From positions 32,001 to 96,000 of IMG/VR virus record IMGVR_UViG_3300009528_000013: a stretch of DNA of 64,000 nucleotides, one strand, 5' to 3'. Below are positions 1 to 64,000 of this stretch, one piece after another. Positions within the stretch are counted from its first letter, which is position 1, and each line of letters opens with the position of its first letter. Under the pieces are notes generated by a model. That model saw nothing but the letters and a program-made list of their open reading frames with translations, was not told the origin of the DNA and searched no databases. A program made the translations under genes and the position numbers. Origin of the DNA: a virus.

Positions 1-244
1 CGCCCCGTGATCTTTAGATGACTGACGTTCAGATCGTCCCTCAGATTCGAGTACCGATCCTTGAGGTATCTGAGCGCAAACCATCTGACCTGCATGTGGT
101 GTACCCAGTCGCCGTCAACTACAACGTCTACGCTGAAATCGGCCCGGTAGTCCACCGTCTCGATGTGAACAATCTTTCGTAGCTCGGGCATCGGTCTTGC
201 TTTCATGTCTGGCAATGGCATCTTCGGTCTCCCTTCCTTCAGGC

Positions 245-655
245 CTATAGTCGGCATTGTTCTTTCCTCCTGGTCGGTTCGGGAACTGGAAGCCAGCCCT
301 CGGTGCAATGAGGACACGGCTGCCAGTCGATCGCACCGGACTTCTTCTTTCCGGCAGCGACCTCGTTCGTTCCGTCGCAGACCGTGCAGATCAACGCTTC
401 CCATCCGTGATCCCATGAGATATGGTTTCGGAGAGGTGCATGGATGTGAACGCAGACCCGGGTGAAGTTGATGATACGGAATCCTCGTTGCTGCAAGAGC
501 CCGAGGAATGCGGACAGACTTCGACCGGACTTTCTACCGATCTGGATCTCCGAGTCGAAGTCTCCGGTAAGCTGAACCTTGAAGCCGTCTTCCTTTGCGG
601 CTTTGCTGAGATACTGTCTTGCTGTCACGTTCAATTCAATCGCCTCCTTTCCCAA
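245..655 (-). CDS. hypothetical protein, C-terminal CxxC pairs
   Basis: ORF with a GGAGGCGA RBS near its 5' end (true start probably slightly internal); ICTVC and PCPHC motifs. Confidence 0.6.
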   Translation of the reverse strand: MGKEAIELNVTARQYLSKAAKEDGFKVQLTGDFDSEIQIGRKSGRSLSAFLGLLQQRGFRIINFTRVCVHIHAPLRNHISWDHGWEALICTVCDGTNEVAAGKKKSGAIDWQPCPHCTEGWLPVPEPTRRKEQCRL

Positions 656-657
656 AT

Positions 658-834
658 CTACTTTACTGATCCCGCCTCTCGCAATCGGAGTACCCGAGCT
701 TTCTCCTGGAGGTACTCGAGTTGAGATGCGGTGACTCTTCTGACTCCCCGCTTCCCGGTGTTCTTTCTCTTCGGGCCTCCAATCGACTTCAGCTTCGCAG
801 TCGTTGCTTCATCAAGCAGGTCTTCGATTTTCAC
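658..834 (-). CDS. small basic hypothetical protein (58 aa, not in ORF track)
   Basis: GTG start after AGGAGG; reads VKIEDLLDEATTAKLKSIGG...REAGSVK* and fills the gap between neighbours. Confidence 0.45.
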   Translation of the reverse strand: MKIEDLLDEATTAKLKSIGGPKRKNTGKRGVRRVTASQLEYLQEKARVLRLREAGSVK

Positions 835-1255
835 AGCGAGCTATCGCCTCCTTTCCAATTACCCAGAATACAGCCGGCCGATTTCTAGCCAACCACTTTT
901 CTGCATCTTCTGGATCTACGTGACATTCATATCCGACGAACTCTCTACCATGACTCATTACTGCCAGGTGCGCAAACATCTCCGTAACGCCCTCGTGGGA
1001 ATAGTCTGCTGCCATATCTGCCGCAAGATAGTCAGCCGGATAATCGCCTCCGTACTCACATCTCGCCAACTCCAGAAGCTCTTCCCTCGATGCACTCTCA
1101 AACCAGGGCGTCGCATCGAAAGAGACTTCGACTGCATAATCGTCGGAATGACACTCTGCCTTTATCAATCTGATCGCCTCCTCTCGGTTGTTTCTGATCT
1201 TTGGACATGAAGAGGGGCCTCGCGGTTGAGCCCCTCCCCCGCAACGGATTCCCAC
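812..1255 (-). CDS. hypothetical protein
   Basis: ORF track; internal GAGGAGGCGA RBS suggests a TTG start near 1170. Confidence 0.6.
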   Translation of the reverse strand: MGIRCGGGAQPRGPSSCPKIRNNREEAIRLIKAECHSDDYAVEVSFDATPWFESASREELLELARCEYGGDYPADYLAADMAADYSHEGVTEMFAHLAVMSHGREFVGYECHVDPEDAEKWLARNRPAVFWVIGKEAIARCENRRPA

Positions 1256-1271
1256 CGTCTCCTAAGTCCTT

Positions 1272-1544
1272 CTATCCGGTCGCCACACCGCACTTCTTAC
1301 AATCGGTAAAGTAGTGCTTCACGCTGGCGCCCATCGAAAGGCCGTCGAGATGCTTCGTCGTTGTTCCCTTCCAGACGAACGACATCCGCTGCTTGGCGAT
1401 CTCCCCGCAGGTTACGCAGACTGTCGGGTACTCGAGGACGATCAGCGTCCCCTCCTGAAAACCTCCATCAGGAACCAAACAGGGCGCTCTCGCCCGCCCC
1501 CGATCCGCTGCTTTCTTGATCAGCTTCAGATTTTGCGTGTTCAT
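1272..1544 (-). CDS. hypothetical Zn-ribbon protein
   Basis: CVTC...CKKC; RBS upstream. Confidence 0.55.
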   Translation of the reverse strand: MNTQNLKLIKKAADRGRARAPCLVPDGGFQEGTLIVLEYPTVCVTCGEIAKQRMSFVWKGTTTKHLDGLSMGASVKHYFTDCKKCGVATG

Positions 1545-1894
1545 AGTTCCCCCCTCCTTTCCGACCTCGAGCTTTCTGGAAACTGGACCCTGAATATAAA
1601 TCCAGTACCATCGTCGGCGTTGTCGTCGTAAGTCACTCCGTCGTCGGCTTCTTCCTCTCCATCTCCCTCTTCATCCTCATCCCCACACTCTTCCCGAACA
1701 AAGTCTGCATACGGGTCAAGCTCATCGCTCAAATCCGGCAAGTCTGCACCATACCTGAAACTTCGTTCGATACCCGCAATCTCCTGAGCTAAGTCGGGCA
1801 CCGGGTTCACCTCCTTTCGAGACCGTCTTTTCACCTCACCGGAGCATTGAAACCCGATGGAAGTGAAAGCCCATATCGAATGCAACACTGACAA
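1541..1894 (-). CDS. acidic hypothetical protein
   Basis: ORF track; Asp/Glu-rich; overlaps the next start. Confidence 0.45.
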   Translation of the reverse strand: MSVLHSIWAFTSIGFQCSGEVKRRSRKEVNPVPDLAQEIAGIERSFRYGADLPDLSDELDPYADFVREECGDEDEEGDGEEEADDGVTYDDNADDGTGFIFRVQFPESSRSERRGEL

Positions 1895-2237
1895 GCTCCT
1901 CTTCGGACTTCGCTTCCTCTATCCGATCCTCGAATCCCCTGGACAGGCTCTCGGACCCGACAACCGCATCCACAACCCCGAGCTTCGCCCGAAGCGCTCT
2001 CTTCATCGGCTCTCGCTCTTTCTCTTTCTCTGCCCGTCGAGCATACATCTCTTTGACGTACTCGTCGATCTCCTGATGGGTCACTCCTGCTCGGGATAGC
2101 GCATACACGAGCCTCTCTTCGGCCTCGCGGCAGAGTGTTGCCGCCGAGCAGACGTGCCCCTGAATCAGACGGGCTCCTGCATCCTGAACCCGCGAGCAAG
2201 CGCCCTGCAGTACGTTCACGATGTCTTTGTTTAGCAT
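1836..2237 (-). CDS. hypothetical protein, paralog family A
   Basis: Start reassigned to the ATG after GGAGGTTAGTAGACCG; MLNKDIVNVLQGAC...CREAEERLVY aligns with 2434..2850 and 3300..3503. Confidence 0.7.
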   Translation of the reverse strand: MLNKDIVNVLQGACSRVQDAGARLIQGHVCSAATLCREAEERLVYALSRAGVTHQEIDEYVKEMYARRAEKEKEREPMKRALRAKLGVVDAVVGSESLSRGFEDRIEEAKSEEELVSVAFDMGFHFHRVSMLR

Positions 2238-2437
2238 CGGTCTACTAACCTCCTCTCGTCTGCCTCTTCTTCTATTTGCCACTTTCCACACATCGCACAG
2301 TGCCCATCTCCCAGATACTGGAAGAACGTAACTTCTCCGACGTGCCCGCAATGAATGCACCTCAGTGGTTCAAGTGTACACTCCGCATTGATCACATCCT
2401 GCACTGTATAGGATTTTCTATCCGCCACCCGGCTCAC
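2231..2437 (-). CDS. small Zn-ribbon protein
   Basis: CIHC...CAMC. Confidence 0.6.
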   Translation of the reverse strand: MSRVADRKSYTVQDVINAECTLEPLRCIHCGHVGEVTFFQYLGDGHCAMCGKWQIEEEADERRLVDRC

Positions 2438-2850
2438 CTCCCCCCTTTCAGAGTTTCCTTTTCCCGATCCCTGGATCTTGCCGAAAGCTGGAAACCCATG
2501 TCGAATGTAATGCCGACCAGATCCTCAACGTCCTTCGCCTCTGTTATCCGATTCTCAAACATATCGGTCAGATCCGGGGCCACTGCAAATACGACCCCGA
2601 GCTTCGTCAGCATTGCTCTCTTGAACCACCAGAGATCTTCCAGATCCTGTCGAGCGCCCAACTCTCTGATATACTCGGCGACCTCTCCTGAATCTACTTC
2701 TGGTCGGCTCCCAACGTACACAAGCCTTTCATCGGCTTCCCGACAGTTCATAGATGCAGAACGTGCGTGGCCTCGCGCTATACACTTATTCGCTTCCCAA
2801 ATCCGTGCACAAGCTCCCTGCAGTACGCCCTTGTTCTCTTTACTAAGCAT
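2434..2850 (-). CDS. hypothetical protein, paralog family A
   Basis: MLSKENKGVLQGAC...CREADERLVY...KRAMLTKLGVV; start motif GGAGGTGACAGACCGATG. Confidence 0.75.
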   Translation of the reverse strand: MLSKENKGVLQGACARIWEANKCIARGHARSASMNCREADERLVYVGSRPEVDSGEVAEYIRELGARQDLEDLWWFKRAMLTKLGVVFAVAPDLTDMFENRITEAKDVEDLVGITFDMGFQLSARSRDREKETLKGGR

Positions 2851-2891
2851 CGGTCTGTCACCTCCTCTCGTTGTCGTTCTGTTTCTGTTTC

Positions 2892-2956
2892 ATCTCGCTA
2901 ACAGAGCCGGTGGCGTGCGGCCCCGTTTTCATCGTTACCGAATCATCGGGCGAGAA
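2892..2956 (-). ncRNA. type I hammerhead ribozyme (variant core)
   Basis: Minus strand UCUCGC-CCGAUGA-U UCG GUAA CGA U-GAAA-ACGGGGCCG CACGCCAC CGGCUCUGU-UA/GCGAGA; all three stems form; predicted cleavage after UUA (2899/2898). Confidence 0.8.
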
Positions 2957-2957
2957 C

Positions 2958-3284
2958 TCAGACTACGTTCGGCCAACTCAGCAGTTGTTCCTCAGTCAGC
3001 TTCCCATAATACTCGGACTTCAGCAAGCGCCACTTCTTCTCTCCGTTCACCAGCCACTGAACCTCCAGGCGAAGCTTCTGCTTTCCAAACTTCATCCGAA
3101 GATTTCGCTTCCCAAGAGGCATCTCCTTCTTCAGATGACCCCAGCGATCTATTCGCCAGCCCTCAATAAGCGGATTTAGGAGCCACTCTTTAATCCGGTT
3201 CTTCTTGCGCTCGATCTTCAGGCTATGGTCCGTTCTCGGATGTCGGTTGACTTTCTCCATCCGGCGTATCATTTCCCTGTCCAT
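2958..3284 (-). CDS. hypothetical protein, paralog family B
   Basis: Ends SEYYGKLTEEQLLSWPNVV, identical to the end of 5289..5603. Confidence 0.7.
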   Translation of the reverse strand: MDREMIRRMEKVNRHPRTDHSLKIERKKNRIKEWLLNPLIEGWRIDRWGHLKKEMPLGKRNLRMKFGKQKLRLEVQWLVNGEKKWRLLKSEYYGKLTEEQLLSWPNVV

Positions 3285-3299
3285 CGGTCTGTTCACCTC

Positions 3300-3713
3300 C
3301 TATCTCGCCATACACTCCTTCACGTAGTCGTTGACCTCGATGATATCTACTTCTTCCCGACTGATCACGTACCCGATCCTCCCCTCCGCTTCCCGGCAAC
3401 ACTGCGACGCTGTGTGTGCCCGACCCCGAATCAAACTCCGCTTCGCCTCACAGATTCCCGCACAAGCAGAATCCAGAATGCGCTTGTTCTCTTTGCTGAG
3501 CATCGGTCTGTTCACCTCCTTCGCCGCCTTATAAGATTCTTTCCACAATTCGACTATCTCATACAACTCCCCATGCGTCAGACCAAACTGTTCACGGCAA
3601 GCAGAATACGCAAAAACCATATCGCTGCCCGCTGCCCGATCCAGAAAGTCCTGGGGTGTCTCACACTCTCTCGCCAGTCTCTGTAATCTCTGAAGCTCCG
3701 GTATCTGTTTCAT
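3300..3713 (-). CDS. hypothetical protein with an in-frame family A module (internal start at 3503)
   Basis: Internal GGAGGTGAACAGACCGATG precedes MLSKENKRILDSAC...CREAEGRIGY. Confidence 0.65.
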   Translation of the reverse strand: MKQIPELQRLQRLARECETPQDFLDRAAGSDMVFAYSACREQFGLTHGELYEIVELWKESYKAAKEVNRPMLSKENKRILDSACAGICEAKRSLIRGRAHTASQCCREAEGRIGYVISREEVDIIEVNDYVKECMAR

Positions 3714-3731
3714 CTTGCCACCCTTTCAAAA

Positions 3732-3944
3732 CTACGGCCCGCATCCCTCCGCCCTGTCTGCACACCCGTTGCACTGATACCCCTGTTTCACATCCTTGAG
3801 CGTCAGAACATCCTCGTCCCCGCACGTCGGACAAGGATAGATACGAGGATTATCTGAGGTCGCAGCACGCAGCGCAGACCGTCCGTCCGGGTCGGCGAAG
3901 TCAATCGCAAACTCGTCTTCGTCTCTTTCTTCGTCGTAATACAC
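3732..3944 (-). CDS. small Zn-finger protein
   Basis: CPTC...CNGC; RBS upstream. Confidence 0.6.
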   Translation of the reverse strand: MYYDEERDEDEFAIDFADPDGRSALRAATSDNPRIYPCPTCGDEDVLTLKDVKQGYQCNGCADRAEGCGP

Positions 3945-3984
3945 GGGCTTTCACCTCCTCTTTCTTTTTCTCTCGATTCCAGAT

Positions 3985-4515
3985 CTACTCATCGGATTCC
4001 GAATCATCACACTTCCAGAATCCGTAATCCGCCCCGTCTCCAGGACTCGCCCCGAAGTAATATCCCTCCGGAGCAATGGCGTCGAGCGCATCGAATAGAC
4101 CCCGAAGGACCCAACGCTTGCTCTCTTCGTTGCCTCCGGATTCCACTATTTCTACGAATTCTAACTCACGCCCTTCGGCCTCTTCAGGCTTTACTTCGGC
4201 AAGTGCCGCGATAAACTTCGGGATCAGATCGTCGGCGAGCATCGTTCCCTCGCTGACCGTTCCCCTAATGCTGGTCTCCGGCCTCTCGATCTCTTCGACC
4301 TCGTGCTTCTCTGCGAAGTCCAGTTCCCGAATGTTCACGGCGATCCTTTTGAGATCATTCATAGGTTTCTCCAGATCTGTCCGTACTTCTCTGAGACTCG
4401 GAAGCACTTGCTCAGCGACATCCAAGGAAACCGTCCTGCTCCGCATATCGAGTTCTTCGATCAGTTCTCCGATCCGCGACTTGGCGCTTCTCAGCGTCTG
4501 TATGGTGACGACCAT
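3985..4515 (-). CDS. hypothetical phage protein
   Basis: GGAGGTGA RBS; C-terminal GYYFGASPGDGADYGFW motif. Confidence 0.7.
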   Translation of the reverse strand: MVVTIQTLRSAKSRIGELIEELDMRSRTVSLDVAEQVLPSLREVRTDLEKPMNDLKRIAVNIRELDFAEKHEVEEIERPETSIRGTVSEGTMLADDLIPKFIAALAEVKPEEAEGRELEFVEIVESGGNEESKRWVLRGLFDALDAIAPEGYYFGASPGDGADYGFWKCDDSESDE

Positions 4516-4551
4516 AGGTATCACCTCCCTTCGATCTCGTTCTCTTCTTTC

Positions 4552-4616
4552 ATCTCACGACCCAGGCCAGTGGCGTATGACCCAGGTTTCATCCTGTCGG
4601 AATCGTCAGGTGAGAT
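4552..4616 (-). ncRNA. type I hammerhead ribozyme
   Basis: AUCUCAC-CUGACGA-U UCC GACA GGA U-GAAA-CCUGGGUCA UACGCCAC UGGCCUGGG-UC/GUGAGAU; canonical CUGANGA/GAAA core, 7-bp stem I, GUC site (4559/4558). Confidence 0.9.
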
Positions 4617-4907
4617 CTACTTAATGAACAACTGTTCTACTCCGTAGATTCCCCAGATCTCGTGCCGGTCGTCCTTAAAAGCCGTATGCCAGAGCAATCG
4701 GCCTCGGACTTTGATCAGCATCATAAACGATGTCCCGAGTCGAGCGGAACTGAAAACTGCGTCCACGTGAGTCCAACCGAGGATGTCGAAATCTCCGCTT
4801 TCGACATCTAATTGCTTGACATCGCTGACCGTAGCGATCTGAATCTGGCTGGCGATCTTCTTGTTCAGAGTCAAGACTTCGACCTTGATAATCTGTTCTC
4901 GCTTCAT
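4617..4907 (-). CDS. hypothetical protein
   Basis: Start motif GGAGGTGACAGACCGATG; stop abuts the ribozyme. Confidence 0.7.
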   Translation of the reverse strand: MKREQIIKVEVLTLNKKIASQIQIATVSDVKQLDVESGDFDILGWTHVDAVFSSARLGTSFMMLIKVRGRLLWHTAFKDDRHEIWGIYGVEQLFIK

Positions 4908-4949
4908 CGGTCTGTCACCTCCCCTCCTTCGGAATCTTCAGGCGAGACT

Positions 4950-5204
4950 TCAATACACCAGCGCTTCTGCAGCATACACCAAGTTCGCCAAGTCGAGCGC
5001 ATCCATCTGGAATTGATCAGCGACCCGGTTCATACGACGGATGAACCTTTCTGCCCGTTCCTGATTGATCGCATGGAACGAGACGAACGGAAGCTGGCCG
5101 CCGCCGAATCCTCTTTCTGGCCTACTCAGTCGGTGGTCGACCGACCTATCGGTTTTGTCGTGATCTCCGAGATGGCTCGTGAACGTCTTCAGTTCGATTG
5201 TCAT
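4950..5204 (-). CDS. hypothetical protein
   Basis: Start motif GGTGGTGAACAAACCGATG. Confidence 0.6.
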   Translation of the reverse strand: MTIELKTFTSHLGDHDKTDRSVDHRLSRPERGFGGGQLPFVSFHAINQERAERFIRRMNRVADQFQMDALDLANLVYAAEALVY

Positions 5205-5288
5205 CGGTTTGTTCACCACCTTTCTCTTGTTGTCCTATGCCTGTTTAACCTGTTTTCTCAGGAGACGGGCACGGGCCCGTCTGCACAC

Positions 5289-5603
5289 TCAGACAACGTT
5301 CGGCCAACTCAGAAGCTGCTCTTCGGTCAACTTCCCGTAGTACTCCGATCTGACCCGGTGCCATACTTTCTTGTCGGACTCCCACCACTGTTTCTCCAGA
5401 CGGACAACCTGCTTTCCAAACTTCAATCGGAATTTCCACCGTCCATCGTCGGTCGTCTTCTGAAGATGGCCGAAGCGATCTTCCGACCAGCCATTGGCAT
5501 TCAGTAGCCATTCCTTGACCAGCTTCTGTTTCCGCAACGCCAACTTTTTTCTGGGTGCCGTCGGTCGGTAAGGTTCCACTATGCGTATCAGGCCTCTGTC
5601 CAT
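5289..5603 (-). CDS. hypothetical protein, paralog family B
   Basis: Shared KEWLLN...GW...D.(F/W)GHL.K...KFGKQ..RLE and identical C-terminus with 2958..3284. Confidence 0.7.
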   Translation of the reverse strand: MDRGLIRIVEPYRPTAPRKKLALRKQKLVKEWLLNANGWSEDRFGHLQKTTDDGRWKFRLKFGKQVVRLEKQWWESDKKVWHRVRSEYYGKLTEEQLLSWPNVV

Positions 5604-5638
5604 CGGTTCGCCTCCTCTCCGTTGACCGCCCTGAACGC

Positions 5639-5839
5639 TCACTCGACATTCAACTCTAACAAACCATCGACCTCTACCTTCAACTTAAACCGGAACCCGA
5701 GTTCGCCATCCTTGCGATCTATCGTGATCTTCTCAACTGCTCTATCAAGATCACCGAACTCTTCTTCGACCGCCTCGATTGCTTTGGATAACTCCTCGGT
5801 CAGACGATGTGCGAAAAAAATGCTCTTCTCTTTTGTCAC
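5639..5839 (-). CDS. small hypothetical protein
   Basis: ORF with GGAGGTGA RBS. Confidence 0.55.
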   Translation of the reverse strand: MTKEKSIFFAHRLTEELSKAIEAVEEEFGDLDRAVEKITIDRKDGELGFRFKLKVEVDGLLELNVE

Positions 5840-5845
5840 CCGCCT

Positions 5846-6127
5846 TCACCTCCCTTCTGCCGATCGCCTCATTCGGTCAATCATCTCGACGTTTTTGTCC
5901 CGGAGATATTCGGAGATTTTTCTCCGAGCAACGTCAAGCTCATCCTGAGCATCTCGCAACGAAGCCAGCGCCTTGTATGAGAAGTCTCCCCTAAACCACT
6001 GTCGAGCATCGAGGACGTGACCGATCGCCTCCCGCATACTCCTGTCAACGGGCGTACCCCCCTCCACAGATTTCGCCATAGACTTTGCCATAGACTTTGC
6101 CATAGACTTTGCCATAGACTTTGCCAT
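5846..6127 (-). CDS. hypothetical protein with repeated N-terminal MAKS
   Basis: GGAGGTGA RBS at 6133-6140; tandem 12-bp repeat at the 5' end. Confidence 0.6.
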   Translation of the reverse strand: MAKSMAKSMAKSMAKSMAKSVEGGTPVDRSMREAIGHVLDARQWFRGDFSYKALASLRDAQDELDVARRKISEYLRDKNVEMIDRMRRSAEGR

Positions 6128-6133
6128 AGACTT
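6075..6133. repeat. 12-bp tandem repeat GCCATAGACTTT x~5
   Basis: Read directly from the sequence. Confidence 0.95.
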
Positions 6134-6366
6134 CACCTCCCTTCGGTCTGTTGTAACTTACAACGTTTTTCATGGGAGTCATGAACAGACCTAAACCCCT
6201 ATGAAAATACTGTGATGTGGATCCGATTTTGAAAACGTAACTTCCGAAAGATCACACCAGAAAGACAAACGCCGAAAGTCTGACCTGTTTCCACTAACCC
6301 CTTGACCCAGAATGTCCTGAACGATTTTCAAGCCCCTCCGAAGAGAAGAAAGAAAGACCGAAAATC

Positions 6367-6866
6367 CGGATCCTTATCGCATTGATTCTATTGAAGTTAA
6401 GTGCGTTTATGACTCCCACTTTTCTGCCCTTTCAATACTTAGGTTCCAAGAACCCGGACCCTTATCACATTGTTTTTTAAGGCGCTTAGGTGCAGTTATG
6501 ACTCCCACCAAAACTGTCGTAAGTCGAAAAAGGGCGGTTTTTTCGACCCCTCATCGCATTGTTTTTTAAGGAGCTTAGGTGCAGTTATGACTCCCATTTA
6601 TTTACACACACAGCACCCCCCTCTCTCTAAGTTTTTACTTTTCCCCCCTCTGTCAAAAAAACAAGTACTTGGTTCCTTGTTACCCCCTTCTCAGACCCCA
6701 GACCCATAGAATAGTACTAGCTCAGAAATAGTCTATCCGTAGATAATATCTTTCTATATCAGTACGCTTAGTGTACTATATGTTATGTGTGTTCCTATAT
6801 GTGTGTGTATGTTTATGACTCCCATAAATACACTTAACTCCTTTATTTACAATGCGATAAGGGTTC
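6367..6866. repeat. iteron-like ~48-bp repeats (3 direct, 1 inverted)
   Basis: CCTTATCGCATTG...TTA(A/G)GTGC..TTATGACTCCCA at 6372, 6460 and 6549 (88-89 bp period); inverted copy ends at 6863; noncoding region. Confidence 0.85.
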
Positions 6867-7144
6867 GGCTTTTCCTGGGGGATTGTGCCTAACTTGTTGT
6901 TTTCCTTGACATTACGGAAGAAAGTCGGCAACCGAATCGGAGAGAATCGGAGAGCACCACTCGGTCGATTACCAGATTCTGGTCTCTCAAACCCCCTGGG
7001 ATTCTCTTGAACAGCGTCCTCCGATCTGAGAAGACGGTTCTCTCCCCTATGTTTTCTTTTCTAAGCCCTTTTCTTGTGTTTGAAAGCCCCCCCCAAAGGG
7101 AAAAAGGGTCCCCAATCTGTTAGAAATCTATTGGTTCTCTTGCA

Positions 7145-7208
7145 TCTCACGACCCTGGCCAGTGGAGTTTGGCCGTGGGTTTCGTCCTATTGGACTCATC
7201 GGGCGAGA
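7145..7208 (-). ncRNA. type I hammerhead ribozyme
   Basis: UCUCGC-CCGAUGA-GUCC AAUA GGAC-GAAA-CCC AC GGCCA AACUCCAC UGGCC A GGG-UC/GUGAGA; canonical stem II; GUC site (7151/7150). Confidence 0.88.
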
Positions 7209-7364
7209 CTACGGCAAGCTTGCTCGGATATGAAGTCTCGATTCAGCTTCTTCGGTTGCCCGTCTCAGTCTGTCTAAGCCAACCTCCCTTCGCCGATCAT
7301 CGGTAAGCTTTTGCCTCATCCTGTAGACGCCGTGCAGGCGCCGGTCGAGTTCCGAAGAGCTCAT
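7209..7364 (-). CDS. small hypothetical protein (51 aa, not in ORF track)
   Basis: MSSSELDRRLHGVYRMRQK...EEAESRLHIRASLP*; GGAG RBS; TAG directly precedes the ribozyme. Confidence 0.55.
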   Translation of the reverse strand: MSSSELDRRLHGVYRMRQKLTDDRRREVGLDRLRRATEEAESRLHIRASLP

Positions 7365-7490
7365 CTCGATCATCTCCTTATGGCAATCTGGGTTGAATTT
7401 TCAGCGCCGCTCGGATCCTGAGTACCCGGCGTACACGCTTCAGACGCTTTCGCTGTGCAATCTTTTCTTTCACGGACATCGCCTCTCCTT

Positions 7491-7685
7491 TCACAGAACG
7501 TTCAGATGCGCAACGAAGCAACTGAACCCACCCCGTACTTCCTGAAGCTTCAACTGGAGCTCGTCCAGATACGCCGTCTCCCTCTTCTCGACAATCTTCT
7601 CCTGTTGTTCGTCGATCTCTGCGACCGACTTTGTAATCGCGGCTACGTCGTGGTACATCAGTTCGACCGATTGTTCTATTGTCAT
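7491..7685 (-). CDS. small hypothetical protein
   Basis: ORF with GGGGGGTGA RBS. Confidence 0.55.
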   Translation of the reverse strand: MTIEQSVELMYHDVAAITKSVAEIDEQQEKIVEKRETAYLDELQLKLQEVRGGFSCFVAHLNVL

Positions 7686-7765
7686 CTAATCACCCCCCGC
7701 TCCTTCTGTCTCCTTTTATTCTTCGACGGTTCTGACTATTGCCTGGTATTCCCTCCTACCTCGGA

Positions 7766-7951
7766 CTATGATTTCTGTCCGATGGCTTTTGCCTGTTTGC
7801 GTGTGGCGTAGATCCCCTCCTCTTTTCCGTTGACATATAATCGGATTCGAGAATTGAGGGACTTCCCCAGGGATACTATTTTGTACTTGTTTCCCTGGGA
7901 GTTTATCCATGCCCCTATGAAAAGTTCACGATTCTCAGTCTGCTTTGCCAT
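7766..7951 (-). CDS. small hypothetical protein
   Basis: ORF with GGAG RBS. Confidence 0.5.
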   Translation of the reverse strand: MAKQTENRELFIGAWINSQGNKYKIVSLGKSLNSRIRLYVNGKEEGIYATRKQAKAIGQKS

Positions 7952-7975
7952 CGTTCTCCATTCTCCATTCTCCTT

Positions 7976-8437
7976 TCACTCTTCGACGGTCCCGGTCACT
8001 GTCCCCTTTGCACCGCACTTCGGGCAGGGGTCGAGCTCGAACGATTTGTAGATCCATCCGCACTCCAGGCACTCGATCATCATCCTCGCCTTCAGACCGC
8101 CACGGGACCGGCAGTATCGGGTTGCACCGAGACGTTCTCTTTCTTCCTGGAACGTATATCCGTGTCCGGTGTGGGGATTTGCGATATGGATGATCTCGTG
8201 TTTCAGGACTTCTCCGAGCTCGTGATTCCAACCGAACTCGTCGAAGTAATGTCCTGAGATGGTCAGCAAGAAGCGGTCGTCTTTCCGAAACCATCGAACT
8301 TTCGCCGCCACTCTTCTCAGTCGCTCCGAGATCTGAATCTCTACATTTCCCACTTTCAGGTAGGGGTAGCACTCATCCCGAACATCTGAAAGCATCTCCC
8401 AGATCTCATCGGGCGTCGGTCGTTTTCTGAACGGCAT
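7976..8437 (-). CDS. SprT-like Zn metalloprotease domain protein
   Basis: VLKHEIIH (HExxH), downstream GHGYTF, C-terminal CLEC...CPKC ribbon. Confidence 0.8.
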   Translation of the reverse strand: MPFRKRPTPDEIWEMLSDVRDECYPYLKVGNVEIQISERLRRVAAKVRWFRKDDRFLLTISGHYFDEFGWNHELGEVLKHEIIHIANPHTGHGYTFQEERERLGATRYCRSRGGLKARMMIECLECGWIYKSFELDPCPKCGAKGTVTGTVEE

Positions 8438-8477
8438 TGGTCTATTCACCACCTTTCATTTGCTATTGTGATCTGTT

Positions 8478-8542
8478 ATCTCGCTAACGGAGTCGGTGGA
8501 GTACGACCCCATTTTCATCCTTTTGGAATCATCGGGCGAGAA
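8478..8542 (-). ncRNA. type I hammerhead ribozyme (variant core)
   Basis: UCUCGC-CCGAUGA-U UCC AAAA GGA U-GAAA-AUGGGGUCG UACUCCAC CGACUCCGU-UA/GCGAGA; compensatory changes versus the 2892 copy. Confidence 0.8.
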
Positions 8543-8729
8543 TGATCTGTCGGTGTGCTTCGATCAGTTCGAGTCCGGCGACCGCTTCCTTCGCTACTAT
8601 CATTGCCGATCGGTACACATCTTTCTCCGGATCAGCAATGCCCTCTTTGGCATAATTGGCCCCCTCCTGAAGACGCTCGATTGCTTCGATCAGAAGAAGT
8701 TTATCCGATTTTTCCATTTCGCTCACCAC
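8529..8729 (-). CDS. small hypothetical protein
   Basis: ORF track; its TGA stop lies inside the ribozyme core. Confidence 0.55.
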   Translation of the reverse strand: MVSEMEKSDKLLLIEAIERLQEGANYAKEGIADPEKDVYRSAMIVAKEAVAGLELIEAHRQIILAR

Positions 8730-8833
8730 CTTTCAGATCAAGCATTTCTTTGGGCTTTCTTTAAGTTATCTTTTAGGAGTATTTTAACATACCAATTTGG
8801 AAAGTCCAAAAAGCCCAAGTCTTCCTTGTCAAC

Positions 8834-9070
8834 CCCCTTGTGTGCATCCCCAAGTCCATCCCCTTGCCCCTTGTGTGCATCCCCAAGTCCATCCCCTTGC
8901 CCCTTGTGTGCATCCCCAAGTCCATCCCCTTGCCCCTTGTGTGCATCCCCTTGCTCCTTGTGTGCATCCCCAAGTCCATCCCCTTGCCCCTTGTCCTTTG
9001 TCCTTTTGTCCGATGTGTGCTTGTTCATGTTCTTTTGTCCGATGTGTGCTTGTTCATGTTCTTTTGTCCG
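8834..9070. repeat. 33-bp tandem repeat (x3 plus partials) then 29-bp repeat (x2)
   Basis: CCCCTTG TGTGCAT CCCCAAG TCCAT CCCCTTG units; CTTTTGTCCGATGTGTGCTTGTTCATGTT x2. Confidence 0.95.
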
Positions 9071-9179
9071 ATTGTGTCCTTTTGGAATTACATCTACAAA
9101 AGACCGATTTTTGGCATAAATGCAAACAGGACAAGGTATTGCTACCTTGTCCTGTTGCAACAAAGCCCCTCGACCGATG

Positions 9180-9626
9180 TTACTCGGTCAACTCAAAGGC
9201 TTTGATTTTTCCCTGCTTCAACATCCGATCCAGTACCCGCTTGGCGGAGTCATCCTTCGTTGGAAATTCAAACTTGTCACAAGCTTCTTGACAAGACTGA
9301 TACTCGACGCCGTCGACGGTGCAGGGCTTTGAACGCCCACCATTGCTATTATCATTGCTGGTGGCGGACTTGGCTTTGCTCGGGTACGTGACACGTGTTG
9401 TCGGGTTCTGAAGTTTTCCCTCGGTGTTCTTGGTAACTTCCACAACTATCCGAACAGCATGCCCGAAGCCCTTTACCGTAGCCTTGAGAGCCTTGAGTTC
9501 ATCGGAGTTTTCCAATCCACTCTTGGCCCCCTCGAAAGCCTTTGCTTCGCGCTTCTCCTCGATCAGATCTATCTCTTCGATCGAGAAACCCAAAGCAGCA
9601 GCCTTTTTCCTGTCGATGCTTTCCAT
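9180..9626 (-). CDS. putative DNA-binding protein (C-terminal NUMOD1-like HTH)
   Basis: GGAGGTGA RBS; KPCTVDGVEYQSCQEAC resembles the V-DG-xY-S-xEA motif. Confidence 0.55.
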   Translation of the reverse strand: MESIDRKKAAALGFSIEEIDLIEEKREAKAFEGAKSGLENSDELKALKATVKGFGHAVRIVVEVTKNTEGKLQNPTTRVTYPSKAKSATSNDNSNGGRSKPCTVDGVEYQSCQEACDKFEFPTKDDSAKRVLDRMLKQGKIKAFELTE

Positions 9627-9886
9627 TGTGTTGTCACCTCCCCTCTGTGTGGGATGTTTGGCAGTCGGACATAAGCCCGAAAGCCTTGTATTTGCTTTTG
9701 TGTTACACCTCACACATAAGCAAATGGCGTGCCAAGTCCTGGGACTGCTGCCCTAAGCCCTTGCGGGCGGTGAAGATAAAAGTTTATGTATGCCAAAGCT
9801 CCCTCGACCGATGCTTGCTGATTAGGCTCAAATGAACCAAAGCGGCGGCTGCTTTGCACCACTTGGCTGTAATGCACCGGGCAATA

Positions 9887-10087
9887 TGCAAGGGGATGGA
9901 TGCAAGGGGATGGATGCAAGGGGATGGATGCAAGGGGATGGATGCAAGGGGATGGATGCAAGGGGATGGATGCAAGGGGATGGATGCAAGGCAGGAAAGC
10001 AAAGGACACTTGAAGCTTGAAGCTTGAAGCTTTATGCCTATACTTGTAACTTGTAACTTGTAACTTGTAACTTGTAACTTGTAACTT
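9887..10087. repeat. microsatellite block: TGCAAGGGGATGGA x7, CTTGAAG x3, CTTGTAA x6
   Basis: Read directly from the sequence. Confidence 0.95.
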
Positions 10088-10252
10088 ATGCTTTGCACCT
10101 TGACAAGACACACTTGGCCTATGCCGTTGTGTGTGATGGACTTAGAGCAGGATTGTCTGACAAGTGGAAAGGGGAAGATACAGAAGGAATGGCGTAACCG
10201 GATGGCAGACAGGCGTTTGTGAAAATGTAAAACAATTTGAGATGGAGATGGC

Positions 10253-10281
10253 ATTAGAGAAAAAAATCCTATGTCCGGCAA
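10253..10281 (-). promoter_or_regulatory. sigma70-like leftward promoter
   Basis: TTGCCG-17 nt-TCTAAT on the minus strand, AT-rich upstream, facing the left arm. Confidence 0.45.
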
Positions 10282-10390
10282 AAAACTTTCATTGAAAAAT
10301 ATACAGAGATAATAGGTTATGATTCATCGGCTTACGGATAGCGTTCGTCGTATATTTTGGGGCAGAAATAATTTTTTGGAAAAAAAGTAC

Positions 10391-10419
10391 TTGACAGGGG
10401 GGTGATGTGCGCATATTTT
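10391..10419 (+). promoter_or_regulatory. sigma70-like rightward promoter
   Basis: TTGACA-17 nt-TATTTT with an upstream A-tract. Confidence 0.55.
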
Positions 10420-10452
10420 AGGGGCTGTGGTCACGGGTTGGGGGGGGGGCGA

Positions 10453-10630
10453 GATACTGTTTCTGTCATTCACACCGCTTCGACACGTTTCACTCGTAGT
10501 ACCTGGGCGGGTTTCGATTTCGCCCTGTCATTCACACCGCTTCGAATACGTTTCATTTCCGGTTGGGGTCGTTGTGAGGCCAAAAGGCGTAGCTTGCGAT
10601 GAAACCGCTGGAAAGCTTACGCTCCCCCGA
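10453..10630 (+). pseudogene. frameshifted YVTN beta-propeller repeat remnant
   Basis: DTVSVIHTAS and PKGVACDETAGK appear in different frames and match intact repeats at 39.8-41.2, 61.4 and 63.7 kb. Confidence 0.7.
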
Positions 10631-10683
10631 CCCTGACTGCATTGGGACACTGTTTCTGTATTTGGATAATTGCGGGAGGTACT

Positions 10684-10851
10684 ATGTGGGTGATTGCGGC
10701 AAAGAATTGTTATTGTCATACTTGCGGAAGGGAATTTCATCACATGGGAATTGCGTGTCACCGAGCAATGCACAGAGATCGAAAAGAGGATTGTCGGATA
10801 ACGTACACTCGTAGCGATACTTATATTCATACATTTTCGACCAGAATTTAG
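10684..10851 (+). CDS. small Zn-finger protein
   Basis: GGAGG RBS; CHTC...HHMGIACHRAMH. Confidence 0.6.
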   Translation: MWVIAAKNCYCHTCGREFHHMGIACHRAMHRDRKEDCRITYTRSDTYIHTFSTRI

Positions 10852-11175
10852 ACGGCATCGAGTTTCGATCTTGGGTCAAGAGGGCGGTCGGGGGCGTCTC
10901 GGTAATATATGGCATCAAATACCGTTAGGTTTCATTTTCATCGAAGACAGTGAGTGCGACCGGCCTGTGACGAGACTGCCGGATGGCGATCGTGGTTAAG
11001 GCTACAATCGAAGTGGGGTTTCAATCCTCTGATCGTCTTCTTGACCTGGGTAATTGGGAGGAGTGGTAAGGAATTGGCGACGGACACCGAGGAATTGATC
11101 GAGGTTACTGTGGAGACGGATCGGGAAGTATTGATCGGGGTGGCGGTGGAGACGGATCGGGAAGTATTGATCGGG

Positions 11176-11220
11176 GTAGAGGTATAGCGCTATGATCCCC
11201 GCCCGGCGCTATACCTCTAC
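11176..11220. repeat. perfect 15-bp inverted repeat
   Basis: GTAGAGGTATAGCGC-15 nt-GCGCTATACCTCTAC. Confidence 0.9.
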
Positions 11221-11230
11221 GGAGGGACTG

Positions 11231-11557
11231 ATGGCGACGATATACTTGATACAGGGTGAGCAGAAAGTTTTGAGATTTGAGGTAACGGACGGTGCAGGGC
11301 AGGAGGTGGACTTGACGGGAGTGGGATTGGCGTTAAAGATTGTTCAGGCGGAGGATTTGACAACGGTGATGTGTGAGAAGGTGACGGGGGATTTCGACGT
11401 AACGCAGAAGGCTCGGGGGATAGTGAAGTGCACGTTGACATCGGCGGATTTGGCGACGGCGGGGAATTGGTTGGGGCAACTGAAGATGACGTTTGTGGAT
11501 GCGACGATTGACAAGAGTGTGCGATTTGATTTAGTGGTAGAGACGGCGATAGCTTGA
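11231..11557 (+). CDS. BppU N-terminal-like virion protein
   Basis: I.QGE...L.F.VTD..G..VDLTG...G.V...LT..D...AG.W..QL pattern; GGAGG RBS. Confidence 0.65.
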   Translation: MATIYLIQGEQKVLRFEVTDGAGQEVDLTGVGLALKIVQAEDLTTVMCEKVTGDFDVTQKARGIVKCTLTSADLATAGNWLGQLKMTFVDATIDKSVRFDLVVETAIA

Positions 11558-11727
11558 GAGGGCTATCGTTTTTTTATTTAGGGTGATCGAAGATGCTGAC
11601 AATTAAATTGAGAAAGCGGTCGAGGGGGAGAGAATTCTGAGGGCTCCCGGCATTTTTGGCGACAATTTAATATCGGGAAGGGCCGGGTAACTCTTCGCAA
11701 TCGCGTCTGGTCGGCTGTGTTGTTGAC

Positions 11728-12120
11728 GTGGCTTTTGGTTCGGAGGATTTGATGTGGACAGCTATCGGCGAGGGATATAATCCGCCACCTGTGGCGAGGG
11801 TAAAGAAGCCGCGGCCGACGCCGGCGTCTCCGCCTAAGAGCGGGCAACCGGCAGATCCGGGGAGGTGTGAAAAGTGTGGAAACTCGCTGAGTATCCCGCG
11901 TCATTGTGATCTATGTGGATATGAAGGAATGGGTGTATTATTGGGTGGGAGTCTTCCTTCTTACAATATGCTCTGCTTGAAAGAGGATGGTAGCCATCCT
12001 CCTTTTCCATTTGAACTCTGGGGTTTTATCGCGTTTATAGTAAGAAGTGAAACTGATTTAGAGCAAGCTATAATTGAGAATAACGCTGAGGAAGAACGAA
12101 GACGAATTGCGAGAATTTAG
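11728..12120 (+). CDS. hypothetical Zn-ribbon protein upstream of terL
   Basis: CEKC...CDLC; no small-terminase motif recognised. Confidence 0.5.
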   Translation: MAFGSEDLMWTAIGEGYNPPPVARVKKPRPTPASPPKSGQPADPGRCEKCGNSLSIPRHCDLCGYEGMGVLLGGSLPSYNMLCLKEDGSHPPFPFELWGFIAFIVRSETDLEQAIIENNAEEERRRIARI

Positions 12121-12135
12121 GGATGAGGGAATGGG

Positions 12136-13668
12136 GTGGACTTGAAACGGTTACAGACATCGGATATAGCGGACGTGGTGGAGGATTTGGGGACGGTACT
12201 CGAGGTGCGGGATGCGGTGGATCGCGGGGACTGGGAATTTTTGTATCGGGTGATCTTCGGATACCAGGTAGAGGCTTTTCATCGGAAGTGGGTAAACTTT
12301 CAGAATCGGAATCGGTTTACGGTGATAGCTGGACCTCGAGGTTTTGGGAAGACGATCACTTGTACGAAGGGGTTTGTATTGACGAAGAGCGTAGAGAGTC
12401 GGGAGCGGCGGGTATTGTTGGTGGGAAAGACGTTGCCCCAGTCGCGGAAGGTACAGCGGGAGATTCGTTTACAGTTACAGCGCAACGAGACGATGAAAGT
12501 TTTCGGACCGTTTTTCGATGAGGGCAGCACGGATACGGGAACGGAATTGATCTTTGCGGGTCGGCGGAGTTTGGATTCCGAGCCGAACGTCTCTTGTATC
12601 GGGATCGGTTCATCGAAGATTGGCGGTCATTACGATACGATTTTGTGTGAGGATTTGGTGGATGCTTCGAACTGCAGTGGGCGGAACGCGGAGCTACTGA
12701 GGGGTTGGGTATTGGAGGAACTGATGGGGATGTTGTTACCGGACGGGGAGATGCACTTCGTTCAATCGCGGTATGGGCCGGCGGACTTATGGGTAGATTT
12801 ACGGCGCACGGGGATCTTTGAGATGTTACAGACTGCGGCGCTGGTGGACGATCGAGGGGAGCCGAGCTTAAATGGTCAGTCTATTTGGGAAGCGATGATT
12901 TCGACGGAGGAGTTGAGACGACGGCTCAAGGTGATGGGCACACCATTTTTTCTGGCACAGTATCAGCAGGACCCGTCGGCGTTGGGACGGATGGGACAGA
13001 TACGATTTCGGGAGAGTGCGGTAGCGAAGAAGCGGTTGGGAGAGTTGGAAGTCCCTCCGATGGAGAAGATATGCGGGGTAGATTTGGGGGCATCGTTGGG
13101 CAAGGTAGGAGCGCGCACGGTATTCACGGTAGCGGGGAAACTGGAATCCGAGGGGACTGAGGCGCATCGATCTTGGTTACTGGACATCCGGGCGGGGGAA
13201 TGGGAGTTGGACGAGATCGGGCAGGTATTCAACGAGATAGATTTGAAGTGGGGACCGGATTTGAAATTCAGGTGTGAGGCGAACGGGGTGCAGCTTCTGA
13301 TAGCAAATGCACAGGGGGTGACGCACGAAGTAGAGCCGGTGCACGTTTTTGAATCTCGACCGAAGAGGAGACAGCGCCTGGCGATGAAATTCAATTCCGG
13401 TGCGGTGGGATACGTGGAGGGCTTAGAGGATGAGATGGAGGAATTTTGGGAGTGGCCGGATTGGTATCGGGAGGACGTTTTGGATTCGGCTGACTTGGCG
13501 CTCGGAGGATTGGATGAGCCTACCGGGGGCGACTTCGATTCGATGACTGCGGAAGGAGAATTCAGAGGCACAGAGCCGAGAGCGCGGGAGGTGCTGCTTG
13601 AGCTATTACGGGAGCGGAATACAACGGTTGGCAAGGGTCCAAGGAGGGCTCGACTGCAGCTTGCGTAA
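12136..13668 (+). CDS. terL: terminase large subunit
   Basis: Walker A GPRGFGKT, Walker B ILCED, F..QYQQDP linker, nuclease CGVDLG and D..D; lies before the portal. Confidence 0.9.
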   Translation: MDLKRLQTSDIADVVEDLGTVLEVRDAVDRGDWEFLYRVIFGYQVEAFHRKWVNFQNRNRFTVIAGPRGFGKTITCTKGFVLTKSVESRERRVLLVGKTLPQSRKVQREIRLQLQRNETMKVFGPFFDEGSTDTGTELIFAGRRSLDSEPNVSCIGIGSSKIGGHYDTILCEDLVDASNCSGRNAELLRGWVLEELMGMLLPDGEMHFVQSRYGPADLWVDLRRTGIFEMLQTAALVDDRGEPSLNGQSIWEAMISTEELRRRLKVMGTPFFLAQYQQDPSALGRMGQIRFRESAVAKKRLGELEVPPMEKICGVDLGASLGKVGARTVFTVAGKLESEGTEAHRSWLLDIRAGEWELDEIGQVFNEIDLKWGPDLKFRCEANGVQLLIANAQGVTHEVEPVHVFESRPKRRQRLAMKFNSGAVGYVEGLEDEMEEFWEWPDWYREDVLDSADLALGGLDEPTGGDFDSMTAEGEFRGTEPRAREVLLELLRERNTTVGKGPRRARLQLA

Positions 13669-13800
13669 ATGATTTGAAGGGGATTGAGGTTGTGGAAACG
13701 CTCGTGGGATCGAACGCCTGGCAGTGGATGCAACTTGGGTCTGCGGTGAGGTGAGATCCATTTCCATATTTCAATCCCCTTCGACGGGACAGGTTCAGAT

Positions 13801-14055
13801 ATGAAGAAAACAGTTCGGGTTACTCAGATCATTGAAGTTGAAATAGACGAAACGAAATTCGATGATGAGTTCCTGGAGGAATTCCGTAAATCTTTTTATC
13901 CATTCCATACGATTGAAGGGCACATAGGGCACTTAGCTCAGATGTATGCGCGCGGTCTGATCGCTGATGGAAACTTCATCGAGGGTTATGGGAAGCCGGA
14001 AGAGACGGGCATCAAATTCAAACTTGCTGATTTCGAAGTGGAGATCGTCGAATAA
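13801..14055 (+). CDS. hypothetical protein
   Basis: ORF track. Confidence 0.65.
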   Translation: MKKTVRVTQIIEVEIDETKFDDEFLEEFRKSFYPFHTIEGHIGHLAQMYARGLIADGNFIEGYGKPEETGIKFKLADFEVEIVE

Positions 14056-14078
14056 GTGTGACGAGAGGAGCACGGCGA

Positions 14079-15443
14079 ATGCCCTTTAGAGTAAATCCTG
14101 CTATGGAAACTTCTCAAGCTTTGACGGTTAAAGCGCAGGATATCCGGAGCGAGATGATGGATCGGAAGGAGCGGGAGGGGGAGGATTACAGTTCCGGTAT
14201 GGATATGATCGCGCCCGGGCGGCGAGATTCCAGATACGTGAAGGGGCGTGATACCACCTACGATGACTACGCCTTCCCGGAGTGGCAGCCGAGAACGGGC
14301 CGGCTGTCTTATGCGATGCTTCGGAAGATTTACGAGAGATCTTCTTACGTTCGGCCGTGTGTGGATGCACTGGTTCGATCGGTCTCATCGTTGCCATGGG
14401 TCGTCCGTCCATTCAGGGGTGGTGACGAGAAGAATGCGAGCGCGGTGAGGGAGTTTCTGCGGGACCCGAACTCGAACGAGGAGAGTCTACGTAAAATCTT
14501 TGGACAAGTTTTGACCGACGTGATGGTGATTGACGAAGGGATCATCGAAAAAATCAAATCGTTGGACGGCACGCTTTTGGAGATAATGGCTCGGGATGGC
14601 GCGACTTTTATTCCGATCAAGGATGTGCACGGTATTCTCTATGGGTACGTTCAGAAGATGGAGCCGTATGACCTCGTAAAGTTTACTAAAGATGAAGTGA
14701 TGTACTTCGAGCTTTATCCGACTACGTGGACGGCTTATGGACTTCCGATCATTGAGACCATCGTCAATGAGATCGCATCGCTGATGTTCTCCGTGCAATG
14801 GATCGCCGACTCGTTCACAGAGGATAAGATCCCACCGGGAATTTTGGTATTGGATCACATTGCGAAGGACGCTTACGAGCGAGCCAAAGCCGAATTTCAG
14901 AGCGGAGAGGATAGTCAGTTTACTGTCAAGCTATTTCGGAACGTCGGTAAGGCGGAGTGGATTGAACTCAAGCGTGCCAATGCAGATATGCAATTGGCCG
15001 AGTTGAATATACAAGTCGAGCGCATCGTCTACCGAAATTTTGGATTGCAGCCGTTTGAGATGGGGGTCACGACCGAGATCAACCGGGCGACCGCAGAGAT
15101 GGCGCTGAAAGTCTCGCAATCGCGGGTCTTCAAGCCATTGATTCAGATGGTAAACTATGCGATGAACCTGAGTCTCGTTCACCCGGTCTTTTCGGACGTA
15201 TACTTCAAGCTGATTCCGATGGACTTGGGGGATCCATTGTCGCGGGCCCAGACGATTTCGAGCTACGTGAAGCAGGAAATCATAACGAAAGAGGAAGCGC
15301 GTTGGTTGATCGAGGACGAATTTTTTGTCGAGGGGGGCTTGAGTGGAACGGAGAGCGACTTCAAATCTGCGAAGGGGGAACTGAGTGATGAACGAGACCG
15401 ACATGGAGAGGAGCGAGACGAAAGTCGAGAAGACGGGGACTGA
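14079..15443 (+). CDS. portal protein
   Basis: P.W.V...FL..PN, YGLPIIE, IPPGIL and F.L.P.E.G motifs; follows terL; GAGGAG RBS. Confidence 0.9.
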   Translation: MPFRVNPAMETSQALTVKAQDIRSEMMDRKEREGEDYSSGMDMIAPGRRDSRYVKGRDTTYDDYAFPEWQPRTGRLSYAMLRKIYERSSYVRPCVDALVRSVSSLPWVVRPFRGGDEKNASAVREFLRDPNSNEESLRKIFGQVLTDVMVIDEGIIEKIKSLDGTLLEIMARDGATFIPIKDVHGILYGYVQKMEPYDLVKFTKDEVMYFELYPTTWTAYGLPIIETIVNEIASLMFSVQWIADSFTEDKIPPGILVLDHIAKDAYERAKAEFQSGEDSQFTVKLFRNVGKAEWIELKRANADMQLAELNIQVERIVYRNFGLQPFEMGVTTEINRATAEMALKVSQSRVFKPLIQMVNYAMNLSLVHPVFSDVYFKLIPMDLGDPLSRAQTISSYVKQEIITKEEARWLIEDEFFVEGGLSGTESDFKSAKGELSDERDRHGEERDESREDGD

Positions 15444-16152
15444 GAGATTGACTTGCGTGGTTTACGATGTCGAGATCGCAAAGGAAGTTCGTACCGTTGA
15501 ACGAGGATGGGATGACCCGGGAGGGATGGGTTTTGCTTCGGCGGTCGCCTACGACTTCAAGACCGATCGGTATCATTTTTTCCTGCACGAAGCGGGAAAG
15601 GCCGGTCTGCTGAATCTTCTGCGAGACCGCGTGGTGGTGACGTTCAACGGTGTCAAGTTCGACAGCAGAGTCGTCCTGGGGAATCACCGCGTCGCTGATT
15701 TTGTGTCCGATGGAATGGTTTTGATCTCTGGGACTCGGGTCTTCTGCGAGCCGTCGCTCAAAGGAGGCGAAGTCTTGAATACGATGCGGACGGCCGAGTG
15801 GATTGAGTTGGATCTTCTGCTGAGGTACGTCCAATCGCGGTTCGGTTGTGCTTCGGTTATGGAAGCGGAAGAGTTACTGGGAGATAAGACGATCTACGAT
15901 GGAACATTCGGCCTGGACGGATTGGCCGAAGGGACTCTGGGTCTGAAGAAGATCGGATACGGATCGAAAGCCCCGCTGTTGTATCAGCAGGAAAGATATG
16001 ATGAGCTTTTGAGCTATAATCTGCACGATGTCAGATTGACCCGGAAGCTGCTGGAACAAGCCCGAAATTCGGGCGGTATTTTGACCGATAGCGCGAGGCG
16101 AAGCGTTCGAATTGATTTAGGGAGGTTCTGGACATGGGAGAGAAACGGCTGA
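15385..16152 (+). CDS. RNase H-like/DEDD 3'-5' exonuclease (YprB/RNase_H_2-like)
   Basis: VYDVE, VTFNG.KFD, LDLL, LD..A..TL, YNLHDV. Confidence 0.8.
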   Translation: MMNETDMERSETKVEKTGTERLTCVVYDVEIAKEVRTVERGWDDPGGMGFASAVAYDFKTDRYHFFLHEAGKAGLLNLLRDRVVVTFNGVKFDSRVVLGNHRVADFVSDGMVLISGTRVFCEPSLKGGEVLNTMRTAEWIELDLLLRYVQSRFGCASVMEAEELLGDKTIYDGTFGLDGLAEGTLGLKKIGYGSKAPLLYQQERYDELLSYNLHDVRLTRKLLEQARNSGGILTDSARRSVRIDLGRFWTWERNG

Positions 16153-16769
16153 AGGTGTTCTTTGATTCTGAGTTTACCGGGTTGCATCAGCAGACAACCC
16201 TGGTGAGTATCGGCCTGATCGCGGAGACCGATGAGACGTTCTACGCCGAGTTTATCGGTTGGGATCAGAGGGCTCTGAAAAATAAGTGGTTCAAGAAGAA
16301 CGTCTTTGAGCATTTGCTCTACGATCACACATTTACAGTGCGCGGCTTTCCCGATGAGGTGCGGACCAGGAACAATCCGCAGCACATTAAAGCCAACTTG
16401 GGCCAATGGTTCAAGGTTCTCCTCGATCGGCATAGTGCAGTAAAGATCGAACTCTGGTCGGACTGTCTGGCATACGATTGGGTCCTTTTTTGCGAGCTTT
16501 GGGGCGGTGCGCTGAAGGTTCCTGATGAGATTTACTACATCCCCTTCGATCTGTGTACGCTCCTCTGGATAGTTGGAGAAGATACGGACGTGAATCGGGA
16601 AGCGTTCGCCGGACTTTTCTCTTCCAAAGCGGACAAGCACAATGCGCTCTGGGATGCGCGGGTGATCCGGAAGTGTTATAGAAATTGCACTTTGAAAGCC
16701 CCCGATTTCAATCGTGGGGATGAAGAAGTGCTGGCCGAAGGCCATTCTCACAGATCAACTCAAGTATAA
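16134..16769 (+). CDS. DEDDh 3'-5' exonuclease (Rv2179c-like); C-terminus supplied by inserted element
   Basis: FFDSEFTG...SIGL, LAYDWV, HNALWDA. Confidence 0.85.
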   Translation: MGEKRLKVFFDSEFTGLHQQTTLVSIGLIAETDETFYAEFIGWDQRALKNKWFKKNVFEHLLYDHTFTVRGFPDEVRTRNNPQHIKANLGQWFKVLLDRHSAVKIELWSDCLAYDWVLFCELWGGALKVPDEIYYIPFDLCTLLWIVGEDTDVNREAFAGLFSSKADKHNALWDARVIRKCYRNCTLKAPDFNRGDEEVLAEGHSHRSTQV

Positions 16770-16954
16770 GTGAGAGCTTGAGGGCATACAGGCAGTTTAG
16801 GTCTGTGAAAGGAATATGCACAAAGTACCTCCCGGAGGTAGGTGTCTCTTGGAGTAGTGGCTGTTTGGCACAGCCCTCGGTAGTTGCATGGAACTAGGTT
16901 CTTTGCGATGACCGCCCGATAATCCCCCCGGCTTCAGTCGTGGGGGAGTGTCAA
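16680..16954 (+). mobile_element. miniature non-autonomous IS200/IS605-family element (275 bp)
   Basis: TTAT target, then AAAG at +16..+19 and hairpin CCCC CGAT TTCA ATCG T GGGG; right hairpin CCCCC CGGC TTCA GTCG T GGGGG ending in TCAA; no tnpA or tnpB ORF. Confidence 0.8.
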
Positions 16955-16986
16955 GCCCGTTCCTTTCCCGATAAGGACATAGGCAG

Positions 16987-17544
16987 ATGCATGAATCTTG
17001 TCTTGCATTCGGAATGAGGTGTTTGGGTCGAGAAGAGATTGAGGGGAAAAGTGTCCTCGAGGTCGGCTCTTACGACATAAACGGCAGCTTCCGTCCTCGA
17101 ATTAAATCTTTTGGCCCGAGCGAATACATCGGAATAGATTTGATGAGTGGGCCGAGGGTCGATCTGGTTCTTTCGGCGGAGAGGGTCATAGAGCATTTCG
17201 GAGAGAATCGATTTGATGTCGTGCTCTCTACCGAAGTTCTTGAGCACGTAAGGGACTGGAAGAAGGTTATTTCGAACATTAAACGGGTTTGTAAACCGCG
17301 AGGGATGATTCTAATTACAACGCGATCTCTTGGTTTTCCCCACCATACTGCTCCTTTCGATTTCTGGCGATACGAACTATCCGATATGGAGCATATTTTC
17401 TCCGATTGCGAGATACAGCTATTACGAAAAGATCCTCAGGTCCCGGGGGTTTTTCTCAAGGCGTGGAAGCCCGATCCGTTCTCCGAAGTTGATTTATCCG
17501 ACTATGAAGTGTTCGGTCCGATAGATCCGCTGAACGGGGAGTGA
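16987..17544 (+). CDS. class I SAM-dependent methyltransferase
   Basis: VLEVGS, YIGID, FDVV.STEVLEHV...KPRG. Confidence 0.85.
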   Translation: MHESCLAFGMRCLGREEIEGKSVLEVGSYDINGSFRPRIKSFGPSEYIGIDLMSGPRVDLVLSAERVIEHFGENRFDVVLSTEVLEHVRDWKKVISNIKRVCKPRGMILITTRSLGFPHHTAPFDFWRYELSDMEHIFSDCEIQLLRKDPQVPGVFLKAWKPDPFSEVDLSDYEVFGPIDPLNGE

Positions 17545-17580
17545 GTAAGGCGCGTAATAAATTAGAAAGTGAGGTACTGA

Positions 17581-18441
17581 ATGGGCGATGAACCGATTTT
17601 TGGGCTGATGATGATCGCTTCGACCGATGAGACGTACATCGAGCAGAGTCTGACGCCGTTCTTGGAATCGGAGCGTATTGTTGAGATCAACGTGCTGCTT
17701 TCTCAGGGGCATTACTTCTGCGGCAGAGAGATCACGCCTGACAGAACCGAGGAGATCTTAGAAGGCCTGAAGTGTCCGAAGTTGAAGATCACGAAGGAAG
17801 AGTACCCGAGTGAGGCGTTCGTGAGAAATCTGGGGATGAGTCTGTTCCAGGAGAGCGACATGATCTTGGTTTTCGACCCGGATGAGATCATCTTGCCGCC
17901 AATGCTGGACAAAGCTATGGATTGGATCGAAGTACATCCCTACCAGCTTTATTCGATGACATTTACCGGGTACTGGAAAGACGTGAACCATCAGCTTGTG
18001 ATCAAGCATCCGACGGGCGTGGTCGCTGTGAGTCGGGATGTCCATTTCGACGAGGGGCGAATTGCCCGGGGCTGGAGAGAGATAAACATTCCTGCGCATG
18101 AAGTCCATTTCCATCATTTCGGATTGGCGCTTCCGCCAGAAGCGCAACTTGAAAAATGCCGACGAGTACCCCTTCATCCACTCTGGTACGAGCGAATTTG
18201 GAAGGGTTGGATCCCGGGAATGGAGAACCTTCACCCAATAGTCCCGGACGCTTGGCCAGGAGTCGCTGAAGTTGAGCCGGATCCGGCTTTGATTAAGTAC
18301 CTGGCACAGTTCGAGGCTAAGAAAAAAAAAGTCGTCGAGGTTGAGATAGAGGAGAAGGTAACAACAGATGAAGGAACTGAGCCCAAGCGCAGCAGTAAAT
18401 CTGGGAGGGCTACTGGTCGGGGACACGCTCAGAGTGGCTAA
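17581..18441 (+). CDS. glycosyltransferase family 2-like
   Basis: RN.G..., LVFDPDE (DxD), HFHHFG. Confidence 0.75.
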   Translation: MGDEPIFGLMMIASTDETYIEQSLTPFLESERIVEINVLLSQGHYFCGREITPDRTEEILEGLKCPKLKITKEEYPSEAFVRNLGMSLFQESDMILVFDPDEIILPPMLDKAMDWIEVHPYQLYSMTFTGYWKDVNHQLVIKHPTGVVAVSRDVHFDEGRIARGWREINIPAHEVHFHHFGLALPPEAQLEKCRRVPLHPLWYERIWKGWIPGMENLHPIVPDAWPGVAEVEPDPALIKYLAQFEAKKKKVVEVEIEEKVTTDEGTEPKRSSKSGRATGRGHAQSG

Positions 18442-19150
18442 GTTTTTGAAGACCGCACGGCAATTTCTTGCGCCGAATGAGGGGATGGTAGCATTTTGCG
18501 ACGACTGGAATGCAGGAGTCGTGGATCTCTTTATACGATCTTCGGATATCCCGATCTCAGAATCGGCGGTTTTTCCTTTTGCGGAGATCCTGAATCGTGC
18601 GGGAAGAAAACAGAGATCGCGTGATTGGGACGGTGACGTTGAGCTTTTCCGGGTCGACCCAGAAGTGGAAAAGGCCGGATATCCTTTCGACAGAGTTTTT
18701 TACCCGATCTTGCCGGATCTCCACGACGATCTGACAGAATTTGAAATTGCCTTCGCGCATACACCGGAAGTCGATCTCCCCGAAAAATTCATCGCGGTTC
18801 ATCCGTCTTCGGTCTCGAAACGAAAGGAAATTCCGGCTTTGTTTGCGGCGGAGTTTCCGTTTCCAGTTGTGAACGTTGGGGGAAAAGACGAAAGAACAGT
18901 TCGGGATGCTCAGGTTGAGAATGGCCGGCCTCTGTGGGAGACCGCTTGGATCTTGAAGCAGGCGGTGGCGACGGTCGGGATTTGTTCATCGATCACGCAG
19001 TTGGCGGCTCAGATCGGGTGTCGAACGGTGATGTGTCATTACGAAGAATGGTGTTTCAAGTTTCTCGGTGTCCGAGATCTCGGTGGCAGAGATCTCTTGA
19101 ATCCAGGCAGAATTCAAATTGAGCAAATGGTTGAAGTCGCAGTTGGATAA
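18368..19150 (+). CDS. GT9-like glycosyltransferase
   Basis: GLLVGDTL, FIAVHPSS, L.ETA.IL.QA...VGICSS..QLAA. Confidence 0.65.
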   Translation: MKELSPSAAVNLGGLLVGDTLRVAKFLKTARQFLAPNEGMVAFCDDWNAGVVDLFIRSSDIPISESAVFPFAEILNRAGRKQRSRDWDGDVELFRVDPEVEKAGYPFDRVFYPILPDLHDDLTEFEIAFAHTPEVDLPEKFIAVHPSSVSKRKEIPALFAAEFPFPVVNVGGKDERTVRDAQVENGRPLWETAWILKQAVATVGICSSITQLAAQIGCRTVMCHYEEWCFKFLGVRDLGGRDLLNPGRIQIEQMVEVAVG

Positions 19151-19159
19151 AGGAAATCG

Positions 19160-19417
19160 ATGCTATTAGCTCTTCAGATCGTAGCGGGTGCCGTTCTCAC
19201 ACTGTTACTCGTTCTGCTTGGATTTCTGTCGAGGAGAATTTCGCAGAATGAAAAGCGGATTCATGAGATCGAAAAGGTTATCGCAAAACTTTCAAATGAT
19301 GTTCAGCATCGGCTGACTGGAGTTGAGACCGATCTGAAATGGATCAAGAAGGAGCAGGAAACTCAGAGTAAGACACTGCAAAGGATTGAAGATTTTGTCA
19401 GAAAGGAAGGAGACTGA
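19160..19417 (+). CDS. membrane-anchored coiled-coil protein (holin/XhlA-like)
   Basis: One N-terminal TM helix, then coiled coil with ETDLKWIK. Confidence 0.5.
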   Translation: MLLALQIVAGAVLTLLLVLLGFLSRRISQNEKRIHEIEKVIAKLSNDVQHRLTGVETDLKWIKKEQETQSKTLQRIEDFVRKEGD

Positions 19418-19764
19418 TGATTGCGAAAGAGATCAGGACGACAATCTTGGGTTTGATGGGTGAGGTATTGGATCTCCTGCGAATTAGTCCGCTGGACGAT
19501 CGGCAGGTGGACCAGATCAAGACTACGCTCAAGAACACCGTAAATCGAGAGCTGGTTCGGCTTCTGGAGAACCTCGAAGCGCAGAAGGTGATCAAAAAGT
19601 GTGAATGTCTGGAGAAGCTGTTGGCCGAAAGGGATCCGAAAGAGCGACGTAGGCTTTTCGGAGTCCGGGATGCCTGCGAAAAATGTGAGGGATCGGGCTA
19701 CATCGATATAAAGAAGCCGGTCCCGAAGAGGAAGAGTGCGGAACATGCAGAATCTAAATCTTGA
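19417..19764 (+). CDS. hypothetical protein
   Basis: ORF track; CEKC.GSG motif. Confidence 0.6.
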   Translation: MIAKEIRTTILGLMGEVLDLLRISPLDDRQVDQIKTTLKNTVNRELVRLLENLEAQKVIKKCECLEKLLAERDPKERRRLFGVRDACEKCEGSGYIDIKKPVPKRKSAEHAESKS

Positions 19765-20887
19765 AATCGAGAAGATCAAGGACATTTCGGACTACGATCC
19801 AGATGGAACAAAAGACTGGGCGGCATTGAAGCCAGACGGAACAAAAGACTGGGCGGCATTGAAGGATGATGCCCGGATTTGTGCGGGATGGTACGCCACA
19901 TTCTTGGACCCGGACAAAGAGATCAAGTTCAGTGAGGTGGAGATTGTCGCTGTCGCCGTCAAGGTTTACAAGGAGATTGCGCGGTGTAAGAAGCTCGATC
20001 CAGAAGAATATAAGTATACCGTGAATCCCGATGAGATGAAATCGGCGGCGAAGAAGCTCTGGGAGAGGGTAGCGAAGGAACTGAGTAAGACTGAGATCGA
20101 GATTCTACTCAAGGAGGCCGAAGAGAATGCCAAAGTCGATAAGGAACAAGGAAAAGGTCAGAAAGAGACAACGGAAGAAGAAGAGAAGGACGATGAGTAC
20201 GCTGAAGTGAAGCCATCGGGCGATAAGAAGGGACGAGAGGTCACCGTTGAGGAAGTCCTGGAAAAGTTCGAATCGTTCCTATTGAGGAAGCCGTTTCTCT
20301 ATTTGGTCGGTGGTCTGGCTAACAATGGCAAAACAACCGGAGACATCGATATTTTGGTCAAAGCGGAAGAGGATTTACCGGACTCGTTCAGGATCCCATT
20401 GGAGTTTAGAATCTATCGGATGTTTGCACCGGAGGATCGACCTCGCGTCCATATTTTATATGATCTCTATCAGGGTCCGTTCACTACGCACTACGAGTTA
20501 GCGGATTTGAAAGTCGATAATCACGAGGAATTTGTTCGGGTCGAAATGAGTAGAGATTTGGAAGAGGAGAAGGAGGACAAAGACGGAGTTCTCTCGGAGA
20601 TTGAGAAGAGTCTGGGCGAAGAAGGGTTTCCAGAAGAGTTTGTGGAGAAGGCGCGATTTCATTTGGAAATTCAAAAAGCCGAGTTTGGATTGGCCGGGAA
20701 AGAGGGCGTGGCCGCGAATCGTGAAGCGAAACAATCGATGCGTCAAGACCGGGTTGTGATGAATAGAAGATTCTATCCGCAGAAGACCTCAGTTTCGGCG
20801 ATGATGGCATATCGAGTCCAGGAGACGTATTCGGTTTCACAGACGTTGGATTACTTGCAGAAATTATATGAACGAGGAATTCGATGA
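19736..20887 (+). CDS. Pol-beta superfamily nucleotidyltransferase domain protein
   Basis: LYLVGGLANNGKTTGDIDILV (hG[GS]...DxD); internal PDGTKDWAALK x2. Confidence 0.75.
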   Translation: MRNMQNLNLEIEKIKDISDYDPDGTKDWAALKPDGTKDWAALKDDARICAGWYATFLDPDKEIKFSEVEIVAVAVKVYKEIARCKKLDPEEYKYTVNPDEMKSAAKKLWERVAKELSKTEIEILLKEAEENAKVDKEQGKGQKETTEEEEKDDEYAEVKPSGDKKGREVTVEEVLEKFESFLLRKPFLYLVGGLANNGKTTGDIDILVKAEEDLPDSFRIPLEFRIYRMFAPEDRPRVHILYDLYQGPFTTHYELADLKVDNHEEFVRVEMSRDLEEEKEDKDGVLSEIEKSLGEEGFPEEFVEKARFHLEIQKAEFGLAGKEGVAANREAKQSMRQDRVVMNRRFYPQKTSVSAMMAYRVQETYSVSQTLDYLQKLYERGIR

Positions 20888-22305
20888 ATTTTGAAAAGGA
20901 CGAAGATTTTGTGCTCAAGTCCGGAGCGATCCCGCAAGTAGCGATCGAGAAGAAGTACGATGGGATCGTCCTGGTGACTTTTTGTTCTGGGGACAAAGTT
21001 AAGATCTTTACGGACAGCGGCAAGTGGGTTGAGAGCAGTCTTCCGGATCTTGTCGACGAGGTTCCAAAAATAAGGGACCGCGTTAAGAATTTCTGTTTGA
21101 TTGGAGAAATGGAATACTGGGTTGGTGGAAAGCATCGTCCCAGAGAAGAGATGGCGGCGCTCCTGCATAAAAAGGAAGTCATCACCAGGAAGACGATTAC
21201 CTATAATGTCTTTGACTGTCTATATTACGACCGGGACATCCATAAGCTCACGAAGAGAGAGCGCCGGGAATTCTTGGAGAAATTCGCGTTTCCGCAATCG
21301 ACGATGGGCGTACCAAGTGAAAGTTTGATTCTCAATCTGACGCCTTCGCTGTATTGTGAGACGCTGAAAGAAGCCGAGTCTGCCCTCCAGAAGTGTCTGA
21401 AGGCCCCTGGTTCAGAAGGCGCGATGATCAAACTTCTCGATACCGCTAGCTCGGGATATAGTATGTCAGGCATGACTTCTGGGGTCTTCAAGCAGAAAAA
21501 GTTCGCCGAAGTTCACTGTCTTGTCGGTCAGGTAAATTCGACGAAGGTTGGGCCGGACACTTTCAATTACGAATTGTATTTGCGATTCCGGCCGTCGGAT
21601 AAGGTTGATCCGAAACGGGTGAAGGAAATCAAAGGCAAGGAATACGTCTACGTCGGACGTAGTTACAATACCAACATCAAGGCTCAGATCGGAACGGTTT
21701 TGACGATGAAGTTTCATACTATGAATTTGTACCACGACGATGAATCAGGTTTCAATCGCCTTCATTTATATGAGCCGATAGTCGTTGAAATTTGGGTTGA
21801 AAAAAAGGAGCCGGATTATTTTTCGATTGCAATTAAGATCGGTCAGACTGTCAATTTGTTAATCGAGAAAGCTTTCACGAAGGCGATGGATTTGTTGTGG
21901 AGAGTGCCCCCCGAAGAAATGAAAAACTGGGTCCCCGGCTATCGCCGGAGCGCAGAATTCGATAGTGGTGTTCTTAAAATGGAGACTGTGCCGGATGAGC
22001 TACGCAAAGGGCGATTTGTCTGGTTTGTCACCGATGAGCCCGAGATAGATGTTGAAAAAATGAATAAGCAACTTAGCATTGAGAAGATGAAGCACCCCTT
22101 TCCGAAGCTCACCAACAAAAAGGTCTCCGATCTTGAGGAGGGCGAGGGTACGTATCCGCGAAAAGGTGGAAGATTACGGGGCGTTAGCGTCGGCAGAGAT
22201 GAGGATGGGTACTACGTTTTCACACATCGGTCGCGATCGAAATCGTATCCTTCTGTGAAAGATATTCCCGATAGGGTGGTTCAGCAGGTCGAATCCACTG
22301 GTTAA
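20884..22305 (+). CDS. ATP-dependent DNA ligase-like protein
   Basis: IEKKYDG (motif I), LIGEM (III), YNVFDCLY (IIIa), EGAMIK (IV), FKQKK (V), then an OB-like region. Confidence 0.85.
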   Translation: MNFEKDEDFVLKSGAIPQVAIEKKYDGIVLVTFCSGDKVKIFTDSGKWVESSLPDLVDEVPKIRDRVKNFCLIGEMEYWVGGKHRPREEMAALLHKKEVITRKTITYNVFDCLYYDRDIHKLTKRERREFLEKFAFPQSTMGVPSESLILNLTPSLYCETLKEAESALQKCLKAPGSEGAMIKLLDTASSGYSMSGMTSGVFKQKKFAEVHCLVGQVNSTKVGPDTFNYELYLRFRPSDKVDPKRVKEIKGKEYVYVGRSYNTNIKAQIGTVLTMKFHTMNLYHDDESGFNRLHLYEPIVVEIWVEKKEPDYFSIAIKIGQTVNLLIEKAFTKAMDLLWRVPPEEMKNWVPGYRRSAEFDSGVLKMETVPDELRKGRFVWFVTDEPEIDVEKMNKQLSIEKMKHPFPKLTNKKVSDLEEGEGTYPRKGGRLRGVSVGRDEDGYYVFTHRSRSKSYPSVKDIPDRVVQQVESTG

Positions 22306-22314
22306 GGAGAAGAG

Positions 22315-25300
22315 ATGGGGAGAGTCAAATATCGAGCCAAAATTCTGAAAATCGAGGGGGACAATGTTCACTTCTCCATTCCAACTGAAGTTTTCGCACG
22401 GACAATTCCCGACTTCGAAGGTTTCGATCTAGCTGACCCCTTAACGCTGAAGGCCGATTTTCTTGACATCGAGAAGATATTCTATTTGGGAAGCAAGGGG
22501 AGACTAAAGAATCAATTTGCGAAATTGGTTCCGGAGGATGTCAAAACAATTTTCGATCCAATGTGTGGGACTGCTCTGTTTTTAGCGGAGATGGCGAAGC
22601 AAGGAAAGAGGATCATTGCAAACGATTACTCGACGGCGCCTTTTTATACCGCCCGGGCGATGTTTTTGAAAAATAAGCCGAACGAAGAAGAGTTCAAAGC
22701 ATTTCTTAAATCTGTAAATGAAGTCGAGGGGTACTATTTTCAAAATGCAAAAAAACTCTTTCCAATCCTGGCTGGTAGGAAGCATGCTCAGAAGTTTATA
22801 GATGGATATATCCTTCGGGCGAGGGAGGCGAAGTTTGGACATTACTATCTTGGAGTGTTGTCTGCCTGCCTCTTGAATTGGTTTGGGTCGTTTGGCGGAC
22901 CGTATCGAAAATGGAGTTTTGCAGAATTCAAATCCAAGCTCGGATTTTACGCGAAGCAACTACGTTCTTTCGAAATCGAGGGGACAGTTACCAATTTAGA
23001 CGCCTTGACGATGGAGATTCCCTCGGTCGATATGATTTACTTCGATCCACCGTACTCGGAAAAACTGTTCAAGTACATCACAAAGTTTGGAAAGTTGAAT
23101 GCGATTCTACTTCAGAAGGATTGGGATAAGAAAGAAGTTACCCAGGATCAGGTACAGGCGCTTGCTGAAAAGTTGGCCGGGCATTGCAAATATCTCTTTG
23201 TTTCGACTAGTCCCGCCTGTCCGATCAAATGGAAAGCGCTTTTTGAAAGAACGAAGCGCCAGGCCAGTCAGAAACGCTTCGCTCTGACTGGTTCCGGAGC
23301 AATCGCAGCCAGCTTACCATCAGCACAGCAGAACAAAAGAAGAATGTCGGAGATCCTCTGGGTCTCCGTTCGGAAGTCGGAGGGAGAGGAACAAGAAAAA
23401 GCAGAGATTGAAAAAGCGAAAGCCGATCCCTTTAGCGTTTACCCCGACGAGAGCGGGGACTACAGTTATATGATGCACACTCACGCGAGAGGGCGATCGG
23501 TCCACGCGGATTTGCGAATTCAAAGCCTGGGAAAGGAGTTCTTGGTCGGATGGACCCTAATGATTCAAAGAGAAGGTGCGATCAAAGAACCGATTCTCTC
23601 GATGGGCGATTTGAGAAAGATCAATGCCGATTCTACGAAATACTACAAAATCAATTTGCAGACGGGCGAGTGGGCGGAGAGAGAGAAGAAAAGTACGAAA
23701 CCAGGAACGACAGTTCGAGTCGAATTGGTTGCGACTCGCAAATCTCCGGAACCGAAAAGTTGGATGACATTTGAAGGTGTCGTTAAACCAGGAGTCCTCG
23801 GAGCGACGAAGGAATTTCCCGGGGTATTTGTTATTGTCGATCGGGGGAAGGCGGAGTACCTTTCGCAAAAGCCGTGGCTCCACGAATATTTTTTTGATGG
23901 GAAGGTTCTTAAGAAGGGACGATTCTTTTTCCGTCAGCTTCGAGCCTGGAAGACGAAAAAATCTGATGATGAGCCCGATCAACAGGAGATTCTCGGCAGC
24001 GAAGTGTTGTGGAATCACATAGCGGATCTGAACAGCCGGGCTTTTGCAGTTTTGAAGGGTGAGGGAATGACCGATGAGGAGATCCGGCAATGGATCGAAC
24101 CGCAATTGATTGAGGTCATGAAAGAAATGGGTCTGCCCGCGGAATCGGAAGTTTCAGTCGATGATCCGATGGATAGGGGACTGAAAGAAGAAGATATTCT
24201 GAAAGCTTTCGTCATTCCGCCCGGCAAGGAAGAAGGTCTGGGTCCAGAGCTCGGGTGGCTTTGTATCAATCCCGACGATCAGATTCCTTACGTCCTTTCG
24301 AACCGAGCCATCGAGCAGGGTTTCCTTCCACCGCCGACCATTAGTGCGCTTCCGAAGCATTGGAGAAAACACGTTAAGACGGAAGAAGAGTATTGGACGG
24401 TGAAGGATAAGCCGAAGGCATTCGAAATGCGAAAGGTTTTGGTCAAAAGATGGAAAGAGGAAGGGATCCTGAGTAAAGCTCAGAAGGGGGACCGGGATCC
24501 TTTTGGGAAATCTGTCGAGAAGGAAGCGCCGGTCGAGGTTCTCTGGGTCGGGTCGAGAAGAGACGAATGGGAAGCAATCGAGAAAGCTCGTCATCGCCAT
24601 GACACGTGTATGGAATGCTCTCATAAGCCGGTACTCGAGATTATCTGGGCAAATGGTCACGGGCACGCTTGGTTCTGCTGGCCTTGCTTTGTGAAGTGGC
24701 TTGGGAAGGAGACCAATCCGTGGTCCGGAAAAGGCGATGACGTTGATTATGTGAAGCTCGTCAAAGACGGCGAGGCAGCGAAAAAATTTGCCGACAATCG
24801 GAATCCGAACATTAAAGAGCAACTGGCGGAGTATTTTGCGAGTGAAGAGATCAAAGGTGCTGCTAAAGAGTTTGAAGTTTTTCTTGAACGACTTAAATCC
24901 GAGAAGGATTCCAAACCCGAGTCTGTCGGAGTTTCGAAAGCTGCCGTGACCGAATTTCGATTCACGTATCAGTTTTGGAAGGGTCCGAAGGTTGTCCGGG
25001 AGGGTCCGACACGTGAAAGATTCTTGCTCTGGATCAAAACCGGAGAAAAGTACTTGATTTTTAAGCTGAATGATAATATATTAGAGGCTGACGAGACTGG
25101 CGGAATGATTCGGGAAGATAATTGGGGCAATGAAGAGTACCGGAAGACTGGCTATGTCAAGCCCGGGACTCCCCTGAATCCGACGACGGATACTCCATCG
25201 TTCATTCGACTTTTGGGTTCTGGGAAAGCGATTATGCTGATCGACAAGCCTGAGTTGAAAAAGATTCAGTTTAAGGGCAAGAAACTGAAAGGAGTGTTTC

Positions 25301-25368
25301 TCTTTAAGCGTGCGGAGGATCATTGGTACGTCGAGAGAACGCCAGCAGAGCCTGGCGGTGAGACTTGA
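22315..25368 (+). CDS. multidomain protein: Dam-like adenine methyltransferase + LigD-type 3'-phosphoesterase + Zn finger + PE-like C-terminus
   Basis: YLGSK, IFDPMCGT, ANDY, YFDPPY; HTHARGRSVHADLR...GWT and DRGK.EY...F.GK.LKKGRF; CMEC...CWPC; terminal FKGKKLKGVF. Confidence 0.75.
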   Translation: MGRVKYRAKILKIEGDNVHFSIPTEVFARTIPDFEGFDLADPLTLKADFLDIEKIFYLGSKGRLKNQFAKLVPEDVKTIFDPMCGTALFLAEMAKQGKRIIANDYSTAPFYTARAMFLKNKPNEEEFKAFLKSVNEVEGYYFQNAKKLFPILAGRKHAQKFIDGYILRAREAKFGHYYLGVLSACLLNWFGSFGGPYRKWSFAEFKSKLGFYAKQLRSFEIEGTVTNLDALTMEIPSVDMIYFDPPYSEKLFKYITKFGKLNAILLQKDWDKKEVTQDQVQALAEKLAGHCKYLFVSTSPACPIKWKALFERTKRQASQKRFALTGSGAIAASLPSAQQNKRRMSEILWVSVRKSEGEEQEKAEIEKAKADPFSVYPDESGDYSYMMHTHARGRSVHADLRIQSLGKEFLVGWTLMIQREGAIKEPILSMGDLRKINADSTKYYKINLQTGEWAEREKKSTKPGTTVRVELVATRKSPEPKSWMTFEGVVKPGVLGATKEFPGVFVIVDRGKAEYLSQKPWLHEYFFDGKVLKKGRFFFRQLRAWKTKKSDDEPDQQEILGSEVLWNHIADLNSRAFAVLKGEGMTDEEIRQWIEPQLIEVMKEMGLPAESEVSVDDPMDRGLKEEDILKAFVIPPGKEEGLGPELGWLCINPDDQIPYVLSNRAIEQGFLPPPTISALPKHWRKHVKTEEEYWTVKDKPKAFEMRKVLVKRWKEEGILSKAQKGDRDPFGKSVEKEAPVEVLWVGSRRDEWEAIEKARHRHDTCMECSHKPVLEIIWANGHGHAWFCWPCFVKWLGKETNPWSGKGDDVDYVKLVKDGEAAKKFADNRNPNIKEQLAEYFASEEIKGAAKEFEVFLERLKSEKDSKPESVGVSKAAVTEFRFTYQFWKGPKVVREGPTRERFLLWIKTGEKYLIFKLNDNILEADETGGMIREDNWGNEEYRKTGYVKPGTPLNPTTDTPSFIRLLGSGKAIMLIDKPELKKIQFKGKKLKGVFLFKRAEDHWYVERTPAEPGGET

Positions 25369-25381
25369 GGAGGTTTTGAGA

Positions 25382-26803
25382 GTGGACAAGAAGCTGATTC
25401 AGAAAAACTTATCGTTTAAGGACCCGATTCAGAAGGACCACTACAAGGAGTACGAAAAAGAAGGAAAGTGGTACGTCGAAGCCCTTGCTTCGACCGATGA
25501 AATCGACAGTGAAAACTTTAGGATGACTAAGCCTGCTTTGGAGGACTTGGTTAGGGATGCTCGCGTCTTAACCACTGTTCTCCATAATCATCTGAAAGAT
25601 GAAGAGATCGGAGCAATCGAGGAGGCAAAGGTCGTCTTGGTTCAAAAAGAACCGGAGATTTGGGGTGCATGGCTTAAAATTCTGATTTCGAAGACTGTTC
25701 CTGATATCTGGCAGAAGATCAAAGAGAAGGTTCTGAATAAGCTTTCGATCAAGGGGATAGCTGAGTCGCGCTCGACGCAGGACAAACGCCGAGGGATTAT
25801 CGAGGAGGCAATTGCTTACGAAGGTGCCGAGGTCTCGATAGTTTCAGTCCCGACGCTGAAGACTGCTGAAATCCTGTCTTACTATGTCGAGAAAATGAAG
25901 AGGAACGGAGGAGGACTTCCAATGGAAATCAAGGATCTGGAGAAGATCGGCTTAGGTCCTGCGAAAGAGGCGATCCGGGATCTGCTTGGGCTCACGGCAG
26001 AGGATGAGCAATGGGGCAATATCGAGAAGATCATGGATCTGATCGAGGTCGAGGTCAAGAAAGACGAGGGCGGTGGCGAGGAGGAGGTTGAGAACGACCT
26101 GAAGAGTCAGATCGGGAAGGTTCTGACTGCCCTGAAGAATCTGCGTGGCCAAGTGGAAGGGGGTACCCAGAAGCTCGTTGACGACGTGATCGCCTTGGTC
26201 GAAGCTGTGGAAACAAAATATCCTGCCCCACAGCAGAAGTCGAAAGAGGAAGAGGACGCTGTGAGGATAGCCGCGGAGAAGGCCATAAAGGATGCAAAGG
26301 ACGCCGCACTTCAGAAGTCCAGGGAGATCGCTGCGGGGATGACAGAAGGCCTGGAGAAGCAAATCGCCGATCTTCCCGAAGCAGATCGTGGCCCTCTCAC
26401 TGCTGTTCTCAATACGCTGAAGGAGCTTTCAAAAGCGGTTGAGAAGGGAGAGGGAGAGAAGAAGGAGAAGGGGAAAGGGGGGGAGGAGAAGAAAAAGTCC
26501 ACCGACGAGGTCGTCAATGCCATCGAGGAGACTCTGCAGGAGGTTCAAAAGAGCGTTAAGGACGCCGCCTCCCAGATCGAGAGCGATCGGCTCGTTGAGA
26601 TGGCCGAGCAGGTGGTCACAATGAAGACGGAAGTGGAAAAACTTTCGCAAGTAATGTCAAAGCTTCCCATTCGAAAGGGTTTGACGAGAGAAGGGGAGCG
26701 GCGAGATCAGGAGAAGAAGCCTTTCACCGAGGATAAGGCGTATCAGGACTTGGAGCCTCGGGATAAGCTCGGGTTCCTGTTTGGGAAGTTGGAGGGGAAG
26801 TAG
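25382..26803 (+). CDS. prohead protease fused to coiled-coil scaffold
   Basis: GTG after GAGGAGG; AST..ID.EN, LHNH...IG, LSIKG, EVSIV.VP; charged helical C-half; precedes the capsid gene. Confidence 0.85.
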   Translation: MDKKLIQKNLSFKDPIQKDHYKEYEKEGKWYVEALASTDEIDSENFRMTKPALEDLVRDARVLTTVLHNHLKDEEIGAIEEAKVVLVQKEPEIWGAWLKILISKTVPDIWQKIKEKVLNKLSIKGIAESRSTQDKRRGIIEEAIAYEGAEVSIVSVPTLKTAEILSYYVEKMKRNGGGLPMEIKDLEKIGLGPAKEAIRDLLGLTAEDEQWGNIEKIMDLIEVEVKKDEGGGEEEVENDLKSQIGKVLTALKNLRGQVEGGTQKLVDDVIALVEAVETKYPAPQQKSKEEEDAVRIAAEKAIKDAKDAALQKSREIAAGMTEGLEKQIADLPEADRGPLTAVLNTLKELSKAVEKGEGEKKEKGKGGEEKKKSTDEVVNAIEETLQEVQKSVKDAASQIESDRLVEMAEQVVTMKTEVEKLSQVMSKLPIRKGLTREGERRDQEKKPFTEDKAYQDLEPRDKLGFLFGKLEGK

Positions 26804-26878
26804 CGCGGATATGCGTTTCTCCCCGTCAGTCAGTTATTTTCAGAAGTAACTCACAACAATCGATAGGAGTCTGGTGAG

Positions 26879-28024
26879 ATGGATCAGATCGAGAAAGCGT
26901 TGAAGTTAAGCGATGTCGATGTCTTGGTTCCAAAAGAGATCGACAGGGTGATCCAACACCTGGCAACATTCGACAATCCGATTCGCGCGAACATGCCCAG
27001 ACGGACAGGTTCGGGCAAATCCTGGATTCTCGTGCAGAGGACTCCTGCTACTGACAATAAGATTGCCTTCTACAGCCCCGATACGAAGACATTTACCACC
27101 GGCGGAAAGGGCACCTACGCCGATCAGGAATTCACGTATCGGACCATTGGCGTCAACGGTGAGATCATGCGTACCGCAGTTCTCGCCACCAAGGATCAGC
27201 TTGATCTGAAGACCGAGGAGATTGAACAGAGGATTCTGGAGTTCAAGAACAAGGAAGAGTGGTGCATGATCTGGGCGAAGCATTTCGCGGCTCCGAACGA
27301 GAATTACGAGTACGACGGGATCGACACGTTGATCACCGACGCTCGGACTCTTCGGATAGCGAATACCGCGGTCGGGGCGGCACTCACTCTCGCCAAGATG
27401 GATGAGTTCATCGACAAGTGCGCACCGTTTAAGCCGAAGATGCTGATTATGTCGTTGGCTGCTCGGCGTCAGTTGTCGAGCGCACTTCAGCCGCAGCAGA
27501 TGTTCCTGGACATGATGGACGTGAAGGGCGGATTCCGGGTACCCTCGTACCTCGAAATTCCGATCTTTACCTCTTCGAATGTCCCGGATACGATCGGTCT
27601 CAATGCTGATGGGTACGCCGCGCAACGGTTGGTGTCAACCTACGTCTCCGGGACTCAGTTCACCATTGTCGGTGATGTGAGTCTGGACTATAAGGTTGGG
27701 GCCACGGTCAACATGGATTGCGGGGCAGACGGCATCATCGCCGCTACCATCTCGGTTGTCTCTTATTCATCGCCGAATACGACGGTGACTATCAGCGCGT
27801 CACTCGCAACGACCAATCTGTTGACCACGATCATCACCGGATCTACGACGACTCTCTTCGCGCTTAACTGGGATTTTCTGTGGGTCGGTGAGCGCCAGAA
27901 GCTGACGTATGAAGAGATCAAGCTTTCGAGTCAGTACACGAGTTTCGACATCTTCGAGGACGTTACCGTCGTGTTGTCGAATCCTCTGCCTCAAGCCAAG
28001 CTGACCGGAGTTAAGATCGGCTAA
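26879..28024 (+). CDS. major capsid protein (HK97 fold)
   Basis: Position; LVPKEID..I, EE.C.IW, YDGI..LI; 381 aa. Confidence 0.85.
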   Translation: MDQIEKALKLSDVDVLVPKEIDRVIQHLATFDNPIRANMPRRTGSGKSWILVQRTPATDNKIAFYSPDTKTFTTGGKGTYADQEFTYRTIGVNGEIMRTAVLATKDQLDLKTEEIEQRILEFKNKEEWCMIWAKHFAAPNENYEYDGIDTLITDARTLRIANTAVGAALTLAKMDEFIDKCAPFKPKMLIMSLAARRQLSSALQPQQMFLDMMDVKGGFRVPSYLEIPIFTSSNVPDTIGLNADGYAAQRLVSTYVSGTQFTIVGDVSLDYKVGATVNMDCGADGIIAATISVVSYSSPNTTVTISASLATTNLLTTIITGSTTTLFALNWDFLWVGERQKLTYEEIKLSSQYTSFDIFEDVTVVLSNPLPQAKLTGVKIG

Positions 28025-28045
28025 GCGCAGGTCCTGAATTTTACT

Positions 28046-28090
28046 GAAGAGACGTTTTGGAAGACGAAACTTCTACGAGTCTCTTCTTTG
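28046..28090 (+). terminator. hairpin after the capsid gene (possible terminator)
   Basis: GAAGAGAC...GTCTCTTC followed by TTTG. Confidence 0.3.
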
Positions 28091-28103
28091 TGGAGGATTT
28101 GAG

Positions 28104-28577
28104 ATGAGAATGTATTCTGAGAAGTTTTCAAAGATCGCCTGGTTTCAGATTTGGACTTACGATGAAGTCGTAACTGTCGAGAAAGGTTATGCCAAGGTTA
28201 CTCATCCGAATTCGATCATCGCTCTGAAAACGCCTCGGAAGGGGAGTTTCGTGGAAGTGCCGGAAGTACCGGAAGTCCTGCCGGACGCTGAAAACACCGA
28301 AGTTGAGACGGCTGAGACCGAGACGATTGAAGTCGAGACGGCTGAGACCGAGACGGCTGAAGTCGAGACGATTGAAGTCGAGACGATTGAAGTCGAGACG
28401 GCTGAAGGGGAGACGCCAAGTCCCATGACATTTGAGTTGGATGAGTCGCCCGAAGAGAAAAGTGATGATCAGAGTCAAGCCGAACCTCCGACCGAGGAGA
28501 CCGCCTTGACCGTAGAGGATGTCGAGGTACTGGTAACGAGGTCGGGACGCCCCGGGCGAAAGAAAAGGAAGAGGTAA
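28104..28577 (+). CDS. hypothetical protein with acidic VET(A/I)E repeats
   Basis: ORF track; 15-bp repeat units; basic C-terminus. Confidence 0.7.
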   Translation: MRMYSEKFSKIAWFQIWTYDEVVTVEKGYAKVTHPNSIIALKTPRKGSFVEVPEVPEVLPDAENTEVETAETETIEVETAETETAEVETIEVETIEVETAEGETPSPMTFELDESPEEKSDDQSQAEPPTEETALTVEDVEVLVTRSGRPGRKKRKR

Positions 28578-28589
28578 GCGGAGGCGGTA

Positions 28590-29123
28590 ATGGCGATTGT
28601 ATCTCTTGAAGAGGTCATTCAATTCCTAAATATGACAGAGAGCTTCAAATTGACGATGGTTACTGAAGCGATCAATGAACTGATCCCAGATCTTTGCGGA
28701 AGAGTTTTCGATTTAGCTACTTACACCGAGAAAATCTTCTTGCGCTTTCCGAATCTCGTTCTACGTCTCAGTAACTATCCGGTTGTTTCCATAACATCTT
28801 TGACGAATAAGGCCGGAACTACTGTCACACCACTCGATGAAGATCTTGCGGCGGGACTGGTGATGTTGCAAACGGACTACTGGGATGGTATTAGTTCCGA
28901 TGCGACTATTCCGACAGATATTTTCGACATAACATATCCTGCGGGGTATACTACTATCCCAAAGATGTTGAAGATCGCTGCCTTTGCCATTATCGAAGAT
29001 CGGATGGAGATCGGCGATACCAGCATCACGAAACAGAAATTGGACGATCGTTCCTTCGAGCGTAAGCGTGCATTGCCTCCGCTCGCCATAGAGATTTTGG
29101 TACGGTACGGCATGGTGATTTGA
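28590..29123 (+). CDS. head-tail connector protein
   Basis: IVSLEEV..FL, L.L..YPV.SI.S, ITY.AGY..IP..LK.A. Confidence 0.8.
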   Translation: MAIVSLEEVIQFLNMTESFKLTMVTEAINELIPDLCGRVFDLATYTEKIFLRFPNLVLRLSNYPVVSITSLTNKAGTTVTPLDEDLAAGLVMLQTDYWDGISSDATIPTDIFDITYPAGYTTIPKMLKIAAFAIIEDRMEIGDTSITKQKLDDRSFERKRALPPLAIEILVRYGMVI

Positions 29124-29124
29124 A

Positions 29125-29712
29125 ATGCTGAAGCCCTTTTTTAAGACAAAGATCACGCTTCTCCATCGCCGCTTCGAAATTTACGACGGCCCAGTCCAAA
29201 GCACCCTCCCATTTTCAGCGATACCAGCCGGTTCTTGTCTTGCCTTCACGTTGTCAGAAGCGAAGACCTTGACATTCGATATAACCGGAAAAAAGAATTC
29301 GACACCTGTTTCCGAATCGGTTGCCCTCACAGCAGAAGTTGAGAACCGGGGCTTCCAGCTATTCGATACCTTAGATTCGATTGCAGCGACTGGCGATTTG
29401 GGTGGAAACGTTAAAGTATATCCTTTGCGGGGAGATGGTTCTCCGGCCACCGGATCCGAAACCGGAGAAGATATTTTGGTGGATAAGTCTGCCGATCCTT
29501 ATACAATTTCCGTCGAGGTCCCGGGCGAAGCCCGCGCGCTACGTCAACGGTTTAAGTATTTTTTTCCAAATAGGGATGATATTGTAGAGGGACTTGAATT
29601 TTTAGATAGTGGAGTGAAATATAAAGTTGAATCGGTTGTTCCGATCAGGGGCTTTCCGAATTTCGTTTCGCATTTGAAAGTGGTGGTCAGCCGGGAACCT
29701 TACGAACTCTGA
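29125..29712 (+). CDS. putative head-closure/adaptor protein
   Basis: Position; C-terminal DI..G.......YKV..V. Confidence 0.5.
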   Translation: MLKPFFKTKITLLHRRFEIYDGPVQSTLPFSAIPAGSCLAFTLSEAKTLTFDITGKKNSTPVSESVALTAEVENRGFQLFDTLDSIAATGDLGGNVKVYPLRGDGSPATGSETGEDILVDKSADPYTISVEVPGEARALRQRFKYFFPNRDDIVEGLEFLDSGVKYKVESVVPIRGFPNFVSHLKVVVSREPYEL

Positions 29713-29715
29713 GGT

Positions 29716-31980
29716 GTGAAATTGAAAATTGATATTTTGGTTCCAACGAGAAATGGTCTGAGCGATTCTGTGCAGATGTTCGATTCTTTACAGAGGACAA
29801 CCAGCCGGTACCGTTTAACCATAATTGATTCGGAGAGTTCAGACGGAACTCCAGAGTTCTTTGAAAGCCAGAGTATCCGGGTTCTGAGAGTTCGTGACCG
29901 AGGTTTCGGGCACGCCATAAACACGGGTCTGGAAATAGTTGAAAGCAATGTTTTTGTTCTTTTGAACAATGATATAGTTCTTACCGAAGGGTGGCTCGAA
30001 GGCTTGCTCGATACGAAAGAACGAGCCGGGAAGAGCGTTGGTTTTGTGGGTCCGGTAAGCAATTACGCCAAGAATCATCAGAAGGTCGTGGTACCTGAGA
30101 GGGGGGCGCTCGAAGACTTTTCGAGAAAGCACCGGTCGGAACATGCTGGCATGATTACAGAAATCGGAACTCTCGGATTTTTCTGCACCCTGCTTGATTC
30201 TGAGATGATCAATGAGGTCGGAGAGCTTGAAGAGTGGGGGCCGGGTGGTTTCGAGGACGATGACTATCAAATTCGGGCGTGGGAAAAAGGCTGGAAAACG
30301 TTACTGAACAAAGAGGTCTTCATTTTTCACCGCGGAGGGCAGACCTTTCAGCGGGAATTTGGAGGTCAAGAACGGGTCTTTGATAACCGATTTCGGTACT
30401 ACGAAAAGCATTACCGGCCGGAGCCGAAGATCGTTGCAATTTACCGGGTGCATAATGACAGAGATAATTTCATTGATTCCTTAGAACAGACTTCGAAGCA
30501 AGTTGATGTGATTTACGTTTTCGATGATCGGTCCGACCCTCCGTTACGTGAGATTATTCAACATTTTCCAAAAATCAAGAGGTACTACTACAAGGAGCCG
30601 GACCAGGGATTCGATGAATACGCAGATCGGATGGTCCTGTTGGGGTGGTTGGAAGGATGTGGTTGCGATTGGGCATTGGCTTTGGACTCCGACGAGCAGC
30701 TTGAAGGATATGTTACCTTTCAAAAGCTCCACGACCTCGTTCGAGTTCCAGATCCCTCAATTCGGCAGATTATTTTTCCTGAGATCACCTTCTGGAATCG
30801 TACCCATTATCGGAATGACGGTCTCTGGGCCGATATGACGAGAGGAAAACTTTTCCGTATCGGGCCAGAAATGAGTTTGAGCCGACACGGAAACAGACAG
30901 TCCTTGCCAGGGCTACACTGTTCATCGTTCCCCTTGTACCCGGAGGATTGCCGAAGAGGTACTACTCTTCGAGTTTTGCATTACGGATACAATTCGGAAG
31001 AACAGCGGGAAAGGAAGTTTGAATTTTACCAGGATGGAGACCAAGAGAAGAATGTCAATTGGATCGGTGCTCCTGACTACTCGCATCTCCGCGATGAGAG
31101 TCGGATGCTTCTCGTAAAATATGTACCGGGAGTACACGCCTCTCTGAACATCTTAGCTAGACTGGAGGATTTAGCCGATCTCTCCGAAGTGCTACTCGAA
31201 TCTTGGGGAGCGTTTCAACAACGATTGATTTATCTCGATCGGGATCCAGAGTTTTTTGTCGAACCCGATCATCGGAGCCCAATTCTTCCCGACATCGATC
31301 AACTTAAAAAGCTTTTCCAGGTCGAAGTAATCTTCGGGAAATGCAAAGACTTTTCGGCTAAGCGAAATCTTCTTCTTTCGCAGTCGCAAGAAGATTGGGT
31401 TTTTTCTCTCGATACGGATGAACGATTTGAGGGCTGGCCGATCCTTCGAAAGTTGCTCGACTTTCCTACGGATGCCTGGATGTTTTGGGTCCAGAATCTT
31501 AGAAAGGACGGGCGGCATACGATTACCGAGCGTGTGCGGCTGTTTCATTTAGATAATCGGGTTCGTTGGTCGGGAGCGATTCATGAGCATATCGAAGTAT
31601 CGGGAGCGGTCTCAGTTTCGCCCGTGGGAATTGTGCATCTGGGCTTTCTCAAAGAGGAAGAATTTCTTCAAGAAAAACTGCGAGACTACGAGGCAAAGAT
31701 TCGTTCCGAATTAGAAAAAACTCCGAATGATCCGATCCTGCTTTTTTCATTGGCTCTTCATCTCCGAGAGAAGGGAGAAGACGGAGTAGTCGAGTTGTTG
31801 AGAAAAGCAATTCGGCTTGATCCGAAATTTGTTCAGGCAAGAACAGAATTGGGTTTGATTCTTCTTCGAGAGTCCCGGGATCACATTTCTTCAGCGGTGG
31901 ACATTATGCCGGATTCTTATCCTCTGAAACAAAGCTACCAGACCTTACTTGGGAGCGTCAATGATTTCACTCAGGATTAA
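29716..31980 (+). CDS. multi-domain GT2 glycosyltransferase with C-terminal TPR
   Basis: LLNND, GFEDDD, LDSDE and LDTDE in three GT-A modules; TPR-like tail. Confidence 0.85.
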   Translation: MKLKIDILVPTRNGLSDSVQMFDSLQRTTSRYRLTIIDSESSDGTPEFFESQSIRVLRVRDRGFGHAINTGLEIVESNVFVLLNNDIVLTEGWLEGLLDTKERAGKSVGFVGPVSNYAKNHQKVVVPERGALEDFSRKHRSEHAGMITEIGTLGFFCTLLDSEMINEVGELEEWGPGGFEDDDYQIRAWEKGWKTLLNKEVFIFHRGGQTFQREFGGQERVFDNRFRYYEKHYRPEPKIVAIYRVHNDRDNFIDSLEQTSKQVDVIYVFDDRSDPPLREIIQHFPKIKRYYYKEPDQGFDEYADRMVLLGWLEGCGCDWALALDSDEQLEGYVTFQKLHDLVRVPDPSIRQIIFPEITFWNRTHYRNDGLWADMTRGKLFRIGPEMSLSRHGNRQSLPGLHCSSFPLYPEDCRRGTTLRVLHYGYNSEEQRERKFEFYQDGDQEKNVNWIGAPDYSHLRDESRMLLVKYVPGVHASLNILARLEDLADLSEVLLESWGAFQQRLIYLDRDPEFFVEPDHRSPILPDIDQLKKLFQVEVIFGKCKDFSAKRNLLLSQSQEDWVFSLDTDERFEGWPILRKLLDFPTDAWMFWVQNLRKDGRHTITERVRLFHLDNRVRWSGAIHEHIEVSGAVSVSPVGIVHLGFLKEEEFLQEKLRDYEAKIRSELEKTPNDPILLFSLALHLREKGEDGVVELLRKAIRLDPKFVQARTELGLILLRESRDHISSAVDIMPDSYPLKQSYQTLLGSVNDFTQD

Positions 31981-32482
31981 AGATCGTGCAACGCCCTATC
32001 TGAAGCAAGTTTATGGGCAAGAGATGAACCGAGTCATCAGGAACCTTTCGACAGCCGCTGACTTTATTCTGGAGAAGTTCCAGGATGCCACTTCGCCGAG
32101 TCCAAATTATAGTTTAGCCCAGCTTAAAGCGATGGGGTATCCTTACGGAATTTTACCAACAGTAAAACCCCGATCACCGATTCCTCATGCTCCTGAGTGG
32201 CTAATCAACCGGCAAACCGGGCAGCTTAACCGAGACTTGGCCGTTTTCCCGATTAACGTAACTGCCGAATCAATTTGGATTCAGATCGGAGTAAAGAGAG
32301 GTTCGAAGACCGAAAAATACGGGCCGATGGTCATTCTCGGTACATCAAAAATGGTCGGAAGAAATTTTATGATGGAGTCAGTGATGGGCAATCTTCAGAT
32401 TATCCGCAAGCTGATGCTCCGAACCAGAATAAGGAAGGGAGCCGCGTGGAAAATAAAGACAGGGGCCCCGTGGCGTGATTAA
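31961..32482 (+). CDS. neck/tail-completion protein (HK97 gp10-like)
   Basis: QTGQL.R.L, YG..V..GT.KM..R.F. Confidence 0.7.
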   Translation: MISLRIKDRATPYLKQVYGQEMNRVIRNLSTAADFILEKFQDATSPSPNYSLAQLKAMGYPYGILPTVKPRSPIPHAPEWLINRQTGQLNRDLAVFPINVTAESIWIQIGVKRGSKTEKYGPMVILGTSKMVGRNFMMESVMGNLQIIRKLMLRTRIRKGAAWKIKTGAPWRD

Positions 32483-32497
32483 GATGGAGGTTCTCCC

Positions 32498-32890
32498 GTG
32501 GAAGGGACATGGAAAAAGAATCTCATTCAAATGCTGGTTCAGACAACCTCAATCCGGGATCAAGTCGGATGGAGAGTTTACCCCGCTCGACTCGCGAGCG
32601 TTCAGGATCCGAAGTTTCCATGTATTAACTTTGAAACTGAAGGGGGCGCTTTTCCCTATCGAGGTGCTCCGTACTCAACTTTTTCAATTCGCTTTTGGTT
32701 TTACACCGAAGAATCAATGGGGGCCGCGCATAAATTATATGCGCTTGGAGATGCAGTCTTGAGAAACTCTATCATCGTTGGCGAGGAAATGTCGGCTGTT
32801 TTGGATCCAGCGTCAAGACCAGTTGAAATTTCCGAGTCTGATTTGTTTTGTGAAACAGTCAACTATTTTGGGAGAGCAATTCATGGCTGA
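32498..32890 (+). CDS. tail terminator protein
   Basis: VG.RVYP......P.FP.I; position. Confidence 0.7.
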   Translation: MEGTWKKNLIQMLVQTTSIRDQVGWRVYPARLASVQDPKFPCINFETEGGAFPYRGAPYSTFSIRFWFYTEESMGAAHKLYALGDAVLRNSIIVGEEMSAVLDPASRPVEISESDLFCETVNYFGRAIHG

Positions 32891-33113
32891 AAATGAGTTG
32901 AAAGTAGGTACGCTGCCGTGGAAATGTGAGAATTGCAAAGCAAAACTTGGGATGCTTGATGTCGGTCGGAGTGTTCTGACGATCAAAGTCAAAGATGCTT
33001 ACATCTGGGTCAGGAACGGGGATGTCTCGATGACTTGCCGGAATTGCGGATCCATCAATACGCTGGAGCAAGAGTCAGAACAAAGAGTTTCAGAGGAGTC
33101 AAAGGAGGGATAA
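32883..33113 (+). CDS. Mu Com-like Zn-ribbon protein
   Basis: WKCENC...L...CRNCG.IN. Confidence 0.65.
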   Translation: MAENELKVGTLPWKCENCKAKLGMLDVGRSVLTIKVKDAYIWVRNGDVSMTCRNCGSINTLEQESEQRVSEESKEG

Positions 33114-33116
33114 GAG

Positions 33117-33701
33117 ATGGGTGTCTTTAATATGCCGACCGTCGATGACAAACAGCTATCCTTCGGACCAGGAGTAGTCTCAATGGCTTTGGCTGGTGTA
33201 ACGCCGACAGGTGACGTGGGTGCTGTTGATGTTGGAATGGTTTTGACTCATTCGGTCGATGCGCTGGATGCTTTGCAGGGATCGCCAAGAAGGATCGTTG
33301 CGAGTTTCCGGCAAGCCGAAGGAGTTACGTTCGCTTTCACCGGGCTTCAATGGAATCTCGCCAATATGAAGATGTACGTCGGTGGCGGAGAGTACACTGC
33401 AGCAGCATCGGATGAAACCTTTGGCTTCGGCGGTTCGTTGCGCTTTACCGAAGTATCGATGATATTGCGACATCAGATGCCGCCGAATGTCGGAAAAACG
33501 GTTGGGGATACCATTGAGATCCGGATCTGGAAAGCACGCTCAATTGGCGATATGCCGATCGCTTTCTCCGAGGATTTACACACTTTCCCAGTCAGTTTCC
33601 AGGCGCTTGATGCAGGTTACGAGTGGGGGAACGATACGTGTCCGGCGATAACTGGTGACGAGCGGTACTACCGGATGAATCGAGTTGTTGCACCTACATA
33701 A
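33117..33701 (+). CDS. major tail tube protein
   Basis: FGPG.V, VG...G, position before chaperone and tape measure. Confidence 0.75.
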   Translation: MGVFNMPTVDDKQLSFGPGVVSMALAGVTPTGDVGAVDVGMVLTHSVDALDALQGSPRRIVASFRQAEGVTFAFTGLQWNLANMKMYVGGGEYTAAASDETFGFGGSLRFTEVSMILRHQMPPNVGKTVGDTIEIRIWKARSIGDMPIAFSEDLHTFPVSFQALDAGYEWGNDTCPAITGDERYYRMNRVVAPT

Positions 33702-33790
33702 AGCGTGGTAGTCACACAAATAGCAAACGACAGGCAACTCTAAATTTGGTTCAGGTCAGAGAGGCCGGAAAGAACCGAAAGGAGGTCAGC

Positions 33791-34231
33791 ATGTCGGGTC
33801 CCACAGTAGTGGCCGACGAGAAAGGTACCGACGAGAAGGACGAAGCTCAAATCTGGGGTGAGATTCCGGAGAAAGTCAAACTCACAACGATCGGTGGAGA
33901 AGAGATTGAGGTAGTTTTGAGATTTCCTGCGAAGAAAGAGCTTCAAGTTATCGCCGCGATTCGCAAGGAAACTAAGAAAGCAGGATCGGAAGTTGAGAAG
34001 CTGGTGAATGAGGACCTGAACACCGTAGAGATGATCAATTTGGCGTTGGCGTACATCCCGGAGCTATCGATTCAAGTGGCTGCACTCCTGATGGAAAGAG
34101 AAAAGACCTGGGTTGAAGAAAACCTGTCTTTCGCTTCTATCGCAAAGGTGGTGAAGCCTTTTTTTATGAGTTGGCTCGGCATCTTAGACCGGAAAACTCT
34201 GGAGACATTTCTACAGTTCGGTCTAAGTTAG
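33791..34231 (+). CDS. tail assembly chaperone (G)
   Basis: GGAGG RBS; position; slippery T TTT TTT at 34159-34165. Confidence 0.75.
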   Translation: MSGPTVVADEKGTDEKDEAQIWGEIPEKVKLTTIGGEEIEVVLRFPAKKELQVIAAIRKETKKAGSEVEKLVNEDLNTVEMINLALAYIPELSIQVAALLMEREKTWVEENLSFASIAKVVKPFFMSWLGILDRKTLETFLQFGLS

Positions 34232-34458
34232 GGATATCGAAAGTGCTCTGGTATTTTTCTTCGGAATTTGGATGGACGGTTGACGAGACTCTGAAGCGGA
34301 CAATTGATGAGCTCGAATTGTTGCTCGAAGCAGGACTCGAGGTCGTTCACAGTGAATCTGGACAACAGCCCCGGAAACCGACTTTCCAAGCCTCAGATCC
34401 GGGTCAATTAGCAGCATTTGTGAGTCAGGTCGGAATTCAGATTCATCAGGAGGGATGA
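34171..34458 (+). CDS. -1 frameshift extension of the chaperone (GT)
   Basis: -1 frame relative to G; FGWT...L..T..EL..L pattern. Confidence 0.7.
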   Translation: MARHLRPENSGDISTVRSKLGISKVLWYFSSEFGWTVDETLKRTIDELELLLEAGLEVVHSESGQQPRKPTFQASDPGQLAAFVSQVGIQIHQEG

Positions 34459-34459
34459 A

Positions 34460-37400
34460 ATGCCCGATCCGCAGGGTCTCGAAGCGACAGGAATAGCGCT
34501 TGGAACGCTTGCTATCACTTTACTGGCCCGAACGAAAGCTTTTCGGGATCAGATGGCTAAAGCGTTAAATGCGCTGAAGAAGTTCAACGCCGAAGCTTCG
34601 AAACAGAAAGCGGCTTTCGCTGGAATGGCGAAAGCCGTTAGTGCATCGGTACGAGAGACAACGAGTGCGGTCACTGCCGGAACGAAGCAAACTCAGAGCG
34701 CAATGTCTGCGGTTAGCAAGCAGTACAAAACTTCCTCGGATCAGGCGCAAGCTTCTGGCAGGAAGACTCGCACCTCGGTTCAACAAACAGCCAGTACGAT
34801 GGATAAGGCTGGAAAGCAGATGATATCCCGGGGCAAACAACAACTGGGCGCGATCATCTCATTTCAGGAGGGGGTCGCAAAGTTTATTAAATTGAACGTG
34901 AGATGGTTTGTGGTTTGGCGAAGTTTCTGGTTTTTGTGGTCGAAATTGCAAGATGCCTTAGAGAATATCAATGTGCTGATGCATGAAACCTCATTGGCTC
35001 TTCGAACTGGTGCGGATGCCTTGAGTAACGAGGTCGAACTGCTGGTTAAACGGAATGCTCTAACCCGGGAAGCGATCCGGTTCACCGCGCAGCATACAAA
35101 AAGTCTCCGGGATTATATCAAGTCATTCTACTATCTGACGACCGCCGGCCTAGCTTGGAACGTTGCACAAGAGACGATTGATACCACGATGGAGACTGCC
35201 ATCGCGCTCGATGAAGATGCCATTCAAACAACTCGAACGCTGACTTCGTTGTATAATGTCTTCGGAAAGACGCTGACCACTGCTCGGACGCCAGTTGCGA
35301 AGATGCAGAAGATTTCGGCGATCCTAACCGCCACTTTTAGGCAACAAGACATTGAAATGGCGGATTACAACAAGGCAATGACTTACGTCGGCGCTTTAAG
35401 TAAGACTGCCGGAGTTTCGTTAGAGGTTTTAGTTGCTTCGCTTGGAGTCTTAGGAACGCACTTTGTTAAAAGCTCGAAGGGTGGGACTGCTTTAGCTCGT
35501 ACTTTCGCTCGACTGCTGAGGTATCCGGAGCGCCTTGCAAAAGTCACTGGCTTTGCTTTTGATCCGTCTAGGCCTCTGCAATTTGAACAAGCGGTGAGGT
35601 TGATTGGCCAGGAGCTTCGCAAGTCGTCTTCAGATACTGATGAATTTGCGGTCAGTACTCAGAAAGCTGCTGAGATGATTGATCTCTTGGGTTTACGTGG
35701 GATTCGAGTGATTACACTGGCTGAGAACTTTGAGAAGCTGGCCGAACAGATTCGGATAAACAGAGAAGCAACTTATGATCTGGTCGAATCGATGGTTGCG
35801 CTGGTCGAATCCGACCCCTCCGCACAATTAAAAATACTCGGCAATGCCGTTTCGATGAACATTACAGCGATGGTTCGGGGTGCGATTCAGACCCAAACGT
35901 TCTCGGGGCAACTTGCTTCTCTTAACAAGGTTCTTTTAAGAGCCATCGATTTGTCCGAAGATCTCGGTCGTGCGGTGGGAATGCTGCTAGGTTCTATAGA
36001 GAAAATTCCCGTGGCGCTGATTGCTTGGCGCCTGTCCTCTGGAAAAGCAATCGCTCCGACATCGGCGCTCGGAAAATGGGTTGATAGGCTTGGATTAAGT
36101 TTGCTCTTGGTAGGGAGAGCGTTCACTCGGACTAAGGTAAATCAGAGAGTGATCGGTCTTGGAGCGGCAATGAAAGGCATTGTTGGGAACTTTACAAAGT
36201 TTGTCCCGGCGATTGGCCGAGTATTAGGAAGGCTTGGAAAATTCGCGGGTTGGTTCGGAATAGCAATTGGTGCGATGGGTGCTTTCGGTGTGGCCTGGGA
36301 TGCGATAACTGGAAAATTTACGAAGAAGTCTATGCAGTTTGCTTTCGAAGAGGTAGCGATTCAGAAGGGTTTGCTTTCGAAGATTGCCTCCTTTCTTAGT
36401 CTTCGAAATCTTTCCTATCGGATTGCAAATTACAAGTTGATGAAAATGTGGGAGAAGAGAAGGGATGCCTATGCAAAGGAGTTGGATAAGGAAGAATTGA
36501 CTGAGACCGAGCACGCGCAAAGGATGCAGGAATACATGATCCGTACTTGGTCAATTTGGCTTGGAGTCGAAGAAACGCAACTGAGGAAGAGAATGGGTCT
36601 GATTACGGAGGCCGACGAAGAACTGATGGGCGAGCGAGTTCGTATCGAAGGTGAAACTCTACAGGAACTCCGAAAACTACAACAGTCCGGTTTAGAAAAT
36701 CAGCTTTACGCTTTAGATCAGCGCATCATGGTCATGAAGGCAAAGGAAGCTGATGCCAGTCTGATCGAAACTTATTTTACTACAAAAAGAGAGGCAATCT
36801 TTTCAAAGGCTTTGAAGGGACTCAGTGAAAAGTATCGTAAAGCTTGGGATGCAATGCGACAGACTCAGAAAACCTCGTTAGACAGACAGCTTGAGGATTC
36901 TCGGGCGGCAGGATCCGAGCTTGAAAAAATATACGCTCTGAATCTGTTAATCCGGGCTCGAATGCAGTACGAAGCAGGAACTGCAGAAGCGGATATAATT
37001 TCCGATGCGATGAAAGCGCTGGAAAATGAAACGCTTGAAGGAATGAACGCGATAGAAATGGCTCGGATACAAGCAAGGCACTACGGTTTGGATGACCTGT
37101 ATGAATTGCTTCAGGAGTCGGCGGACAAAGAAAAATTACTTCAGGTCAATAAAGGGATCGCCCTGCTCCAGATTGAAAAGAAGGCGCTTAAAGAGTTGAC
37201 AGGTCTTTTGAAGGAGCAGACAAACTTTCGCCACGGGAAATTGATCGCGGGCGGCAAAAAAGACCTGGTAGCCTTGAAACAGAATTACGAAAAACGGAAG
37301 ACGGCGGCCGCAGAAGAGGTTGCAGAAATTACTGAATCTAGAGAAGCGAGTCAAAGTGCACAGACGGCTGCAACCAAAGCGCATCAAAAGGCATTGACCA

Positions 37401-38992
37401 AGCTTACCGTACAAAACGAAATTGAACGTTCTGAAATTGAAGCACATTGGGCGAAGAAAAGAGCAGATCTCCGAGCGAAAAATACCGTCGAAAATTACCG
37501 TCAGACTGTCACAGCGTGGCAAAACATTGCGAAAAGAATCGGTGACATTCATCGGAAGCATCTGGATAATATCGAAAAACAGCGCGCGGTGAGTACTGAA
37601 AAAGAGATTACCGATGCGGACGAAAGGAAAAAAGTTCTTGAGAAGTTAGACGAGGATGAGGTTGTAAGCACGATCTGGCGCGATGTGGCGCTCTATAAGG
37701 CAAGGTTTAAGGAAGCTGAGGCCTATTTCAAGTATCTGCTTAGAGTCAAGCAGCACGTAGTCAAGGCACTTACGGAAGATGACCAGGAGATGGCCGATTC
37801 GAGCAGTCGTGCCTGGATAAGTATCATGGCTGGTATGACCGGTGCTTCGGAAGATTACTTGAAACGAATTGGAACATTTTCAGACATGGTAAAAAGGATA
37901 TTCAGTAGGCTCTATCAGGATTTGGAAAATGTGATTTCCTCCTCACTTCAGAAGATGATCGGGTTAGAAGATGAATACAGTCGAGAATCTCTGGAATTGA
38001 TTGCGGAAAGAAACGAAGAGCGGAAACAGAGACTCAGAGATGATCTTGAAGAGGGAAAAATCAATCGTGAACGATATTACCTCGAACTCGATGAAATGGA
38101 TCGGAAGTTTACTGAGGAAGTCGAAAATCGGCGCAGGGGCTTCACAAAAAATATGGGTGAACTGTGGAAGAGCCTACAAAGAACTGCGTTGGCGGAATTT
38201 TCTAAACTGATAGTTGGAATCATTGCAGAGAGCATGAAGAAACTGGCGGTCGAGAAGGGGATCACTAAAGCGGTAGTTTCTGAACAGACGGCACAAGGAG
38301 TCTCTAAGCTCTGGAATTGGTTCACAGGGCTCGGCCCGATTGGAATGGTTATCGGTGCGGGTGTCGTCGCCGGTTTCATTGCAAAAATGACCGGGTTGGT
38401 TAAGTTTGCTAAAGGTGGGGTTGTCAAAAAGCGAACCGCTGCTCTCATTGGTGAGGAAGGCCCGGAAGCCGTGATCCCTTTAGAGAGGAGAAAAGGGAAG
38501 CTCGGAGTTTCGGAGCGCGGGCGAGAGATTCTTCAGCCGCTTCTCGGTCTTTTTGCCAAAGGCGGGATCATCAAGAAAAAAACGGCTGCTCTCATTGGCG
38601 AGGAAGGCCCAGAAGCTGTAATTCCATTGACGCGGAAAGCGGGGAGACTGGGAATTTCGGAACGAGGGCGAGAGATTCTTCAGCCGCTTCTCGGTCTTGA
38701 AGAGACGATTCCATCGCTGCTTCGGTCCGCTGCTCAAACTGAAGGTTTGATTCGATTAAGTCCCGAGGCGACTGCTGCTCTTGGTGCAAGATCAAGACCG
38801 GCTTCTATGAAAACGGAACAGAAGGTAGATATTAGCGTGACTTTTGAAGGCGATACGATTGACTTTACTGGTAGCGTTCCGATGATCAACGACATAACCA
38901 CGATTGACAAAGTTTATGAAGATATTTGGTTGCCTGCGAAGCGGCGCAGGATCGAGCGTTTGAAGGAGACGATTGCGGAGGTAATCGAATGA
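34460..38992 (+). CDS. tail tape measure protein (TP901-like), 1510 aa
   Basis: Ala/Lys-rich helical sequence, G...S.GGTAL.R..RL core, C-terminal FA.GG.V...GE.GPEAVIPL x2. Confidence 0.9.
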   Translation: MPDPQGLEATGIALGTLAITLLARTKAFRDQMAKALNALKKFNAEASKQKAAFAGMAKAVSASVRETTSAVTAGTKQTQSAMSAVSKQYKTSSDQAQASGRKTRTSVQQTASTMDKAGKQMISRGKQQLGAIISFQEGVAKFIKLNVRWFVVWRSFWFLWSKLQDALENINVLMHETSLALRTGADALSNEVELLVKRNALTREAIRFTAQHTKSLRDYIKSFYYLTTAGLAWNVAQETIDTTMETAIALDEDAIQTTRTLTSLYNVFGKTLTTARTPVAKMQKISAILTATFRQQDIEMADYNKAMTYVGALSKTAGVSLEVLVASLGVLGTHFVKSSKGGTALARTFARLLRYPERLAKVTGFAFDPSRPLQFEQAVRLIGQELRKSSSDTDEFAVSTQKAAEMIDLLGLRGIRVITLAENFEKLAEQIRINREATYDLVESMVALVESDPSAQLKILGNAVSMNITAMVRGAIQTQTFSGQLASLNKVLLRAIDLSEDLGRAVGMLLGSIEKIPVALIAWRLSSGKAIAPTSALGKWVDRLGLSLLLVGRAFTRTKVNQRVIGLGAAMKGIVGNFTKFVPAIGRVLGRLGKFAGWFGIAIGAMGAFGVAWDAITGKFTKKSMQFAFEEVAIQKGLLSKIASFLSLRNLSYRIANYKLMKMWEKRRDAYAKELDKEELTETEHAQRMQEYMIRTWSIWLGVEETQLRKRMGLITEADEELMGERVRIEGETLQELRKLQQSGLENQLYALDQRIMVMKAKEADASLIETYFTTKREAIFSKALKGLSEKYRKAWDAMRQTQKTSLDRQLEDSRAAGSELEKIYALNLLIRARMQYEAGTAEADIISDAMKALENETLEGMNAIEMARIQARHYGLDDLYELLQESADKEKLLQVNKGIALLQIEKKALKELTGLLKEQTNFRHGKLIAGGKKDLVALKQNYEKRKTAAAEEVAEITESREASQSAQTAATKAHQKALTKLTVQNEIERSEIEAHWAKKRADLRAKNTVENYRQTVTAWQNIAKRIGDIHRKHLDNIEKQRAVSTEKEITDADERKKVLEKLDEDEVVSTIWRDVALYKARFKEAEAYFKYLLRVKQHVVKALTEDDQEMADSSSRAWISIMAGMTGASEDYLKRIGTFSDMVKRIFSRLYQDLENVISSSLQKMIGLEDEYSRESLELIAERNEERKQRLRDDLEEGKINRERYYLELDEMDRKFTEEVENRRRGFTKNMGELWKSLQRTALAEFSKLIVGIIAESMKKLAVEKGITKAVVSEQTAQGVSKLWNWFTGLGPIGMVIGAGVVAGFIAKMTGLVKFAKGGVVKKRTAALIGEEGPEAVIPLERRKGKLGVSERGREILQPLLGLFAKGGIIKKKTAALIGEEGPEAVIPLTRKAGRLGISERGREILQPLLGLEETIPSLLRSAAQTEGLIRLSPEATAALGARSRPASMKTEQKVDISVTFEGDTIDFTGSVPMINDITTIDKVYEDIWLPAKRRRIERLKETIAEVIE

Positions 38993-41301
38993 AGATCGGT
39001 GGAGCGGATGCTGAGATAGCTTGGGTAGACTTTGGACCAAGTCCGAATTCGGCGGACAGTCTGGATGATACGGAGATCGAAGGGGGTTGGTATCTTGAGC
39101 AAACTGATGGGGGTACTTATGTAAGTGCAGGGTACCACGTCTCTCGTTGTGTTTGCTCGAAAATTATCGTACCCCTCGATTCAGTGATTAAGAAAATAAG
39201 TCTTTTGATTTCATTAGTTGATGACCCTGATTTGATTTTCGCAAAACTTTGGCTGGATGAGAGTGGGGTACCAGCAGATACTGTAGATCCAGCTTGGACG
39301 TCACCCGGTCCTCCACTCTATGGCCCCTTTCCGAAAGCTTGGTACACTTGGGATTTAGATTTCGCTGTAACTACGGGTCCGATTTGGGTTGGGGCTTTAT
39401 ACCGAAGTAACACAGGGGGTAACACGGCGAAGATCTATATGAAAGGATCTGGAGGAACGGGTACTTGGCAGGCGATCTATGGAGGATCGTGGTCATTCTA
39501 TTCTGGTAGTGAACTAGCCTACAAAGTTCAAACCGATCCTCCGACCCAACTTCAAATCGAACTTGCCGGAACGCCCGGTGATTATGTTGAAACTGGAAAA
39601 TTTACCAGCGGAGCGGTCGATTTAGGAGACGAGGTTCAGTTGAGTTCTGTGAAATGGACTTCTCAGGAACCAAGTCCGACAGCGATTGATACCGTTCCAC
39701 CTCCACCTAAGACAATTTCTGTTCGAGCTTCCAATGTCGTCCCGACCATTAAAAAAGGAGGCGGGGCTTGGGCGGATAAGGATGTGCCGGATATAGCAGA
39801 TCCCGAGTGGGGAGGAACTGCGACCTATGATTTGCTTGCGACGATTTCGGTTGGCGATGCTCCACGCGGAGTTGCATGCGATGAAGCCGTGGGAAAGACC
39901 TTCGTTGTAAATCGGACTTCTGATACAGTTTCTGTAATCAGCACCGCTTCAAATTCCGTGGTTGCAACTATCGGAGTAGGAACTAATCCCGAAGGAGTTG
40001 CCTGCGATGAAACTGCAGTAAAGGCGTTTGTGGTGAATTCGGGATCGAGTTCTGTATCTGTTATCCATGCGGCTTCGAATACTATTAGTGCCACGATCAG
40101 CGTAGGATCTAATCCTCAAGCTGTTGCCTGCGATGAGACCGCAGGGAAGACCTTTGTGGCCGCCAGTGGAGTTGCACCACTCACAGTTTATCCAACTGGG
40201 GATTCTTGGACTGATACTCTCAATCCAGGGGGCAATTATGGTGGAGATCCGGAATTAGATGTTGCGAATAATACTCATCTGTCGAGGCAGAAAAACGCAT
40301 TTATCCGCTTTCCGGTTGGTGAGGGAATAACATCTGCCGTTCTTCGTATATATGCTAACGGAGTTGGAATTGGATCGCATCTGATTTCCATTGGCCGGGT
40401 TCTGGCAGATTGGGAGGAATATACTATAACTTGGAATAATCAGCCTGCGGTTGCTGGGTACACATCGTTTTGGGTCAATACGGCAGGATGGTACGAGATA
40501 AATTTAACTTCTTTGGCACAGGGATGGAGTGAAGGGACGTATCTGAATTATGGTATTAGACTCTCAACAGGTCCTCCTCTCCAGTACGACCGATGGGCCG
40601 AGTTTGATGCTCGCAACGCAGGGAATCCACCAGAGCTAGTTCTTATGTATTTGCCTAAAGTCTCTGTGATCCATACCGCTTCGAACACGATCAGTGCAAC
40701 AATTTTCGTTGGAACTACTGCTTCGGGAGTTGCATGTGACGAGACAGCGGGAAAGACATTCGTATCGAATTCTGGAGATGATTCTGTGTCGGTGATCCAC
40801 ACACCGTCAAACTCAATCAGCGCTACGATCAGTGTGGGATCTAATCCCCGCGGTGTCGCTTGCGACGAGACCGTAGAGAAAACTTTTGTGGCGAATTATG
40901 ATGACAATACTGTGTCGGTGATTCACACACCGTCAAATACAGTCAGCGCTACGGTCAATGTAGGATCTAATCCTCGCGATGTAGTTTGTGATGAGGGGGT
41001 CGGAAAAACTTTCGTAACCAATAGTGGGAATGATTGTGTTTCAGTAGTTGATAGTTCGAGTAATCTTGTTGTTGGAACGATCAGTATCGGCGACGGTCCT
41101 TATGGTATTGATTGCGATGAATCGGCCGGAAAGATATTTGCAGCAAACAACGGAGACGATTCAGTTTCAGTTATTTCAGATGTTGAGGAAATCAATTATA
41201 CTCTTCCCTTCGCGGAATACGAATCCGGAGGCTACGCAGAAGATAGTGAACGCAAGCGCTACGTTCAATTTCGTGCAACTTTTTGGGGCGATACGACTTG
41301 A
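38989..41301 (+). CDS. tail protein with a 7-repeat YVTN beta-propeller interrupted by a DNRLRE/CBM96-like domain
   Basis: ATI.VG..P.GVACDE..GKTFV.N...VSVI repeats; insert 40171-40656 with D.W...P..NYG, AFIRF, SAVLRIY, W.E..ITWNNQP, P.LVL. Confidence 0.8.
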   Translation: MKIGGADAEIAWVDFGPSPNSADSLDDTEIEGGWYLEQTDGGTYVSAGYHVSRCVCSKIIVPLDSVIKKISLLISLVDDPDLIFAKLWLDESGVPADTVDPAWTSPGPPLYGPFPKAWYTWDLDFAVTTGPIWVGALYRSNTGGNTAKIYMKGSGGTGTWQAIYGGSWSFYSGSELAYKVQTDPPTQLQIELAGTPGDYVETGKFTSGAVDLGDEVQLSSVKWTSQEPSPTAIDTVPPPPKTISVRASNVVPTIKKGGGAWADKDVPDIADPEWGGTATYDLLATISVGDAPRGVACDEAVGKTFVVNRTSDTVSVISTASNSVVATIGVGTNPEGVACDETAVKAFVVNSGSSSVSVIHAASNTISATISVGSNPQAVACDETAGKTFVAASGVAPLTVYPTGDSWTDTLNPGGNYGGDPELDVANNTHLSRQKNAFIRFPVGEGITSAVLRIYANGVGIGSHLISIGRVLADWEEYTITWNNQPAVAGYTSFWVNTAGWYEINLTSLAQGWSEGTYLNYGIRLSTGPPLQYDRWAEFDARNAGNPPELVLMYLPKVSVIHTASNTISATIFVGTTASGVACDETAGKTFVSNSGDDSVSVIHTPSNSISATISVGSNPRGVACDETVEKTFVANYDDNTVSVIHTPSNTVSATVNVGSNPRDVVCDEGVGKTFVTNSGNDCVSVVDSSSNLVVGTISIGDGPYGIDCDESAGKIFAANNGDDSVSVISDVEEINYTLPFAEYESGGYAEDSERKRYVQFRATFWGDTT

Positions 41302-41345
41302 TTTTGAGGATTGAGTTTTCAAATTCTCAAGAAAGGGAGGATCAG

Positions 41346-41834
41346 ATGAGAGACCGAACGGGGTTTAGCGAAGAAGTCGCAACCACAGTTCTTAGGTCGA
41401 GAGATGATGGACAACACGTTGAAGAGTGCTGTGCGTTTCGGGGAAAGGTCGAGCTTGAGATTCGGCGACAGGATGGTCGGGTTGAGAAGATGGTATTCTC
41501 AAATACCATTCAAGCAGCGTTCCTGAACGCTGTCGCAAATGCACTGGGCGGCGGATCGATGGCCGCTGTGGATGCGATGGATTTCTATTACGACGGAGCG
41601 TGGGGTCACGCGCAAGCAACTTCCATCGATGGAGGAGGAGCCGGTACCGAGGCTTGGATACGTTGGAAGGCCACATTGACGGCGACGGGAAGCATTTCAG
41701 TGACGCCGGTTCGTTTGGGAGTTCTCAATGGATCATGGACGACCACCTACAGCGAGGTTGCGATCACGGCTGTAGCGCTCACGTCAGGAGATTCGCTTAT
41801 CGTGAAATGGACGATTACCGCCGCAGTATCGTAG
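41346..41834 (+). CDS. hypothetical virion protein
   Basis: GGGAGG RBS; ends L..GDSL.V.WTIT, typical of small phage tail proteins. Confidence 0.6.
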   Translation: MRDRTGFSEEVATTVLRSRDDGQHVEECCAFRGKVELEIRRQDGRVEKMVFSNTIQAAFLNAVANALGGGSMAAVDAMDFYYDGAWGHAQATSIDGGGAGTEAWIRWKATLTATGSISVTPVRLGVLNGSWTTTYSEVAITAVALTSGDSLIVKWTITAAVS

Positions 41835-41871
41835 TCCGGCCACGGTATTGTAGTCTGAGGAGATCGAGGAT

Positions 41872-43782
41872 GTGGCTGCACAGACTCCAGAGTTACGATC
41901 ATTCTATTTTCAGGCTCAGCTTGTTGTAGAGATTGAGGAGTCTGTGCAGTTTTCCGAGGAGGTGTATCGACCTCAGTACTTTGAAGAAATCGAAGAATCT
42001 GTACTGCTTTCCGAGGAAATAAATGTACTGTATGCAGGGATTGAAGAGTCAATTATATTCTCGGAGGAGATCGATCTTACCGCAGATAATAGTCGTGATA
42101 TTGATGAGACCATCCTGTTTTCTGAGGAAGTTTCGCTGACAACTGGTTTTACTCCGCGCCTGCTTACTTTTTATTTTCAAGCGAAGTTTGAGATAGCAAT
42201 TGAGGAATCCGTATGGTTTTCTGAGGAAGTAAATCCACTCCTCGCGGCTGTTTCTGAATCGGTTTTCTTTTCCGAAGAGATCATTGCCAACAAAATTCCC
42301 CGTATTGATGAGACTGTCCTGTTTTCTGAGGAAGTCGAAGCAATATGTACAAAGACACCGAGACTGTTATCGTTTTGGTTCTTTGGAACTGAAGCTCTTC
42401 AGATTGAAACGATCTACTTCCCTGAAGATTTAGAAATCTGGACTGATGGAGTTCTCCTGATTTCCGAATCAATCGTATTCGGAGAAGCGGTTGAACGCGA
42501 GCTGCCGAGGGAAATTTTCGAAGAAGTTCTTTTGAGCGAAAGTCTTGAGGTTCAGGTCGTAGGACTGACCATTGAAGAAGAATTTGTTTTTTCCGAAGAC
42601 ATTTTTCCTCCCGAGATTGTTAAAATTATCGAGGAATCGGTTTCTTTTACTGAAGACGTTGTTCATATTCCATCACTTCTTCGAGAAACCATTGAATTTG
42701 AAGAACTTTTAGTTCGTCAAATTATACCTTCCCCGATCGAAGAACAGGTTCTCTTTTCAGAAGAGCTTGAGCTAAGACAAACAATCTCAGAGACAATTGT
42801 TTTCTCTGAGGGAGTTTACCCGAGTCAAGTCGGACCGATCCCCGAATCGGTATATTTACAAGAATCTATAACATTAGATATTGTCCAGTCAACCTCTGAT
42901 CAATTTTATCTTCATGAGGAAGTAAAGCTTCAGATTCTGAGAATTTGCAATGAGCAAATTTTTTTCTCAGAAAGCGTTGAATCAGCGTATGGTATCCAAG
43001 AGTCAATCTTCTTTTCCGAAGAGATTTATCAAAGTCGACTCAGCCTTGATGAAACATTCAATCTTACTGAACAGGTTCAGCGCGGTATTCCTGTAAATCT
43101 TTCAGAATCAATTTACTTTGAAGAAGAGGTTGTTCGGCAGGTTGAAATCAGCGAAGCGATTGTCTTTACGGAAGAACTCTGGAACAATCTCCGATTGATT
43201 GATGAAGAGATTGTCTTTTCTGAAGTTCTCCTAAGAGAAATTCATATTTGGATCGGTCCTCATAAAACCCAAGTTGATCTTTTCGAGGATCTGGTTTTCT
43301 CCGAAGTAACATCTTTCTCTAAAACCGAAGCGATATCCGAGCAGGTTCTTTTTACCGAAGAAGTTGAATCAATTTTCAAGGAGGGGGTTCCCGGGCCTTC
43401 GCCCTTCGCAAGAAAAGCAGTTGCAGCACCGGAGCCACCAGTTGAAGCCGTATCTTATCCTGTTGAGGAAGTACCACCAGTTAAAGCTGTATCTTATCCT
43501 GTTGCGAAAGTACCACCAGTTGTTAAACGAGCGTACCCGAGTGCGGAACCGGTACCCCTTGCAAAGCGGGTACCACCAGCAGTCGCAGTACCACAGCCAG
43601 TTGTTAAACGAGTGTACCCAAGTGCGAAACCGGCACCTCTTCCAAGACGAGTACCGCCAGCAGTTGCTCCGGAAGTTTTCATGGAGGCCCCGCCGCCACC
43701 GAAGGTACAAGTCGAGAGAATGAAAACGAGAACCGTTCGAATGAGAATCACCGACAATGTGTCACGATATAGGGTGAAATAA
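41872..43782 (+). CDS. acidic I.E.(V/I).FSE repeat protein with Pro/Val/Lys-rich tail
   Basis: Translation shows dozens of 11-13 aa repeats. Confidence 0.75.
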   Translation: MAAQTPELRSFYFQAQLVVEIEESVQFSEEVYRPQYFEEIEESVLLSEEINVLYAGIEESIIFSEEIDLTADNSRDIDETILFSEEVSLTTGFTPRLLTFYFQAKFEIAIEESVWFSEEVNPLLAAVSESVFFSEEIIANKIPRIDETVLFSEEVEAICTKTPRLLSFWFFGTEALQIETIYFPEDLEIWTDGVLLISESIVFGEAVERELPREIFEEVLLSESLEVQVVGLTIEEEFVFSEDIFPPEIVKIIEESVSFTEDVVHIPSLLRETIEFEELLVRQIIPSPIEEQVLFSEELELRQTISETIVFSEGVYPSQVGPIPESVYLQESITLDIVQSTSDQFYLHEEVKLQILRICNEQIFFSESVESAYGIQESIFFSEEIYQSRLSLDETFNLTEQVQRGIPVNLSESIYFEEEVVRQVEISEAIVFTEELWNNLRLIDEEIVFSEVLLREIHIWIGPHKTQVDLFEDLVFSEVTSFSKTEAISEQVLFTEEVESIFKEGVPGPSPFARKAVAAPEPPVEAVSYPVEEVPPVKAVSYPVAKVPPVVKRAYPSAEPVPLAKRVPPAVAVPQPVVKRVYPSAKPAPLPRRVPPAVAPEVFMEAPPPPKVQVERMKTRTVRMRITDNVSRYRVK

Positions 43783-44538
43783 TTGCGACCAGGCGGAACA
43801 GATGCGAGCTATCTCAGTCTTATGCGAAAAGAATCCGGTGTCGAGATTATTTCAGATGTCGAGATTTTGAGGGAAGGCTACTGGCCGATTACGCAGGTCG
43901 ATAGCTCGACTCAATTTCGAGTCGCGGGCGATGCAACCGCGCTATTTGTATCGGGAAATTCAATTCAGTTGTCTACGAAGAAATTTTCCGAGACAGAAGT
44001 CATCTTATCAGTTACCTTTTCGACTTCGGAAACAATTTTCGTTTTGTCGAGCGGATCGGTTTCGGCTTCCGATCTCGGGGCCCGCGTTTCAAGAATTTTT
44101 CTGGTCTCAGATCGTATCTTGAAAGAGTCGATGGGAGATGTTTCGGAGTCTATCGAGGGCTCAACTCTAAATTTGTTCCAGTCTTCGACTTTCAATTGTA
44201 AGTTGGATAATGCGGACAAGTATTTTCTAGACGCAGAATTAAATACCGGGATCCTGTGGAATGGCGCTGAACTTTTGGAATCGACTGCGATAGCCGAAAC
44301 ACAGGTCACTTTCACTAATTGTACTTTGATAGTGAATGTCTTCAAAGGTGGTGTGTTGACCGTTCTGTCGGGAGATGGGAAAAATCGGGAATATCCCATT
44401 CTTTCGAATACCTCCGGAGCGGTTGTGGTCGTTGGAACCCTACTTACCGATGGAGCATCGGTTGGCGATGCTTTTCTCGTAAGTTTGGGAGTCTGGTTCA
44501 ATTTGAAATTCTATGCAGGTTTGAGGGCGGCGGCATGA
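43783..44538 (+). CDS. hypothetical tail protein
   Basis: ORF in the tail operon; STQF.V.GD motif. Confidence 0.6.
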   Translation: MRPGGTDASYLSLMRKESGVEIISDVEILREGYWPITQVDSSTQFRVAGDATALFVSGNSIQLSTKKFSETEVILSVTFSTSETIFVLSSGSVSASDLGARVSRIFLVSDRILKESMGDVSESIEGSTLNLFQSSTFNCKLDNADKYFLDAELNTGILWNGAELLESTAIAETQVTFTNCTLIVNVFKGGVLTVLSGDGKNREYPILSNTSGAVVVVGTLLTDGASVGDAFLVSLGVWFNLKFYAGLRAAA

Positions 44539-47500
44539 GCAAATTCTTGCGATACTCAGGAATCATTCAACCCATTGCGATTCAAGATGCTCTCCGTGAG
44601 AGAACGATCCAGATCGAGAGTTACGACTTCTTGAAGCGGATGGAACAGTTTCCCGCCGCACTGGTCTCTGAGGAGTTCGGTGCTTTTTTCAGAATCCCCG
44701 GTGTCGATCTGAAGGCTTACGTCGAAGGACCGAATAGGCCTGCTACGAGCGTCCGGGAATTCAGCTTCAAATTCCCCTCTACAAAAACGAAGCTCAAATC
44801 CCGCCGAGGATCCAAAGCGGAAGAAGGGGAAGCTGGATCGCGTGGGTTGCCTGAAGTATCAGTGGTGAACATAAGTGCAGATACTACGGATGGAATCAAA
44901 GTCCTGAAATACAGATCGTGGGGTTGGTTTCAGTGGGATCAGGGCCCCTGGGTCCGGAAGGATTTGGGAGATCAATCTACGATTGCAGCCTGGGATGACT
45001 CGACCATCGAATGTTCTTTTGCAGGGTTTACGCAAGACGATAATATCGAAGTTTTTCTGATTATCGGTCAGTCAGTTATCAAGCGTGGTGGAATTGAGAT
45101 CATCTTCGACAGTGGGAATCCTGTCTATCTGGGTGCTCCGTTCACCTTCATCATCCGGGAGGATGTGGGAGGAACGCTCTACGACATCTCGCAGAGTTGT
45201 ATGGTTCAGCAGCAAGAATCCGAAACAGCGCTTGGAGCCTCAACGGATACTCTTTATATCAGTGCTGTTGAGAAGTTTCGGGGGATCACCTTCGAGTTCG
45301 ATGAATTTCTAACCGGAGCAACTCTGACCTTCGAGTACTCTCAGGGATCCTTCGCGGCTTGGGGCGACCTCAGTAGCTATATGACGGACGGAACGAGCGA
45401 TTTTAGTCAGGACGGGACCATAACGATCACTCCACCGTTTAACTGGACCAAGGCCGGACAAAAGGTCGGTGAGGACGGCGGAGATGACATCGTTGTCGAG
45501 AGATTTTGGCTGAAGATCACAGTCTCAGCTTGGGGAAGCGGAACCGCAAAAATCAGATATTTGACGAGACGGTATTTAGCAGTTGGTCAAGACGGAGATG
45601 CGATTGAGATCGGAGTCAATTTCGAGCAAATCGAGGAGACGGATGACGAGAGGGTAACTGAAGACGTAATCATTCGACCGAGTGATTCGGATTCCTCGGT
45701 TTTTGTACCGGCGACTTGGAAAAAAAATCTCCCGGTTGAACTCCTTCTTGGAAGTGGATCCGGGTCAGATCCTTCATCTTCGCTATTGGCCGCCTCGGGC
45801 TTCTCTGCAAGTTGTCGAGAGGTCGAACAACTGAGCTATACGACTTCGAAACCACAATTCTCCATCTGGGGAATTCCTCCTTATCCAGCGTACCCGGGTG
45901 AAGCTCGTTGTCTTTGTGAAGGCGAGGATCTCGGTAGCGCCGGACGTGTGATTTTGATTGGAATCGGGAAAGAGGTCTGGAAAGTTACCGAACACACGGG
46001 ATTTGAATTTGTCTTCAAACTCCGGGATTATTATTCTACGAGCTTGAGTAAGCCATTTGACGTTGAAATTCGGAGAATGGATTACGATGACGCTTACAAT
46101 GCCGTCTTCGGAGTGGCATGGAAGCGATATAACAACACCGAATATCGGCCAGTTACCGATGTCCAGGCTGATGCGAAAAAGGGGAGATGTACCCCGGCGA
46201 TTCTCTTTCGCTACGACTTTGATACCGGTGTTTTGGAACAACAGGTGATTGGAGAGCCCATCGCAGAATGGGAGACCGCGGAGTCTCGTTTCCTCTCCGG
46301 CGAGGTTTTTCATCGTAATGGAACAGGAAATCAGAATGGGTGGCCCTGGTGGGAGATTGGTGGCACTCCTCAGCACGAGACGACGGGAGGAGAAATGATC
46401 GCTGTCCCTGAACCGGGGCACTATTCTTCGATCATGTATCCAATTTTTGTCGGACAAATCAATCGTCACGTCTCCTTGCGCCGAGCGACAAAGTTGATTG
46501 AAACGCACGTTTTATACTGGGGCGATCAGTATGACATCGAGCGTTTTCAGTACGGTGACTTAGTGGCGGGCGAAGATGAATTTGCTCATGGTCGGTTTGC
46601 TCTTACTTCTCCGGGGTTTTATTATCGGGTAGTTTGGACTGGAGCACTTGAAACGTCTACGATTGACGATGTGCACCTCCGTTTCACTTTTGGACAACCG
46701 GGCGTCGTAGTTTGGAGTCCGTATTATCGTAGCTATATCTATCACGATTTTGATTCCAGTCAAACTCTGGGTGAGCAGAATTACATTGCGGAGGCGGACT
46801 ACTCGGCTTCCGCATGGAGTCTTGATCGGTACTTTGATCTGGACACCCAAGATCGACAGATCTGCTGCGGCGCATTGAAAGAGAATTCCGGAACTCCCAC
46901 TGCCCCAGAAATAATCTATGGGTCGATGGTGTGGAATGATACAAATGTCTCCTTCGTACCTCAGAAGTCCGATGCTTATGTGACCCGCCATAATCTGAGA
47001 ACCGGCGCGGGGGCAACCATCTTTCATTCCGCGTCCTCCTCAGTAAGTGGTACGATGTCGGGTCAGGAAGAAACTTGTACTCCGATTGGTCTGGGATATG
47101 ACCCCGATCAGGATGTGATTCATCTGACCTTTTTTGATCGGGACACTCTTCGCTATCACTATGCGGTCTTCGAGGATACTCCGGCCGGCGCAAAGTATTC
47201 GATTCAAACTGGATCCAATTTCAGTTTTGACTGGTATCGTCCAATCAAATGTTTTACCTTCCACGACGGGAAGATGTATGCCGTCTGTACCGATGATCGA
47301 TTTCAGATTGAAGATGCCTTCCTGATCGAAATTACGTGGAGTAGCCCCGACATTACGATCCGAAAAATTGGTGTGCTCCGCTCCGGTGATTACTCAGCCG
47401 AATCTTTGGTCTGGGTTGGAGACATTCTCTATGGGCTCTCGAAGCCCTCTGGGACGATGTGGTCTTACGGAACGAGTTGGGTTCCGAGGGTGCAACTCGC

Positions 47501-48017
47501 TGATTTTGGGGATGATAATTGTCGGCAGGCTGCAACGAAGCTCAGTCAAGCTGCAAATGCGATTCTTAGAGTAGATCCTGATCGAGTTGCGATTGTTGAA
47601 AAGCGGGAGACTGTTCCTGGTAGTTCTTCAACGCTAGAAGATGAGTTGGTCGAGGTGAAGCCCGAAAAAACATGGAAGTTTATTTACGATGGTTGCGCGG
47701 TGAGTTGGTCTTTTCAGGAATTAAAGGGTACCGAGTCTTGGGGTTTGACAGGACGTAATCAGAGAGTTCTGAAGATCTCTAATCCACTTGTTCAGGATCG
47801 GCATTTTGCAGAGAAGTTGGCGGAGATTTACGGGAAATACTTCTTCAAGGAGCGGACTCTGCTTCCGATCACCGCGAAATATCTTCCGCATTTCGAGCGA
47901 GAAGATCTTCTGAAAATTATTTCGAAAGGAGTTGATCCAAGTAAGAGTCGAAGTATCGTCTCCTTTCGATTACGTAACTCAAACGGGCAAACAGAAATGG
48001 GGTTAGTCGAGCAATGA
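44535..48017 (+). CDS. large tail tip/hub protein
   Basis: ATGA overlap with the previous stop; ~1160 aa; C-terminal I.NPLVQ...A..LA...F and P.FE..D.L.I hub-like pattern. Confidence 0.65.
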   Translation: MSKFLRYSGIIQPIAIQDALRERTIQIESYDFLKRMEQFPAALVSEEFGAFFRIPGVDLKAYVEGPNRPATSVREFSFKFPSTKTKLKSRRGSKAEEGEAGSRGLPEVSVVNISADTTDGIKVLKYRSWGWFQWDQGPWVRKDLGDQSTIAAWDDSTIECSFAGFTQDDNIEVFLIIGQSVIKRGGIEIIFDSGNPVYLGAPFTFIIREDVGGTLYDISQSCMVQQQESETALGASTDTLYISAVEKFRGITFEFDEFLTGATLTFEYSQGSFAAWGDLSSYMTDGTSDFSQDGTITITPPFNWTKAGQKVGEDGGDDIVVERFWLKITVSAWGSGTAKIRYLTRRYLAVGQDGDAIEIGVNFEQIEETDDERVTEDVIIRPSDSDSSVFVPATWKKNLPVELLLGSGSGSDPSSSLLAASGFSASCREVEQLSYTTSKPQFSIWGIPPYPAYPGEARCLCEGEDLGSAGRVILIGIGKEVWKVTEHTGFEFVFKLRDYYSTSLSKPFDVEIRRMDYDDAYNAVFGVAWKRYNNTEYRPVTDVQADAKKGRCTPAILFRYDFDTGVLEQQVIGEPIAEWETAESRFLSGEVFHRNGTGNQNGWPWWEIGGTPQHETTGGEMIAVPEPGHYSSIMYPIFVGQINRHVSLRRATKLIETHVLYWGDQYDIERFQYGDLVAGEDEFAHGRFALTSPGFYYRVVWTGALETSTIDDVHLRFTFGQPGVVVWSPYYRSYIYHDFDSSQTLGEQNYIAEADYSASAWSLDRYFDLDTQDRQICCGALKENSGTPTAPEIIYGSMVWNDTNVSFVPQKSDAYVTRHNLRTGAGATIFHSASSSVSGTMSGQEETCTPIGLGYDPDQDVIHLTFFDRDTLRYHYAVFEDTPAGAKYSIQTGSNFSFDWYRPIKCFTFHDGKMYAVCTDDRFQIEDAFLIEITWSSPDITIRKIGVLRSGDYSAESLVWVGDILYGLSKPSGTMWSYGTSWVPRVQLADFGDDNCRQAATKLSQAANAILRVDPDRVAIVEKRETVPGSSSTLEDELVEVKPEKTWKFIYDGCAVSWSFQELKGTESWGLTGRNQRVLKISNPLVQDRHFAEKLAEIYGKYFFKERTLLPITAKYLPHFEREDLLKIISKGVDPSKSRSIVSFRLRNSNGQTEMGLVEQ

Positions 48018-48868
48018 ATCTGGTCGTAGGTGGAACGGGCCCGTGCGTCTTTTATCTTGCGAGCACGGAAGTATTTATTACAAATTGGAATTTCGAAGTC
48101 AACCTGACTGATTGGACGGGAAAGCCCGCTGCGGGCAATATCGCCCGAATCGAAGATGTTTTAACGTTCTGGGGCGAGTACTCGATGAAGGTCGATGCGA
48201 GCAGTGATCTGAATGCCTATGCCCTTACGACAGTCGAGACTTCGGCAGAGCTTTGGGGAAGGTCATTTATCCTGGAGTTTGCAATCCGCACCGATGTCGA
48301 CCGGGATATTAAAATCTTGATCAAGGACGTTGATGATTACCAAACGTTCAATCAAACATTTACTGCCGAGAGCGGGAAGTTCACACATTATTTCTATTAC
48401 TTCGTCTTTCTGCCGTTGGGCAGTCCTGTGATTGGGCCAACTGAAATTGAAGTTCGACTCTACGGAACCGATACTATGCTCGGGCTTTCGTATTTTGATA
48501 ACGTAAATCTCTATGAGGTCACGGAGAAAATAAATCTTCGAGTTCCGGAGGTTTTTGAGTCTGTTTTTGGGAAGGAGTTGGAAGCACGATTTGAACTTTT
48601 ATCGGGTCGAACTCAGGAATATCTCCGAGGATGGCGCTTCCAAGCGAGTATGGCTTACGAGTATTTGACAAAAGTAGAAGAAGAGAAGCGCACGAGGATC
48701 TCGGACAGTGACCTAATGGTCTTCCAGCCGCACGACGACAACGAGTTCATGGTGGTTTCCAGGTGGAACGGAGATTTTGCGAGAACCTATTTCGGTGATA
48801 TTTATGTGGGGCATACGGGAAGTATCAACTTAATCGGAGCGCATCTTCTAAACAAATCTCCAGTTTAG
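48014..48868 (+). CDS. virion protein with carbohydrate-binding-like domain
   Basis: NWNFE...W...; YFDNV.LYE jelly-roll end motif. Confidence 0.55.
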   Translation: MNLVVGGTGPCVFYLASTEVFITNWNFEVNLTDWTGKPAAGNIARIEDVLTFWGEYSMKVDASSDLNAYALTTVETSAELWGRSFILEFAIRTDVDRDIKILIKDVDDYQTFNQTFTAESGKFTHYFYYFVFLPLGSPVIGPTEIEVRLYGTDTMLGLSYFDNVNLYEVTEKINLRVPEVFESVFGKELEARFELLSGRTQEYLRGWRFQASMAYEYLTKVEEEKRTRISDSDLMVFQPHDDNEFMVVSRWNGDFARTYFGDIYVGHTGSINLIGAHLLNKSPV

Positions 48869-48888
48869 AAAAGAAAGGAGCAACCACA

Positions 48889-49347
48889 ATGTCGGAAGGC
48901 GAAGTTGCGAAGAGAGATGACAATCGGGTCCCCGTAGAACTTCTCCTCGACCCGGATGGAAAACCCCGGCAGCGGCGGGGATCAATTTTCGGCGGGGGAC
49001 TTACCCGGGTCGACGCAAACGAGCATTACCGGGCGTACCATATCAGCCTCGATGCGAACGTGCCCTGGGCCAATGCGGTACATATCGACGTTGGAACAGA
49101 TCTTCAGGCGAGGTACGGCGCTGATGGGCGAATCAGAGCGCAGGCAGGTTTCATTATCACGGACCAGGATATCCAGGTTCGTTTCAATGGATTGACCGAA
49201 GACGAGATTCGAATTGACGTGACGACTTGGGGCAAAATCTTTGAGCTTTCAGTAGGTGATCTCGGAGTCTACGATATTTATCTTGCGAATTACCTACCGA
49301 GCGGTGCTGCGCCGGCAGCGGCCGTTTTTATCTTTGTTTCAGGATAG
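48889..49347 (+). CDS. hypothetical phage protein
   Basis: N-terminal AKRDDNRVP motif. Confidence 0.6.
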   Translation: MSEGEVAKRDDNRVPVELLLDPDGKPRQRRGSIFGGGLTRVDANEHYRAYHISLDANVPWANAVHIDVGTDLQARYGADGRIRAQAGFIITDQDIQVRFNGLTEDEIRIDVTTWGKIFELSVGDLGVYDIYLANYLPSGAAPAAAVFIFVSG

Positions 49348-49356
49348 GAGGAACTG

Positions 49357-50325
49357 ATGCCGCGTACAAGGGATGTCCCGGATTCCAGAACTATGTCTGA
49401 AGAGATTCAACTTTTCAATGCTGGTTTCAGAACCGGAAAAGGAAAGCAGTCCGCAGTTCTGGTGAAACGATTTCGGGGTCTTGGCGATGTCTTGCAGGTT
49501 TTACCTGCTTTGAAGGCATTGAAGGGAAAGTACGGACCGAAGACGAAACTGGTCTTCGGGACTTCACCAATCTTCTTTCCGTTGCTTCGACGATTCGATT
49601 TCATCGACCGTTTGGTGAATGAAAAGCAGGCCGAGGTGAAAGGACGATACGACCTGGTAGTCGATCTCCAGAACAAAGTTGATTTTCTTCCAATCTGCTG
49701 CGAAGCACCGAGGCAAGATCTCTTTGCGAGATTACTGGAGCTAAATCCTCAATGTTACTGTCCGCGGTTCGACTTTCCGATTTTGAAGAGCGAAATTGTA
49801 AAGGCAAGAACAATTCTGCAAAGGGCAGGTTGGCGAGGTGAAAAGTTGTTCGGTTTACACCTGATGGCATATTCCGCTATTCGAACCTGGCCCGTGGAAC
49901 GCAATCTTGAATTGGTTGAGCGGTTATCGGACCGAGAGGGATGGAAGATTTTGATTTTGGAGAGTCATGCAGTCCGAGAGCAATTTCGGAAATTCGATCA
50001 CGTAATTGTGCCTGACAAGACCGCCTTGATCGATCTGTTGGGGTTGCTCTCGTTTTGTGAGTATCTCGTTTGTCCAGATTCGGGCATTATGCACCTGGCA
50101 GGCCTTCTCCAAATTCCTTCGGTCGCCTTATTCGGACCGATCCCACCGGAGTTTCGGATCGGGTACTATCCCAAAACTACCGGTCTCAGTTTAAGAGTTG
50201 ACTGCAATCCATGTTGGGACTGGCAGACGCATGCTTGTCATAAGCGGCCTCATTATCGCCAGTGTCTCAAGAAGATCACCGTTGAAATGGTGATTAACAC
50301 ATTGGAGGATATTGGATGTTTCTGA
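49357..50325 (+). CDS. GT9 (heptosyltransferase-like) glycosyltransferase
   Basis: RGLGDVL...P.L..LK, R.WP, DSG.MHLA, VALFGP. Confidence 0.9.
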   Translation: MPRTRDVPDSRTMSEEIQLFNAGFRTGKGKQSAVLVKRFRGLGDVLQVLPALKALKGKYGPKTKLVFGTSPIFFPLLRRFDFIDRLVNEKQAEVKGRYDLVVDLQNKVDFLPICCEAPRQDLFARLLELNPQCYCPRFDFPILKSEIVKARTILQRAGWRGEKLFGLHLMAYSAIRTWPVERNLELVERLSDREGWKILILESHAVREQFRKFDHVIVPDKTALIDLLGLLSFCEYLVCPDSGIMHLAGLLQIPSVALFGPIPPEFRIGYYPKTTGLSLRVDCNPCWDWQTHACHKRPHYRQCLKKITVEMVINTLEDIGCF

Positions 50326-51311
50326 CAGCTCGAGTACTGTTCCTGAACGAAGAGGACTATATCTGGTACGTTCTAAAGTCGATGTACGATGCTGTCGATG
50401 CAATTGTGATCGTCGAAGGATGTATCGGAGAGTACGGAAGGATTGAGGGTTTTTATTCCAAATCCGGACTCTCGATAGATCGTAGCTCCGAGGAGATTGA
50501 ACGATTCATCGCCAACGACGATCCGGATGGAAAGGTTTGGAATTACAAATACGGTTTTGCGAAAAACTACGCGGAATTGGCAAACCATGCAGTGGATCTT
50601 TTTCCACGAGAGACCACTCATTTCCTCAACGTAGATGCGGATGAATGTTACAAGGCGTTGGACATTTTGCGAGTTCGGCAGATGTTCTCGGATCATCCGA
50701 GATTGTGTGGCGTTGCTGTGGATCGGATCCATTTTTATCTGGACTTCTGGACTCGCCGGATTTCAAAGAAAATGGGCAAATTGGAACCGACTGGCGGAAC
50801 GATGTTCAGAAAGTTCTATCCAGGAGAGTACTATCCCGAGAAAAGCGCTGAACACAATCCTTACTTCGAGGGCGAACCTCTGATAAATTGGTGGCTACCT
50901 TGGATTGCTCAAGATGACATCGAAACAGGAATCAAAGATGCACAGGAACAAGGGCTCGATGGAATTACATTGCGAAAGCGGGTAATTCCACAGTATCATT
51001 ACGGGTGGGTTCGGAAACGTGAAAAGATGATCGAGCGGGTTCTTCAGACGTATCGCAGATCTGATGCGTATTCCGGGCTGAATGTTCGGGCTGAATCTTC
51101 GGATCAGGAGCTAACCGAGTTCATCGAAACGTATAATCCGATCTGGACGGGGATCTTGCCCGATGAAGATGTTCTTCAAAAATTTCCTCCATCGAAGGTC
51201 AATCGGATCCGATGCGACCAAATCTTGTGGGAGGCAGTGGGAGAGCATCCGCTTCCAATGAAAGATCATCCCTTCTTCGGCATGCAGAGGAGGGACTTCG
51301 GATGGCTTTGA
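50316..51311 (+). CDS. GT2-like glycosyltransferase, paralog 1
   Basis: NEEDYI...LKS.YD.VD.IVIVEG, VDADE, HYGWV. Confidence 0.8.
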   Translation: MFLTARVLFLNEEDYIWYVLKSMYDAVDAIVIVEGCIGEYGRIEGFYSKSGLSIDRSSEEIERFIANDDPDGKVWNYKYGFAKNYAELANHAVDLFPRETTHFLNVDADECYKALDILRVRQMFSDHPRLCGVAVDRIHFYLDFWTRRISKKMGKLEPTGGTMFRKFYPGEYYPEKSAEHNPYFEGEPLINWWLPWIAQDDIETGIKDAQEQGLDGITLRKRVIPQYHYGWVRKREKMIERVLQTYRRSDAYSGLNVRAESSDQELTEFIETYNPIWTGILPDEDVLQKFPPSKVNRIRCDQILWEAVGEHPLPMKDHPFFGMQRRDFGWL

Positions 51312-52303
51312 AACTTACAGCATTGATGATTGTAATAAATGAAGAGGATTGGGTCTGGTGGTCGCTGAGATCGATCTACGATGTAGTGGATCATATCGTC
51401 ATAGTGGAAGGTGTGGCTAAAGATAAATGGAAGGAATTTGGTTCTTTCGATCGGTTTGGATTGTCACTTGATAATACGGAGGGAGAGATTGAGAGGTTTA
51501 TCGAAGAATACGATTCGGAAGGTAAGATTAAGTATATCCAGGCTGGATTCCAGCCGACGATTGGAACGCTGAGAGAGCTTGCTTTACGGGAGTGCCCGAA
51601 GGATACGGATTATATTTTAGTGGCAGATGCGGATCATCTGTATGATGAGTCGCAACTTCAGCAGGTTAAGAGTCTCTGTGAACAGTATCCAAACATTCGA
51701 GTCGTCTATTCCGATCAATTGATCTTCTTTCTGGATATGCACCATGTTCTCCAGATCAATGAAGAATACAAGCGGCCGTATGGTCATCATTTGGCGTGTC
51801 TCTTCTACCGATACGATGAGCGATTGAGATATAAGGGGGAGATTTCTTTTTTCGATAACCAGTTTGAACCGGAGGGCTGGTTGCATCCGATCCTCGAGGT
51901 TCGCCCCGATCAGTTGGAAGGAACGAAAGATGATGTCGCAGTATATCCGCCGATGTTTCAGTTCTGGCATTTTGGATGGGTTGGGCGTAGAATGGCGATA
52001 GAGGCGCATCTGCTGAAGACGACTTGGTCGAGAGTGCTCAGGTTGCAATGGCTTCTGAAACACGATCCAGAGAAAGTCACGGATACGGACCGAAACTATT
52101 GGATGCCATTTATAGATATGAGTGCCGAGGAGATCTTGGATTATCACCGATTGTATCACAAGATCTGGACAGGTATTTTCGATGACAAAGTTGGAGAGCG
52201 AGTTGTTCCGTATTTAGGTAAGTATCCGATGGATCAGATGCTTCGCAGTCATCCATTTTTTGGAAAGAGTAAGCATTGGTTTGGACTGGAAGAAGGACTA
52301 TAA
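51302..52303 (+). CDS. GT2-like glycosyltransferase, paralog 2
   Basis: NEEDWV..SLRSIYDVVD.IVIVEG, ADAD, HFGWV. Confidence 0.8.
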   Translation: MALKLTALMIVINEEDWVWWSLRSIYDVVDHIVIVEGVAKDKWKEFGSFDRFGLSLDNTEGEIERFIEEYDSEGKIKYIQAGFQPTIGTLRELALRECPKDTDYILVADADHLYDESQLQQVKSLCEQYPNIRVVYSDQLIFFLDMHHVLQINEEYKRPYGHHLACLFYRYDERLRYKGEISFFDNQFEPEGWLHPILEVRPDQLEGTKDDVAVYPPMFQFWHFGWVGRRMAIEAHLLKTTWSRVLRLQWLLKHDPEKVTDTDRNYWMPFIDMSAEEILDYHRLYHKIWTGIFDDKVGERVVPYLGKYPMDQMLRSHPFFGKSKHWFGLEEGL

Positions 52304-52309
52304 AGGAAA

Positions 52310-52419
52310 GTTTAAGAGCGCTATCCATCAAAATAAGGATTGAAATAAGAGTTCGTATCCCGCTGTCGATTACATCGCAGTAGTTTAAGAACGCTATCCA
52401 TTAAAACAAGGATTGAAAC
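52310..52419 (+). CRISPR. mini-CRISPR array (37-bp repeat, 36-bp spacer, 37-bp repeat), no cas genes
   Basis: GTTTAAGAGCGCTATCCATCAAAATAAGGATTGAAAT / AAGAGTTCGTATCCCGCTGTCGATTACATCGCAGTA / GTTTAAGAACGCTATCCATTAAAACAAGGATTGAAAC; ends in the ATTGAAAC handle of Cas6-processed repeats. Confidence 0.9.
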
Positions 52420-52451
52420 ATCGTTCACTGGCAGCATCAGGAGATGATATA

Positions 52452-53447
52452 GTGAAAATTGGTTGTCACATGCTTACTCTCAATGACCAGCCTTATGTTT
52501 ACTGGGCCTTAAAATCATCATATCCGGCAGTCGATTACATCGCCGTTGTTGAGGGTGCGATCACGCACGATGTTTTCCATAATAAGTACGACCACGTTCC
52601 TGCAACAAGTGAGGGGCTATCGTTGGATAATACTGGCGAGGAAGTCCAAAGGTTCATTGCCAATGACGATCCCGAAGGGAAGGTGCATTATGAACAAGTT
52701 GGCTTTGTGCACAGTTGGGAGGATCTTCGGAACAAAGCGCACTCGATGTTGCCCGAGGATACCGACATCGAACTCATTCAGGATGGGGATTGTCTCTTTA
52801 AGCCAAGAAATATTCTGAAGGCAAAAAAAGTCTTAAAGACATATCCCCAAGTTTATGAAGTGGCGGAATACTGTTGGTCATTTATCTGGGACTTCCGGCA
52901 CGTCCTACATACTGGAATAGAACGAAAGGATTATTGGCGTTGGTGTTTTTTCAGGTATAACCCGACGATGTATTTTGAAAGAGAACGAACAATTTGGTTC
53001 GGTGACGGGAGTACCAGTGAACGAACCAAGATTGACTGGATTGATTTTTTGCGTCTTCGTGAATATGAGTACGGAGATCAGAAATACATTGTTTACAGTC
53101 CCGACTTGCTGGACGTATTCCACTTTGGAAATGTCCAGTTGAAGGAGCGAATGGAAGTTCAGCTCATGCGGAAGTTTTTCGCTCCACAGACGATGGAGAA
53201 GAACCGTCTCGTACTTCCTGATCGGCGACGGGAGACGCTGATGGACTGGCTGAGGATGTACCACAAATTCTATACCAAGGTCTTAGATACCGATGTTGAA
53301 CATGTGGATGAGTTCAAGGGATCGTATCCTCTCGATGGGCTGATTCAGAAACATCCTTATTTCGATAAACCGGAAGAGTGGTTCAGACACGAGGACCCCG
53401 AGGGTGATCAGAGGTCTCCTTTCTACGATTTGAAATGGTGGGACTGA
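52452..53447 (+). CDS. GT2-like glycosyltransferase, paralog 3 (carries the recoded protospacer)
   Basis: GTG after AGGAG aligns with the paralog N-termini; QDGD, HFGNV. Confidence 0.8.
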   Translation: MKIGCHMLTLNDQPYVYWALKSSYPAVDYIAVVEGAITHDVFHNKYDHVPATSEGLSLDNTGEEVQRFIANDDPEGKVHYEQVGFVHSWEDLRNKAHSMLPEDTDIELIQDGDCLFKPRNILKAKKVLKTYPQVYEVAEYCWSFIWDFRHVLHTGIERKDYWRWCFFRYNPTMYFERERTIWFGDGSTSERTKIDWIDFLRLREYEYGDQKYIVYSPDLLDVFHFGNVQLKERMEVQLMRKFFAPQTMEKNRLVLPDRRRETLMDWLRMYHKFYTKVLDTDVEHVDEFKGSYPLDGLIQKHPYFDKPEEWFRHEDPEGDQRSPFYDLKWWD

Positions 53448-53467
53448 ATTGTTGAAGAGGTACCCGC

Positions 53468-53674
53468 ATGTCGAAAGATCTGGGAGTAAGTGATCGAGCG
53501 AAGTCGATATTAGATATTCAAAAGAAAGTCTTGCGGGACTTGAATCGTTTAAGTAAACTGGTCGAAGTATTAAGCGAAGAGGAGCTTCAAGAAGTCGAAA
53601 CTGAAATGCAGGAATTTCTTCGAGAGGCGCAAGTAAGACTCTGGTCACTGCAAGGAAAGCTCTGGGGTATATAA
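53468..53674 (+). CDS. small coiled-coil protein
   Basis: ORF track; GAGG RBS. Confidence 0.55.
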   Translation: MSKDLGVSDRAKSILDIQKKVLRDLNRLSKLVEVLSEEELQEVETEMQEFLREAQVRLWSLQGKLWGI

Positions 53675-53680
53675 TTTTAA

Positions 53681-54184
53681 ATGAGGCTTAAACTGGACAT
53701 CGGAGGAGGCGCACGGCGGAATGAGTGGGTTGTAATCGATCTTGACCGATCGCTCCGACCCGATGTCGTAGCCGATGCGCAATTTCTTCCATTTCAGGAT
53801 ACAGTTGCCGATGAACTCTGGGCGTCCCATATTCTGGAGCATTTTCGTCAGGAGTCTTCGATTGTTATCCTTCAAGAGTGGAATCGTGTACTGAAGGCAG
53901 AAGGCAAAATTACGGTCTATGTTCCCAATGCTCTTGAGGCCTTCCATCGTTGGACTCATGGAGAATGTGAGTACGAGTGGCTTAACATAGTGATTTTTGG
54001 ATATGATCCCGATGCCAGTCCCTTTATGGCGCACAAATGTATGTTCTGGCGAGGGTCCCTAAGAAATTTGTTGAATCGAGCAGATTTTGTATCTCTCGAA
54101 TATCTCGTAGCGCGAGGCGAAGCAAGGGGAACGTGGGAAGAATTCGGATACAGAGGAGTTAAGAGCAGAGAAAGGACATACTGA
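53681..54184 (+). CDS. class I SAM methyltransferase
   Basis: KLDIGGG, LPF.D...DE..ASHILEH, RVLK.EG. Confidence 0.85.
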   Translation: MRLKLDIGGGARRNEWVVIDLDRSLRPDVVADAQFLPFQDTVADELWASHILEHFRQESSIVILQEWNRVLKAEGKITVYVPNALEAFHRWTHGECEYEWLNIVIFGYDPDASPFMAHKCMFWRGSLRNLLNRADFVSLEYLVARGEARGTWEEFGYRGVKSRERTY

Positions 54185-54185
54185 A

Positions 54186-54815
54186 ATGGTTCAGCGAATA
54201 CTGGCGCTGAGTCCACATACCGACGATTGCGAATTCGGTTGTGGTGGTAGTCTGGCTCGATTTCTCGCTGAAGATAAAGAAGTCTTCTATGTGGCTTTCT
54301 CATCTGCCGAGAAATCTGTTCCACCCGAGTTGCCAAAAGGGATTCTCCGAGAGGAAGTTAAAAAGGCAACCGCTGCGCTTGGGATTACAAGAGAGAATCT
54401 GATTCTTTTCGATTACGAAGTCCGGGATTTCCCTGCTCATCGTCAAAGTATTCTCGAAGATATGATCGAACTGAGAGACGTAATCGAACCGGATTTGGTC
54501 TTTCTGCCCTCGGCAGATGATACACATCAGGATCATCAGGTTATTGCAGCCGAAGGATTCCGCGCCTTCAAGAAATCAACTCTTCTTGGATACGAAATTC
54601 CCTGGAACAACTTATCCTTCAGGACAGAATGTTTCATCTTTCTGGAGGAGCAATTCATCGAGTTGAAGATCCGAGCGTTGAAATGCTACTTCTCACAGTT
54701 GGGAAGGGATTACATCAATGAAGATTTTATCCGGAGTCTCGTTCGCGCACGAGGTGGTCAGATCGGGACTCAATACGCGGAGGCCTTCAATGCAATTCAC
54801 TGGATTATCCGATAG
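54186..54815 (+). CDS. PIG-L/LmbE family deacetylase
   Basis: LSPHTDD.E.GCGG, D.HQDH, SQ. Confidence 0.9.
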   Translation: MVQRILALSPHTDDCEFGCGGSLARFLAEDKEVFYVAFSSAEKSVPPELPKGILREEVKKATAALGITRENLILFDYEVRDFPAHRQSILEDMIELRDVIEPDLVFLPSADDTHQDHQVIAAEGFRAFKKSTLLGYEIPWNNLSFRTECFIFLEEQFIELKIRALKCYFSQLGRDYINEDFIRSLVRARGGQIGTQYAEAFNAIHWIIR

Positions 54816-54819
54816 AAAT

Positions 54820-55449
54820 TTGAAGTACTATACAGACCGGTTCAGGAAACTTGGTGATTCTCCAGAGACTTTCTGGAATAGCCAGGAGTCGCAAGAGGTA
54901 AGATTCCGAGCGCTGACTCGGATCGGAGATCTCGATACTAGATCGATTTTGGACGTTGGATGTGGAACGGGAGATTTTCTCAAATTTCTGATCGAAGAAG
55001 AGTATCAGATCGCTCGGTACTTGGGTTGCGATCTCGTTGAAGCGGCGATTCAAATTGCCCGAAAGAAACACCCATGCCATAGCTTTTTGATATTCGACGT
55101 GCGCGGGCTGAATTTCGATGACCAATTTGATTTCGTCTTTGGATCGGGATTGTTTGCCTTAGATGAAAAAGACTGGCATGCTAGGGTGATTGAGATTGTG
55201 ACAAAGATGTACGCCCTCTGTCGGATTGGGGTCGGGGTAAATTTTCTGAGCAAGTTCGGGCTGGGCCGGGACCTCGATTCCTTTTATTCGGATCCAGGCG
55301 AGATATTCACACTTCTTACAAAAGAGATTTCTCCGCGAGGGGCCTTTTTAGATCACACCTACAAAGAAAATGACTTCACGATCTTTCTTTATCGGCCGGA
55401 TTTCACCAAGTATCCCCAAGCTCTTGAAACCAATCGAAGAAGGTCCTGA
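54820..55449 (+). CDS. class I SAM methyltransferase
   Basis: S.ESQ..RF, SILDVGCG.GD, FDFV.GSG.F; start moved to TTG to avoid overlap. Confidence 0.85.
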   Translation: MKYYTDRFRKLGDSPETFWNSQESQEVRFRALTRIGDLDTRSILDVGCGTGDFLKFLIEEEYQIARYLGCDLVEAAIQIARKKHPCHSFLIFDVRGLNFDDQFDFVFGSGLFALDEKDWHARVIEIVTKMYALCRIGVGVNFLSKFGLGRDLDSFYSDPGEIFTLLTKEISPRGAFLDHTYKENDFTIFLYRPDFTKYPQALETNRRRS

Positions 55450-55461
55450 GAGGAGGTACTG

Positions 55462-56181
55462 ATGAGTTGCACCGTCGCCATACACCAGCCCAACTTTGCT
55501 CCCTGGCTCGGCTATTTTTACAAGATGGCACACTGCGATATCTTCGTCTTTCTGGACGATGTTCCATTTTCAAAGGGTAGCTTCACCAATCGTTGCAGCA
55601 TCTGGACGCCGAGGGGACCCCAATGGCTCACCGTTCCCATTCGGACGAAGGGGCGCTCCGGGCAGAAGATTCAGAGTGTCGAGATAGTGAATACTCCGTG
55701 GCGACCGAAAATGGTGCGGACGCTTCAGCAGAATTATGGCAAGGCGGAGTACTTTGAGCGTTGGTTTCCGGTCATCGAGTGCGTACTACGAAGGCCTTAC
55801 GAAAAGCTCTGTGATCTGAACATAGAGTTGATTCAGGTTCTTGCGAGAGTGTTCGGAATCGGATCTGAGTTCATCCTTGCTTCCGATTTGAAAGTTCAAG
55901 CGACGAAAGAGAACAGGATCATTGAAATCTTGAGAGCTGTCGGAGGCAGTGAATATCTCTCGGGTAACGGAGCGAGGAGTTATCAAATCGCTGAGAATTT
56001 CGAGGATTCCGGATTTCGCCTGACGTATTCGAGCTTTCAACAATTCGAGTACCCTCAACTCGGAAATGAGTTCATCCCCGGGTTGTCCATTCTTGATCTA
56101 TTTTTTAATTGTGGTACAGACAGCATCCGGTATCTCAAAAGAGGGACAAATGAAGCTCACAGTTCAGATGGTGGTGATTAA
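55462..56181 (+). CDS. WbqC-like protein
   Basis: IHQPNF.PW.GYF.K...D.FV.LDDV, WLTVP, YLSG.G, Y.Q....F.P.LSILD..FN.G. Confidence 0.9.
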   Translation: MSCTVAIHQPNFAPWLGYFYKMAHCDIFVFLDDVPFSKGSFTNRCSIWTPRGPQWLTVPIRTKGRSGQKIQSVEIVNTPWRPKMVRTLQQNYGKAEYFERWFPVIECVLRRPYEKLCDLNIELIQVLARVFGIGSEFILASDLKVQATKENRIIEILRAVGGSEYLSGNGARSYQIAENFEDSGFRLTYSSFQQFEYPQLGNEFIPGLSILDLFFNCGTDSIRYLKRGTNEAHSSDGGD

Positions 56182-57121
56182 CGAAGAGGATTACGTTTAC
56201 TTCGCGCTGAAGTCGATCTATGATGTGGTCGAAGAGATCGTCATCGTGGAGGGCGCCGCCCGAAATCGATATGGAAGAGAGGCAATCGAGCAAGGGTTTT
56301 TAACCGAAGAAGGTCTCTCAACCGACGGTACACAGGCGGAGATTCAACGCATGCTCGATGAAGACGCAGATCATAAGATCAAGTACATCCGGTACGGTTG
56401 GCAGCAATCGGTAAATGACTTGCGAAGACATTGCCATCAGAATGTCAGTTCGAATACAGATTATTGTTTAATCTTGGATTCGGACGCGGTGTATCGACCA
56501 AGAGAGATCCAATGTCTCCGGAATCTGGTAATCGGATATCCTTCAATCTGGATGATCGCGGCGAAAGAGTTGATGTTTTTCCTCGATTTGAATCATATCC
56601 TCACAGTCGGAGAAGATTATCTTCAGATGTGTAACTATATCGACTCCGGGCTTTTTTGGAAATATCTCCCCGACATTGAGATTCTTGGACAACGACCTTA
56701 TCGACTTGGCCAGAAAATGGAATTGGGTCTTCGGCGTACTCGATTCCAAGAATTAAAAACGCTTGACAAGAAAGGCGAAAAACTATATCTTTTCGAGCCG
56801 GCCGGTCTCTTTGATATTCTACACTTCGGATGGGTGCATACTCCGGAGAAAATGGAACGACATATTCTGCGATGGGCGCATGCGACTCGAAACCTGGTTG
56901 CACGAGGCGGTGGCGACGAAAGAATGAAGCGATGGTGTGCACCGATCCTTGAATCGAACGACGGAGAAATCATGGAGTACTATCAAACGTATCATAAAAT
57001 CTGGACTGGAATTTACGATGAGTCGGTCGAAGAACATCTCGAAAAATTTACTGGGACTTATCCTGTGGTTATGTTGGAGCATCCGTACTATGGAAAGAGT
57101 GCTGAGGAATTGGGATGGTAA
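56150..57121 (+). CDS. GT2-like glycosyltransferase, paralog 4
   Basis: NEEDYVYFALKSIYDVV..IVIVEG, LDSD, HFGWV. Confidence 0.8.
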   Translation: MKLTVQMVVINEEDYVYFALKSIYDVVEEIVIVEGAARNRYGREAIEQGFLTEEGLSTDGTQAEIQRMLDEDADHKIKYIRYGWQQSVNDLRRHCHQNVSSNTDYCLILDSDAVYRPREIQCLRNLVIGYPSIWMIAAKELMFFLDLNHILTVGEDYLQMCNYIDSGLFWKYLPDIEILGQRPYRLGQKMELGLRRTRFQELKTLDKKGEKLYLFEPAGLFDILHFGWVHTPEKMERHILRWAHATRNLVARGGGDERMKRWCAPILESNDGEIMEYYQTYHKIWTGIYDESVEEHLEKFTGTYPVVMLEHPYYGKSAEELGW

Positions 57122-57753
57122 CGCTTGCCGATCTGGGACCGAGAGCGAAAGAGCATCGTCCGCGCTGGACGAGAGATGAAATTGCTTTAGATTACGGAAT
57201 CTGGGAAGATGATCGCGTACTGGATATTGGATGCGGTCCGGGTGCTCCTCGGGTTCAGCTTACTGAATCGGCATTCCCCCGGGCGGATGTACTGGTCGAT
57301 ATGAATCCTGATCTGATTCCGGTATATCAAGGTCGGAAGTTTTTGCTGTCCGGAGTTGAGGCGCTGCCCTTCAGGAGCGAAAGCTTTGATTTTATCTGGT
57401 GTTCTCATATCCTTGAACATATTCTCGATCCAAAAGCGGCCTGCGAAGAATTGATGCGAATCGGTGCACGTGGCCGGATCAAGACGCCATCGCCTTTCAA
57501 AGAGATGCTTCATCCTCTACCATACCACTACTGGTTGGTTTCTTTTTATACGAATACTTTGGTTTTTGAAAAGAAGCCGACTTTCCTTTCTTCTGCATTA
57601 TGGAACGAAGTAATCGATAGTTCTGCCGTGAAGGCCTGGAAGGATTATGTTCTATTCGCAAATGCAAAAAAAAGCCGTGTTAATCTTCCTCACCGATTCC
57701 GGGAGACTGTTTTCGATTGGGTAGGTGAATTCCGAGTAGAAGTATATCAATGA
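57115..57753 (+). CDS. class I SAM methyltransferase
   Basis: VLDIGCG, LPF..ESFDFI.CSHILEH. Confidence 0.85.
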   Translation: MVTLADLGPRAKEHRPRWTRDEIALDYGIWEDDRVLDIGCGPGAPRVQLTESAFPRADVLVDMNPDLIPVYQGRKFLLSGVEALPFRSESFDFIWCSHILEHILDPKAACEELMRIGARGRIKTPSPFKEMLHPLPYHYWLVSFYTNTLVFEKKPTFLSSALWNEVIDSSAVKAWKDYVLFANAKKSRVNLPHRFRETVFDWVGEFRVEVYQ

Positions 57754-57766
57754 AAGAAGGATTCCG

Positions 57767-58900
57767 ATGGAGCATAAACTGAAGGTATTATTCGATGCTG
57801 GCGGGTTGTGGCAGTTTGTTCCAAAGAGATTTAAGGCAATCATGTCGCAACGGTTTAGCTGTAATTTTCTTGACCGTGAGCATCCACGAGATTATGTCCA
57901 AAGGAGCTTGGCGAAATGGGCGGATGTAATTTTTGTGGATTGGGGATTGGCGTGGGCGCAGTTTTATCTGGAGAATTTTCCAGAGAAGCGGATTATTGTA
58001 CGAACGCATCGCGGCGATGTCTGGCATGAGAATTCACCGTTCTACTATTGGGAGAATGCCTCCGCAGTTCTGTTCATGAGTAATCATTACAGGAATCTTT
58101 TCCTTGAGAATTGTGTTGCAAATGTTCTGGATGATATGCAGGAACGATGTATAACTGTACCCAGATTGGTAGATGAACAGCACTGGCGGTTTTTGAATGA
58201 TTTCATAAATCAGCGTGACTATGGTCGGAGATTAGGTATGTTGGGCCGGTGTATTCCACGGAAACGAGTTGTCGAATTTGCTAAATTGCTCGATGGGCCA
58301 TTAGCAATGGAATATCCAATATCTAATCGTTGGACGGAAGCGAATTGTCTTTCACCGAATTTTTCGTTGAGCTTGCTTGGTTTTGAGGAAAATGATCGAA
58401 CACACTTTCCAGATTACATTGCTGAACTTGAGTCTGTAGTTCGATCTTCGGATCGTATCCAGGTTCTTGACCATGTGAGTGGAGATGCGGTTATAAAGTG
58501 GTTTGCTGATATTGATTTTGTAATCAGTTTCTCTGAGGATGAAAGTTGGCACGCTGCAATTACGGAAGGAATGCTCTGCGGGTGCGTGCCGGTGATATTT
58601 AATTGGCCAGGTGCGGATGAGATGCACCCAGTGGAGTGCATTTTTCAAGACGATGTGGAGTTGGTGAATTATTTGAAAAAGCAATCCCCGCCATTGAGGT
58701 ATGTGGATGGGTATGGGTGGTTGCCCAAAGTCCAAAAAAAGCGAATTAGTAGATCTGCGTGGGCGCGTACATGGTGCTTGGAACGTTACAGCCTGGAAGA
58801 CGTAACAGATCTATATGCCGATATTATCAAGGGAGATGAAGTTCCATTAGATCTGAATCCGCAGGATATTATCCCATTTCGGAAAAGTCAGCAACGATGA
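57767..58900 (+). CDS. GT-B (GT4-like) glycosyltransferase
   Basis: ADVIF.DW, S..ESW...I.E.M.CG..PV. Confidence 0.75.
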   Translation: MEHKLKVLFDAGGLWQFVPKRFKAIMSQRFSCNFLDREHPRDYVQRSLAKWADVIFVDWGLAWAQFYLENFPEKRIIVRTHRGDVWHENSPFYYWENASAVLFMSNHYRNLFLENCVANVLDDMQERCITVPRLVDEQHWRFLNDFINQRDYGRRLGMLGRCIPRKRVVEFAKLLDGPLAMEYPISNRWTEANCLSPNFSLSLLGFEENDRTHFPDYIAELESVVRSSDRIQVLDHVSGDAVIKWFADIDFVISFSEDESWHAAITEGMLCGCVPVIFNWPGADEMHPVECIFQDDVELVNYLKKQSPPLRYVDGYGWLPKVQKKRISRSAWARTWCLERYSLEDVTDLYADIIKGDEVPLDLNPQDIIPFRKSQQR

Positions 58901-59400
58901 AAAACTATATTGCAAAAAAATGCCTTGCTTTTTCAGACGTTTTACGTTATTTTCTATTCTTGGAATCTGGGAAAACGATCCGAGATGATCGAGTATTAGA
59001 GCAACTTGTTCGTAGTCAATGCTTCCACAATAGACAGGTGAATCCCTTTGGAGTCTGGACGCTTGGCTACAAGACCGATAGGAGAAATGAGCAGATTGTC
59101 GAATGGGTCGAGATCAGTCTGTCTACGAAGGAACTCTGCGTGACCGCCGTGGATCCGATTTGGAATCCGCTCTTGAGAAAGTGGAATGGGAATCTTCGAG
59201 ATTGTAGCAAACGGATTACTCATGGGACCGGTTCAATTCACCCAGAGAAACAAAAGATTACGGTTGTGCAGAAATTTTCTGAGAAGTTGAACGGAGAATT
59301 CGAAGTCATTGATGGCTTTCACCGGTCTATGCTGATGCTCAGCGAAGGAACCGAGAAGATAGATGCAATTGTTGGTTTAACCGAAGCGACTTATTTTTGA
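58897..59400 (+). CDS. hypothetical protein with ParB/Srx-like motif
   Basis: FEVIDGFHR. Confidence 0.5.
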   Translation: MKNYIAKKCLAFSDVLRYFLFLESGKTIRDDRVLEQLVRSQCFHNRQVNPFGVWTLGYKTDRRNEQIVEWVEISLSTKELCVTAVDPIWNPLLRKWNGNLRDCSKRITHGTGSIHPEKQKITVVQKFSEKLNGEFEVIDGFHRSMLMLSEGTEKIDAIVGLTEATYF

Positions 59401-59411
59401 GGAGGAGAAAA

Positions 59412-60218
59412 ATGCCTGAGCTGATCGAAGTCCATTGTCCCTTACACGACCATCGAACGAAGTCCGAATTTCTGTTCGAATGCCCGCCGAACAACTGGGC
59501 TCAGGAACAGCCATTAAAAGTCGAGCGGTGCGAAGAATGCGGGCTGCTTTTTTTCAACCCGAACATCTCCGCGGCGGATCGAAAGGCGTATCATAAAAAA
59601 GAGTACTACATCGCCGATCCCAAAGGGTGCATCGGGTACCCGAATTACATCGAGGAAGATCACCTCGGAGCGAAGATTTACTTCGGGAAGCTTACTCTCT
59701 CTTGGTTCAATAGACGTTGGAAAGACAAAACCCGGAAGCCCTGTTCGTTGATCGATTTCGGGTGCGCCACCGGGCACATGAGCAAACCGTATTTCGATCG
59801 GGGATGGAGAGTCGTTGGAATCGAGTTCTCTAAGTGGGCAGTGGATTGGGGCAGAGAGCATTTGGGCCTGGAACTCCGGTGTCAGGACATGGACGAACTC
59901 GTTCTGGACAATGAAGAGATTTTCGATTGTGTGCTGCTCTGGGATAGTCTGGAACATTCGCAGCATCCTCGGAAATTGCTTCGGAAGATCTTTACGCACA
60001 GTTCGGAAAATATGCTCATGATTATCCAAATGCCGGATACTGCGAAGTACGGAGATGATCCTCTGCATCCCTTCTGGTCGTTGTACCAGCATTGTTTCCA
60101 CTACGATCATTCCACGCTGAATCTTTTGCTGAAGTTGGAGGGGTTTAAGACATCCCGGAAACTCCCATCGTCGCAGATGGATGAGATGTTGGTCATTGCC
60201 GAAAAGATAAAGGAGTAG
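59412..60218 (+). CDS. class I SAM methyltransferase with N-terminal Cys motif
   Basis: CEECGL.F.NP, LIDFGCA.G, GIE.S, WD.LEH..HP. Confidence 0.85.
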   Translation: MPELIEVHCPLHDHRTKSEFLFECPPNNWAQEQPLKVERCEECGLLFFNPNISAADRKAYHKKEYYIADPKGCIGYPNYIEEDHLGAKIYFGKLTLSWFNRRWKDKTRKPCSLIDFGCATGHMSKPYFDRGWRVVGIEFSKWAVDWGREHLGLELRCQDMDELVLDNEEIFDCVLLWDSLEHSQHPRKLLRKIFTHSSENMLMIIQMPDTAKYGDDPLHPFWSLYQHCFHYDHSTLNLLLKLEGFKTSRKLPSSQMDEMLVIAEKIKE

Positions 60219-60221
60219 GCT

Positions 60222-61370
60222 ATGATTCAAAAATGGACCGTTGATCAGTTTGGAGTTGCAGTCGCTGGCGTTTTGACGAAATTCAAGGATCATATCTTCG
60301 ACCTTGATCCAGATTTGGTCCAGCTTCCATTGCACCTGAATAGTCCCTCTCCCGAAGATTGTGCAGCAGTCATCGATTCGGACACGAGGCTGATCGGTAA
60401 GTTCATTCTGCCGGTGGGCGTGAACAACGTTCCCCACGCGGCCTTCAAGGAAGTGTTGGAGAAATATCGGGGCCTCATTCGGATTTGGGATTTCGGAGGA
60501 GAGCCAGAGACTCGTCCCGATCAGCCAGGGTGCCGGTTCTCGGGGGACGAGGAGGAATTCGTTCGTCAGGTTCGGACGTTCTACGAGATGGGCAAAAAGA
60601 TCGATCCTGAAAACGTAATCGGAGGCTGCGGGTGGATTACTCCGACGTTCAATGGCAGCTTTGGGAATGAGGATCGAAGTCAGTTTTTCGAGAACTGTTT
60701 TGCACTTGGGATTGGACAGGTGCTAGACTTTATCAGCCTGAATTTCTATACTTACGGATACGGAGGAACAAAGAATATCCTTCAGGGGATTTCGAAAGTC
60801 AATGAGATTCTCGCCTGGTACCGCGTTGAGAAACCTGTCGTCGTCGCAGAATGCGGAGTTCCCTGTACCGGAGATCCAAAATTCCTTCACATTATCCAGA
60901 CCCCAGAGCGTCAGGCGATTTCTCTCGTCAAACAACACGTGCTTTTCAATTCGGTCGGGATCGATTACGCGATCTGGTTTGCCCTGAAACATCTGGGGTG
61001 GGGTCTGTTAGACACGAGAGGGAAGCCGAGGCCGTCTTATTATGCGATGCGAACGATCAAGGATTTCTTGAAGGGAGCGATCTTCAAAACGCAGATGAAA
61101 GCGTATCCCAGTCGAACAGTCGAGGAACGTTGGTGCACCGACAAGATCAACTGGTTCGTTTTCGAAAGAGATGACAAGGAGATCCACGTAATCTGGACTA
61201 CGGAAAGACTGGAGATGGATCGAGAGTTTCCATTTAAGGACGTTTCTGTTTTCGGTGTAATTGGGCAACCGATTGATGTATCGGGAGGATCGATTCGATT
61301 GACCGACTCGCCTCTCTATTTTATTGCGGACCCGGGCGAGCTTCATTCGTATAATTTCCTGCTTCTCTGA
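60222..61370 (+). CDS. glycoside hydrolase-like (GH-A clan) protein
   Basis: DFISLNFY, KPVVV.E.G.P, WGLLD..G.PRPSY.A; the acid/base Glu region looks degenerate. Confidence 0.65.
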   Translation: MIQKWTVDQFGVAVAGVLTKFKDHIFDLDPDLVQLPLHLNSPSPEDCAAVIDSDTRLIGKFILPVGVNNVPHAAFKEVLEKYRGLIRIWDFGGEPETRPDQPGCRFSGDEEEFVRQVRTFYEMGKKIDPENVIGGCGWITPTFNGSFGNEDRSQFFENCFALGIGQVLDFISLNFYTYGYGGTKNILQGISKVNEILAWYRVEKPVVVAECGVPCTGDPKFLHIIQTPERQAISLVKQHVLFNSVGIDYAIWFALKHLGWGLLDTRGKPRPSYYAMRTIKDFLKGAIFKTQMKAYPSRTVEERWCTDKINWFVFERDDKEIHVIWTTERLEMDREFPFKDVSVFGVIGQPIDVSGGSIRLTDSPLYFIADPGELHSYNFLLL

Positions 61371-61386
61371 TCGGGGGTGAACGAAT

Positions 61387-61779
61387 ATGGCAGCGATAGT
61401 TGAGGCTACAATCGACGTAGGAGGTGGTCCTTACGGAGTAGGTTGTGATGAGACTGCTGAAAAAACTTTCGTTGCGAATTATGGTGATGATACAATCTCC
61501 GTCATTCATACACCATCGAATACCGTGAGCGCAACTATCGGGGTAGGGGCAGGCCCTTACAGAGTCGCTTGCGATGAGGCTGCAGGGAAAACATTCATAA
61601 CGAATTGGAACGATGATAGTGTCTCAGTAATTCACACGGGATCCGATACGGTAAGCGCAACGATTGGAGTGGGTGTTCAGCCTGCTGGTGTTGCCTGTGA
61701 TGAGACTGTTGGAAAGACCTTTGTGGTGAATTATGGACCGGATACAGTCTCCGTAATCACCGGGTACAACGGGTGTTAA
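61387..61779 (+). CDS. stand-alone YVTN repeat protein (3 blades)
   Basis: Three GVACDE..KTF repeats. Confidence 0.8.
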   Translation: MAAIVEATIDVGGGPYGVGCDETAEKTFVANYGDDTISVIHTPSNTVSATIGVGAGPYRVACDEAAGKTFITNWNDDSVSVIHTGSDTVSATIGVGVQPAGVACDETVGKTFVVNYGPDTVSVITGYNGC

Positions 61780-61794
61780 ACTAAGAAAGGACTT

Positions 61795-63747
61795 TTGAAA
61801 TTGAACTCGAAAGATCTGACTCAGGAGCCGATTGTCGATATTATTATCCCGTACTGGAATCAGAATGGCCTGACAAAGCAATGTATTCGCAGCATCTTCT
61901 CTTACGTCCGGGTACCCTATAAACTGACCTTGATCGATAATGGCAGCGATGTCTTCGATCAAGACCTCTTTGAGATGGAAAGGTCCGGAGTACGGTTCAT
62001 CCACAACAAGGAGAATCTCGGATTTGTCAAGGCTGTAAATCAAGGCTTGAAAGAATCGGTTGCTCCATTCGCTTGTTTTATGAACAACGATATGGTCGCA
62101 ACCGAATTTTGTTTCGAGCGGATGTTAGCTCATCTCGAAGCGCATCCTGAAGTCGGCGCAGTGGGACCCTGTTCGAACTTCGTGATGTGGAAACAGGCGG
62201 CTCAGTTAGCCGGTGATACTGGAAAACTGACTCCGGAAGAGATCAATGATGCCGCCCAGGAGAATTACGAAAAGTGTAAAGGGCAACTTCTCGATACCAA
62301 ACTGCTCATTGGGATTTGTGTTCTGATGCGGCGGGAGGTTCTGGAGGAGGTTGGCCTTTTGGATGAAGCCTTCGGAATCGGTTGCAGCGATGACTTTGAC
62401 TATTCCATTCGAATACGAAAAGCTGGCTGGAGACTCGGAGTCGCCCGAGACGTTTTCATATATCATTACGGACATCAAACCTTCGAGGAATTGAAGAAAG
62501 ATCCGGAATTTGATTTCGATAAGCAGTTGACCGGTAATCAATCGATATTGAGAGAAAAGTGGGGAGATGAAGAGGTCGATGATCTTTTTGAGGAAGACAA
62601 CAGCTTGGGTTTCTGCCTGATTGTGAAGGATGAAGAGAAGACCTTGCCAAGATGTTTAGAAAATTTGAAAGAAGTCGCGGATGAAATTGTAATCGTGGAT
62701 ACCGGCTCGACCGACCGAACGAAGGAAGTTGCAAGGGAATACACCGATAAGATCTTCGACTACGAGTGGGGTGACGATTTTTCCGCTGCGAGGAACTTTG
62801 CATTTTCTAAAGCCGAATCGGGATGGATTTGCTGGCTTGATGCCGACGATTACGTCCAAAAAGAGCAAGCTGATGCGATTAAGAATCTGACGCTAAATTC
62901 CAATGGAACAACCGCCTTTGCTTTCCCGACGCATTGCCTCGGAGACACTGGCGAATTACTTCTGATCAACACTCGAATTCGTCTGGTCAAAAACCGGAGA
63001 AGCTATCGCTTTCGCAGTCGTCTGCATGAGACCCTTGATTTAAGGGGAGATGATTTTCAGAAAGTCAATCTTCCTATAATTCATGGCGGACCGGAGATTG
63101 CAAAGTTCAAGGATAAAAGTGGACAGCACGATTTCAATATCCGGATTCTCTTGAGGGAAATCGAAGAGAAACCGGAGGATCTCTTTGTGAATTTCAACCT
63201 CGCCCGGGCTTACAAGGGAGCGGGTCGAATTCAAGATGCAGAGACCAGGTACAAATTGGTTATGACATTGGATAAGTTTAAGAGCAACTTCAGATACCTG
63301 GCGGCTCTGGGCTTAGCCGAGTTGTATCTGGATGAGAAGGAGTACGATGAGGCGATTGATTATGGGTATGAGGCGATCAAATGCACGAATCTGCGAGCTG
63401 AGCCGTTTGCGGTTATTGGATTGGCGTACTTCTACAAAAAAGTCTTTCACAAAGCGGCAGCAGCTTTTGAAAATGCGCTTCAGTTGAAGCCGCAATTCGA
63501 TACTTTCATTCCTTTGGATCTGGGTGTGTACAACTATAAGTCGTGGGTGAATCTCGGTAGCTGTCATTTCAATCTTGGACAACTCGATAAGGCAGAAGAA
63601 TGCTACGAGAAGGCCTTGAATTACAATCCGCTGTTGGAGGACGCGAGAAGAAATCTGGCTATCGTCCGCGATGCAAAACAAAATCAGAATCTGAAGCTTA
63701 TACGGTCAGATTCTGAGGAGGTGAGGCAACATGGCAATCGTGGTTGA
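61795..63747 (+). CDS. GT2-GT2-TPR glycosyltransferase
   Basis: FMNND, DDFDYS, IVKDEE..L.RCL, DTGSTD, LDADD; TPR repeats. Confidence 0.9.
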   Translation: MKLNSKDLTQEPIVDIIIPYWNQNGLTKQCIRSIFSYVRVPYKLTLIDNGSDVFDQDLFEMERSGVRFIHNKENLGFVKAVNQGLKESVAPFACFMNNDMVATEFCFERMLAHLEAHPEVGAVGPCSNFVMWKQAAQLAGDTGKLTPEEINDAAQENYEKCKGQLLDTKLLIGICVLMRREVLEEVGLLDEAFGIGCSDDFDYSIRIRKAGWRLGVARDVFIYHYGHQTFEELKKDPEFDFDKQLTGNQSILREKWGDEEVDDLFEEDNSLGFCLIVKDEEKTLPRCLENLKEVADEIVIVDTGSTDRTKEVAREYTDKIFDYEWGDDFSAARNFAFSKAESGWICWLDADDYVQKEQADAIKNLTLNSNGTTAFAFPTHCLGDTGELLLINTRIRLVKNRRSYRFRSRLHETLDLRGDDFQKVNLPIIHGGPEIAKFKDKSGQHDFNIRILLREIEEKPEDLFVNFNLARAYKGAGRIQDAETRYKLVMTLDKFKSNFRYLAALGLAELYLDEKEYDEAIDYGYEAIKCTNLRAEPFAVIGLAYFYKKVFHKAAAAFENALQLKPQFDTFIPLDLGVYNYKSWVNLGSCHFNLGQLDKAEECYEKALNYNPLLEDARRNLAIVRDAKQNQNLKLIRSDSEEVRQHGNRG

Positions 63748-64000
63748 AGCGACAATAGGAGTTGGAACTTCTCCGCTCTTGCTCGCTTGTGACGAAATAC
63801 TTGGAAAGGTATTTGTGGCAAATTCAGGTTCGGATAACATATCCGTTATCCATGCTACGTCTAACACTGTTTCAGCCACTATCGGAGTAGGGATTACGCC
63901 TACTGGAGTGGCGTGTGATGAAACGGCGGAAAAGACGTTTGTAACGAATCGATCAGGATCGACTACAGATACAGTATCGGTGATTCATACGCCATCGAAC
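63731..64000 (+). CDS. YVTN repeat protein, truncated by the window end
   Basis: MAIVVEATIGVGTSP...ACDE..GKVFVANSGSD.ISVIH...; not in ORF track. Confidence 0.8.
   Translation, partial: MAIVVEATIGVGTSPLLLACDEILGKVFVANSGSDNISVIHATSNTVSATIGVGITPTGVACDETAEKTFVTNRSGSTTDTVSVIHTPSN

Follow-up and report, generated by a model that had tools for sequence, protein, structure and literature searches.

Four copies of a type I hammerhead fold lie on the coding strand at phage gene boundaries in an IMG/VR virus record of about 118 kb (IMGVR_UViG_3300009528_000013). The window analyzed here comprises 64,000 nucleotides of this record (positions 32,001 to 96,000), and coordinates are those of the window. 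The record carries portal and tape-measure genes, and its portal protein shows 22–29% identity to Thermus and Arthrobacter phage portals. Considering sequence, fold, and placement together, we think it likely that the four copies (c1–c4) are hammerhead ribozymes in the mRNA sense within a block of small genes that runs leftward, where they would cut long transcripts.

Identification of Four Hammerhead Copies

The repeats are 63–64 nt long, all on the minus strand, and 77–82% identical in pairwise comparisons. They were detected with model R1 at 2893–2955 (c1, 88.8 bits), 4553–4615 (c2, 85 bits), 7145–7208 (c3, 83.9 bits), and 8479–8541 (c4, 90.2 bits), and each was also found by an independent descriptor. 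A 29-nt degenerate pattern derived from the copies gave four matches, all on the minus strand (2927–2955, 4587–4615, 7180–7208, and 8513–8541), and none in 100 shuffles. The generic type I hammerhead descriptor drew on none of these sequences; it accepted any base at position 4 and tolerated one mismatch at 10.1/11.1. On both strands of the 117,770-bp record, it returned c1–c4 and no others, and 20 shuffled genomes yielded a single match in total, or about 0.05 per genome. Pattern, descriptor, and fold thus bear out a sequence-only reading of this DNA, which had placed four type I hammerheads on the minus strand at these positions.

A consensus as short as that of the hammerhead is sometimes matched by accident in large databases (PMC3088659), so a fortuitous resemblance has to be weighed. 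We give it next to no probability: four full matches in 118 kb contrast with about 0.05 per shuffled genome, and the copies are mutually homologous and covary, which already refutes this explanation.

Fold and Catalytic Core

Each copy contains, in order, stem I (6–7 bp), a C(C/U)GA(U/C)GA core, stem II (3–4 bp), GAA, stem III (9–10 bp), and a UA or UC cut site. In all four, three helices meet at a junction and stem I is the open-ended one, as in type I topology, and RNAalifold recovered the three-way junction of stems I, II, and III unaided. The pair cells are 95% paired, compared with 34–49% when partners are slid. Six pairs are changed on both sides among c1–c4, in agreement with the earlier claim that the stems covary, and double changes are seen in 16 of the 20 pairs of a 13-sequence alignment that includes relatives found with model R1.

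Ten positions (C3, G5, A6, G8, A9, G12, A13, A14, A15.1, and U16.1) are the same in every copy, and variation in the core is limited to N7 (U/C), H17 (A/C), and position 4 (C/U). The A15.1–U16.1 pair is accompanied by a non-G at position 17 throughout, this base being A in c1 and c4 and C in the other two copies. Two consensus features are each present in a single copy. Only c2 has U at core position 4, the other three having C4; only c3 has the G10.1–C11.1 closing pair, the other three having U.U. The two deviations occur together in c1 and c4, and both probably slow cleavage. Copies c1 and c4 share C4 and are set apart by compensatory substitutions in stem III (C-G to U-A is one example), indicating that the fold was retained after C4 arose.

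The individual copies differ mainly in their stems and loops. Copy c1 has the core CCGAUGA, a stem II of UUCG/CGAU with the U.U, loop II GUAA, and loop III CACGCCAC; in its minimum-energy fold, CCGA of the core pairs with UCGG of stem II, a competing fold. Copy c2 carries the sole canonical core, CUGACGA, together with U.U at 10.1/11.1, loop II GACA, and loop III UACGCCAC. Copy c3 combines a CCGAUGA core with a canonical stem II (GUCC/GGAC), loop II AAUA, loop III AACUCCAC, and a stem III interrupted by an A.A mismatch and a C bulge (fold z −2.9). Copy c4 has the core CCGAUGA, U.U at 10.1/11.1, loop II AAAA, a 10-bp stem III, and loop III UACUCCAC, and its minimum-energy fold is the hammerhead fold itself (z −2.8). 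The predicted cuts follow A17 in c1 (between 2899 and 2898) and c4 (between 8485 and 8484) and C17 in c2 (between 4559 and 4558) and c3 (between 7151 and 7150); these derived sites coincide with those proposed earlier.

Stem I (UCUCRC/GYGAGA) hardly varies and could be swapped from one copy to another. Loop III, an 8-nt NACKCCAC, is conserved at six of its eight positions on a covarying 10-bp stem. The complement of this loop, GUGGMGU, is absent from the minus-strand RNA of the block. GGUG of the ribosome-binding site (RBS) was rejected as a loop III partner, as it would form only 4–5 bp and is missing after c3. A search for a contact between stem I and loop II showed that stem I has no internal loop and does not continue into the flanks, and that the flanks offer no complement to the variable 4-nt loop II. 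These comparisons address loop–loop and pseudoknot contacts; an A-minor type contact of the A-rich loop II with stem I, which is strikingly conserved, is beyond what sequence alone can reveal. With an open 6–7 bp stem I lacking an internal loop and a 4-nt loop II, the copies resemble minimal hammerheads. Minimal hammerheads are slow at cellular Mg2+.

These properties raise the question of whether the copies are hammerhead-derived but catalytically crippled structures, with negligible self-cleavage and a fold kept for another role. Such a structure could serve as a 3′ exonuclease barrier, a cistron insulator, or a site at which a protein of the phage or its host recognizes the NACKCCAC loop. 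Both C4 and U.U, in three of four copies each, point in this direction, as does the lack of a tertiary contact identifiable in the sequence. Hammerhead catalysis also has no need of a loop III conserved above a covarying stem, and the other phage hammerheads in our comparison set have short stems III and variable loops. However, all of the catalytic nucleotides are invariant and position 17 is never G, while N7 and H17 drift, a pattern that a hairpin or protein site would not require. Moreover, both substitutions are documented as compatible with activity. In the work of Perreault et al. (2011, PLoS Comput Biol; PMC3088659), U10.1–U11.1 occurs naturally in active hammerheads and is tolerated better than any other mismatch. 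There, the U4C variant "considerably decreases activity in vitro", and a viroid U4C hammerhead is cited as keeping enough in vivo activity for infectivity (Ambros and Flores 1998, as cited in PMC3088659). Other phages (L277 and L274/L275) also have well-formed hammerheads with C4. Its rarity counts against self-cleavage: in IMG/VR, C4 was found with the same stem II in 4 contigs, versus at least 120 for U4, making it at least 30 times rarer. On balance, we consider loss of catalysis unlikely and favor self-cleaving ribozymes.

Placement Relative to Genes

The copies sit directly at the ends of upstream genes, as had been noticed from the sequence; the offsets are 0–2 nt, or the stop lies inside the copy. 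A 112-aa ORF (2958–3296, minus strand) ends in a TGA stop (2960–2958) 2 nt ahead of stem I of c1, and a 96-aa ORF (4617–4907, minus) ends in a TAG stop (4619–4617) 1 nt ahead of stem I of c2. The TAG stop (7211–7209) of a 54-aa ORF (7209–7373, minus) adjoins stem I of c3. In c4, core positions U7-G8-A9 are themselves the UGA stop (8531–8529) of a 62-aa ORF (8529–8716, minus), which has a good RBS, AAAGGUGGUGA, 6 nt ahead of its AUG; stem I and the core of this copy encode the final four codons and the stop (AUU CUC GCC CGA UGA).

Downstream, three of the copies are followed by a purine-rich leader and an RBS, as proposed, with leaders of 37–42 nt and start codons 38–43 nt past the ends of c1, c2, and c4, preceded by GGAGGUGA or GGUGGUGA. 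After c1, a 42-nt leader (2892–2851) with RBS GGAGGUGA precedes a 138-aa gene that starts at 2850 (leader and gene, 2434–2892, minus). The leader after c2 is 37 nt (4552–4516), with RBS GGGAGGUGA and a 176-aa gene starting at 4515 (3985–4552, minus), and that after c4 is 41 nt (8478–8438), with RBS GGUGGUGA and a 153-aa gene starting at 8437 (7976–8478, minus). Copy c3 instead lies at the end of a gene block or unit, not between genes. It is followed on the minus strand by about 1 kb (6137–7144) that has no convincing ORF and contains 89-bp tandem units and inverted copies; this region probably separates two transcription units that hold the four copies. In this arrangement, several coding-strand hammerheads bound blocks of 1–4 small ORFs in a phage genome.

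Almost all of the small genes in the block have no PHROGs family match, and a PHROGs search of 20 neighboring ORFs named none; the label "early operon" given to the block is an inference from its small genes. No intrinsic terminator was found at the four elements, and a tRNA scan found none present. In c1 and c2, a mini-ORF that begins at an AUG just past stem I closes at the UGA of GGAGGUGA; c3, c4, and a hammerhead on another viral contig (L011) do not share this ending, and we judged the mini-ORF not significant.

A degenerate fifth copy lies at 4895–4949 on the minus strand (model R1, 22.3 bits, E about 1e-3), beginning 2 nt past the stop of ORF 4950–5219. It retains the 5′ strand of stem I, CUGAAGA, and UUCC, lacks GAAA and stem III, and merges with the RBS box GGAGGUGACAGACCGAUG belonging to gene 4617–4907. 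Its fold is no better than that of shuffles (z −0.48). This decayed relic shows that copies can be lost, and it fits a selfish or recently duplicated intergenic repeat, a boundary copied along with gene cassettes and without present function. The 77–82% identity of the copies and the similar leaders and RBS boxes that follow them would also be expected of such a repeat. Nevertheless, the copies occupy a single strand and stand exactly at gene ends, similarity on the 5′ side ends at the ribozyme borders, and no terminal inverted repeats or target duplications were present in the flanks inspected. Substitutions are concentrated in the stems and are compensatory, indicating selection on the RNA fold. 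A functionless repeat is thus very improbable.

Relatives in Rfam and Other Viral Genomes

The sequence-only reading had proposed Rfam hammerhead models as a check, and the outcome was divided. Alignments of c2 and c3 to these models span the core, stem II, and GAAAC, and the likeness extends to core order and type I topology; however, none of the four copies reaches a gathering score, so standard annotation would overlook them all. At gathering thresholds, Rfam reported no hammerhead in the window, only two CRISPR repeats. With permissive E-values, c3 scored 16.1 bits against Hammerhead_HH9 (RF02275; gathering score 52), and c4 had no hammerhead match. Copy c2 scored 12.4 bits against Hammerhead_1 (RF00163; gathering score 34) and 12.5 bits against RAGATH-1-hammerhead (RF03152; gathering score 56.3). 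The canonical hammerhead of viral contig L011, whose stem I and tail are nearly the same as here, likewise had no hammerhead match in an Rfam search at E ≤ 0.1, indicating that the threshold test is insensitive.

Model R1 does find canonical type I hammerheads in other viral contigs. Two of these (L026 and L029) carry three copies each, on one strand and mostly 1–4 nt past stop codons. Five other candidates (L010, L013, L014, L015, and L016) were set aside as chance, being inside coding sequence and without a proper core or GAAA. A loose pattern for loop III (GAAA..ACNCCAC..GNGAGA), run against IMG/VR and metagenomes, gave no real relative among the matches listed, and a strict 19-base long-stem-III pattern gave none in IMG/VR. 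Applied to one genome per species, the strict pattern gave three matches, which we rejected: model R1 assigned 12.5 bits (E 0.15) to one and nothing to two. Related phages sought through the genes beside c2 and c4 were not found.

Predicted Processing of the Transcript

Building on the repeats, fold, covariation, catalytic set, and placement observed here, we infer cleavage in vivo, its rate, and its consequences for RNA stability. Self-cleavage of each copy after H17 would fall about 55 nt past the stop codon that precedes it. The RNA upstream of the cut would then retain its stop codon and end in a compact stem II/stem III structure with a 2′,3′-cyclic phosphate. The downstream message would begin with a 5′-OH, 6 nt of the stem I 3′ strand, the purine-rich leader of 37–42 nt, and a strong RBS. 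Copy c3 would trim the 3′ end of its own transcription unit. The net outcome would be a protein-independent cutting of long transcripts into RNAs the size of gene blocks, which could then differ in stability and translation. A 5′-OH is not protective in every case: in Bacillus subtilis, RNase J1 rapidly degrades the 5′-OH product of the glmS ribozyme (Collins et al. 2007, as described in PMC3328962), so the direction of any effect of the 5′-OH on stability would depend on the host.

A more elaborate scheme is also conceivable. Loop III, on its covarying 10-bp stem, might be a docking site for a phage or host factor that turns the weakened C4/U.U cores on or off and thereby regulates processing. 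In addition or instead, copies might exchange stem I. Because stem I is nearly invariant and interchangeable, the 5′ end left by one ribozyme could pair with the 5′ strand of the next, which would bring together the ends of an excised 1.3–1.7 kb segment and might allow ligation into circular or spliced RNA. Perreault et al. raised the circular or spliced RNA idea, sought such products, and detected none (PMC3088659). We regard regulation or ligation of this kind as quite improbable, but the conserved loop III offers a concrete handle on whether cleavage is regulated.

Comparison with Known Systems

Processing of polycistronic mRNA by ribozymes is plausible by analogy and already published (PMC3088659), and the literature still treats the role that hammerhead arrays play in phage operons as unsettled (PMC6765202). 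The closest parallel is the clustered arrays of Clostridium scindens, Azorhizobium caulinodans, and Agrobacterium tumefaciens, in which several one-strand hammerheads likewise lie between phage genes and are proposed to cut long phage RNAs into operon- or gene-length mRNAs (PMC3088659). Clustered hammerheads from three prophages cut themselves in vitro within their native polycistronic RNAs (PMC3088659). In contrast, the present array, known from its sequence, has C4 in three of four copies, a 10-bp stem III with a conserved 8-nt loop, and no evident loop–loop or pseudoknot contact.

The viroid U4C hammerhead, as reported in PMC3088659, has the same core substitution as c1, c3, and c4, but the viroid provides its own peripheral contacts, whereas the substitution here is in phage mRNA and is joined by U.U in two copies. 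HHphage, a hammerhead of haloviruses HF1/HF2, also has a variant core and immediately precedes a gene in a polycistronic early transcript, with a mapped 5′ end no more than 3 nt from the cut site (PMC3088659). It differs from the four copies here in its core insertions 2a/2b, its single copy, and its halophilic archaeal host. The glmS ribozyme, as described in PMC3328962, similarly leaves a 5′-OH on the downstream mRNA, an end that decides the fate of that mRNA; in that case, however, the 5′-OH leads to decay instead of protecting the RNA, a metabolite controls cleavage, and the ribozyme is of another class.

Relative to these systems, what stands out is the combination of C4 and U.U in three of four copies each, a long stem III with the NACKCCAC loop, and scores that all fall below the Rfam thresholds. 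That a lineage can retain the C4 core and U.U at 10.1/11.1 through many compensatory stem changes argues that such seemingly "defective" cores are functional in vivo. The layout has been known in phages since 2011, and this locus, a well-supported added case from a phage for which no close relatives were found, is a clean new example with unusual sequence details rather than a new kind of system.

Four Hammerhead RNAs on the Minus Strand

The four minus-strand copies, c1 (2893-2955), c2 (4553-4615), c3 (7145-7208), and c4 (8479-8541), are real, selected RNAs with the hammerhead fold. Reading of the minus strand and alignment reveal an identical layout over 63-64 nt: stem I (UCUCRC/GYGAGA), the core C(C/U)GA(U/C)GA, a stem II of four pairs with a 4-nt loop, GAA, and a stem III of 10 pairs with an 8-nt loop, followed by U16.1 and H17, the nucleotide 5' of the cut. 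A 29-nt degenerate pattern matched these copies only and gave no match in 100 shuffles. A generic type I hammerhead descriptor, composed independently of their sequences, found the same four and no others on both strands of the whole genome; 20 shuffled genomes gave one match in total.

RNAalifold applied to the four copies produced the three-way junction unaided. The hammerhead structure pairs 95% of cells; shifting the 3' partners by one to three columns lowers this to 34-49%. Six pairs are altered on both sides. These results bear out the sequence-only reading, which had described four minus-strand type I hammerheads with stems that covary between copies; the cut sites that it predicted (2899/2898, 4559/4558, 7151/7150, and 8485/8484) are identical to those we derived. 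When sequences were folded singly, c3 and c4 (z about -2.9) took the hammerhead fold as their minimum-energy structure. At minimum energy, c2 (z -1.9) forms stem III without the full fold; its three-way junction is seen in the centroid alone, where core/stem II base pairing takes the place of stem II. The minimum-energy fold of c1 keeps stems I and III, but the core CCGA is paired with UCGG of stem II.

Core Variants

The essential nucleotides C3, G5, A6, G8, A9, G12, A13, and A14 and the pair A15.1-U16.1 show no variation among c1-c4. The core varies at N7, H17 (A or C, never G), and position 4, and the variation at N7 and H17 is that tolerated by working hammerheads. Two features depart from the consensus: C at position 4 (C4) in c1, c3, and c4 and a U.U mismatch at 10.1/11.1 in c1, c2, and c4. 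The U.U mismatch is found among natural hammerheads, with activity above that of any other mismatch (Perreault et al. 2011, PMC3088659). According to the same paper, U4C considerably lowers activity in vitro, yet leaves enough in vivo for viroid infectivity. Both c1 and c4 carry C4 and differ in stem III by compensatory changes; selection has therefore maintained the fold since C4 arose. All four copies very probably self-cleave.

With stem II held equal (the common GUCC/GGAC), C4 is rarer than U4 by at least 30 times in IMG/VR, being present in four contigs versus at least 120. C4 hammerheads lie on the minus strand of unrelated viral contigs (L277:237-293, L274:3869-3921, and L276:8888-8949), and at least two of the cases, L277 and L274/L275, have well-formed hammerheads of type I, with a stop codon on one side and an RBS on the other. 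L276 also holds a canonical U4 copy 1.7 kb from the C4 one, and both have CCCAUG as the stem I 5' strand. The sequence-only reading had proposed Rfam hammerhead models as a check, and none of these attains its threshold on any of c1-c4 (best 16.1 bits vs 52 and 12.4 bits vs 34); this test is weak because a fully canonical element in viral contig L011 likewise went unmatched by any hammerhead model at E <= 0.1.

Relatives in Other Viral Contigs

R1, the covariance model used to score the copies, recovered canonical type I hammerheads from other viral contigs. The L011 element has a stem I near-identical to that of c1-c4 and an identical UG tail. Minus-strand type I triplets occur in L026 (320-1019; three copies inside 700 nt) and L029 (4150-6637; one of three with U.U). 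In a 13-sequence alignment, fitted to R1 and thus biased towards structure, 94% of cells are paired and 16 of 20 pairs have changes on both sides. The long stem III and its loop are absent from all these relatives, and a strict pattern for the long-stem-III form, run against IMG/VR and a set of one genome per species, found no further real copy.

Most copies in the relatives begin 1-4 nt past a stop codon. An AUG follows the stem I 3' strand (GGGAGG or GGAGA) of L026 and L029 at a distance of 7-9 nt, so this strand can be assigned as the Shine-Dalgarno sequence of the next gene, which stem I would mask until the RNA is cleaved.

Placement at Gene Ends

The window covers bases 32001-96000 of an IMG/VR virus record (117,770 bp; 87% complete by CheckV estimate). 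It has plus-strand genes from ~10.4 kb rightwards, among them those for a portal protein, a tape-measure-like protein, a DNA ligase, and a methyltransferase. GC skew reverses at 10.3 kb; leftwards lie small minus-strand ORFs, of which almost none has a match among PHROGs families. The portal protein shares just 22-29% identity with its counterparts in Thermus phage phiYS40/TMA and some Arthrobacter phages, which indicates a phage without close described relatives. Amid phage ORFs at 52310-52419, a single 36-nt spacer sits between two CRISPR-DR7 repeats (RF01320; 37.8 and 50.5 bits); this is a mini-array or repeat decoy carried by the phage, and host identity might be readable from its repeats or spacer.

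The copies start at or near upstream stops, as had been proposed: c3 adjoins the TAG of a 54-aa ORF without a gap, c2 follows the TAG of a 96-aa ORF after 1 nt, c1 follows the TGA of a 112-aa ORF after 2 nt, and the stop of a 62-aa ORF with a good RBS falls within c4, its UGA being core U7-G8-A9. Given the type I topology, each cut falls ~55 nt downstream of the stop, so cleavage would yield no message lacking a stop codon. The leader and RBS earlier described after three copies are likewise present 3' of c1, c2, and c4, as a purine-rich leader of 37-42 nt, an RBS of the GGAGGUGA type, and a start codon. A long box running from RBS to start codon, GGAGGUGA(C/U)A(G)ACC(N)AUG, recurs at several genes of the block (minus strand; 2851-2870, 4516-4533, 8438-8456, and 4908-4925). 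R1 also located a fifth, decayed copy at 4895-4949 (minus strand), which retains the stem I 5' strand, CUGAAGA, and the beginning of stem II; it is joined directly to the RBS box of the next gene, GGAGGUGACAGACCGAUG, a box also found after c1.

No such leader, RBS, and start arrangement lies 3' of c3. Directly after it comes ~1 kb of repeat-rich non-coding DNA (6137-7144) with no convincing ORF. Within it are three 89-bp units in tandem (6372-6599) plus inverted copies at 6156-6225 and 6813-6874, with the boxes TGGGAGTCATAA and CAATGCGATAAGG in common; the stretch might serve as a promoter array or as an iteron-bearing origin. Because of this non-coding stretch, c1-c4 are probably split between two transcription units, and c3 would act as a 3'-end trimmer.

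Proposed Mode of Action

Most probably, self-cleavage after H17, during or after transcription, would divide the long transcripts of the minus strand. On the upstream product, the folded ribozyme would form the 3' end and carry a 2',3'-cyclic phosphate. The downstream product would have a 5'-OH followed by 6 nt of stem I, and then a purine-rich leader free of structure that runs into a strong RBS; cleavage of c3 would trim the 3' end of its transcription unit. A ribosome terminating 0-2 nt before stem I, or within the core, would sit over the 5' strand of stem I, and we infer that upstream translation and ribozyme folding would thus compete. No stem I/loop II contact is visible in c1-c4, which, together with the weakened cores, suggests slow or conditional cleavage.

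Loop III (NACKCCAC) keeps six of eight positions on a covarying stem, and neither the flanks nor the remaining RNA of the block contains a complementary partner for it. Stem I is near-invariant among c1-c4. These observations leave room for cleavage regulated by a factor, or for pairing between successive ribozymes with ligation as the outcome, a reading we consider highly improbable.

The preferred reading, processing of a polycistronic mRNA, is partly supported. The hammerhead fold and gene-end placement stand. The decay resistance earlier suggested for 5'-OH ends would be confined to some hosts: in Bacillus subtilis, RNase J1 degrades the 5'-OH product of the glmS ribozyme (PMC3328962). Hammerhead arrays at phage gene ends have been in the literature since 2011, and this locus adds a further case with some variant details. 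A 2019 review (PMC6765202) regards the processing role of phage hammerheads as still unproven. For clustered prophage hammerheads the same role was proposed, and native polycistronic RNAs were cleaved in vitro (Perreault et al. 2011, PMC3088659); c1-c4 share with them the proposed splitting of polycistronic RNA.

Follow-up and report, generated by a model that had tools for sequence, protein, structure and literature searches.

We describe a CRISPR-family mini-array in a tailed phage which, with a probability that we put at roughly 0.6, is a cas-less viral element that borrows the type I-B Cas proteins of its host against related phages, the carrier being spared by synonymous mismatches in the seed of its own copy of the target. 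The evidence comes from the codon-level relation between the spacer and the adjacent gene, from the company that the repeat family keeps in cellular genomes and from the conservation of the array in one diverged relative.

Results

A two-repeat array in a phage glycosylation cluster

The window, i.e. the whole 64,000-nucleotide stretch of DNA that was analysed, comprises bases 32001-96000 of a 117,770-bp IMG/VR virus record with an estimated completeness of 87%; positions below are those of the window unless stated otherwise. The record encodes TerL, a portal and a tape measure protein, and therefore belongs to a tailed phage. The array sits in a large glycosylation cluster (GT9, PIG-L, WbqC and methyltransferases), between the second and third members of a tandem of three paralogues with 30-36% identity. 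The locus has the following features:

51212..52303, + strand: upstream GT-A paralogue; its stop codon lies 6 nt before the array
52295..52309, + strand: stretch before R1, 15 nt, GGACTATAAAGGAAA; kept in the relative SDBU01002100.1
52310..52346, + strand: repeat 1 (R1), 37 nt; variant copy with the loop CAAAAT and the 3' end GAAAT versus GAAAC
52347..52382, + strand: spacer, 36 nt; encodes KSSYPAVDYIAV in the frame of the downstream gene
52383..52419, + strand: repeat 2 (R2), 37 nt; its 3' half is the family consensus ATCCATTAAAACAAGGATTGAAAC
52420..52451, + strand: 5' UTR of the target gene, 32 nt, conserved; promoter-like site and GGAGA ribosome-binding site
52452..53447, + strand: target gene, a putative glycosyltransferase of 331 aa with a predicted GT-A fold; third tandem paralogue
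52509..52511, + strand: PAM-like 5' flank of the phage's own site, TTA, the Leu20 codon
52512..52547, + strand: the phage's own protospacer copy, codons 21-32 of the glycosyltransferase gene; 27/36 identical to the spacer

The array thus consists of 37 + 36 + 37 nt with a period of 73, and its two repeats differ at 4 positions over 37 nt, as a preliminary description made from the letters alone had it. The full phage repeat reads GTTTAAGAACGCTATCCATTAAAACAAGGATTGAAAC. R1 would provide the crRNA with its 8-nt 5' handle, AUUGAAAU, the last base of which is non-consensus (U, not C); the loop variant of R1 is also present in two further viral contigs of IMG/VR (L010 and L012). The array has no leader. 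R1 starts 6 nt past the upstream stop codon, and in this phage the stretch 52295..52309 holds the final codons and the stop of the upstream gene. Since the array begins so close to that stop, it is probably transcribed by operon read-through; no terminator-like site was detected in the region between the upstream paralogue and the target gene. The 5' UTR that follows R2 contains a promoter-like site, TTCACT, 18 nt, TG-TATAGT, recognised by consensus match only.

Searches of the whole 117.8-kb phage record for five cas families (Cas6, Cas4, Cas1, the Cas3 core and I-B Cas7) returned no match, their sole result being a sub-threshold generic helicase. The earlier statement that the window has no cas gene therefore extends, for these families, to the entire record, and because these five families gave nothing and the array lies 6 nt after a stop codon, it is an orphan CRISPR-family mini-array, cas genes and leader absent. 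A second mini-array of the same repeat family lies outside the window (G000:C1, approximately 16,770-16,935, minus strand); neither of its two spacers matches the phage genome or IMG/VR. Adjacency to a similar sequence is not a general trait of the viral copies of the family, as neither the other viral loci nor this second array has a self-similar spacer.

The target gene starts with GTG at 52452, with the GGAGA ribosome-binding site 7 nt upstream. Its product had no Pfam match and a PDB sequence profile search with it was empty. The AlphaFold model has a mean pLDDT of 66 with a good N-terminal half, and Foldseek aligned this model with SunS, SpsA, TarP and RmlT at E values of 1e-7 to 1e-5. 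The predicted GT-A fold supports the earlier naming of the adjacent gene as a glycosyltransferase, an annotation that we keep as putative, and places the spacer-like site at the junction of helix 1 and strand 2. Orthologues of the protein, 57-82% identical to it, make up 12 protein clusters among 5.8 billion representatives. We found no relatives of the target protein or of a conserved 1,232-aa neighbour protein in IMG/VR, and no tblastn match to TerL or to the glycosyltransferase protein in GenBank phages.

The spacer is a synonymous variant of the downstream gene

When the spacer is compared codon by codon with positions 52512-52547, in the frame of the ORF that starts from GTG 52452, the two sequences agree at 27 of the 36 positions and both translate to KSSYPAVDYIAV. 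The mismatches fall at positions 3, 4, 5, 6, 9, 15, 18, 33 and 36, all nine of them are synonymous, and they include a serine switch, AGT versus TCA; the match is unbroken over positions 19-32. The claims made initially for this site (nine synonymous mismatches with the serine switch among them, five of them within the first 9 nt, and a TTA at the 5' flank, 52509-52511) were all reproduced. The gap between the guide and the phage's own site is 92 nt.

A chance match of the spacer to the gene was rejected on two counts. The probability of at least 27/36 identity is about 1e-9 per position and about 3e-4 genome-wide, the second-best match across the 117,770-bp genome being 22/36, and the peptide was kept in 0 of 300,000 random 9-substitution variants of the spacer. 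Derivation from one of the paralogues was rejected as well: the best paralogue peptide agrees at 7/12 residues, and all paralogue DNA sites are below 22/36. Since the spacer is in frame and differs from codons 21-32 only synonymously, it is, judged by its codons, a piece of a diverged orthologous allele of the adjacent gene. The AGT/TCA switch at serine speaks against a simple escape mutation acquired later.

The repeat family accompanies type I-B cas genes in cellular genomes

The array fits the family of 37-nt direct repeats ending in ...ATCCATTAAAACAAGGATTGAAAC, with a spacing of 73 nt compared with 72-75 nt in that family. The 3' 23-24 nt of the repeat are identical to repeats in at least 120 GTDB genome loci; those listed are distributed over many phyla of both bacteria and archaea, and most of them are long arrays whose period is 72-75. 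Between loci, the family repeat varies in its 5' part, and the best full-repeat identity to the phage repeat among the at least 120 GTDB matches listed is 33/37, too low to point to a host. The six host loci with flanking sequence all have arrays that adjoin cas genes and share their orientation. A Cas3 that has HD and helicase domains lies beside the array in five of the six (L061, L064, L057, L117 and L029), I-B Cas7/Csh2 exceeds its curated cut-off in two (L061 and L117), and Cas1 is present in two (L064 and L024). The sequences of these six loci point to an association of the repeat family with co-oriented type I-B cas genes. The proposal that a search with the repeat would lead to host arrays thus succeeded as regards the subtype, type I-B cas neighbours having been found, and failed as regards an identical host repeat, with 33/37 the best among the matches listed. 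None of the spacers of the examined host arrays matches the phage.

As the six host arrays are co-oriented with their cas genes, the transcribed orientation of the phage array should be GTTT...ATTGAAAC. The crRNA would then have the same sense as the mRNA of the gene and would have to act on DNA, so that the locus points to DNA targeting, in good agreement with the preliminary description and with the Cas3 and Cas7/Csh2 genes of the host loci; type III RNA targeting was discarded because the predicted crRNA is mRNA-sense. In viruses, the 24-nt 3' half of the repeat occurs in 19 unrelated IMG/VR contigs, mostly as a solitary unit.

The array is conserved in a diverged relative

We searched IMG/VR and the JGI/NCBI metagenomes with a degenerate-codon pattern of the peptide. 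It retrieved nothing else from IMG/VR and, from the JGI metagenomes, only one contig, the array-bearing SDBU01002100.1 (L144), with two matches 165 nt apart; all phage-phage DNA comparison reported here is with this one relative. SDBU01002100.1 is syntenic with positions 43597-52742 of the window at 76% nucleotide identity. It carries an R1-spacer-R2 array 33 nt upstream of the orthologue of the target gene (P0004, protein 78% identical), and three extra genes lie between the upstream paralogue and the array. These are ORFs of 82 aa, 198 aa and 156 aa, the second of which we take by eye to be SIS/GmhA-like and the third phosphatase-like. With these three extra genes in between, it is the downstream gene, and not the upstream paralogue, that the array has remained next to.

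The spacer of SDBU01002100.1 is 34/36 identical to that of our phage and differs at positions 15 and 18, both of them third codon positions. Compared with its own spacer, the relative's own site has 10 mismatches in 36 positions, all synonymous and again including positions 3-6 and 9, and it has the same TTA flank. The carriers' own sites differ from each other at 6/36 positions. Matching the spacer of one phage against the gene of the other gives 11 and 8 mismatches, with the seed mismatched both ways.

Over the block 52295-52451, the two phages agree at 151 of 159 positions (95%). The identity is spread over all its parts: 15/16 before R1, despite the different upstream gene context in SDBU01002100.1, 37/38 in R1, 34/36 in the spacer, 36/37 in R2 and 29/32 after R2. 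The R1 variant and the 4 R1/R2 differences are retained in both phages. The 8.6 kb upstream are 76% identical between the phages, as is the target gene (first 291 nt compared), and the array block ranks top of 1,031 sliding 150-nt windows in the 9.1-kb alignment. Identity at four-fold degenerate sites is 0.58 (n=908), and at that rate the probability of the agreement seen is about 1e-6 for the spacer (34/36) and about 1e-26 for the whole block. Because the block is 95% identical as against 58% at four-fold sites, we conclude that purifying selection acts on it or that it is a cassette exchanged recently. RNA structure as the cause of the conservation was rejected, as the fold z-scores are insignificant. 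The uniformity of the 95% identity, non-repeat flanks included, could reflect lateral exchange, or selection on the promoter and the ribosome-binding site, instead of selection on the guide.

The high-identity tract stops sharply at the start codon: over the 96 nt that begin with this codon and include the target site, identity is about 76-77%. This drop indicates that the array and the immune site were not recently co-converted between the two lineages.

PAM, seed and predicted self-immunity

Type I-B systems with repeats ending in AAC use the PAMs TTN/TNA, YYD or TTA (PMC6926293; PMC13199841 Table 1). The seed of the I-B system of T. maritima comprises positions 1-5 and 7 (PMC13199841), and in the I-B system tested there, single mismatches at positions 1-5 or 7 left little or no binding. 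At the phage's own site, TTA is kept and seed positions 3, 4 and 5 are mismatched. Since mismatches 3-5 fall within the I-B seed of T. maritima, the phage's own copy should be immune, which lends support to the initial proposal of an immune linked copy; and since a competent PAM is kept next to a mismatched seed, the predicted self-immunity would be achieved by recoding and not by loss of the PAM.

The preliminary description had expected exact matches to the spacer in viral and metagenomic contigs. Neither IMG/VR nor the JGI metagenomes yielded a perfect or near-perfect target, and the R1-spacer junction had no match in IMG/VR. We regard the absent target as weak evidence, because the lineage is thinly sampled, with 12 orthologous protein clusters and DNA for one relative.

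Discussion

We propose that the array acts as a weapon of phage against phage. The array would be transcribed within the glycosylation operon of the phage, and its transcript would be cut by host Cas6 and loaded into host Cascade. Cas3 would then be directed at the DNA of related phages carrying a sensitive allele of the GT-A glycosyltransferase gene, predicted to be AAG AGT TCG TAT CCN GCN GTC GAT TAC ATC GCA GTA behind a TTN-type PAM, so that the sensitive target would read TTN and then AAGAGTTC.... The carrier, despite its competent TTA, would escape through three seed mismatches (positions 3-5) and six further synonymous ones. The outcome would be interference competition or superinfection exclusion among related phages. 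The guide and the resistant allele, 92 nt apart, would be maintained as poison and antidote in tight linkage: any recombinant that combined the guide with a sensitive allele would destroy itself, and selection should therefore favour the linkage. Besides the target that was not found, the host repeats that match at 33/37 at best among those listed and the uniform identity of the block, two observations sit uneasily with this proposal. It is puzzling that the spacer is near-constant while the carriers' own sites have drifted at 6/36 positions, given that a rival could escape by one synonymous seed change, and we count the non-consensus base of the R1 handle (U for C) against it.

Elements of this kind have been published. 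Spacers of viral mini-arrays have been found to hit adjacent or nearby genes of related viruses, with the orthologous locus of the carrier mutated (PMC6858448), and phage and prophage mini-arrays of such a kind were reported by Faure 2019, as summarised in PMC6858448 and PMC7099407. The novelty of the general pattern is accordingly lower than the preliminary description assumed, as far as the account of Faure 2019 in PMC6858448 conveys it, and the present locus is a further, clean and conserved case of a known kind. It resembles the mini-arrays of SPV1 and SPV2 and of phages in having one or two spacers, no cas genes, an intergenic position and repeats of a host-type family, and it resembles those of SPV1/SPV2 in having a spacer, here by prediction, aimed at a close or adjacent gene of related viruses and a mutated site in the carrier (PMC6858448). 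The absence of a leader is shared with phage mini-arrays as described by Faure 2019, cited in PMC6858448. In contrast to SPV1/SPV2, targeting is here inferred, with the target virus not found and the host repeat 33/37 identical at best among the matches listed, and the carrier owes its predicted protection solely to synonymous changes in the codons of a conserved peptide. SPV1 and SPV2, which are Saccharolobus portogloboviruses, show spacer turnover, whereas the same spacer is present here across two phages that have diverged by 24%.

Three other kinds of element invite comparison. The free-standing homing endonucleases SegB and MobE of T4-like phages likewise place a specificity beside a conserved gene whose linked allele is resistant (PMC2330249, PMC2790892). 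Elements of the SegB/MobE type cut the allele of relatives, and are expected to bring about marker exclusion and co-conversion in mixed infection (PMC2330249, PMC2790892). The present array shares with homing elements that it adjoins a site predicted to be resistant in the carrier, across a gap of 92 nt. It differs from SegB and MobE in that a guide RNA would work with host Cas proteins, and in that the one comparison available contains no conversion tract; as for distribution, the array is present in the one relative examined. Racrs, which are phage-encoded CRISPR repeat mimics without cas genes (PMC10651486), have a counterpart in the solitary family units of many viral contigs, and the array differs from such solitary units in its two full-length repeats and its conserved 36-nt spacer of recognisable origin. 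CreA/CreTA (Shmakov 2023, bioRxiv 10.1101/2023.03.03.530964) shares with it the two-repeat mini-array, the partial complementarity nearby and the I-B context; here, unlike in CreA/CreTA, the complementarity is inverted, the target is coding sequence, and the spacer appears to come from an orthologous allele.

The geometry of the locus is also compatible with homing, or gene drive. In such a scheme the rival's allele, once attacked by Cas3, would be repaired from a co-infecting carrier, and repair would copy the array together with the immune allele, much as free-standing homing endonucleases spread in T4-like phages. The guide and its immunised target are indeed separated by 92 nt, and they occur together in two diverged phages despite the three extra genes upstream in one of them. 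Moreover, the array flanks the site on the PAM-proximal side. In type I-E systems Cas3 resects in this direction, and if I-B Cas3 does likewise, repair of the gap would run across the array. Why mini-arrays lie close to their targets has been reported as unexplained (PMC6858448), and our literature search gave nothing linking mini-arrays with homing. Against this stands the course of the high-identity tract, which ends at the start codon and gives way to about 76-77% identity over 96 nt, with no signature of recent co-conversion, and among the relatives found there is no array-less one with a sensitive allele. Processive degradation by Cas3 may, besides, destroy the rival and leave no repairable break, and the adjacency is equally explained by selection for linkage. 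We therefore regard homing as unlikely.

Rather more doubtful in our estimation is a decoy, or RNA anti-CRISPR, with repeats that soak up host Cas6 or Cascade and a spacer that is incidental, taken from a host array that had sampled this phage family. Racrs are established (PMC10651486), the 24-nt 3' repeat half is mostly solitary in the 19 unrelated IMG/VR contigs, and the second mini-array of the phage has spacers without matches. Conservation of the spacer to the same degree as the repeats (34/36 versus 58% at neutral sites) is, however, not required of a decoy, and chance would produce the in-frame tie to the gene directly after the array in about 1-2% of cases. The lack of a leader, the target that was not found and the host that was not named would also suit an inert relic of recombination with a host CRISPR array, or a neutral cassette exchanged recently, of which the uniform 95% identity spanning the flanks could be the trace. 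A relic is hard to reconcile with an array that is the most conserved 150-nt stretch in the 9.1-kb alignment and that has retained both repeats and the 4 differences between them in both phages, when useless direct repeats 73 nt apart should vanish quickly by recombination, and we consider this account somewhat less probable again. Self-regulation, finally, in which a cr-like RNA would let Cascade bind the phage's own gene without cutting and so tune its expression in the manner of CreA, strikes us as very improbable. It draws on the partial match to the phage's own adjacent gene and on the finding that regulatory mini-arrays are common in I-B loci and in some cases phage-copied (bioRxiv 10.1101/2023.03.03.530964). 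Known regulators, though, are matched in the seed and mismatched distally, whereas here seed positions 3-5 are mismatched and the distal part is matched; single mismatches at positions 1-5 or 7 led to little or no binding in the I-B system tested (PMC13199841); and the target lies in the coding region, not in a promoter.

On the preferred reading, that of a phage-against-phage weapon, the locus adds to a phenomenon of which mostly a handful of cases are known, viral mini-arrays that turn the Cas proteins of the host against rival viruses. It is an unusually legible instance: the guide differs by synonymous changes only from the stretch, 92 nt downstream, that encodes a conserved peptide motif, the carrier retains a PAM predicted to work and relies on seed mismatches, and guide and immune allele occur together, the guide almost unchanged, in two phages that differ at 24% of bases. 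It thereby offers a concrete system for two ideas, namely that poison-antidote linkage is behind the adjacency of mini-arrays to their targets, or that true homing is. For the latter the locus would be an RNA-guided selfish cassette that employs host Cas proteins, with Cas3, in mixed infections, resecting the sensitive allele toward the insertion point of the array and recombinational repair from the carrier converting the rival to array and immune allele, a scheme to which we assign a low probability. If true, it would give a first natural example of homing, or gene drive, based on CRISPR and acting between phages, and would account for the fact that viral mini-arrays lie close to their targets, which has been published but stated to be unexplained (PMC6858448).

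Repeat family in the phage record, other viral contigs and host loci

About 15 kb ahead of the window start, the phage record (G000:C1) carries a second mini-array, which is built from the same repeat family as the one upstream of the GT-A gene and is likewise cas-less:

G000:C1 about 16,770-16,935 (L003:1430-1600), minus strand: second mini-array, cas-less

Its first repeat is represented by the 3' part only, the middle one is intact (36 nt) and the third is degenerate. The two spacers, 34 nt and about 33 nt long, have no match in the phage genome, be it at the DNA or the peptide level, and none in IMG/VR.

The 24-nt 3' half of the repeat (ATCCATTAAAACAAGGATTGAAAC) was found in 19 IMG/VR contigs (L005-L023), mostly as a solitary unit. 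These contigs belong to unrelated viruses with very different base composition, and among them only L019, L021 and perhaps L014 have the appearance of a mini-array. The solitary half-repeats are candidates for Racr-like solitary repeat units or for single-repeat guides. In several host loci of the repeat family (L061, L117, L029 and L057) Cas3 immediately precedes the array, with no cas4, cas1 or cas2 between them; this arrangement suggests I-B variants with the adaptation module located elsewhere or absent.

Genomic surroundings of the main mini-array

The putative glycosyltransferase gene next to the main mini-array is the last of three tandem GT-A-fold paralogues, which are 30-36% identical and form a family without a Pfam model:

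50316-51311: GT-A-fold paralogue
51212-52303: GT-A-fold paralogue
52452-53447: GT-A-fold paralogue

All three share the N-terminal motif LKS.Y.AVD.I..VEG, and it is the orthologue-specific form of this motif that the spacer of the main array encodes.

In the relative phage contig L144 (SDBU01002100.1), the second paralogue is separated from the array by three extra genes:

L144:454-1701, minus strand: ORFs of 82, 198 and 156 aa

Judged by eye from the translations, the 198-aa ORF looks like a SIS/GmhA-type sugar isomerase and the 156-aa ORF looks phosphatase-like. The window equivalent of this three-gene stretch is only 94 nt, and here the upstream gene ends in codons supplied by the conserved pre-array block.

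Only one other island matches the array block in conservation: the coding stretch 45364-45613, inside ORF 44319-48017, which has 93-94% identity to the relative versus an average of 76%. This island could reflect either a patch of recombination or strong constraint on the segment. Elsewhere in the window, BLAST picked up two copies of a 17-nt word (the reverse complement of TTCAATGCCGCCCAGTC) 33 nt apart at 19814-19863 (G000:C1:51814-51863).

If R2, the downstream repeat of the main array, is cut by host Cas6 in the operon transcript, the GT mRNA would start with the 8-nt handle followed by a 32-nt UTR (52383-52451). In I-B-bearing hosts the array could thus also uncouple the expression of the flanking cistrons.
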